Below, one piece after another: positions 1 through 30,084 of a stretch of DNA of 30,084 bases. A program made the position numbers and the translations under genes. The DNA is from a virus (lineage: Duplodnaviria > Heunggongvirae > Uroviricota > Caudoviricetes). The stretch lies in the IMG/VR virus record IMGVR_UViG_3300036945_000956; one strand, written 5' to 3'. Numbering within the stretch: position 1 is the first letter of the stretch; every line of letters starts with the position of its first letter. The notes under the pieces are model-generated. The model saw nothing but the letters and a program-made list of their open reading frames with translations. It searched no databases and was not told the origin of the DNA.

Positions 1-208
1 TATCCAGCATCAAGCCAACAGTCTGTCCAGCGGCAGTCACAGGCGTGGTTCCTGCGCTGTCTTGGAACAGTGTGGTCAGGTCAGATGGGTCATACCATAC
101 GCCTTGCTCTGAGGCAGCAAAGAGGGATGATGGGAAAAACCTTACTCTATTGAGCCAAGGATTACCTATACCTGGGTTAACTTTACTACGAAAACTATTT
201 GTGAACAT
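1..208 (-). CDS. Virion/fibre-type structural protein, N-terminal part (runs off left edge; not in ORF track)
   Basis: ATG at 208 overlaps the upstream stop (TAATG). Manual translation is open to the edge: MFTNSFRSKVNPGIGNPWLNRVRFFPSSLFAASEQGVWYDPSDLTTLFQDSAGTTPVTAAGQTVGLMLD. The WYDPSDLxTLFQDxAGTTPVTA motif is one I recognise from phage virion proteins. Confidence 0.7.
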   Translation of the reverse strand, partial: MFTNSFRSKVNPGIGNPWLNRVRFFPSSLFAASEQGVWYDPSDLTTLFQDSAGTTPVTAAGQTVGLMLD

Positions 209-480
209 TATACATCCACTATTACAGATCCAGAAGTACCAGTGATGGCTTTGGCCCAAATGTAAGTACCACCCACAACTGTTAACGTTGTTGTAGATAC
301 TTTAAGTTCACCTTGCCAAATGTCATATACAAGACCAATTGTTGAAGTTGGTGCAACGTTTGTTGTAGTTGTATTAATATAGATTTGTTGTTGACCAATA
401 TTTTGAAAGGTAATTGTAGCAACGTTATTACCAATTAATGTCCAAGTATCTTTATTGATTGCAATTTTAGAAAATGCCAT
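208..480 (-). CDS. Hypothetical protein, 90 aa, Thr/Ile-rich and beta-rich, probably virion-associated
   Basis: Coupled by TAATG overlaps at both 480 and 208, in the same orientation as the operon. Confidence 0.7.
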   Translation of the reverse strand: MAFSKIAINKDTWTLIGNNVATITFQNIGQQQIYINTTTTNVAPTSTIGLVYDIWQGELKVSTTTLTVVGGTYIWAKAITGTSGSVIVDV

Positions 481-1745
481 TATACTTCCTTTGCAAATGC
501 TAGAATTTCATTAAAGCCTTTTGAACCAGACATTAATCTCTGTTCCATTTTAGTTTTATTTGATGAACTCAACTGATTGAATAGATTGTTCAAAGAATTT
601 GATGACTCATTAGTAAGAGTTACAGATGATCCATCATTGAGTTTCATTGCACCTGCTTTGAATGCTTCATCAAGGTCGACTGATTCAGCAGCCACTTTAG
701 CCGTTGATGATTTGCCTTGCTGTTTACGAATTTTTTCATCTGCCATCTTTTGACCAGCTAGACGATCATCACCTTGGCGAGCAGCTTTGGTTGAATATTT
801 GCTAAGTGTGGTTGCTGAAACTTCATCAATTTGTTCTGCTTCTTCTTTTGCCAATTTGTCAGCAGCTAGACCGATGCCTCTTTTTCTACTGTATGCTTTA
901 TTAAAATATTTATCGGTGCTTTTTCCTTGACCAGCCAAAATTTTGCCGTCTCTTCTTGCGTTAAAATCTAAATCTCCAGCCGCTTTTTTTACATAAGAGC
1001 CAAGTGTCTTTTTTGACAACTCGTCAATTTGTTCTGCTTCTTCTTTCATTGCAGCCTTAGTAGCAGTAGCATACATGACAGACTTCCACTTAGAACCATA
1101 ACGATCCTTAAAGTCTTGAGTCTTGTCTTTCATACCCTTAACAATATCTTCACGTTGCTTCATATCTGTTGGAGACATTGAAGCTTCTTTTAGATCATGT
1201 TCACCTTTTGGGATACGACCAGCAACTTCACTACCTTTACGAACAACAAAATCACCATTGTTTGCGATTGATGATGTGTAACCATGGTCTTTTGGCAATC
1301 TTGTTTTACCAAGTGCTTTTAACATATGCTTGTGGTAAATATCAGTCTTTGCTTCATCAAGATCAACTTCTTCATTCATAGATGGTTTAACAGCATTATA
1401 TGCAGGACCACCGGTCTTTTTGCGACGAAGATGTTCTGCTGACATTTCTTTTTTGCCATAACTACCATGAGGAATATTATTTAAAACATGAAACTTAAGT
1501 CTTGCATCTGAAAGATTTGAAACACCTTCATCAAGATCAACTTCTTCATATACAGAAGCATCCTCACCATTATGGAATGAGGCAAGTTTTGTCTTATCTT
1601 TTTTAAGCTTCTTAGCAGTAAATTGATCTTCAGCATCAACTGGATAATCAGTTTTTTGCACAACATGTTTATCAACAAAAGCTTTGGTACGACGTGGCAA
1701 TTGCTCTAATGTAGCTTCTTTGATGATGTCCTTAAACGTCTTCAT
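480..1745 (-). CDS. Putative internal head/prohead core-associated modular protein
   Basis: Lies directly after gp67. N-terminus MKTFKDIIKE resembles the T4 internal-protein capsid-targeting sequence. Lys/Glu-rich, with repeated EEVDLDE/EEAEQIDE linkers containing (I/L)xE motifs. Confidence 0.65.
   Translation of the reverse strand: MKTFKDIIKEATLEQLPRRTKAFVDKHVVQKTDYPVDAEDQFTAKKLKKDKTKLASFHNGEDASVYEEVDLDEGVSNLSDARLKFHVLNNIPHGSYGKKEMSAEHLRRKKTGGPAYNAVKPSMNEEVDLDEAKTDIYHKHMLKALGKTRLPKDHGYTSSIANNGDFVVRKGSEVAGRIPKGEHDLKEASMSPTDMKQREDIVKGMKDKTQDFKDRYGSKWKSVMYATATKAAMKEEAEQIDELSKKTLGSYVKKAAGDLDFNARRDGKILAGQGKSTDKYFNKAYSRKRGIGLAADKLAKEEAEQIDEVSATTLSKYSTKAARQGDDRLAGQKMADEKIRKQQGKSSTAKVAAESVDLDEAFKAGAMKLNDGSSVTLTNESSNSLNNLFNQLSSSNKTKMEQRLMSGSKGFNEILAFAKEV
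826..1549. repeat. Exact linker repeats in the 421-aa gene: 23 nt (826-848 and 1024-1046) and 24 nt (1352-1375 and 1526-1549)
   Basis: tcaatttgttctgcttcttcttt occurs twice (KEEAEQID) and cttcatcaagatcaacttcttcat occurs twice (EEVDLDE). Confidence 0.9.
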
Positions 1746-1965
1746 CTTCGTATTCCTCTGTATCTGAGTTGTCTAAATCTTCATCCTCATCATCAGCGTA
1801 TACGTCTGATTCTTCATCATCGTCGCCATACATACTCATAGATAGTTGTTCTCGACGTGCCGCAATAGCATTCATCATTTTATCTTTAATAGCATTATTA
1901 AAAGCATTTCCAACTTCAACTGGGTTGCTATCAAATGATGCTTGAATAATATCTTCAATTGACAT
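1732..1965 (-). CDS. gp67: Prohead core protein gp67-like
   Basis: 77 aa immediately after the portal, with a helical N-terminus (FNNAIKDKMMNAIAARR) and a highly acidic tail. A late promoter lies upstream. Confidence 0.75.
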   Translation of the reverse strand: MSIEDIIQASFDSNPVEVGNAFNNAIKDKMMNAIAARREQLSMSMYGDDDEESDVYADDEDEDLDNSDTEEYEDEDV

Positions 1966-1982
1966 AGTTTAATTTCCTTTTA

Positions 1983-1990
1983 TATTTATA
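1983..1990 (-). promoter_or_regulatory. T4-type late (gp55) promoter TATAAATA
   Basis: tatttata on the + strand, in the gp20-gp67 intergenic gap. Confidence 0.85.
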
Positions 1991-2000
1991 ATGTATTTAT

Positions 2001-3551
2001 CTATTTCACAATTTTAACTGGTGTGGGTTGTGGAGGCGGTGGTGGAGTATCCTCAGGTTCTGGATTAGCATCCTGTTCCTCTTGAATATCCTCATCAATT
2101 TCTTCAATATCTTCATCGGTTTGTTGAAGAATATTTTTACGCACCCATTTTTTAGAATAGTAAACACCAACATAATCATTAATAGCTTGTAATGTCTGAA
2201 GTCTCTGAGTAAGAATCTCTTGCTCTTTCAGTTCTTCAAAATGATTATCTTCTTGGAAGTCATAACGAATTTTATTCTTAATCTCTTTCCATTCTTCAAT
2301 GGTCATCACATTCTTAAGAACCAATTGCTTCTCTAGAATTTCATCAAACAACATTGAGAAACGAGCACGGAGACGACGAATGAACTTACTGAATTTAACT
2401 TCATCTCTTGAAATTTCATTTGATCTACCTAATGAAAATCCTGTTTCAGATTCCATACGAGTGATAGGAACATTCAATGCTTTATATAGGTTCTTTTGGA
2501 AATATAGAACATCATCCATCTCACCAAGATTGGCGCCGCCTGGAAGTGTAGTGATCTCTGTACCTTTTTCTCCATTACGACGAGGCATCCAGAAGTCTTC
2601 AAGCATCGTCATATGTTTGCGATCATCACGTATATCACCAGTAGCAGCATCATATACAAGACGATTCTTATGTTTGGTCATCATATCACGAAGATATTGC
2701 TCTGCTTTAAGTTTTGGTAGATTACCGACATCAATGTAAAAAATTCTACGTTCTGGAGCACGAGCCAAACGATAGATAACCGCCGCATCTTCTAACATTC
2801 TAAGTTGATTTAATGGTTTAATTGCTTTATTCAGATGAGATAAAACTAATGTATTTGTTTCATTCACAACACCTGAAGTCACTTCAATGATTGAATCCTT
2901 TGCAATTCGAATACCTTTAGTAGTATCTGTGGTGCTTACAGAACTTGATTTGGTTGCAAATGTTTTATCATTGAAGATATAATATTCATTCTTTGTTTGA
3001 ACTAATGTAGCATCAGCATTATTATCTTTTGTTTTTGTGATCTCACGAATTTTACGAAGTTTACGTGGATCAATATAACGTAATTCCTTAATGCCTAATT
3101 TTGGATTCTTTTCATCAATAATGGCATGATACTTTAAACGCCCATCAACATAGAAACGTTGGAATGTTTCATAACCTCTATTTGAAAAGTCAAGCAATCT
3201 TAATGCTTCTTCAAATTCTTCAACAACACGTTTTTTAATGTTGTCAGATAATTTGGTATCATCTAAATTGAGTTCAACAACTTTATCAGTATCTGATACA
3301 ACAATAGCATCATTTACAATATCATCAATTGCTCTTGATACTTCAGGATGCATTTCCATTTGACGATACTTGGTAATTATCTCGCCTTCAGTTTTTGCAG
3401 TTCCTTCAATATCAAGAAAAGTACCATAAGCACCTCCAGCAATACCACCAGAGTTAACAGTCAATGCACCATCATCTAAATCTTTATCAACAAAGGATTT
3501 AAGTTCTGGTTCATCTTTTCTTTTGATCTCAAAACCAAATAAAGTTGCCAT
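2001..3551 (-). CDS. gp20: Portal vertex protein
   Basis: Motifs YRLARAPERRIFYIDVGNLPKLKAEQYLRDMM, MLEDFWMPRR and EITTLPGG; 516 aa; follows the tail tube gene. Confidence 0.98.
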   Translation of the reverse strand: MATLFGFEIKRKDEPELKSFVDKDLDDGALTVNSGGIAGGAYGTFLDIEGTAKTEGEIITKYRQMEMHPEVSRAIDDIVNDAIVVSDTDKVVELNLDDTKLSDNIKKRVVEEFEEALRLLDFSNRGYETFQRFYVDGRLKYHAIIDEKNPKLGIKELRYIDPRKLRKIREITKTKDNNADATLVQTKNEYYIFNDKTFATKSSSVSTTDTTKGIRIAKDSIIEVTSGVVNETNTLVLSHLNKAIKPLNQLRMLEDAAVIYRLARAPERRIFYIDVGNLPKLKAEQYLRDMMTKHKNRLVYDAATGDIRDDRKHMTMLEDFWMPRRNGEKGTEITTLPGGANLGEMDDVLYFQKNLYKALNVPITRMESETGFSLGRSNEISRDEVKFSKFIRRLRARFSMLFDEILEKQLVLKNVMTIEEWKEIKNKIRYDFQEDNHFEELKEQEILTQRLQTLQAINDYVGVYYSKKWVRKNILQQTDEDIEEIDEDIQEEQDANPEPEDTPPPPPQPTPVKIVK

Positions 3552-3576
3552 TTTGTAATATCTCTTATCTTTATAT

Positions 3577-3610
3577 AAAAAAGGTGGTAAGGGACATCAA
3601 CCCCTTACCT
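3577..3610 (-). terminator. Rho-independent terminator after gp19
   Basis: Minus strand reads GGTAAGGG-GTTGATGT-CCCTTACC (8-bp stem, 3586-3593 pairing with 3602-3609), followed by ACCTTTTTT. Confidence 0.8.
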
Positions 3611-3620
3611 ATTGGTATAT

Positions 3621-4172
3621 TTATGCCTTTGTAGAAGCATCGCCTGTGATACCTTCAACAGTCCATAGATCATAATGGAATGTAATATCATAACTTTCAA
3701 TACTGTCAGTATTATTCCAATCCATTGCAATTGAACTTAACATTGTTGGAAAAATACCTTCAAATTTATAAGTACGCAAAGCTTTACCAGTTTTACTAAA
3801 TTGAGTAATCAATGCTTGTGATTTATAATCAGAAGGGCTACTTGAATTTGTAAGACGTAGGTTTCCAGTATGACTATTGATTGCATTCATCCATTGTTCC
3901 ATACGGTTACGGATTGCAAAGTTTTCATCATTATATACTGAAACAGTCCATGGTTCAAATACTCTGTCACCAGCCAGTGGGATCTTTCTTCCCATATATG
4001 GCAGATCATAAATGCCAAGTTGTGATTGTGGTAACTGAGCAGCATGAACCATAAATGGTACTAAAGCATCAGCACTGGTATCAATTTTGTTTGTGATAGC
4101 AACTTGAAAGAGTGTTGATTTAGCACCACCACCGGTCAAGGAAGCTTTCATTTCGTTTATGTTAAACGCCAT
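3621..4172 (-). CDS. gp19: Tail tube protein
   Basis: Motifs YMGRKIPLAGDRVFEPWTVSVYNDENF and IAMDWNNTDSIE; located after the sheath gene. Confidence 0.96.
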   Translation of the reverse strand: MAFNINEMKASLTGGGAKSTLFQVAITNKIDTSADALVPFMVHAAQLPQSQLGIYDLPYMGRKIPLAGDRVFEPWTVSVYNDENFAIRNRMEQWMNAINSHTGNLRLTNSSSPSDYKSQALITQFSKTGKALRTYKFEGIFPTMLSSIAMDWNNTDSIESYDITFHYDLWTVEGITGDASTKA

Positions 4173-4194
4173 TGTTTTTCTCCTTTATTACCTA

Positions 4195-6018
4195 TTAAAC
4201 TTGACCAATAATTTCATTAAATGCAACACCAGTACCAACAGCAACAAAGTTCAATTGGATATAGTTAATTGAACGAGCAGGTTTAATGTAAATATCACCG
4301 ACGAACTGGTTAGTATCAATGATCTGTGATGTGTTGTTAGTATCATCACATACTACCCTGAAGTCATAAATGCCACGACGACCTTGAACATCACGTAGGA
4401 ATGGTTCAATTAGATTTTTGAATTGTGCACGAGTAAATGCATCATTAAATTCAAATAGTGTGGATTTAGCTGCTTCAGCAATTGCTTTTTCAAGAACAAT
4501 GAAGAGACGACGAACATTAATACGATCAAATGCACTGTTATCACCAATAAGTGTCTTATCACCGAATAGCAATGTACCTTGACCATTCTCACTAATGACT
4601 GGATTAATATCCGCAGGGTAAAGAATATCACGTTGTGCAGCATTTGGATTGAATGCCAATTTAACAACATTCTTTAGTTTACCGCGGTTATAACCAGCTG
4701 GTGAATACCATGGGTCTTTTTCCTGAGCAGTTCTTGCAGTCAAACCAGCAATATCACCATTCATTGGAGTATAACGATATACATCATTATAACGGTCATA
4801 ACGATACTTATAACCAGTATCCATAACAGCATATGAACTTGATGTTAGAGCATTTCTAAATGCAACAATATCAGTTACTTCATTGCCTGCAGTACTAAGA
4901 ACAGTATTAGCATTATTTGCAGATGGTGAAACAAATGCCATACAATCTTTACGAACTTCACAGATGTTATCAATAATATAGTTAGCAACACCAGTCTGAA
5001 CAGTACCTTCTCTTGGTTTACCAGCAAGAATAAATGATACATCAACGTCTTGTGGTGAAACAAACTTGTTATAACCGGCAGTAAGAACACCAAGTGCAAC
5101 AGTCTTTTCATCACCACTGATACCACCAGTTAATGATGTATATACAGCATTACCTGTAGTTACAATAGTGTTACCAGTTGCATAAGCCCAGTTACTTTTA
5201 TTATTAATAATGTTTCTGTAAAAATTAGATGAACCATCTGGTTTCTTAGCAGTTGAAGTAACACTTACTTGTTCATACATCTCAAGAATAGTACCAGCAA
5301 CACCGCTAATATCACCATCTTCATCAATAATTGCAATGTGGACAGAATTTGCAGCAGGAGTTTTTGCTACGTTTTTATAATATGCCCATCTTCTAGTTGC
5401 AGTAGAAGTTACCAAATTAGTTGACAGTGTATATTTGTTGGTAAATGTTACAGTAGTATTGCTTCCAGCACTAGAAACAACTAAATCTTGAAAACCAATT
5501 GATGTATTACCAACTGTTAAAACATCACCAGCAACTAAATTAGCAAAATCTGTAACATTTGTTGCAGTATTTGCACCAGTGACAATTGAAACACCGGCAA
5601 TATTAGAACTATATACGTTAGCATTTTGACAGACTGAAACCTTAAGACTATTTCCTAGATCACCTGGGTATCTAGCAATAATTTGAGGAATAGTTGTGTT
5701 TGCTTCTGCTACCGAGGCTGTCAAAACTTGTCCATTAGCACCTGCATTAAATGCAGTGTTTGCCGCTACACGGACAACATATAGCTGATTTGAATAAGCT
5801 AAAAAGTCAGCCGCTGTAAAGAATGTTTCGTAGTTATTAGCAGTTGGTTTACCAAATGTATTAACTAGATTTGTTTCCGATGTCACTAATACTCGTTCAT
5901 TTACTGGGCCCCAGCTAAATACGCCAGCAATACCGCCTTGAGTGGTGGCTACTGCAGGAACAACTGTGGTTAAATTAAATTCACTTACATTAATGCCTGG
6001 ACTTATTTGAAAAGCCAT
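4195..6018 (-). CDS. gp18: Contractile tail sheath protein
   Basis: Motifs MAFQISPGINVSEF, PWYSPAGYNRG, FDRINVRRLF, FEFNDAFTR and KPARSINYIQLNFVA. Confidence 0.98.
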   Translation of the reverse strand: MAFQISPGINVSEFNLTTVVPAVATTQGGIAGVFSWGPVNERVLVTSETNLVNTFGKPTANNYETFFTAADFLAYSNQLYVVRVAANTAFNAGANGQVLTASVAEANTTIPQIIARYPGDLGNSLKVSVCQNANVYSSNIAGVSIVTGANTATNVTDFANLVAGDVLTVGNTSIGFQDLVVSSAGSNTTVTFTNKYTLSTNLVTSTATRRWAYYKNVAKTPAANSVHIAIIDEDGDISGVAGTILEMYEQVSVTSTAKKPDGSSNFYRNIINNKSNWAYATGNTIVTTGNAVYTSLTGGISGDEKTVALGVLTAGYNKFVSPQDVDVSFILAGKPREGTVQTGVANYIIDNICEVRKDCMAFVSPSANNANTVLSTAGNEVTDIVAFRNALTSSSYAVMDTGYKYRYDRYNDVYRYTPMNGDIAGLTARTAQEKDPWYSPAGYNRGKLKNVVKLAFNPNAAQRDILYPADINPVISENGQGTLLFGDKTLIGDNSAFDRINVRRLFIVLEKAIAEAAKSTLFEFNDAFTRAQFKNLIEPFLRDVQGRRGIYDFRVVCDDTNNTSQIIDTNQFVGDIYIKPARSINYIQLNFVAVGTGVAFNEIIGQV

Positions 6019-6075
6019 GTCATTTCTCCCTTATAATTGTTAATGTGTAAGATTCCAATACCTATTCTTATTATA

Positions 6076-6083
6076 TATTTATA
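6076..6083 (-). promoter_or_regulatory. T4-type late promoter TATAAATA upstream of gp18
   Basis: Exact match in the gp17-gp18 intergenic region. A GGGAGA RBS precedes the gp18 ATG. Confidence 0.85.
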
Positions 6084-6098
6084 AAATGCTGAAATGGG

Positions 6099-7712
6099 TT
6101 AAAAACGCAACCAATTATCTTCCACAACATCAATAATTAACGGTTCATCATGTCCTGTTTCATGGAAACCAAATGGCAACATTTCAGCATCCAAATCATC
6201 ATTAGTTCTTTCTCTCAATTTAGCCAACGTATTAATATCAGTAATTTCTCTAAAATATTTTTGATCTGATAACCAAGCAAATAAAACTAAACACATCACC
6301 ATATCATCATGACACCCAGATTCCGCTTCAAAGCTATTTGCTTTTTTAGAGAATGTGGATAGTTCTTTAATCGTATCAAAATCATTAATGATTAATTGAT
6401 CTTGTTCCACTAATAATTTAAGAACACTACAACCAACTGATTTTACGGATCTTGTAGTTCTAATTCCAAGTTCTTGGCTTTTTCCACCAGTAGAGATCAT
6501 TTTACCAGCACGGCCATTATTTGTTGTGTAAAGAACATTTTCATATTCAAAATCATAAAGTATAGATTCAATGACCTGTTGACCAATATCATTAATTTCA
6601 ACTAAAATAGAAGCTTCATTATATCCTTTACATGTTCTAAAAATAACTTCCGCATAATCTAGTGGTGTAATAAGATTATCACGGAATATACACACTTGTT
6701 TATATGGCATTTCTGTCACATCAATAATTTGAAATGCCGAATAGTCTAATCCTTTACCTCGTGATACATCAGCAACACAAACATACATATGCCCAGGAGT
6801 TGCATTCTCATACATTTTGATATTATTTTTATCTAGCAATGGTATTTTAGTAACCAATGATTTTAATTTAGAACCAGTGATAAGAGTACCAGATGAACCT
6901 TGGAATTCACAGCAGAATTCTTGTGCAAACTTTTGAAGGTCATGATCCATAGCAGCCAGAGTTTCTTTACGCCAAGTCTCATCACGACCAGGAACTCGTT
7001 GCCAAGGAACTTCAACATATTCATATCCATTCATATCATTCTTAGCACCTTCACATGTTTTATAAAAGTGATTCAAACCATTTGGTGTTGATGTAAATAG
7101 AATCTTTGTCGTGTTACCAGATGAAATGGTTGGAAAAACCGAAGCAAAAAACTCATCCCAGTTTTCAACAAATGCAGTTTCATCAATATAAAGGAATGAG
7201 ATAGACTTACCACGGATTGCAGAACCTGATGTAGCAGATGCAAGAATCTTACAACCGTTTTCAAATTCAACAGAACCTTTGTTCCATTCAATCACACCTT
7301 GTTGTAACCATTTTGGTAGTGCTTCAAAAGCAATCTTAATTCGTTCAAGAATCTCTCGAGCTGCATCACCTTTGTTTGCCAATAGAGCAACTGTCTTATG
7401 ATCGTTGAATAGAATGTAATGAAGAATCACAACAACCGCAGTTGTGGTTTTACCAGCCTGACGAGATGTATTGACTACGACTCGACGACCATTTGTAATT
7501 TTATCAATGATTTCTTCTTGATAGTCATATAGATCAATGGGAATTAATCCGTGATCAACATGAACGATCTTAATATATTTTTGTGCAAAGTATTTTGGAT
7601 CACGAGCACATCTTAAATACTCTTGAAGTTTATCATGATCCCATTCAATAGATACACCTTTCTTTTTAAGATTGGTATTGCCATTATAACCTCTATCAGC
7701 CAGATTTGTCAT
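6099..7712 (-). CDS. gp17: Terminase large subunit
   Basis: Walker A-like SRQAGKTT, Walker B LYIDETAF, coupling motif TSTPNG, and nuclease motifs ADVSRG and HDDMVM. 537 aa with no intein-sized insertion. Confidence 0.98.
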   Translation of the reverse strand: MTNLADRGYNGNTNLKKKGVSIEWDHDKLQEYLRCARDPKYFAQKYIKIVHVDHGLIPIDLYDYQEEIIDKITNGRRVVVNTSRQAGKTTTAVVVILHYILFNDHKTVALLANKGDAAREILERIKIAFEALPKWLQQGVIEWNKGSVEFENGCKILASATSGSAIRGKSISFLYIDETAFVENWDEFFASVFPTISSGNTTKILFTSTPNGLNHFYKTCEGAKNDMNGYEYVEVPWQRVPGRDETWRKETLAAMDHDLQKFAQEFCCEFQGSSGTLITGSKLKSLVTKIPLLDKNNIKMYENATPGHMYVCVADVSRGKGLDYSAFQIIDVTEMPYKQVCIFRDNLITPLDYAEVIFRTCKGYNEASILVEINDIGQQVIESILYDFEYENVLYTTNNGRAGKMISTGGKSQELGIRTTRSVKSVGCSVLKLLVEQDQLIINDFDTIKELSTFSKKANSFEAESGCHDDMVMCLVLFAWLSDQKYFREITDINTLAKLRERTNDDLDAEMLPFGFHETGHDEPLIIDVVEDNWLRF

Positions 7713-8118
7713 TTAGAGTTCTCATTATCTGTTGAAGTTCAGCTGTTGATCCAACAAAAAGATTATTAGTAACTTTACCACCTTCTGATTTAGGTGCTTG
7801 TTCTTCATTTTTCTTTCGTGAAAGTTCAACCAAATCTTTATTGGCATCAATCAATGTTTTCATTGTGGTAGCAAGTACTTCATATGCTCTTGGATGTTGT
7901 GATTGACTTGCAACATCTAAAAGATCTTCTAATGCCTGTGTACCTTTTTCAATGACATTGTAAAAATTATCTCGAGCATACTTATAATCTCTGTCAGCTT
8001 CTGTTGTATCTTCAGGAACTATAACTTGCTTTTTTGGTTGTTCAACACCAATGATTTCAGCATCCATAATTTCTGACATTGGAGTTAATCCAAGATGTCT
8101 TGCAATATCATCACTCAT
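7696..8118 (-). CDS. gp16: Terminase small subunit (likely start MSDDIARH at 8118, not 8157)
   Basis: Motifs DYKYARDNFY, HPRAYEV and NNLFVGSTAELQ. The 8118 ATG lies just after the gp15 stop. Confidence 0.92.
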   Translation of the reverse strand: MSDDIARHLGLTPMSEIMDAEIIGVEQPKKQVIVPEDTTEADRDYKYARDNFYNVIEKGTQALEDLLDVASQSQHPRAYEVLATTMKTLIDANKDLVELSRKKNEEQAPKSEGGKVTNNLFVGSTAELQQIMRTLNDKSG

Positions 8119-8120
8119 TC

Positions 8121-8921
8121 TTACGGGCCATTCGTTATTTGTACAATATAATCCCAATCATCTTCAAAGTTGATGTTTGCATATGCTACTGTGTTATTAA
8201 TATTTGTAGTAGGTAGTCCATTTACAGTAAGTCCAGGTTGTACTTGAACTACTTGAACTGCTGTATTAGAATCAAGACTGGAATACAGATTTGTTTTTGC
8301 AAATTTAATTATTTTCTTTTGTGTCACTGGACCAAAGTAATAAGCTTTCATTGTAAAAGTAAGTGTCCAAATCAATGCACGTCTTTGTTCAAATGATCCT
8401 TCATAAGTATCTTCCATTGAAATATTATCTAATACAATTGGAATATCAAAATATTCATCAATGTTATCTAACAATTTAACAGAAGGTGTAAAGTCTGGTT
8501 TAAAGAATGGAAGAATTTGCTCAACAATTTTTGTACCATCTTCTTGAAATTTAGTCATAATATTCAATTGAAACGTAATGTTATAAGGTGCTGGAGTGTA
8601 TGATGTATTAAACGATGCATCATTTGAGGTGATGTTTTTGGAATATCTACTCATTGGTGTTAAATTACGAGAAGGATCATAAGATATGTTAATCATCTCA
8701 AATGTAATTCTTGGAAGTGTAATTTGTGGTGCTGTCAAACTTGGATCTTGTTCAAGTCTTGCTAAAAACTTTTGCATAGGTCCATAATTAATAGGAACCG
8801 TCATTGTTTGAATAGTTGATCCTGCATTATCCTTACGACTTATTTTGATAGCATTAAAGAGAGTACCAAATACTGCTACATAACGTCGAGTTGTCTCATT
8901 ATAGAATTGATTACCAAACAT
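8121..8921 (-). CDS. gp15: Tail terminator/sheath stabiliser
   Basis: Motifs FYNETTRRYVAVFGTLFN, VPINYGP, LPRITFE and EQILPFFKP. Confidence 0.95.
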   Translation of the reverse strand: MFGNQFYNETTRRYVAVFGTLFNAIKISRKDNAGSTIQTMTVPINYGPMQKFLARLEQDPSLTAPQITLPRITFEMINISYDPSRNLTPMSRYSKNITSNDASFNTSYTPAPYNITFQLNIMTKFQEDGTKIVEQILPFFKPDFTPSVKLLDNIDEYFDIPIVLDNISMEDTYEGSFEQRRALIWTLTFTMKAYYFGPVTQKKIIKFAKTNLYSSLDSNTAVQVVQVQPGLTVNGLPTTNINNTVAYANINFEDDWDYIVQITNGP

Positions 8922-8935
8922 TTTATTCTATATCC

Positions 8936-9595
8936 TTAAAAATTTTGTTCACCAAACGGATTCAGTTCACTGAAGTCAATGATAGAATCTGCAACTGTTT
9001 CAATAGTAAAGTTATCGGCCATTGCATCAAATGCTTCAACATTAGCAATAGCAGAGTTTGATGTAAGAACATATGAATTAAACAATGTGTCAATCTCAAG
9101 AACACCAGTACTGAATCGTTCTTGTGAATATTCAAATAGTTCACAACGTAAGTCATATGTCTGTAATTGACCCATCTGATAGAAGATTGCTTCATGCTCA
9201 ACAAATTGTACTTCAAACATTTTACGATTTAATGGAAAGTAAATTAAGTCACCTTCATTTGGTCGAATCTGTTCATCATATAAAGCAACATCTTGGGCAA
9301 ATTTTCTCATTGCAATAGTAAAGGTAATTGTGTCACTGATTCTTAAGCCAAACTTAGATAAGAAGTCACCATCACCACCAAAGCTATCAACGTTCTTAAT
9401 ATAAGCTTCAATCATGAATGCTTTGGTAAATGTTGATAAGTCATCTTCATTTAACAATTCATCTTTAGCAACTAATGTTCTTGGGATATACCAAAGATCG
9501 TGGCCATAAACACGAATTGACTCAATGATCAGATCCTCAATAAGGTTCTGTTCACCTGAGTTTGAAAAGTTTGAGAAATAGAAGTTGGTAGCCAT
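8936..9595 (-). CDS. gp14: Neck protein
   Basis: Motifs EQNLIEDLIIESIRVYG, SKFGL and PNEGDLIYFP. Confidence 0.95.
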   Translation of the reverse strand: MATNFYFSNFSNSGEQNLIEDLIIESIRVYGHDLWYIPRTLVAKDELLNEDDLSTFTKAFMIEAYIKNVDSFGGDGDFLSKFGLRISDTITFTIAMRKFAQDVALYDEQIRPNEGDLIYFPLNRKMFEVQFVEHEAIFYQMGQLQTYDLRCELFEYSQERFSTGVLEIDTLFNSYVLTSNSAIANVEAFDAMADNFTIETVADSIIDFSELNPFGEQNF

Positions 9596-9600
9596 GTAAA

Positions 9601-10344
9601 CTATCCGATCATGTCGTATACGGGCAAGGAATATGACGACAACATTTCTTGTTCCATCTTTGTAAGTTCTTCCTGAGCATCGCCAAGAATCTTTTCACCA
9701 TTGAATTGAACACCGCCAGGAAGTTGCATACCAGAGAACTTGGTAAGATTTGAACCCCACTGATATTTAATCTTAGCAGTTGCATAATTCTGCAACCAAC
9801 GGTCTTTCCATACCTCAGCATAAACTGATGGATCAACAATCTGATATGCTTCAACAATGATATAACTACCAACTGCTAGTCGTTCCCAATTAGTATCAAT
9901 GTAAAGTTTATTCACATTTCTATTATAACGAATTGGTTGTTTTCCGACCAGCATTTGTTCCATAAACTGAATATGTTCCATTGCCATATAGAAATGGAGG
10001 AATTCAAAGTTGACCAATTCATATAGATTATTGAGAACAAATTGGTACTGAACATTAAACATACCAGAACCGGTAGAAAGACTTGATGACAAATCAAAAA
10101 TACTCACAACACCAATGATATTTTCTGGTATTGTAATATACTTGTTTGTTATATCTTGACTTGTGATCTGATACTTATAATATGTTCTTTCGGTACCATC
10201 AAAATGATAGTCATACCAATAATGTAAAGCTTCATCAATACGGTCTTCAACTTGATCATCATCTACGTTAATCTCAATAACTGGTTTACCTAATTTACGT
10301 AGGCAATATTCTTTGAATTGACTTCTTGTTGTAGGTATTGCCAT
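9601..10344 (-). CDS. gp13: Neck protein (head-tail adaptor)
   Basis: Motifs KEYCLRKLGKPVIEINVDDDQVEDRIDEAL and KYQWGSNLTKFSGMQLPGGV. Confidence 0.96.
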   Translation of the reverse strand: MAIPTTRSQFKEYCLRKLGKPVIEINVDDDQVEDRIDEALHYWYDYHFDGTERTYYKYQITSQDITNKYITIPENIIGVVSIFDLSSSLSTGSGMFNVQYQFVLNNLYELVNFEFLHFYMAMEHIQFMEQMLVGKQPIRYNRNVNKLYIDTNWERLAVGSYIIVEAYQIVDPSVYAEVWKDRWLQNYATAKIKYQWGSNLTKFSGMQLPGGVQFNGEKILGDAQEELTKMEQEMLSSYSLPVYDMIG

Positions 10345-11015
10345 TATACTGCCCTCTTTAATCTACCAAAAATAAAATCATTGGGTTTATTTTCAGGTAA
10401 TGCAAATGTTTCTAAAATACCATTATTAAACCATTTTTTACCACTTGGACCTTTAGGTCTATTAGTCGACATTTTTATTTTAGCTTCTTCACTTTGAACA
10501 CGACCTCTGATTTTACCAAGTCTTTTTTCTTTATGTTCTTCACTTTGAGTTACACCATAATGTGGAGAAAGAATCCCTTTTTTACCATACATTGGATTAT
10601 TTTTTCCAACAAATGTACCATTTTTAATTCTTGTTTCTGACATTTTTGTTTTTGAATATTCAGAATGTTTAATATGTTGTTTTACGTTCTCATACAATCT
10701 ACTGTTAATGTATCTATTAGATTTACCTTTCATACACATAACTGCCCAAACCATTTTAGACTTTTTATCACCAACAAGCATTTTTGTGAGCAATATGTGG
10801 CATATAAAATGTTCTCTTGCAGTTAATATAACAATATCATCATTTGATCCGCCAAAAGATTTTGGTATAGAATGATGTTTTTCAACATAAAAATCAATGT
10901 TATGAGAATCCCAATTACGTTCAATAGCTTTATCAATAATAGAAAAATACCAAGTAGTATACTTGTTACGTAGACACCATTCTTTAAACTCAGTTCTTGT
11001 TGTCGGTTGTGCCAT
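10344..11015 (-). mobile_element. Free-standing HNH homing endonuclease with NUMOD3 repeats; N-terminal 16 aa duplicate the gp13 start
   Basis: HNH-type core YVEKHHSIPKSFGGSN..ILTAREHFICH. NUMOD3-like HSEYSKTKMS, QSEEHKEK and QSEEAKIKMS. C-terminal KKWFNNG motif. AGGAGA RBS. Confidence 0.88.
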
Positions 11016-11039
11016 AACGCTCTCCTATCATTTATTAAG

Positions 11040-11047
11040 TATTTATA
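11040..11047 (-). promoter_or_regulatory. T4-type late promoter TATAAATA upstream of the endonuclease and gp13
   Basis: Exact match 25 nt upstream of the ATG at 11015. Confidence 0.85.
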
Positions 11048-11056
11048 TCACACCGG

Positions 11057-11296
11057 TTAAGCCCATACTGCCCTAGGATTCTTTGGTATAACTGAATATT
11101 CATCAAGTGCAGTTAAATCTACACTGCCATCCGTCTTAAGGTTAATATGCCAACCTTCAACACCATGAATTTTACCTAACTCTATGAGAGTATGCACATG
11201 AGATGCGTTAGATATTTCTCCATTTAAAGCAAACCCACATTTGGACAATGCTTCAAGCATTTCTTCTCTTGAAATAAATTTTAGATATCTAATCAT
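11057..11296 (-). CDS. Small protein accompanying the spike gene (possible chaperone)
   Basis: ATGA overlap with the 840-aa gene. The GWHINL...P.NP.AVWA ending is typical of small ORFs that follow such fibres. Confidence 0.65.
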   Translation of the reverse strand: MIRYLKFISREEMLEALSKCGFALNGEISNASHVHTLIELGKIHGVEGWHINLKTDGSVDLTALDEYSVIPKNPRAVWA

Positions 11297-13815
11297 CTGT
11301 CACCAATGAGTGTAAGGTCAGTTTCATTGTTTATAAAGTATGGTATATATATTATTCTTTTTATTCTGCCGTGCATCCAACGATAATTAGAGATTGTTCT
11401 AATTTGGAAACCGATACCAAGTCTATCATAAGGAGTATTTACATATAAATTTATACCACCCGAGACATTAGGATTATATAATGCTTTGTTGATGCCGGTA
11501 GTATTTAATGCGCCATGAGCCTTTCGACCATATACGGTCACGCCTTTAAATGCACGATTAGTTGCATCATCATAACCTACGCCACCTGCAGGCGGATTAT
11601 AGAATCCAACAAAGTTTCTTTCATCTAATCTAAAAAAATCACTAAAAGAGTTGTTATTAGATGTGCCGACAGATACCATTACTTGGTTATCGGTTGAGCC
11701 AGCTTCGCCTAGAATATCAAATTCTGCGTAAAACGTACCCTCTCTTTGATTAAAGAATTGATCAAACGTAGGGTTAAATATTGCTGTAAAATCTGTCCCT
11801 CTTGAAGATGCAACTCCAGTGGTAAATATTGGAGAAGTCATAAATGTTCCACCTTCAAGTTGCATATAATCAACAACTACAGAATCATTAGCATTCATGA
11901 TACGAATACCAATTGACGGATTCGTAATACTGGCGATTAATGATATTCGTTTCCATTTATTTTCTTCAACTGGCATAGTGGTCCATTGAGTACCATCAAT
12001 TGTTAACTGAATATTACCAGAACCAGTTAATCTTTTAATATAAACAGACGCAGTAACACTACCCGAGCCTGTATATAGTTGAGTGACTGTTGCATTATCA
12101 GTATCAGCGACCAACCTACATGCTGTATTTGTGATTCCATCTAAGCCAATTTGATCTCTAAAAACTGACATATTTTGCTTAACCCATACGGTGTTGGTTA
12201 AGTCTCTACACCATTGCGCATAATTGATTCGACCTTCTTCTATAAGAAGTCCATTACTTGTAGTTGATATATTTTGATCATAAGCAGCATATGCATACGA
12301 TGCTGCAATATATGGAGTTGCTACTGATCCTTCTTCAAATTGTATACCAGATACATATGCAATTATAGAATTAGTTCCAGTATATGTTGTATTGCCAGTA
12401 TCATCAGCACCCAATATCATAAACCAGTTAGTACCACCGCCAATGAATGATGTTGTTAAACTGATACGATATACATTATTTCCAAGTGATTCTACAGAAC
12501 CAGAAGTAAAATTTCCGACACCACCGCTTTGAGTAAACACTAAACTATTTGGATTATCAAAATCAAATTGGACTTGCTTAAACGGTGTGCTTGAATATTG
12601 CCTAATAAATAGATATCTTCTGCCAGCGCGTTTAAAAATTAATGAAAATGTTGTCGGATCTGTTGGCCATGGATCAAATCCATCAAATGTATTTCTACCA
12701 ATTGCAAAATAATGTTCAGATGTAGCGGTAGTGTCTTCAGTTAAAGCAAAAAACGGCAAGTTTCCATAAATGGTCGAAATAGTTTCGGTCGGCGTAGTTT
12801 GCGCTGTTAGTCTAACTCCTGCACGATACGAACCGAAACCAGAAAAAGATCGTGTCGAGTAGTCTTCGCTAAATGTTATAAGATTTCTAGCCTTGATTGT
12901 AGTTGGATTTGAATAATCATAACGTGGAACAGATATTACAGCATTTGTTGGGGTGAGTTCCGATTGCGCACCCCAGATATACATACCCGAAACGCCATCT
13001 CCAGTGTATCCGCCAAAGTTATAACTATTCGGCGCTGCAAATGAATTTGTTATTCCAATGGCAGCGCGCTGATCTCCTAGTGGACTATTCACTATTGCGG
13101 ATATTCTATACCAACCGTCGGCAAGAGGTGTTATACTTCCTCCTGCTACTGAGTTCTGTATACCATCACCACGAGTTGTAAATTCTTGTCTTGCTAAATC
13201 ATAAATAATCCATGACCATCGCGTCAAACCTGCACTTCTCATACCAATGTAAACATATCGTTTTTGCCCACCAGATATTTCTTTGACAAAAAATGATATG
13301 GTGTTATTAGGACCAGCACTAGTAACACTACCAGCATTAATTAACGCTTCAGTAATAGCCCCGCTAGATTCTGTAATTCTTGTTGCCTGTGATACACCAT
13401 CTGGCGCTAAAACTGTCGGTTCAAATGCAACAGTTAAGCCAGTTTTATTCCAACTTGCATCGACAAAGTTTTGCGAGTTTAAAAATCTATTAACAGTACC
13501 GACTGATGAAGTTGTCACCTGATAATCAAGTGGTGGATCAGAAAAAGCTGTTTTAAGTAGCCCATCTTTATCAAAATATGTTGCGCTGCTAAAACGACTA
13601 TAGGTAAGAGCGTCCATCACTCTACCTTGACCCTTACCTCTTACAAATCCGCGATCATTTGCAAAATCTAAATCAAGAGTAGAGTTTTGTGTTGGCCAAG
13701 TATTAGACCAAACTGCCGCATTCATTAATCGTCTCGTCGTTGGTCCTCGAGAAAGCCCTGCAGCCACTCGTGCATCATATGTTACCTTTGGACCATAAGA
13801 GAGTTTGCCATCCAT
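11293..13815 (-). CDS. Large spike/fibre protein with three repeated carbohydrate-binding-like jelly-roll modules
   Basis: Motifs LDLDFA..SRFSSATYFDKDGLLKTA, PRYDY and GLLIEEGRIN. Three modules end in WGAQSE, GIQFEEG and YMQLEGG. Confidence 0.7.
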   Translation of the reverse strand: MDGKLSYGPKVTYDARVAAGLSRGPTTRRLMNAAVWSNTWPTQNSTLDLDFANDRGFVRGKGQGRVMDALTYSRFSSATYFDKDGLLKTAFSDPPLDYQVTTSSVGTVNRFLNSQNFVDASWNKTGLTVAFEPTVLAPDGVSQATRITESSGAITEALINAGSVTSAGPNNTISFFVKEISGGQKRYVYIGMRSAGLTRWSWIIYDLARQEFTTRGDGIQNSVAGGSITPLADGWYRISAIVNSPLGDQRAAIGITNSFAAPNSYNFGGYTGDGVSGMYIWGAQSELTPTNAVISVPRYDYSNPTTIKARNLITFSEDYSTRSFSGFGSYRAGVRLTAQTTPTETISTIYGNLPFFALTEDTTATSEHYFAIGRNTFDGFDPWPTDPTTFSLIFKRAGRRYLFIRQYSSTPFKQVQFDFDNPNSLVFTQSGGVGNFTSGSVESLGNNVYRISLTTSFIGGGTNWFMILGADDTGNTTYTGTNSIIAYVSGIQFEEGSVATPYIAASYAYAAYDQNISTTSNGLLIEEGRINYAQWCRDLTNTVWVKQNMSVFRDQIGLDGITNTACRLVADTDNATVTQLYTGSGSVTASVYIKRLTGSGNIQLTIDGTQWTTMPVEENKWKRISLIASITNPSIGIRIMNANDSVVVDYMQLEGGTFMTSPIFTTGVASSRGTDFTAIFNPTFDQFFNQREGTFYAEFDILGEAGSTDNQVMVSVGTSNNNSFSDFFRLDERNFVGFYNPPAGGVGYDDATNRAFKGVTVYGRKAHGALNTTGINKALYNPNVSGGINLYVNTPYDRLGIGFQIRTISNYRWMHGRIKRIIYIPYFINNETDLTLIGDR

Positions 13816-14489
13816 TAGTATTCTTCAATCATTGCAGACACATAAATTTGCGTACCAACAGTAATAGCAGGAACTGATAGTGCAAGTTTTTGCCCTGCTC
13901 TAAGCGGAATAACTCGTTTACCATTTGCATCATACGGTAATGCTTGAAGTAGCGCACCATTTAGTAAATCAATTGCGTTGGCAGTACCAGTGTTACCTGC
14001 GTTGGCTGGAATGTTCACAGCGCCAATCAATCTTGGCTGGTTATCAGTGCCTACAAGCCAGAGTGACATAACTCTTGCAGCAGAATCAAGAGATGAAACG
14101 TTGATTGCTTTTACAACAGAGTCATCAACTGAAGCAGTGTATAACACCTTGTAATATTCAGCGCGTATGTTGAATGTCGATGTTGTTGTTCCACTATCAA
14201 TAGTTGCAGGGTTTGCAGTTGCTGTTGGTGTGACAAGATATGAGCCAGGAACAGTTATAGTGCATGGACCAATGACACGACCATCAGTCACTGTTGCAGT
14301 CCACGCTGCTGCTGCGCCGCCAGTTTGTAGAGTTCCTGCCGCTGCTGTATATGTTCTAGTACCTGCTGTGGAACCTGAACCTACTGCGTTAGGGCTAACT
14401 GCAATCACATTAAGTAAATCAGATGTGACGAACACTACTGTAGGATTCTGTAAAGTTTGTGTAAAGTTTAGATTGGTTGATTTAACCAT
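13815..14489 (-). CDS. Hypothetical virion structural protein
   Basis: Thr/Ala/Gly-rich; TAATG-coupled to the spike gene. Confidence 0.65.
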   Translation of the reverse strand: MVKSTNLNFTQTLQNPTVVFVTSDLLNVIAVSPNAVGSGSTAGTRTYTAAAGTLQTGGAAAAWTATVTDGRVIGPCTITVPGSYLVTPTATANPATIDSGTTTSTFNIRAEYYKVLYTASVDDSVVKAINVSSLDSAARVMSLWLVGTDNQPRLIGAVNIPANAGNTGTANAIDLLNGALLQALPYDANGKRVIPLRAGQKLALSVPAITVGTQIYVSAMIEEY

Positions 14490-14490
14490 T

Positions 14491-14937
14491 TTAGTACCCC
14501 ATTAATGTAAGATTTACTAGATTTCTTAAAGTAGTTATTGAACTGGTTATTGCGGGAATTACAACGTTAGCGGAATTGATTGTAGTAGTAGCTCCAGAAA
14601 TAACTACATTACCACTAAAAAATGAAGTGCCGTTCACACTTAGTTTATGTGTGGGAGATGAGTTGCCAATACCGACGTTGCCCGATAGTTCAGCCAACCT
14701 GACCGTGCCTGTGTCAAGCACTTCAATACTTGGAATACCAGAAATATCATTGACCGCAAAAATTATGCCTGTCATACTATCGGAGATACTGAAGAGTTGT
14801 CCTGTGTTTCCTGAGAAGGAAAGAACATCACTCGTCAGCATACTTGCAATAATAATATTGTTGGAATTTGAATCTACAAAATTCACATTCTGAGTTTGTA
14901 GTCCATTCTTGACTACGAATTTCTTATCGTTTGCCAC
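14491..14937 (-). CDS. Fibre-associated adaptor-type structural protein (GTG start)
   Basis: GGGAGAG RBS. Motifs KKFVVKNGL, GQLFSISDSMTGIIFAVNDISGIPSIEV and GNVGIG..P.HKLSVNG, typical of myovirus fibre proteins. Confidence 0.7.
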   Translation of the reverse strand: MANDKKFVVKNGLQTQNVNFVDSNSNNIIIASMLTSDVLSFSGNTGQLFSISDSMTGIIFAVNDISGIPSIEVLDTGTVRLAELSGNVGIGNSSPTHKLSVNGTSFFSGNVVISGATTTINSANVVIPAITSSITTLRNLVNLTLMGY

Positions 14938-14965
14938 AGATCACTCTCCCCGTTGGCGTTTGTTA

Positions 14966-14973
14966 TATTTATA
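14966..14973 (-). promoter_or_regulatory. T4-type late promoter TATAAATA
   Basis: Exact match overlapping the stop of the upstream ORF, 29 nt before the GTG at 14937. Confidence 0.8.
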
Positions 14974-15223
14974 ATAATTGTATCGGTGTAGTCCATTCAG
15001 GTGTAGAAAGTAAAGCAAGAATTTCTTGATATGTGTATTCTTGACTGATGCCTACAATAGAAGAAACACTTATTGGCATATCGCCTTCATACTTGACAAA
15101 TGTTTTAGTTCCGTCTACATTATAACGACAAGTATTTGGTGCTGTTTCTAACACCTCTGTGAAGTTTACATTTACAACTTCTGATGTAGGAATGACTACA
15201 TATTTTCTATTTTCAAATTCCAT
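14969..15223 (-). CDS. Hypothetical protein, 84 aa (likely start MEFENRKY at 15223)
   Basis: GGAG RBS before the 15223 ATG. The pattern FTEVLET..RY..DGTKTFVKYEG..EIL.LL.TPEWT is one I recognise from small phage proteins next to LamG genes. Confidence 0.7.
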   Translation of the reverse strand: MEFENRKYVVIPTSEVVNVNFTEVLETAPNTCRYNVDGTKTFVKYEGDMPISVSSIVGISQEYTYQEILALLSTPEWTTPIQLL

Positions 15224-15851
15224 AACGGCTCCTTGTTGCGTTGAAGTTTTGTGCAATTTCTGTTAGTGTAAGAGCACGGTGATATACTTGAACAGTAGAA
15301 ATTCTAGATCTTGAATATTCTGATGCAAAAGGATCAGCGCCAACAAAAAATGGTATAGCAGATTTTACACCTGAACTTACACCAGTTGCATTTAATATAC
15401 CGTTTATATAGTAAGAAAAATTTGTATTATTTTTAACGATAGTGACACTTTGCCATGCGTTTGGCGTCATAGGACCGCCAATATTTGTTGGGTAATATTC
15501 AAATCTAGTAGCCGTTATTTTAGTAAAAACTAAAATATTATTCCTATTACCTATTAGCGGAGTAAGGTCAATAACCAATGGATATACCCATGCAGTCCAA
15601 GTAAATGATGTTGTTGCATCCTGCGCTGGTTGTTGATATGCAGTTGATGCATAATCGTTTCCGCCATCAAATATCATAGTACCATTGTTATCGGCGCTAT
15701 ATCCAACGCCATTCACCAATGTAAAATGATTACCATTCCCACTCAAATCAGTCCATGTAGTACCAGTGCCTGGATATGACTTTGCGTTAGCTGCGTCTAA
15801 ATGCAGCACTAACCCGTTTCTTACAATTGATGGTCCGTGTCCTAAACTCAT
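15213..15851 (-). CDS. LamG/concanavalin-A-like lectin domain virion protein (paralogue B)
   Basis: Motifs NGLVLHLDAAN.KSYPGTGTTWTDLSGNGN, FDGGNDY and YHRALT..EI.QNFNA. Confidence 0.85.
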   Translation of the reverse strand: MSLGHGPSIVRNGLVLHLDAANAKSYPGTGTTWTDLSGNGNHFTLVNGVGYSADNNGTMIFDGGNDYASTAYQQPAQDATTSFTWTAWVYPLVIDLTPLIGNRNNILVFTKITATRFEYYPTNIGGPMTPNAWQSVTIVKNNTNFSYYINGILNATGVSSGVKSAIPFFVGADPFASEYSRSRISTVQVYHRALTLTEIAQNFNATRSRYGI

Positions 15852-16450
15852 ATTCCATACCTTCCACGTTGTGCGTTGAAGTTTTGGGTGATTTCTGCTG
15901 CGGTTAATGCACGGTTGTAGATTGATGTCTGCGCTATGTTTCCTGGAAATTGTGTAAATCCAGTCAAAATTCTTCTTGGCATCTGTATTGTTTCTACTCC
16001 TATATTATAAGAACTTATACTAGTGTTCAAATCTAATATTGAAACATTATTTACAAGCATTTCAAATGATGTTCCTCTGTATACACCAACAAGATTATAC
16101 CATTGATTCAATTGCATTACTAACGAACTATATCTTGGCGTATTGTTAAAAATAGTAGGAGAGTAAACAGAAAACACCCAAGGAGATGATCCTGTGCTAG
16201 CTGCAGTGTAAAATAATAGTTTCTCATTACCTATGCATAATATTTGACCATCGCTGACACCTCTAGCAGTATTCTTTAACCATAAATTAATTGTAAAATT
16301 ATTACTATTATTAAAATTTACTGAAGTTGTTGCATAATCATTTGTACCATCAAATACTATGCTGCCGTTATTTGTACTATCATAAGTTGGGCCATTAGTC
16401 AGAGTACCATTATTACCATTCCCACTCAAATCAGTCCATGTAGTACCAGT
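15729..16450. repeat. 39-nt perfect direct repeat (15729-15767 and 16412-16450) shared by the LamG paralogues
   Basis: attaccattcccactcaaatcagtccatgtagtaccagt occurs twice and extends to 55 nt with 2 mismatches. Confidence 0.9.
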
Positions 16451-16534
16451 TCCTGGATACGACTTTACATTAGCAGCATCTAAGTAAAGCACTAATCCAT
16501 TTCTTATAATGTTTGTATTATAAAAAATTGCCAT
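15848..16534 (-). CDS. LamG/concanavalin-A-like lectin domain virion protein (paralogue A)
   Basis: Motifs NGLVLYLDAAN.KSYPGTGTTWTDLSGNGN, FDGTNDY, QWYNLVGV and YNRALTAAEITQNFNA. Confidence 0.85.
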   Translation of the reverse strand: MAIFYNTNIIRNGLVLYLDAANVKSYPGTGTTWTDLSGNGNNGTLTNGPTYDSTNNGSIVFDGTNDYATTSVNFNNSNNFTINLWLKNTARGVSDGQILCIGNEKLLFYTAASTGSSPWVFSVYSPTIFNNTPRYSSLVMQLNQWYNLVGVYRGTSFEMLVNNVSILDLNTSISSYNIGVETIQMPRRILTGFTQFPGNIAQTSIYNRALTAAEITQNFNAQRGRYGI

Positions 16535-16743
16535 TAAACACCGTATTGCTTTGCATAACTCTCAGCCGCACGACTCATTACAAACTGCACATATTCTTCA
16601 TCTGTGTTTAATAGTTCTGGATTTGGACTCTCATTGCCTTCAGCATCTACTGTGGGTGTCAATGCAGCATTATACGCGGCTCTTGCAGATGTAATGCCAA
16701 TCAAATGTGTTTCATCGTTTATTGTAATTGTAAATGTTGTCAT
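16534..16743 (-). CDS. Hypothetical protein, 69 aa (fibre-associated)
   Basis: AAGGA RBS; TAATG-coupled to the LamG gene. Confidence 0.7.
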   Translation of the reverse strand: MTTFTITINDETHLIGITSARAAYNAALTPTVDAEGNESPNPELLNTDEEYVQFVMSRAAESYAKQYGV

Positions 16744-16752
16744 AATAATTCC

Positions 16753-17973
16753 TTACGCTACCATTAGTGTTTCTGATATTTTATATTGTGTTGAGTTTGC
16801 TGTTGTATTAGTTACCATCAGTCTGACGTTACCAGATAATATATCAACATCATAAGTTACGAATGATAAGCTTCCGGTAAACACTACACCATATTCCGTT
16901 GCTGATGCTGTTGTTCCATTATGTGCAACAAGTAATTCTGATATTTGAACTTCACCAGTTACGCTATTGTATGCTTGAACAACCAATTTACCTGAACGGA
17001 ATGATGCAACAGCAAATGATGCAACCTGTGTTTTTGTGACTGTTGCGAGTGTAATTGCTTCCGAACTTAGGGTTACAGATGAGTTTACTCTAATATCACC
17101 AGCAACATCAAGTTTTGCCGTTGGAGTTACACCGATACCTACGTTACCGCCAATTAAGTTGATATTTCTTAAAGTACCAGTGCCTGCATTTTCGGTTCCA
17201 ATTTCAAGAACGTTAGTATTCCAGCCAATCTTGGCACGTTCATAGTTTGATGCATCGGTATATGTCCCATAAATACGAGATGTTTGCGCGTTTGTGCCAT
17301 TACGTTGAGCAAGAGTGTTGGATGCATCGCGTTCTATTCTAATATCTGGGTCGTACAGGTTACTACCTAGATTAAAAGAAAAACTTGTTATTCCACCACT
17401 GCTAATTACAGCTTTTGTTCCGCCTCCAGTGAAAATTAATGCATTATCTCCGTTAGCTCCAAATCCAGCCTGAGTGTTCCATATAAATGGCTGAGATGCC
17501 CAAGGCATGATTATGACCCCAGCTTTAGTCACACTAAACTTACTAGCTCCACCGACTTGCAAGTTCATCAATAAACTGGCCGCATTACTTGCTGTATCGG
17601 TCACATTCGATTTGATGTGAGTAAAGGTTGTGCCGGCATTATTCCAAGTTTCTGCTAGATCAAGTTTTGAACTTGGTGCAGTAACACCAATACCGAAGTT
17701 GCCATTCGCTGCAAGTCGTGCTTTTTCAGTCCCTTCTGTAAAGAACTGTATAATACCGCCAGTGTTGGCAGATTGCCCAATTTGCACAATGCTGTTGTTG
17801 GCGTTAGAATATACTTCAGAAAAACCAATAATACTTTCAGTGCCACTAACATTCTTTTTAAGAAATAGTTTACCATCGTATGTATTAAGAGCAATCTCTC
17901 CAAGAGCAAGATCAGTCGTTAAAGGAACTTTGTTCTGAACAGCACTTCGTTTTAGCGTAATATTTGTTGACAT
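16753..17973 (-). CDS. Tail-fibre-like protein with Mtd-N-type N-terminus
   Basis: Motif ITLKRSAVQNKVP..DLALGEIALNTYDGKLFLK and repeated GNFGIG/GNVGIG..P..KLDV units. Confidence 0.75.
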   Translation of the reverse strand: MSTNITLKRSAVQNKVPLTTDLALGEIALNTYDGKLFLKKNVSGTESIIGFSEVYSNANNSIVQIGQSANTGGIIQFFTEGTEKARLAANGNFGIGVTAPSSKLDLAETWNNAGTTFTHIKSNVTDTASNAASLLMNLQVGGASKFSVTKAGVIIMPWASQPFIWNTQAGFGANGDNALIFTGGGTKAVISSGGITSFSFNLGSNLYDPDIRIERDASNTLAQRNGTNAQTSRIYGTYTDASNYERAKIGWNTNVLEIGTENAGTGTLRNINLIGGNVGIGVTPTAKLDVAGDIRVNSSVTLSSEAITLATVTKTQVASFAVASFRSGKLVVQAYNSVTGEVQISELLVAHNGTTASATEYGVVFTGSLSFVTYDVDILSGNVRLMVTNTTANSTQYKISETLMVA

Positions 17974-18026
17974 ATGTCTTTCACCGTTATATAATGTCTA
18001 TATAGACTATGGAATAATAGGAATGG

Positions 18027-19001
18027 TTAGTATGTACCACCATCAATTGAGGCAATCATTGAAGCAGTAATTGTTTCAACATCACCTGTTGTGATAAGAG
18101 TTCCAGAGGTTGCTGGAAGTATAATAGAGGTTGTTCCTGCTATGGATACAGGTGTAACTGTAATGGTACCAGAAGTGGAACCAGACATAGAAAGTGTTGT
18201 AGAACTTAATACATTAGATCCATTGATCTTATAAGTCTTACCTGATGCAAGATTAAAGTTTTCTGAAGATGTCCAACCGTTTGCAGCACTCCATGAAATT
18301 GTTTTATCAGTAGTACCTTTGAGAGTGATACCACCACCTATTGCAGTTGTATCGGTAGGAGATGCAACTGAACCCAACTCAATATTAATATCATCGACAG
18401 TCAACGTAGTTGAATTAAGTGTTGTGGTAGTACCATTGATTGTTAGGTTACCTGACACTACAATATCGTTACTAAATGTCTTAACACCTGCTATGGTTTG
18501 TGCATCAGCACTTATAAGACCAGCAATGGTAGAATTGGCTGCAGCTAAAGTTGTGCTAGTACCTGTGCTTGATGTTACAACAATTACAGAACTATTTGAA
18601 GTCTGGCCAAGATTAGTAGTACCAGAAACTGTAGCCCAATAAGCAACTGAACCATTAGATGCTAACAATTGACCAGCAGTACCTACAGAACCATTTGCCG
18701 ATAATGTAACGGTAGTTAAGTTATTAGCGGTAAAACTATCAACACGTCCAGATGAGTCTACAATGACTGCGGCATTATTAGTCAATGTTCCAGGCACATG
18801 ATTTAATTTGTCAGTAAAGTATTTACCACCGATAACAGCAATATTAGCCGCTACACCTCCAGTTTCAGTGCCAGTACCAATGTAAAGACGGTCACCGCCA
18901 TTTGATTGTGTTCCACCTAGAAATGAGTAACCCATTTCACCTTGTGCTAATGCACTTGGAGACCCTGTAGAACCTGATCTTTTAATACGGATAATTGCCA
19001 T
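18027..19001 (-). CDS. Tail-fibre-like protein with Mtd-N-type N-terminus
   Basis: Motifs IRIKRSG..P..LAQGEMGYS..DRLYIG and GNLTINGTTTTLNST; ends SIDGGTY. Confidence 0.75.
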   Translation of the reverse strand: MAIIRIKRSGSTGSPSALAQGEMGYSFLGGTQSNGGDRLYIGTGTETGGVAANIAVIGGKYFTDKLNHVPGTLTNNAAVIVDSSGRVDSFTANNLTTVTLSANGSVGTAGQLLASNGSVAYWATVSGTTNLGQTSNSSVIVVTSSTGTSTTLAAANSTIAGLISADAQTIAGVKTFSNDIVVSGNLTINGTTTTLNSTTLTVDDINIELGSVASPTDTTAIGGGITLKGTTDKTISWSAANGWTSSENFNLASGKTYKINGSNVLSSTTLSMSGSTSGTITVTPVSIAGTTSIILPATSGTLITTGDVETITASMIASIDGGTY

Positions 19002-19246
19002 TAGAAGAAGCCTCCATTAACTTCAGTATTTGGGTTCTCAATGGAGGTTCTAGCTCTCCAAGTTTGTGTTGATTGTTCATATATTAAAAGAGCACCGTCT
19101 TGTTGATTTCCTACAACAACATCAGCAAGATCATCTAGATTAATATTACTGGTACTTACTTGGTAATTAGTTACTAAAATGTTCTGCTGAGGTGTTACCT
19201 TAGCAGTGGTTTGTATTCCCTGAGTGACAACGGCTTTTATACTCAT
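19001..19246 (-). CDS. Small virion structural protein
   Basis: Motif LDDLADV..DGALLIY..TW and C-terminal NGGFF. Confidence 0.7.
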   Translation of the reverse strand: MSIKAVVTQGIQTTAKVTPQQNILVTNYQVSTSNINLDDLADVVVGNQQDGALLIYEQSTQTWRARTSIENPNTEVNGGFF

Positions 19247-19579
19247 TTAGATTCTCGTCATTCCTGGAGTTACAGTAACAATTCCTTCAACAACTCGTGT
19301 AATTGTATTGCCTGAGGATGTGATTTCTACATCATACAAATATCTTCCAGGTTCAATAGCAACAGTAGTTGTAGAATTCAGAACAAGAGTAATCTTTCCG
19401 CCTGTGTTATTATGTGATGCTATAAATGTAGTCGCTGATGACGAAGTATAATTCTTTCGCATTTGAGCTGCTACCGTATAACCAGTAAGATTAAACACAG
19501 CATTATTTGCATCAGTAAGATCAATCGTTGCACTAAAATTTGCACCTTGATCAACAACTAAATTTGCTTTAATAGCCAT
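19247..19579 (-). CDS. Conserved T4-like/cyanomyovirus-type structural protein (BppU-N-like beta domain)
   Basis: Motifs NLVVDQGANF, LTGYTVAAQMRK and GRYLYDVEIT..TRVVEGIVTVTPG. AGGAGG RBS. Confidence 0.75.
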   Translation of the reverse strand: MAIKANLVVDQGANFSATIDLTDANNAVFNLTGYTVAAQMRKNYTSSSATTFIASHNNTGGKITLVLNSTTTVAIEPGRYLYDVEITSSGNTITRVVEGIVTVTPGMTRI

Positions 19580-19606
19580 AAAATAATCCTCCTAATATCC
19601 TATGGT

Positions 19607-19614
19607 TATTTATA
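19607..19614 (-). promoter_or_regulatory. T4-type late promoter TATAAATA
   Basis: Exact match between the radical SAM stop and the 110-aa gene. Confidence 0.85.
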
Positions 19615-19617
19615 CAA

Positions 19618-20565
19618 TCATTGTCTGTAATCATTTAAGTCAAAAGTGGTACCATGCATCTTATAAAGATCACGATCATGATTAGTATATACCAAAACTT
19701 CAGTATCATCAATTAAAAAATCACACGACTTACAATAATCAGGATAGTCACCAGTTCTATGTCGGTTACGTAAATCTTCATATGCCTCACCATACCAGAT
19801 GTCTTTAATTGAAGTTGATGATGTATGACCTAACACAGCTTTTTCATCTTGTCCTAGAACTTGGCAACATGGATGAACTGCACCATAGTCACCATTCAGT
19901 CCGCCTGCTCGAATTACAATGTCTGGCGAAAATGGCCGTCCACATGTTTTTATTTTTCCATCTCTTTCATAATCTGGTTTATATACACCTGACCAATTAT
20001 GCATCTTCCAAATTTCAGTCTTAACATTCATTGTATTGACAATGTCAAGATATTTTTCAACTTCATACGGAATATTTGCTTGATCAAGGATAAGATGATA
20101 TGTAGAAACTACACATTCAGAATTAGATGTTAGAACATATTGATTTATGTCATTCAGATTTTTAATAACTTGATTAAATGCAAGACTATTCATCCATTCG
20201 TGATATGTAGTTGCATCATAACCAATGATACTAAAACGACAATAATCTAATCCTGCATCAATGACCTCTTTCATGAAAGAATCTTTCAGAAGTCTACCGT
20301 TTGTAAATATGAATGCTTTTGCATTATACTTTTTCACGATCTCAACATATCTTGCCAAATCCCTGTTGAGTGTAGGTTCTCCTGAACCTTCAAGATTCAC
20401 AACTTTGAGTCCTTGTTCAGCACATTGTGCCACCATATCTTCAAAATGAGATAGTGACATCTTTTTCAAAAAGTCTTTATGTCTTCCTGGATTTGACTGT
20501 GGGCACATCTGACATGAGTAGTTGCATCCACCATTTATTTCAATTACTGCTCTTTCGATATTCAT
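19618..20565 (-). CDS. Radical SAM protein with SPASM/twitch-like C-terminal Cys cluster
   Basis: CNYSCQMC (CxxxCxxC), GSGEPTLN and FTNG motifs; C-terminal C..PCC...YCKSC. Confidence 0.92.
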   Translation of the reverse strand: MNIERAVIEINGGCNYSCQMCPQSNPGRHKDFLKKMSLSHFEDMVAQCAEQGLKVVNLEGSGEPTLNRDLARYVEIVKKYNAKAFIFTNGRLLKDSFMKEVIDAGLDYCRFSIIGYDATTYHEWMNSLAFNQVIKNLNDINQYVLTSNSECVVSTYHLILDQANIPYEVEKYLDIVNTMNVKTEIWKMHNWSGVYKPDYERDGKIKTCGRPFSPDIVIRAGGLNGDYGAVHPCCQVLGQDEKAVLGHTSSTSIKDIWYGEAYEDLRNRHRTGDYPDYCKSCDFLIDDTEVLVYTNHDRDLYKMHGTTFDLNDYRQ

Positions 20566-21172
20566 TTTTTACTCTTTCATATAACTCAAAATCAAGTTGC
20601 TGTGCACTTCTCACAAGGTTTTTTGTAGATTCATCATAAAATTGATCCACCAATTTATGTGTTGGAACAAGTGATGACTGATTATGATGACCAAATGGAA
20701 CCTTGACTTCAATTGTATACTTCTGAATTAAGTCTTTGATATGAGAATCTAAAGTATCATAGCACCACCAAGTACCATTGTTCATAAAATTACTTTGAAG
20801 TTGCATCTGATAAGGTTTAACATCTTGGATCCAACCTTTACCCTTATATAGACGTAACCGAAAATCTCCTATTGATGGTGTTGGTATTTCACCTTGCTTC
20901 CATCTATACAGATAGAGACTAAGAGTGCGCTCGAGTGGTTCACGAACTGTTGCATAAAAGGTATCATCAGACACAGACAAATCATTCTTAATTGTATTTG
21001 ATTGAGTATAATGACTGTGTAAACCCGCACTAACATTTTGTGTAATGCCTCTATGATATGTTATAGTATCTTCTGACGATACAACATTATCAATAAGAAA
21101 CTCACGAACAGATGTTGAACCAGTTTTTGGTACATTAATAAATGTTGCTTTAAGTCTATGAATTCGAATCAT
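20540..21172 (-). CDS. Sulfotransferase family 2-like protein
   Basis: 5'-PSB-like FINVPKTGSTSV, 3'-PB-like VREPLERTLSLY, and C-terminal DFELY. Confidence 0.8.
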   Translation of the reverse strand: MIRIHRLKATFINVPKTGSTSVREFLIDNVVSSEDTITYHRGITQNVSAGLHSHYTQSNTIKNDLSVSDDTFYATVREPLERTLSLYLYRWKQGEIPTPSIGDFRLRLYKGKGWIQDVKPYQMQLQSNFMNNGTWWCYDTLDSHIKDLIQKYTIEVKVPFGHHNQSSLVPTHKLVDQFYDESTKNLVRSAQQLDFELYERVKNEYRKSSN

Positions 21173-21705
21173 TTTATAAGAAACATGTTAACTGTGATTC
21201 GATATGATCCTGGAATTGATTTATATGCATGCCAAGTAACATTATCAATAGGCGCAAAGATCAATGTGCGATTAGCTTTCCATTCGACTTCAGCCACAAA
21301 GTTTTTATCAGTATCATATAGTAGAGTTCCACGTGATACTTCAGGAAAAAGATATGTCACTGCTGATAAAACTTTGCTCTTAGCTTCATCATGAATGGGA
21401 TAGCTGAGGTCATCTAAACAGATATTTACCTCAGTTGCAAGTTCAAGTTTTTTATAATCTCTATATTGTGGAAATTCTTTTAGTATGTCTTCAGTGATTA
21501 CACGACTGCCGATACATTTAGAAGTTTTTGGTAGTTTCCTTATTGGGTTATGTATTCCACCGATCGTAGTTTTCTTACTATGAAGTTTACTACCATTTTT
21601 AAGTTGTCTAATGAAAGTTCTAATTTCGTCACACATCTCTTGAAAAAGAATTGGATCATAATAATCGTCAATAATCATATGTGGCCACGGTGTTTGTATT
21701 AACAT
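21169..21705 (-). CDS. 2OG-Fe(II) oxygenase superfamily protein
   Basis: HxD (IHDEAKSKVLSAVTYL), GTLLY, WKANRTLIF, distal H (TWHAY) and R (YRITVN). Confidence 0.8.
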   Translation of the reverse strand: MLIQTPWPHMIIDDYYDPILFQEMCDEIRTFIRQLKNGSKLHSKKTTIGGIHNPIRKLPKTSKCIGSRVITEDILKEFPQYRDYKKLELATEVNICLDDLSYPIHDEAKSKVLSAVTYLFPEVSRGTLLYDTDKNFVAEVEWKANRTLIFAPIDNVTWHAYKSIPGSYRITVNMFLIK

Positions 21706-22637
21706 CCAAATAATTCCTTTGTTCTTTCACCGTTCTTGAATCGAATCATAATTGATTCCATCTTGTCTTCATAGTTAGGATCATCAATATCTATAACAAG
21801 CTTGTGATAATACCAAGAAAGGAATCGCTTTTGATCTTCAATCGGAACGGGTTGAATTAAATCAAGTTCTTCTGGTGATTTAATCATTGGGATTATTTCT
21901 GATAGATCCATTGGATGAAATGTAGCCACTTTTTTTCCAGCTAACATTGCATTTAAACTCACTGCTGAGTCGGCTGAATATATTCTATTAGCATTGGGAA
22001 TCAATGAATCGGTATTGACATTGTCGATGAATATTGAATACTCACTTACTAATCCATCACGCTTATAAACTTCCCATGCTTTTTCACTTGGCATTGATGT
22101 AGTTGGATGAGCTTTAAACAGCGTGTAAATTTTATTCTCTTTAACATATTTTAATACCATTCTACAAACAACATCATCTTTTGGTGCATCTTTTTCAAAA
22201 TCCCAATTTGGATTAATATGATTTGTGACTTTAAATTTTGTGATATTCATCTGCATCAAGTAAAGATCATAGGATTCAGGTGTTTCAATTACTGTATTGG
22301 GTTGCATATACCGATTATTTGGCATTGCAAGGAATCGCTCAATTATTCCATCATCAATTGGGTGATCTTTCCAAAGATGATACATTGGCCATCGAGTCAC
22401 ATAATCACCATGAGGAGTCATCTTAAACAGTTTATAGTTTGGACTACCGCCACGATATATTAATGTATAATCAAAATACATTGCAATATATGCCTCAGCA
22501 AATACATACGGTATCTGATGCTTCTCAGATAACCGTTTAATTGATTCAGAGAATTTAAATAAATGAGGAAAGTTTTTTAACTTAAGTGGTTTATCTTTAC
22601 GAACAACTAACCAAGTTTTCCATTGATCATGATACAT
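21699..22637 (-). CDS. Capsule-biosynthesis KpsS/KpsC-like (GT-B-like) protein
   Basis: LFKAHP followed by SLIPNANRIYSADSAVSLNAMLAGKKVATF matches the K.HP...V...S.V..EA...GK.V pattern of that family. Confidence 0.55.
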   Translation of the reverse strand: MYHDQWKTWLVVRKDKPLKLKNFPHLFKFSESIKRLSEKHQIPYVFAEAYIAMYFDYTLIYRGGSPNYKLFKMTPHGDYVTRWPMYHLWKDHPIDDGIIERFLAMPNNRYMQPNTVIETPESYDLYLMQMNITKFKVTNHINPNWDFEKDAPKDDVVCRMVLKYVKENKIYTLFKAHPTTSMPSEKAWEVYKRDGLVSEYSIFIDNVNTDSLIPNANRIYSADSAVSLNAMLAGKKVATFHPMDLSEIIPMIKSPEELDLIQPVPIEDQKRFLSWYYHKLVIDIDDPNYEDKMESIMIRFKNGERTKELFGC

Positions 22638-23145
22638 TTTTTACCCAAAATCCAAATGAGAAGCGAATCTTTTCTGTCCAAATTGTATGCCATAACAAAG
22701 GATCTTTTTGAACAGGAAACTTTCTTACGGTCCAACCACTATTATCTATATCATCTATAATTTGACCATTTTGATTGACATATCTAAAGATAGCTTTACC
22801 AAGAGTAAATGTATAGTAGATTCGATCACCAGGCATATCAGAATTGGTATGCCATCCCATACATGAATTAGCACCATATACAATCAGATTAGTGTTTTCA
22901 TTAGCACCGACTAATTCTGCAAGAGGATTTAACTCATGTTTTGGTGCCATAATTGCAAGATGAGTATGTGTACTTCCATCAAGAAAGTAACCACCTGTTA
23001 AATCTCGAGTAGGTAATTCTTGAGCATCAAATAATTCACGCGTCACACTACCAGAAGGAACTCGAGACCACTGATATTGTGTCTTTTGAATATGACTTGA
23101 AAGTGCTTTAATTACATTTTTATTTGGTTCTAATTTTTGAATCAT
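22627..23145 (-). CDS. Cupin/2OG-oxygenase-like hypothetical protein
   Basis: MGWHTN...LWHT..RFSFGF pattern of a double-stranded beta-helix metal site. Confidence 0.45.
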   Translation of the reverse strand: MIQKLEPNKNVIKALSSHIQKTQYQWSRVPSGSVTRELFDAQELPTRDLTGGYFLDGSTHTHLAIMAPKHELNPLAELVGANENTNLIVYGANSCMGWHTNSDMPGDRIYYTFTLGKAIFRYVNQNGQIIDDIDNSGWTVRKFPVQKDPLLWHTIWTEKIRFSFGFWVKNVS

Positions 23146-23456
23146 ATATTTGCAAGAATTGCATTGATTTCTTCGTCAGGTATTTGCTGATCATAGCCTG
23201 CCGATAACATCTGAGAATATTCAAACTCTTTTTTTTGTTTAAAAATTTCTTTGATTGCTGGCGTCCAATTTGAAAGATGTGCTTCAATGAGTTTAATTAT
23301 GCTTGGATCATACATATCATATGATAAATCTTGCCATCCCATAGGAGTCATTTGAACACAAGAAAATTGAAATGTTATAAGATTATCTAGTTCATTTCGA
23401 ACAGTAACTTCAAGATCAAGAGAATCATTGATTATGCTAGTACTAATAATTTTCAT
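23142..23456 (-). CDS. Hypothetical protein, 104 aa
   Basis: ATGA overlap with the next gene; follows the 351-aa gene by 2 nt. Confidence 0.7.
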   Translation of the reverse strand: MKIISTSIINDSLDLEVTVRNELDNLITFQFSCVQMTPMGWQDLSYDMYDPSIIKLIEAHLSNWTPAIKEIFKQKKEFEYSQMLSAGYDQQIPDEEINAILANI

Positions 23457-23458
23457 TT

Positions 23459-24514
23459 TTATAACTCAAATGTTGATCTAAATACAAGAATTCTAAATGG
23501 ATCTGTAATATAAGTATCACTGTCTGTTGCCGTGGCGTCACCAACATATGATATAATACCATCTTCTGTTGCAAGATATACTGCACAATTCTCACCATTA
23601 ACCCACCAACCACCACGATTGCTTATTAATTTTAAAGGTCCAGATGTAAATCCATTAAATTCCACTGCAGCATCACGAGGTGTAGTTTGGACTGCAAAAA
23701 TAATATCCCATTTTTTTACAGTCGTGCTATAAACTGTTGCTCCTATTGGAGACTGGGCGGTTGTTCCCACTTGTACATAATAGTTTTGAAGATTCCATTT
23801 ACCTGGAAGAACGTGTACCATTTGCGCTGAAAACATAAAGGCATTAGCTTTTGTAAAAGTATAACCAAGAGATGTTACTGATGTTAGGTTAGTATTTACT
23901 TGGGCGTAATTTGCCGCATAAGTCAATGAACCACCCATAAAACTATTGTCAATAGTAGTTGGTGTAATTGAACCACCATTTACAGTATATGAACCTAAAC
24001 CAGCACTTTGTCCAACATTGATTCCTACTACAGTAAACGATTTAGACTCTGCCCAAATTCCAATATTTGGCACACTGACTTCACTTGGAAGAACAGACAT
24101 ATTCATAGTAGCTGTAATAGATGTTGCAGATAAGTCAAGACCTGTATTGATTGTATATGATATGTTTGAATTTGTTTCTTTACCATATGGGGAACCAATG
24201 TTACTAAAAAGCCAATTTCTAGTATTTACAATAGTAGTAGCTGAATCTACGTTAATCTGACCAATGATATTAGAAGGTCTTGTGACTGGATAAGTTTTTG
24301 CTCGCACAGTTCCAGGAATGTTATATGCAAGTGTATCTTCATTATAATCAACGAAGTCTATTGAGTTATTTGAACCACCAAATGATACGCGTCCACTAAC
24401 AATAGCATCATTTCCGCTCTTGATAACATTAATGCCTTCTCTATTTGCAAAGGTAGTTGATAATGTTTGACCGCTATTTAAAGTAATTGTGTTAGGTGTA
24501 AGTGTAATTGTCAT
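23459..24514 (-). CDS. Hypothetical virion/fibre protein, 351 aa
   Basis: Long Thr/Ser/Asn/Gly-rich ORF with a GGAGA RBS; no family recognised. Confidence 0.65.
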   Translation of the reverse strand: MTITLTPNTITLNSGQTLSTTFANREGINVIKSGNDAIVSGRVSFGGSNNSIDFVDYNEDTLAYNIPGTVRAKTYPVTRPSNIIGQINVDSATTIVNTRNWLFSNIGSPYGKETNSNISYTINTGLDLSATSITATMNMSVLPSEVSVPNIGIWAESKSFTVVGINVGQSAGLGSYTVNGGSITPTTIDNSFMGGSLTYAANYAQVNTNLTSVTSLGYTFTKANAFMFSAQMVHVLPGKWNLQNYYVQVGTTAQSPIGATVYSTTVKKWDIIFAVQTTPRDAAVEFNGFTSGPLKLISNRGGWWVNGENCAVYLATEDGIISYVGDATATDSDTYITDPFRILVFRSTFEL

Positions 24515-24517
24515 AAG

Positions 24518-25417
24518 TTATCTCCAAACCGCCCAGCCGCCAACAACTGCAGTGCCGGCACTAAATACAGCTGAAATAGGAATGCTTAATTCAGTACCTT
24601 GACCAGTAAGATAACCAGTCCAAATCATATTACTCTCAGCATTATCAGCTATTGGACCGTTTATACCGGTTAAAGTTGGAATACCAGATGCACCATTACA
24701 CCATGCATTGGCAAGAATAACTGAATTGTGTTGAGTATTTAATATTGTTGGATCCCATGTTAATCCACTATCCCTCGTACCTGTAGTATAAGGTATTGGA
24801 CTGCTATGATCTTGAATTAACCATATATCTGATCTATATTTACCAACAGTCCCTGATCCAGCAATGGTAACTTCAGCCCTAAAACTTTCTACGGTACCTA
24901 CAGGAAATTCATAATACGCAATCCATGAATTTTGATAGCGAGAATTTGCAGAGGAATATGCACCACCTGCAGCAAAAGTTAATGGATATGTACGTGTCTG
25001 ATCAGACATTGATCTAAGTAACATACTTTGGATATAATATGTAGATGTCGACAATGCGTTAATAGCTGTGGTAACAACTATTAATTGTGGTCTTGTATAT
25101 GAATTAAGATTAACTACGTTACTGCCTATCCCGTGCACGCCTGGTGCTGTTAGATCGGCCGTACTAGAAGTTCCTGTAAGATAACTAAGTGTAGCCGGGA
25201 CTTGTCTATATGGTCTGGAAGTAAATTGTTTTGACGGTATTATAATTCCATTGGTTCCATCAACATTTGAAAAGGCATTTATTCTTGTGCCAGATGTATT
25301 TGCACTAATACCAGGATCCAAAAACTTAAATTCATTTGGACTGTTAGTAAATGACATTGGATGATTGCTTTCCGACGGAAAGATTGATGGTCCATTTCCG
25401 GAAACTGATGCTGTCAT
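24518..25417 (-). CDS. Hypothetical virion/fibre protein, 299 aa
   Basis: Ser/Thr/Gly-rich ORF in the operon, ending GGWAVWR. Confidence 0.65.
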   Translation of the reverse strand: MTASVSGNGPSIFPSESNHPMSFTNSPNEFKFLDPGISANTSGTRINAFSNVDGTNGIIIPSKQFTSRPYRQVPATLSYLTGTSSTADLTAPGVHGIGSNVVNLNSYTRPQLIVVTTAINALSTSTYYIQSMLLRSMSDQTRTYPLTFAAGGAYSSANSRYQNSWIAYYEFPVGTVESFRAEVTIAGSGTVGKYRSDIWLIQDHSSPIPYTTGTRDSGLTWDPTILNTQHNSVILANAWCNGASGIPTLTGINGPIADNAESNMIWTGYLTGQGTELSIPISAVFSAGTAVVGGWAVWR

Positions 25418-25418
25418 G

Positions 25419-25787
25419 TTACACTACTTTCAAGCCTGCCGGTTGAACCAGCATAAGTTCCTCTGGTGTAGTTGCGGCTTCAATTACGGGATCACTCGGC
25501 GCATCGCGTAATAATTGTTTTGCTGCTATGATAGGTGCAGTATTTGCACCAGTTTCAAGTGCTTTCATAAACTCTGTGTCAAGACGTTGAAGTTCTGGAA
25601 CACGCGCTGCGCGGATCTTGGTTCTCCAAATTTCACGGGCCTTGACCATATCAACATCAATTGACATAGAGGTACCGTCAGCCTTCCATGCATTACGAAA
25701 GATTCTGTCTTCTGGTGTTTTCCACTGTGAGGTGTCAAGTAGACGTCCATCGATGTTAATAATAGCTGTCATTGTTTTAGTCTCCAA
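25419..25787 (-). CDS. Tail-fibre assembly-type small protein
   Basis: Motif DRIFRNAW..DMVKAREIWR.KIRAAR..L..LD.EFMKALE..KQLLRDAP, typical of fibre chaperone-like proteins. Confidence 0.65.
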   Translation of the reverse strand: METKTMTAIINIDGRLLDTSQWKTPEDRIFRNAWKADGTSMSIDVDMVKAREIWRTKIRAARVPELQRLDTEFMKALETGANTAPIIAAKQLLRDAPSDPVIEAATTPEELMLVQPAGLKVV

Positions 25788-26167
25788 GCGTTACGCCATT
25801 CTCTTGTTTCTGGTAATTGCGCTCGTTTAACGATTGCAAATCTTGTTATGTTTGATTGAGTGTCAGCCCATACTCTTTGAGGAAGGTCTTTTATAATAAG
25901 ATACTCAATTGCTTGTTCTTCTGTTAGTGGTCCGATTCTTTGAGCATTCCAATGTTTTGGTTCACATTCCCAACTAAATATTTTACCAGGATTATTTTTT
26001 GTCCATTCTTCTTCATATTCACGATCCTCAATATATGCATCAATATTTGGAAGATGTCCTCCTTCAAGTGCAAAATGCATAAACTCTGGTGTCGGTATCA
26101 TAACTTGTACTGGTGCATCAGGTGTTAAAGGATCTTCAAATAGTACAACATAATCAGTATAGTACAT
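25769..26167 (-). CDS. Tail-fibre-associated small protein
   Basis: Motifs VQVMIP, LT.EQAIEYLIIKDLP and LPETREWRNAW; TAATG-coupled. Confidence 0.65.
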   Translation of the reverse strand: MYYTDYVVLFEDPLTPDAPVQVMIPTPEFMHFALEGGHLPNIDAYIEDREYEEEWTKNNPGKIFSWECEPKHWNAQRIGPLTEEQAIEYLIIKDLPQRVWADTQSNITRFAIVKRAQLPETREWRNAWRLKQ

Positions 26168-26535
26168 TAAACAATTACCGCAATATTTGCATAAAGTGAA
26201 TCAACCAAACCGCCAGCATCTGTAGAAACGGATATATTTGCAAGTGAGGTAGATTGACCATATAATGTAAGAATAGTCGCAGAGGTGACAGCAGTTGCAC
26301 GGCTAGCCGTTCCTGCTAATACAAAGTTAGCGGAGGTCAATGCAGCAGTAAAGTTTGGAGCATAAAGACCTATACCATTATCGGTAATTGTAGATATATT
26401 GAATGAACTACGAACTGTTGGCACACCTGAGCTTGCATTAAAGTTCACCCATGCTTTTGCTGAACCCCTAATCGCGTTTGTTGAAGTGGTGCTATTTGTG
26501 CCGTCAGAGATATTGGTTACGACAAGAGTACTCAT
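26167..26535 (-). CDS. Fibre-type structural protein
   Basis: Motif GSAKAWVNFN..RSSFNISTITDNG.G.Y..NF, typical of phage fibre C-terminal domains. Confidence 0.75.
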   Translation of the reverse strand: MSTLVVTNISDGTNSTTSTNAIRGSAKAWVNFNASSGVPTVRSSFNISTITDNGIGLYAPNFTAALTSANFVLAGTASRATAVTSATILTLYGQSTSLANISVSTDAGGLVDSLYANIAVIV

Positions 26536-26547
26536 GTTCTAGAATCC

Positions 26548-26718
26548 TTATACGATTGACCATGCTTGTCCAGTTGGAACAGTCACAGTGACGCCTGAGT
26601 TAATTGTGATTGGACCTACCGACATAGCATTATATGTTGATGGGATCGTATAATTAGCAGTGATAGTCTGCTTATTAAGATAAAATGGTGATGTAGTACT
26701 TCCGTTAACAAATGCCAT
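26548..26718 (-). CDS. 56-aa fibre-associated protein (below ORF-track cutoff)
   Basis: Manual translation MAFVNGSTTSPFYLNKQTITANYTIPSTYNAMSVGPITINSGVTVTVPTGQAWSIV. AAGGAG RBS; late promoter upstream. Confidence 0.8.
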   Translation of the reverse strand: MAFVNGSTTSPFYLNKQTITANYTIPSTYNAMSVGPITINSGVTVTVPTGQAWSIV

Positions 26719-26721
26719 AAT

Positions 26722-28848
26722 TTACTCCTTTGACATGATATTATTTATATCAGTTTTGATTGAATCAATTTCATTTTTAACATCTTTTAAAGCCTCAATA
26801 ATAAGACCCATCAAGTTTGCATATGCAACTGATTTGATCCCATCTTTATCTTCAGTAACTGCTTCAGGAATTACAACTTCAACTTCTTGTGCAATCAAAC
26901 CAATTTTGCGTTCTAGATAACCAATTTTATTAAAATATACACCACGCATAGACGTTACTTTATCAAGAGCATTACTGACAGTAATTACATTCTCTTTTAG
27001 TCGAGCATCAGAGTTTGATGTAATATCGCCACCGGCGGTAAAGTTACCTGTTGGAATATCAAATGTAAAACGATCTACAGCAGTCCCTGTTGTGTCTCTA
27101 TAAACAATTTGACCAGCTGATGAAATGTCTGTGTAAAAGTTACCAGTTCCATTTTGAATTTGTAAATGAGAACCTGTATGACGAATATTAGAATCATTAT
27201 CAGTGCCAAGATTAAACTGATCACTATCATTAGTTTTAAGACCAGCATCAAAAATAACTTGTCCTGTGAAAGTAGCACCAGAAGTATTAGCTTTTCCACT
27301 TAATGTTGTCTCAATATTAACACCTGCAATTGATAGTGTACTAAAATTACCAGTGTTTGCAGTAGTGGAACCTATTGCTGTCCCGTTAATTGTTCCGCCA
27401 GTGATGGTTACAGAAGCCAATATTCCAACAGAAGTTAAACTAGAACTTACAATACCTGCACCCAAAGTGGTACCATTTAAAACTGAAGTACCATTAATCT
27501 TATATGACTTACCAGTTAATAGATTTAAATCTTCAGATGATGTCCATGCGTTTGTTGCACTTATCCAATTAAATGTTTTGTCAGTTGCACCTTTAAGTGT
27601 AATACCACCACCATCAGCAGTAATATCGGTTGGTGTAACAACAGAACCCAATTCAATATTTTTATCATCAATACTTAAAGTGGTAGAATTAATAGTTGTA
27701 GTAGTGCCATTGATTGTTAAATTACCAGTGACAATCATGTTGCCACCGATTGCTGTATTACCATTTAAAGTGACATCTGATAATATTGGTGATGTTCCAA
27801 ATACAAGTAAACCAGATCCTGTTTCATCTGAAATAACACCGGCAAGTTGTGCTGATGTTGTAGCAGCAAATTGTGCCAAGTTACCAGTTGTTGCAAGTGT
27901 GCCAGAAACTGGTAATGTTACATTGGTAGCACCGGTTTGAGTCAATGTTAAAGCAAAGTTACCAGCAGTTGTAAGACTATTTGCCGTAGCAATATTTCCA
28001 CCAACAGCAATTGTTTTAGAATTAGCAATTAATGACCCAACAGTTGCTGTGCCAGTAATAGTAACATTTGAACTAAATAGTGTATTTGCATTGACATCTA
28101 ATCTATCAGTACTTGCATTACCAATTGTTGTGTTACCTTGTGAATCAAATAATGAATATACTGTTGATGTATTAGCTAATGCTGTATTAACACTGAAACT
28201 TACATTTGAGGCTAGTGATGTCGTACCAGTTACAATAAGATTGGCAACTGAAAGAGTACCACTTATATCAGTATTTGTACCGGTTAGTATCACATTAGCA
28301 GTAAATGTTGATGCTGCAATTACATTTAACTTATCAGCACCTGCATCACCAATAGTGGTATTAGCACCTACAATTGTTACATTAGAACTAAAGATTGAAT
28401 TCGAATTAACAAAAAATGTACCGGTATTTACGGTTGTATTAGCAGTATCAATCCGAATAGTTTTACCAACACCACCATTCAATGTAATATTGGATGAAGC
28501 ATTAAAATTATTTGCACTAACTGTAACACTATTGGCGGCAGTAATATCAACATTACCAGTAGTAGTAAATAAAGCATTTGAGGTGATTGTTAAGTTATTT
28601 GGCGTGGTAACAGTACCACCGCGTAATGCAGAACTTACAGCAATTGTGTTAGCAGTGACAACACCTTGAATTGCTAGGTTACCTGTAGTTAATCCGGCGT
28701 TTGTGGTATTTGGTTCAGCACCAGTTGCTGTGGTAACCGTAACCACAATTCTTCCCATGTCATCTCGAACTTGGTTTGTCTTATCAATCCAACCAGCAAA
28801 AGTGTCAGTTGTTATAACATTGGCACCTAGATATGTATTCTTTGACAT
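26722..28848 (-). CDS. Long tail fibre with C-terminal intramolecular chaperone (peptidase S74/ICA) domain
   Basis: N-terminal TDTFAGWIDKTN. C-terminal SDARLKENV..ALDKV..GLIAQEVE.VIPEAV..VAYANL plus a coiled coil. Confidence 0.85.
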   Translation of the reverse strand: MSKNTYLGANVITTDTFAGWIDKTNQVRDDMGRIVVTVTTATGAEPNTTNAGLTTGNLAIQGVVTANTIAVSSALRGGTVTTPNNLTITSNALFTTTGNVDITAANSVTVSANNFNASSNITLNGGVGKTIRIDTANTTVNTGTFFVNSNSIFSSNVTIVGANTTIGDAGADKLNVIAASTFTANVILTGTNTDISGTLSVANLIVTGTTSLASNVSFSVNTALANTSTVYSLFDSQGNTTIGNASTDRLDVNANTLFSSNVTITGTATVGSLIANSKTIAVGGNIATANSLTTAGNFALTLTQTGATNVTLPVSGTLATTGNLAQFAATTSAQLAGVISDETGSGLLVFGTSPILSDVTLNGNTAIGGNMIVTGNLTINGTTTTINSTTLSIDDKNIELGSVVTPTDITADGGGITLKGATDKTFNWISATNAWTSSEDLNLLTGKSYKINGTSVLNGTTLGAGIVSSSLTSVGILASVTITGGTINGTAIGSTTANTGNFSTLSIAGVNIETTLSGKANTSGATFTGQVIFDAGLKTNDSDQFNLGTDNDSNIRHTGSHLQIQNGTGNFYTDISSAGQIVYRDTTGTAVDRFTFDIPTGNFTAGGDITSNSDARLKENVITVSNALDKVTSMRGVYFNKIGYLERKIGLIAQEVEVVIPEAVTEDKDGIKSVAYANLMGLIIEALKDVKNEIDSIKTDINNIMSKE
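26742..26749 (-). promoter_or_regulatory. T4-type late promoter TATAAATA within the 3' end of the 708-aa gene
   Basis: Exact match 24 nt before the ATG at 26718. Confidence 0.75.
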
Positions 28849-28851
28849 TTA

Positions 28852-29058
28852 TTAATTACCTATCAGTTTGGTTAGAAGATTGAGAACGTCATCAAGTTTA
28901 ACATTTAAGTTTGTAACATTCTCTTCTAAACTATTTATCCTATTTTGTAAACTCTTTTTTAATCGGTAATCCTCTAAGGCTTGTTGATTTGAATTCAATA
29001 AAGCCCTAGAGTTTGGATCACGATTAAAGTTTGGATCATCGGTTGTTATTTTTATCAT
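28852..29058 (-). CDS. Small coiled-coil protein conserved after VrlC-like genes (likely start MIKIT at 29058)
   Basis: Motif PNFNRDPNSRALLN followed by a heptad helix. The 29058 ATG follows the upstream stop by 1 nt. Confidence 0.7.
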   Translation of the reverse strand: MIKITTDDPNFNRDPNSRALLNSNQQALEDYRLKKSLQNRINSLEENVTNLNVKLDDVLNLLTKLIGN

Positions 29059-29059
29059 G

Positions 29060-30084
29060 TTAGGTAAGTGCAATTGCTCTTAGATCTTTTACCTTTGGAA
29101 CACTAGAATAATCTGTAGCCAAGAATACAATCTTAATTGCATATTGCTTATAACCAGTATATACAGCTCCTGCAGGATCTTTATATGTTAGTGTATTACT
29201 ATTTGCTATATTGAGTGCAGCACCACCACCATTTGTTAATGATGCATCTGTTGCTACAGAAGGCATTACATACTGAAGTTCACGATAATCAAAGACATCG
29301 GCTGATGATGAAGTCAGATTTGATGAATCTTTTAATGTTAATTCTGTCCATTCAATCTCATCAAATAATCTTGGATCACTCTTATTCTTAAATCTTGAAT
29401 ATATCTCAATTGTAGTTCCAGCTGGTCTATAAGCAGTTAGATATACCGTAAGATCATCAGCATCTAGATTTTCAGCAAGTGTTGTAGGCAATGTAATATA
29501 CTTACTTAATGCATTACCACCAAGTGCTTTGGTCTCATTTGTTGAATCATTGTTTACCAGATATTCAATCACATTTATTGTCGATGCACCAAAGTCAATA
29601 ATTGGTGTTGAATCATATGGTGCGGTAGTTTGACTATTACTTAATGATGCTTTAATTCTAAAACCACGATCGGCTGGCAATAATGATTTACTAGAGATTG
29701 TTGCAGGGTTCTTATTGAACAAGTTATCATCATCTATTGATAAAGGTTGATTTGTTGCAATATTTGTAATACCGGTTGAATCTCTAATAATACTTACTTC
29801 ATATTTTGAATCAGTATATAGATAATTTGAATCAACAATGTTAGCTTGAATTGAACTTACCTTAAGTGCATTAACTGTAGTAATAGTTGCGGTTGCTTGT
29901 GATTTGGTACCTCTAATTATGTCATTATTTGCAAACAAATATGAAGCAGATGCAGATGAATTAGTCAGATGTAAAATTGTTTTACTTGTATCTTGATATG
30001 ATACTTCACCAACAACTGTTTTAAAAATATTAGCAGAGGTGTTAGCATATTTTGGTAGTCTGTCAACAACAATTTTAGTAGTAT
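29060..30084 (-). CDS. VrlC/DUF4815-like large baseplate/structural protein, C-terminal part
   Basis: Frame checked open to the right edge. C-terminal YKQYAIKIVF..VPKVKDLRAIAL and YITLPTTL motifs. Confidence 0.75.
   Translation of the reverse strand, partial: TTKIVVDRLPKYANTSANIFKTVVGEVSYQDTSKTILHLTNSSASASYLFANNDIIRGTKSQATATITTVNALKVSSIQANIVDSNYLYTDSKYEVSIIRDSTGITNIATNQPLSIDDDNLFNKNPATISSKSLLPADRGFRIKASLSNSQTTAPYDSTPIIDFGASTINVIEYLVNNDSTNETKALGGNALSKYITLPTTLAENLDADDLTVYLTAYRPAGTTIEIYSRFKNKSDPRLFDEIEWTELTLKDSSNLTSSSADVFDYRELQYVMPSVATDASLTNGGGAALNIANSNTLTYKDPAGAVYTGYKQYAIKIVFLATDYSSVPKVKDLRAIALT

Follow-up and report, generated by a model that had tools for sequence, protein, structure and literature searches.

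How does a homing endonuclease come to lie inside the front end of an essential phage gene, with that gene still complete behind it? To our knowledge, the usual account is that homing endonucleases get into an essential gene only under cover of a self-splicing intron or an intein, and otherwise keep to intergenic sites. In the window, by which we mean the whole 30,084-nucleotide stretch of viral DNA analysed, an endonuclease open reading frame (ORF) of 223 amino acids (10344–11015) is followed by gp13 (9601–10344, 247 amino acids), the whole locus being on the minus strand and base 10344 being common to both ORFs in a stop/start overlap, TAATG. Codons 1–16 of the endonuclease (10968–11015) and of gp13 (10297–10344) are identical at 38 of 48 nucleotides and 12 of 16 amino acids. 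This repeat, the basis of the original prediction, was confirmed by direct comparison and by a 48-mer scan of the whole window on both strands, where the runner-up match scored 26 (mean 12.6, s.d. 3.0). A repeat search ranked the two starts as the top direct repeat of the window (61 nt, 75%, spacing 671), and the similarity breaks off after CTACGTAA, as abruptly as had been claimed. The promoter TATAAATA and the ribosome-binding site (RBS) AGGAGA described before the endonuclease were likewise found in place, as was the restart of gp13 through TAATG with an RBS inside the last endonuclease codons, where AAGAGGG is embedded in conserved C-terminal ..GRLKR.. codons. The window holds six copies of TATAAATA, all six on the coding strand and five of them directly 5' of ORF starts. 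The features of the locus are as follows.

11040–11047, minus strand: T4-type late promoter TATAAATA, read from the sequence and apparently once that of gp13; left edge of the conserved module, now predicted to drive a leader–endonuclease–gp13 transcript
11021–11026, minus strand: RBS AGGAGA, 5 nt 5' of the endonuclease ATG, in what would be the original position of the gp13 RBS
10968–11015, minus strand: leader MAQPTTRTEFKEWCLR, putative displaced resident gp13 codons 1–16, now the endonuclease N-terminus (from the repeat and clade markers Q3 and W13)
10344–10967, minus strand: Mob-type HNH/NUMOD3 homing endonuclease core, from NKYTTWYF (PHROG, Pfam, tblastn)
10352–10358, minus strand: gp13 Shine-Dalgarno sequence AAGAGGG, 7 nt before the gp13 ATG
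10344–10346, minus strand: endonuclease stop codon TAA
10297–10344, minus strand: copy 2, MAIPTTRSQFKEYCLR, working gp13 codons 1–16, of non-clade type and probably carried with the endonuclease
10250–10344, minus strand: probable co-converted tract, gp13 nt 1–94, travelling with the endonuclease (window against contig L084)
9601–10344, minus strand: gp13 neck protein (head-tail adaptor Ad2), complete, 247 amino acids (tblastn, PHROG 211)
10250–11048, minus strand: predicted whole mobile unit in this lineage, comprising promoter, leader, endonuclease and replacement gp13 5' end

The gp13 protein matches neck proteins of phages DLP_6, phiM12, Cr30 and others in tblastn, and its gene is followed by gp14 (PF11649) and then gp15 (PF16724). 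The same endonuclease–gp13 arrangement was seen again at 97–99% identity in contigs of three other freshwater runs and is also present in the IMG/VR contigs L084 and L002, a recurrence that rules out an assembly artefact as its origin. We think it probable, on sequence evidence, that a Mob-type HNH endonuclease has lodged after codon 15/16 of the essential gp13 gene of an uncultured T4-like freshwater phage, by the mechanism set out below.

The endonuclease family and its gp13 neighbours

The endonuclease matches the PHROG 655 family 'homing endonuclease' (E = 2e-35) and, in Pfam, PF07460 NUMOD3 (E = 3e-4; score 21.1 bits, cut-off 20.4 bits), a domain found in many of its homologues. NUMOD3 is its only Pfam match, with no hit to the Pfam HNH families, and its relatives carry PF01844 or PF14279. 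In tblastn, annotated MobE/HNH endonucleases match it at 33–38% identity, with E values as low as 5e-22, and these Mob homologues align only from about residue 17 onward. Residues H47, H48, E68, H69 and H73 are invariant in 29 endonuclease sequences. An AlphaFold model (pLDDT 75.8) gave no Foldseek match in the PDB at E ≤ 0.001, the weak rows including HNH proteins (pyocin DNase, Cascade-HNH, McrA), and a profile search of PDB sequences returned 0 matches. We take the sequence matches to identify the protein as a free-standing homing endonuclease of the T4 Mob type, with an HNH core and NUMOD3.

The original prediction had suggested searching phage genomes for HNH proteins with gp13-like N-termini, and such proteins turned out to be numerous in metagenomes: a tree of the 120 best homologues contains a clade (SH-aLRT 99) of at least 56 metagenomic members (56 rows), nearly all of which begin with a gp13-like leader. 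Leaderless homologues instead begin M..F[LI][DNQ]NKY, 1–5 residues before NKY. The ORF is intact in at least 56 cluster representatives, and a dN/dS of 0.09–0.17 indicates purifying selection. Cultured phages gave no megablast match to the region, and the layout occurs in no cultured phage of the collection; the best protein matches there, at less than 40% identity, fall in other parts of the genomes.

Wherever context was available, the leader and gp13 were found together. A complete gp13 directly follows the endonuclease in 22 of 22 distinct loci, the two ORFs overlapping or lying no more than 9 nt apart, and the gp13 start is duplicated around the endonuclease in all 22, the duplicates spanning about 12 to 43 codons. 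Genes upstream of the endonuclease, by comparison, differ in every locus compared. Leaders carry lineage-specific residues of the local gp13 (RRLGYP in L252, RTLGKP in L088), and endonucleases with long leaders are labelled gp13 by Pfam. GIY-YIG ORFs located between gp13 and gp14 begin with their own N-termini; having no gp14-like starts, they led us to reject the idea that genes in that interval use the same leader device at gp14.

Resident and foreign gp13 starts

Which of the two 5' copies matches endonuclease-free relatives could be read directly from one pair of contigs, L086 (with endonuclease) and L007 (without), the only such pair close enough to show boundaries (97% in the gp13 body); for most other loci the nearest endonuclease-free relatives have at most 78% nucleotide identity, too distant for such a reading. 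Positions −38 to +44 of L007, that is, its promoter and codons 1–15, equal the leader region of L086 at 81 of 82 nt. The working gp13 of L086, compared with L007, has 37 mismatches in nt 1–135 (27%) and 3 in nt 135–420 (1%), and the homology between the two contigs has the same left boundary, at the late promoter. To judge by this pair, the first 135 nt of L086 gp13 are foreign and the leader is the resident start. A simple deletion in an L086-like locus would not produce L007, whose nt 45–135 differ from copy 2 of L086.

The window tells a similar story against L084. The 798 nt running from the promoter to gp13 nt 94 contain 14 mismatches (1.8%), none of which falls within the last 52 nt of the endonuclease or the first 94 nt of gp13, whereas the remainder of gp13 has 51 in 646 nt (7.9%). 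The endonuclease dS is 0.056 against 0.325 for gp13, six-fold lower, marking a recent transfer. The window is homologous to L084 and to contigs from runs X3, X5 and X7 only as far upstream as 11048, and upstream homology ends at the late promoter in five comparisons. The nearest endonuclease-free relative of the window has a protein identity of only about 69%, and the evidence for a mosaic in the window itself therefore comes from clade statistics, with p values that ignore shared ancestry: the leader is more like its own clade (13.0 vs 10.8 of 16, p = 3e-4), the first 60 residues of gp13 are less so (72.6 vs 78.1%, p = 0.0014), and the gp13 body is again nearer to it (63.2 vs 58.2%, p = 2e-4). 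Q3 and W13, the markers of that clade, are present in the window leader and absent from the working gp13 start. Two elements of the original prediction thus stood: that the leader is the old start of the gene with its promoter and RBS (the L086/L007 match, and Q3 and W13 in the window), and that a replacement 5' end is carried with the endonuclease (the foreign 135 nt of L086, and the low-divergence unit reaching nt 94 in the window and L084).

Promoter and leader themselves fall inside this low-divergence unit, so the leader can also travel with the element; it is best seen as a homology arm that may come from donor or recipient or be a mosaic of both. Two deep clades made every Mantel correlation among the leader, copy 2, the gp13 body and the endonuclease core positive, and the tests did not discriminate between partners for either copy. 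Contigs of four DNA runs contained no joint that skips the endonuclease and no near-identical empty allele, and the upstream 79-residue ORF, used as bait for the empty site, found no relatives in viral contigs.

The endonuclease is scattered over the gp13 tree in a pattern that needs at least 9–11 changes, and it occupies 4 of 159 surveyed gp13 loci. Losses have left scars. In the endonuclease-free contig L303, the last ~30 nt of the endonuclease ORF, AAGAGGG included, remain before gp13 as a deletion scar, and L257 resembles the product of a crossover between 123-nt repeats, matching L256 better in the leader (110 of 123 nt) than in copy 2 (98 of 123 nt), as expected if the leader is the native copy. 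A comparison of L256 with L255 gives a patchwork of copies. The deletion scar and the purifying selection fit a cycle of gain and loss, and the intact ORFs, low endonuclease dS, patchy distribution and loss scars bear what appear to be the hallmarks of an active homing cycle. In another contig, L309, which has no endonuclease, the promoter and gp13 codons 1–22 are duplicated around a fibre-like cassette.

Because copy 2 gives gp13 back an intact 5' sequence, any immunity of the element to its own enzyme needs explaining. A synonymous recoding of Arg35 from CGT to AGA, often together with ATA GAC, occurs in 7 of 13 main-clade endonuclease-linked alleles vs 4 of 79 endonuclease-free alleles; long leaders retain CGT at Arg35, as does copy 2 of the window. 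This recoding is our sole lead on a candidate basis of self-immunity.

A proposed homing cycle and its alternatives

In the mechanism that we propose, the mobile unit would consist of the endonuclease core and a replacement gp13 5' end of about 30–45 codons. Its insertion would strand the promoter, RBS and start codon of the resident gp13 upstream, together with codons 1–16, and turn them into the expression signals and N-terminal leader of the endonuclease, while the working gp13 would restart at the second ATG, which overlaps the endonuclease stop codon. With its Shine-Dalgarno sequence in the last endonuclease codons and a TAATG restart, gp13 would be translated off the shared late transcript through coupling or reinitiation, making splicing unnecessary. 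In a mixed infection, the enzyme would cut an endonuclease-free gp13 allele somewhere in codons 16–45, and the break would be repaired from the endonuclease-carrying genome. The right homology arm would be the gp13 body; the left would be the promoter and leader, about 80 nt, because the region 5' of the promoter varies from phage to phage and the five comparisons ending at the late promoter leave promoter and leader as the only left-hand homology.

We lean slightly towards a reading in which this endonuclease clade specialises in replacing the gp13 5' end: each homing event would swap 30–45 codons for an enzyme-resistant donor version, the stranded start would serve both as the start of the endonuclease and as its only left arm among upstream cassettes that have nothing else in common, and the process would be reversible. 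The recurring junctions at codons 15/16, 21/22 and ~43, together with the Arg35 recoding, would then mark the zone of recognition or cutting, and the direct repeats would permit exact excision and thus a reversible invasion.

Other explanations have to account for the same anatomy. An ordinary intergenic endonuclease might have captured a gp13-like N-terminus once, the leader and endonuclease then inserting between the gp13 RBS and ATG and leaving a downstream gp13 that is wholly resident. The leader-bearing endonucleases do form a single clade, leader and promoter share the low divergence of the endonuclease between the window and L084, and the Mantel tests do not separate the two models. We nevertheless consider such a single capture unlikely, given that it is the leader of L086 that equals the empty start and promoter of L007 (81/82) while the working start of L086 is 27% diverged over 135 nt, that copy 2 and about 60 codons in the window are of non-clade type, and that the low-divergence tract shared with L084 reaches 94 nt into gp13. 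Nor would one ancient capture followed by independent drift be expected to yield leaders with residues of the local gp13, as in L252 and L088. A different possibility makes the endonuclease a decaying or domesticated passenger, with the duplication a one-off recombination scar at the boundary of a hypervariable cassette and no current part in mobility. A mosaic boundary does indeed lie at the gp13 promoter and 5' end even where the endonuclease is absent (L309), and upstream genes vary from locus to locus; against this, the family-wide intact ORFs under purifying selection, the six-fold lower dS of the endonuclease relative to flanking gp13, and the patchy distribution with loss scars make a passenger quite improbable.

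It is very improbable that a group I intron or intein occupies the interval, or that the interval is lost in some other way from RNA or protein, with gp13 made from the first ATG, even though organellar group I introns commonly fuse their endonuclease ORF in frame to the upstream exon. The whole window has no Rfam intron match at E ≤ 1, the endonuclease ORF ends in a stop codon and has no intein blocks, and gp13 is full length from Met1, with its own Shine-Dalgarno sequence, and about 160 endonuclease-free homologues align with it from its first residue on; if codon 16 were the splice point, the second codons 1–16 would moreover stay within the 'intron'. The earlier claim of an insertion into gp13 without intron or intein is supported by this absence of an Rfam intron, the endonuclease's own stop codon and the complete gp13 in all 22 loci.

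Related systems and implications

The closest relatives in sequence, T4 MobA–E, are free-standing HNH homing endonucleases that undergo intronless homing with co-conversion of flanking genes (PMC2988022; MobE, PMC2790892). The phage endonuclease described here shares with them its sequence family, the HNH core with NUMOD3, a free-standing gene adjoining an essential conserved gene, the use of host promoters, a start/stop overlap with its neighbour, an expression signal for the downstream gene inside its own ORF, co-conversion tracts and a patchy distribution. Unlike it, T4 Mob and Seg genes are intergenic or interrupt a gene that is then expressed as two polypeptides (mobE in Aeh1 nrdA, mobA in gene 39/60), and a review (PMC2988022) describes no Mob or Seg gene with an in-frame fusion to a duplicate of its target's 5' end and none with a replacement 5' end.

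Closer parallels in architecture come from eukaryotes. Yeast WHO ('weird HO') elements at FBA1 (Coughlan et al. 2020), for which cleavage and resistance were shown experimentally (PMC7282813), also invade an essential gene without splicing, as a unit of endonuclease gene and replacement gene end (resistance-conferring in WHO); the displaced native end persists as a fragment, in WHO proposed as the homology arm for the next homing, and the allele-specific gene conversion of WHO is a further likeness. WHO elements swap the 3' end and leave an unexpressed fragment that decays, whereas the gp13 element swaps the 5' end and its fragment is the translation start of the endonuclease; WHO enzymes are intein-like LAGLIDADG proteins with a zinc finger in a eukaryotic nucleus, in contrast to a phage HNH enzyme with predicted cleavage and putative self-immunity. 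Fungal mitochondrial mORFs, which make hybrid genes in Allomyces macrogynus atp6 and in Glomus atp6, atp9, cox2 and nad3 (PMC3630166), likewise place an endonuclease ORF within a coding region and in phase with the host gene, with a foreign gene end joined to the working gene and the native end duplicated on the far side of the ORF. They are a C-terminal mirror image of the N-terminal gp13 arrangement and encode LAGLIDADG or GIY-YIG enzymes; an mORF is fused downstream of the host gene, whereas the phage endonuclease is fused downstream of an orphaned start and gp13 would restart by coupling.

A laboratory intron system offers a possible founding route, one end having good homology (here, the gp13 body) and the other being joined at microhomology. 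A candidate for the latter is a shared Leu codon, at which ..C-L of gp13 would have been joined to the native ..F-L-D-NKY of the endonuclease; the natural outcome at gp13 differs in being a stable, widely inherited in-frame fusion.

To present this splicing-free invasion as a new principle would overstate the case, as the same logic has been published for gene 3' ends (PMC3630166, PMC7282813). Within a partial coverage of the literature, we found no publication on a phage in which an endonuclease is joined to a duplicate of its target's 5' end; as far as we could find, gene-end replacement has been published for yeast and for fungal mitochondria and not for phages.

The gp13 family would extend the WHO and mORF principle from eukaryotic 3' ends to 5' ends in viruses of prokaryotes, where polycistronic translation enables the restart. 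It would also have practical consequences. In annotation, the N-terminus of such an endonuclease is a gene fragment; in phylogenetics, the first 30–60 codons of gp13, a marker gene, can differ in history from the rest; and the allele pairs offer a concrete set for predicting a new HNH specificity. The finding further bears on mosaic boundaries at late promoters. For phages, it would represent a third route into essential genes, by which a large natural family replaces the front end of a gene and recycles the orphaned promoter and start codon.

Genes, signals and identity of the endonuclease

The window comes from a 57.9-kb viral contig of an uncultured T4-like phage, estimated to be 34% complete. 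All genes in the region lie on the minus strand, and the promoter and six genes are listed here in 5' to 3' order:

11293-13815, minus strand: 840-aa tail protein
11057-11296, minus strand: 79-aa ORF between the tail protein and the endonuclease
11040-11047, minus strand: promoter TATAAATA, upstream of the endonuclease
10344-11015, minus strand: endonuclease, 223 aa
9601-10344, minus strand: gp13, 247 aa
8936-9595, minus strand: gp14 (PF11649)
8121-8921, minus strand: gp15 (PF16724)

Neck proteins of other phages match the gp13 product at 64% identity (Stenotrophomonas phage DLP_6) and 51-55% identity (Sinorhizobium phiM12/phiN3, Caulobacter Cr30). The endonuclease and gp13 ORFs start with MAQPTTRTEFKEWCLR and MAIPTTRSQFKEYCLR, respectively, which agree at 12/16 aa and 38/48 nt; the runner-up 48-mer match in the whole window is 26 (mean 12.6, sd 3.0). 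AGGAGA is found 5 nt ahead of the endonuclease ATG, the endonuclease stop and the gp13 start codon overlap in TAATG, and AAGAGGG is located 7 nt ahead of the gp13 ATG, within the final endonuclease codons. TATAAATA occurs six times in the window, always on the coding strand and in five cases immediately upstream of an ORF start. The repeat, promoter, ribosome-binding site (RBS) and TAATG overlap were thus described exactly in the original prediction.

The endonuclease matches PHROG 655 'homing endonuclease' (E=2e-35) and Pfam NUMOD3. T4-like phages have proteins annotated as MobE or HNH homing endonucleases that share 33-38% identity with it, in alignments that start only at its residue 17-19. 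The HNH-core histidines are invariant across an alignment of 29 homologues, and the gene is under purifying selection (dN/dS 0.09-0.17). Its AlphaFold model (pLDDT 75.8) had no significant PDB neighbour, so that the HNH fold is predicted from sequence, and no intron model matched anywhere in the window.

Native and foreign copies of the gp13 start

According to the original prediction, the endonuclease had taken over the expression signals and first 16 codons of gp13 (the leader) and supplied a replacement 5' end (copy 2) to the working gene behind it. Both parts are borne out by a near-identical pair on the gp13-body tree, L086 with the endonuclease and L007 without, whose gp13 bodies are 96.6% identical in nucleotides. 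The empty L007 allele matches the L086 leader region from -38 (TATAAATA) to +44 at 81/82 nt, and this similarity ends within the Leu15 codon. The working gp13 of L086, in turn, differs from L007 at 37 positions in nt 1-135, and at only three in nt 135-420. A reading of L007 as a deletion derivative of an L086-type locus is ruled out, since its nt 45-135 are unlike L086 copy 2. The leader match, the foreign nt 1-135 and this mismatch together make L086 an L007-like genome that acquired, along with the endonuclease, some 45 gp13 codons of foreign origin.

At longer range, this mosaic is seen in the window as well. The window's gp13 body falls in a 14-member clade (SH-aLRT 97), most endonuclease-free members of which have Q3 and W13. 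These residues are present in the window leader, and the working gp13 start has I3, Y13, Y55 and Y56, typical of other clades. In comparisons whose nominal p-values ignore shared ancestry, the window's gp13 body is nearer its own clade (63.2 vs 58.2%), as is its leader (13.0 vs 10.8 of 16), and the first 60 residues of gp13 are further from it (72.6 vs 78.1%).

A leader-bearing family: movement and loss

Of 5.8 billion proteins searched, 221 were returned as homologues. Among the best 120 of these, all close homologues (42-98% identity) carry a gp13-like leader followed by a core starting NKY[ST]xWYF; more distant ones begin M..F[LI][DNQ]NKY or MNKY. On a core-only tree, the leader-bearing proteins form one clade (56 rows, SH-aLRT 99), separate from 53 leaderless rows; the leader is a family-wide feature rather than a one-off. 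Most leaders are about 12-17 residues long; other classes have 21 (ending ..LGKP), 34-37 or 49 residues, about 43 of the last being gp13 codons, and all the longer forms are nested within the short-leader clade. Because of those 43 codons, the long-leader endonucleases P0011, P0016 and P0022 carry a precomputed label of PF26809 (Phage_T4_gp13), an annotation trap.

Across 22 distinct loci drawn from viral contigs, metagenomes and assemblies, a complete gp13 from codon 1 directly follows the endonuclease in every case (overlap 1-13 nt, or gap of at most 9 nt), and the upstream genes vary, including glycosyltransferases, tail fibre genes, holin and lysin, heme oxygenase and others. A gp13-like N-terminus lacking an adjacent gp13, which would have spoken against the original prediction, occurs in 0/22. 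The endonuclease is carried by 4/159 surveyed gp13 loci and is scattered over the gp13-body tree, with at least 9-11 gains or losses.

The endonuclease at locus L084 has 98% protein identity to that of the window, and homology between the two starts at -33, exactly the promoter. From promoter through endonuclease to gp13 nt 94 there are 14 mismatches in 798 nt, compared with 51 in 646 over the remaining gp13; synonymous divergence is 0.056 for the endonuclease and 0.325 for gp13. These differences are a sign that the element moved recently within the lineage of the window. The same module occurs at 97-99% identity in contigs from three other freshwater metagenomes, with homology lost at 11048, the promoter edge, in all. 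Because low divergence spans this stretch and homology stops at 11048, the moving unit is about 10250-11048, comprising promoter, leader, endonuclease and replacement 5' end.

The late promoter is also a sharp mosaic boundary: beyond it (11049-11300), L084 and the contigs of the three runs are unrelated to the window, and the break in the L086/L007 pair falls there too. Exchange of the upstream tail/fibre cassette seems to be independent of the neck module. Window 10212-10312 (gp13 nt 33-133) recruits by far the most contigs of other phages at ≥80% identity in four metagenomes, with summed depth up to 818 vs 5-30 nearby. No other part of gp13 is as conserved in nucleotides, which is what a homing endonuclease target should show.

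Losses have left traces. L303 (1468-1500) is without the endonuclease; the final ~30 nt of the endonuclease ORF (..IGRLKRNVV*), with the Shine-Dalgarno, remain directly before gp13, whose start is identical to copy 2 of an endonuclease-carrying relative. The remnant is a deletion scar in which the gp13 Shine-Dalgarno is preserved; further upstream, L303 is G+C-rich and unrelated. In the long-leader class, the endonuclease-free L257 fits the leader of L256 at 110/123 and its copy 2 at 98/123. The 5' end of L257 resembles the leader and its sequence from about nt 84 onwards resembles copy 2, as would follow from a crossover between the 123-nt direct repeats; L255 mixes the two types in a patchwork. 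L309 (47-185, 1440-1566) has no endonuclease and carries a second copy of promoter, RBS and gp13 codons 1-22, placed 1.4 kb upstream; a Gly-rich fibre-like ORF of 317 aa and an ORF of 85 aa separate the copies. The upstream copy terminates after 10 unrelated codons, and its junction (..LGKPV|) coincides with that of the 21-residue leader, a junction shared by separate endonuclease subclades (P0007/P0013, P0017, P0044).

Other insertions were observed nearby. The gp13-gp14 gap is a second homing endonuclease hotspot (L086:3966-4679, L248:4448-5194, L250:3490-4419, L257:1457-2284), occupied by GIY-YIG ORFs (Seg-like, ..KYGFVYIW..YYIG..) at three loci, whereas L257 and L258 have a different Mob-like HNH (35% identity) there; no gp14-derived leader is carried by any of these endonucleases. 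A 614-616-nt insert in the same gap in close relatives, namely L084 (2462-3070) and contigs of freshwater runs X5 and X7, absent from the window (9595-9600), encodes a 202-aa ORF (MKSFKTFILEAKEG..DIDDTLFH) with a HAD-like motif. The endonuclease-free allele L004 (4001-4048) has an in-frame TAA at codon 12 (MAQPTTRTEFT*WCLR), which could reflect a sequencing error or an allele disrupted in the presumed target zone. Cyanophage-like gp13 proteins (L090, L091, L176; 339-340 aa) contain about 90 aa inserted internally when compared with window gp13, and tblastn matches to S-CAM9 and S-8S56 gp13 are split in two pieces over about 1.1 kb.

Proposed mechanism and relation to known systems

We propose that late transcription from gp13's former promoter would yield one mRNA, on which ribosomes would begin at gp13's former RBS and ATG, producing an endonuclease with a 16-residue gp13-derived extension, and restart on gp13 at TAATG, aided by the embedded Shine-Dalgarno. 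During mixed infection, the enzyme would break an endonuclease-free gp13 within about codons 16-45. The right end would pair with the donor gp13 body, and the resected left end with promoter and leader, the only homology on that side because the upstream cassettes differ. The donor's first 30-45 gp13 codons, lying between endonuclease and break, would then always be co-converted. The founding fusion probably arose via one-sided, microhomology-mediated repair; its junction lies within a Leu codon common to gp13 (..C-L-R) and the native endonuclease N-terminus (..F-L-D-NKY). In T4 intron homing, illegitimate events of this kind have been documented (Parker et al. 1999, as cited in PMC2988022).

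Self-immunity, which the original prediction had raised as a possibility, is the weakest point of the proposal, since with copy 2 the gp13 5' sequence is intact again. One candidate lead is recoding of Arg35, whose codon is CGN in 71/79 endonuclease-free alleles and AGA in 7/13 main-clade endonuclease-linked alleles, often followed by ATA GAC in place of ATT GAT. CGT is retained in the long leaders, which are native copies. Window copy 2 retains it as well, and therefore this recoding cannot be the whole explanation.

Mob and Seg genes of T4 show intergenic placement, genes split in two, embedded promoters and co-conversion; a target start duplicated and fused to the endonuclease, as in the window, is not described in the T4 literature on these genes (PMC2988022). 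With fungal mitochondrial mORFs, the gene receives a foreign C-terminus and its native one stays behind downstream (PMC3630166). In yeast WHO elements, which replace FBA1's 3' end, the carried end confers resistance and the displaced fragment is proposed as a recombination arm (PMC7282813). The window is the mirror image of these 3'-end systems. Comparative data document well a 5'-end-replacing endonuclease at gp13; its logic is already published for 3' ends, and what differs is that it acts at a 5' end, in a phage, and that the displaced fragment is kept in use, still serving as promoter, RBS and start of the endonuclease.
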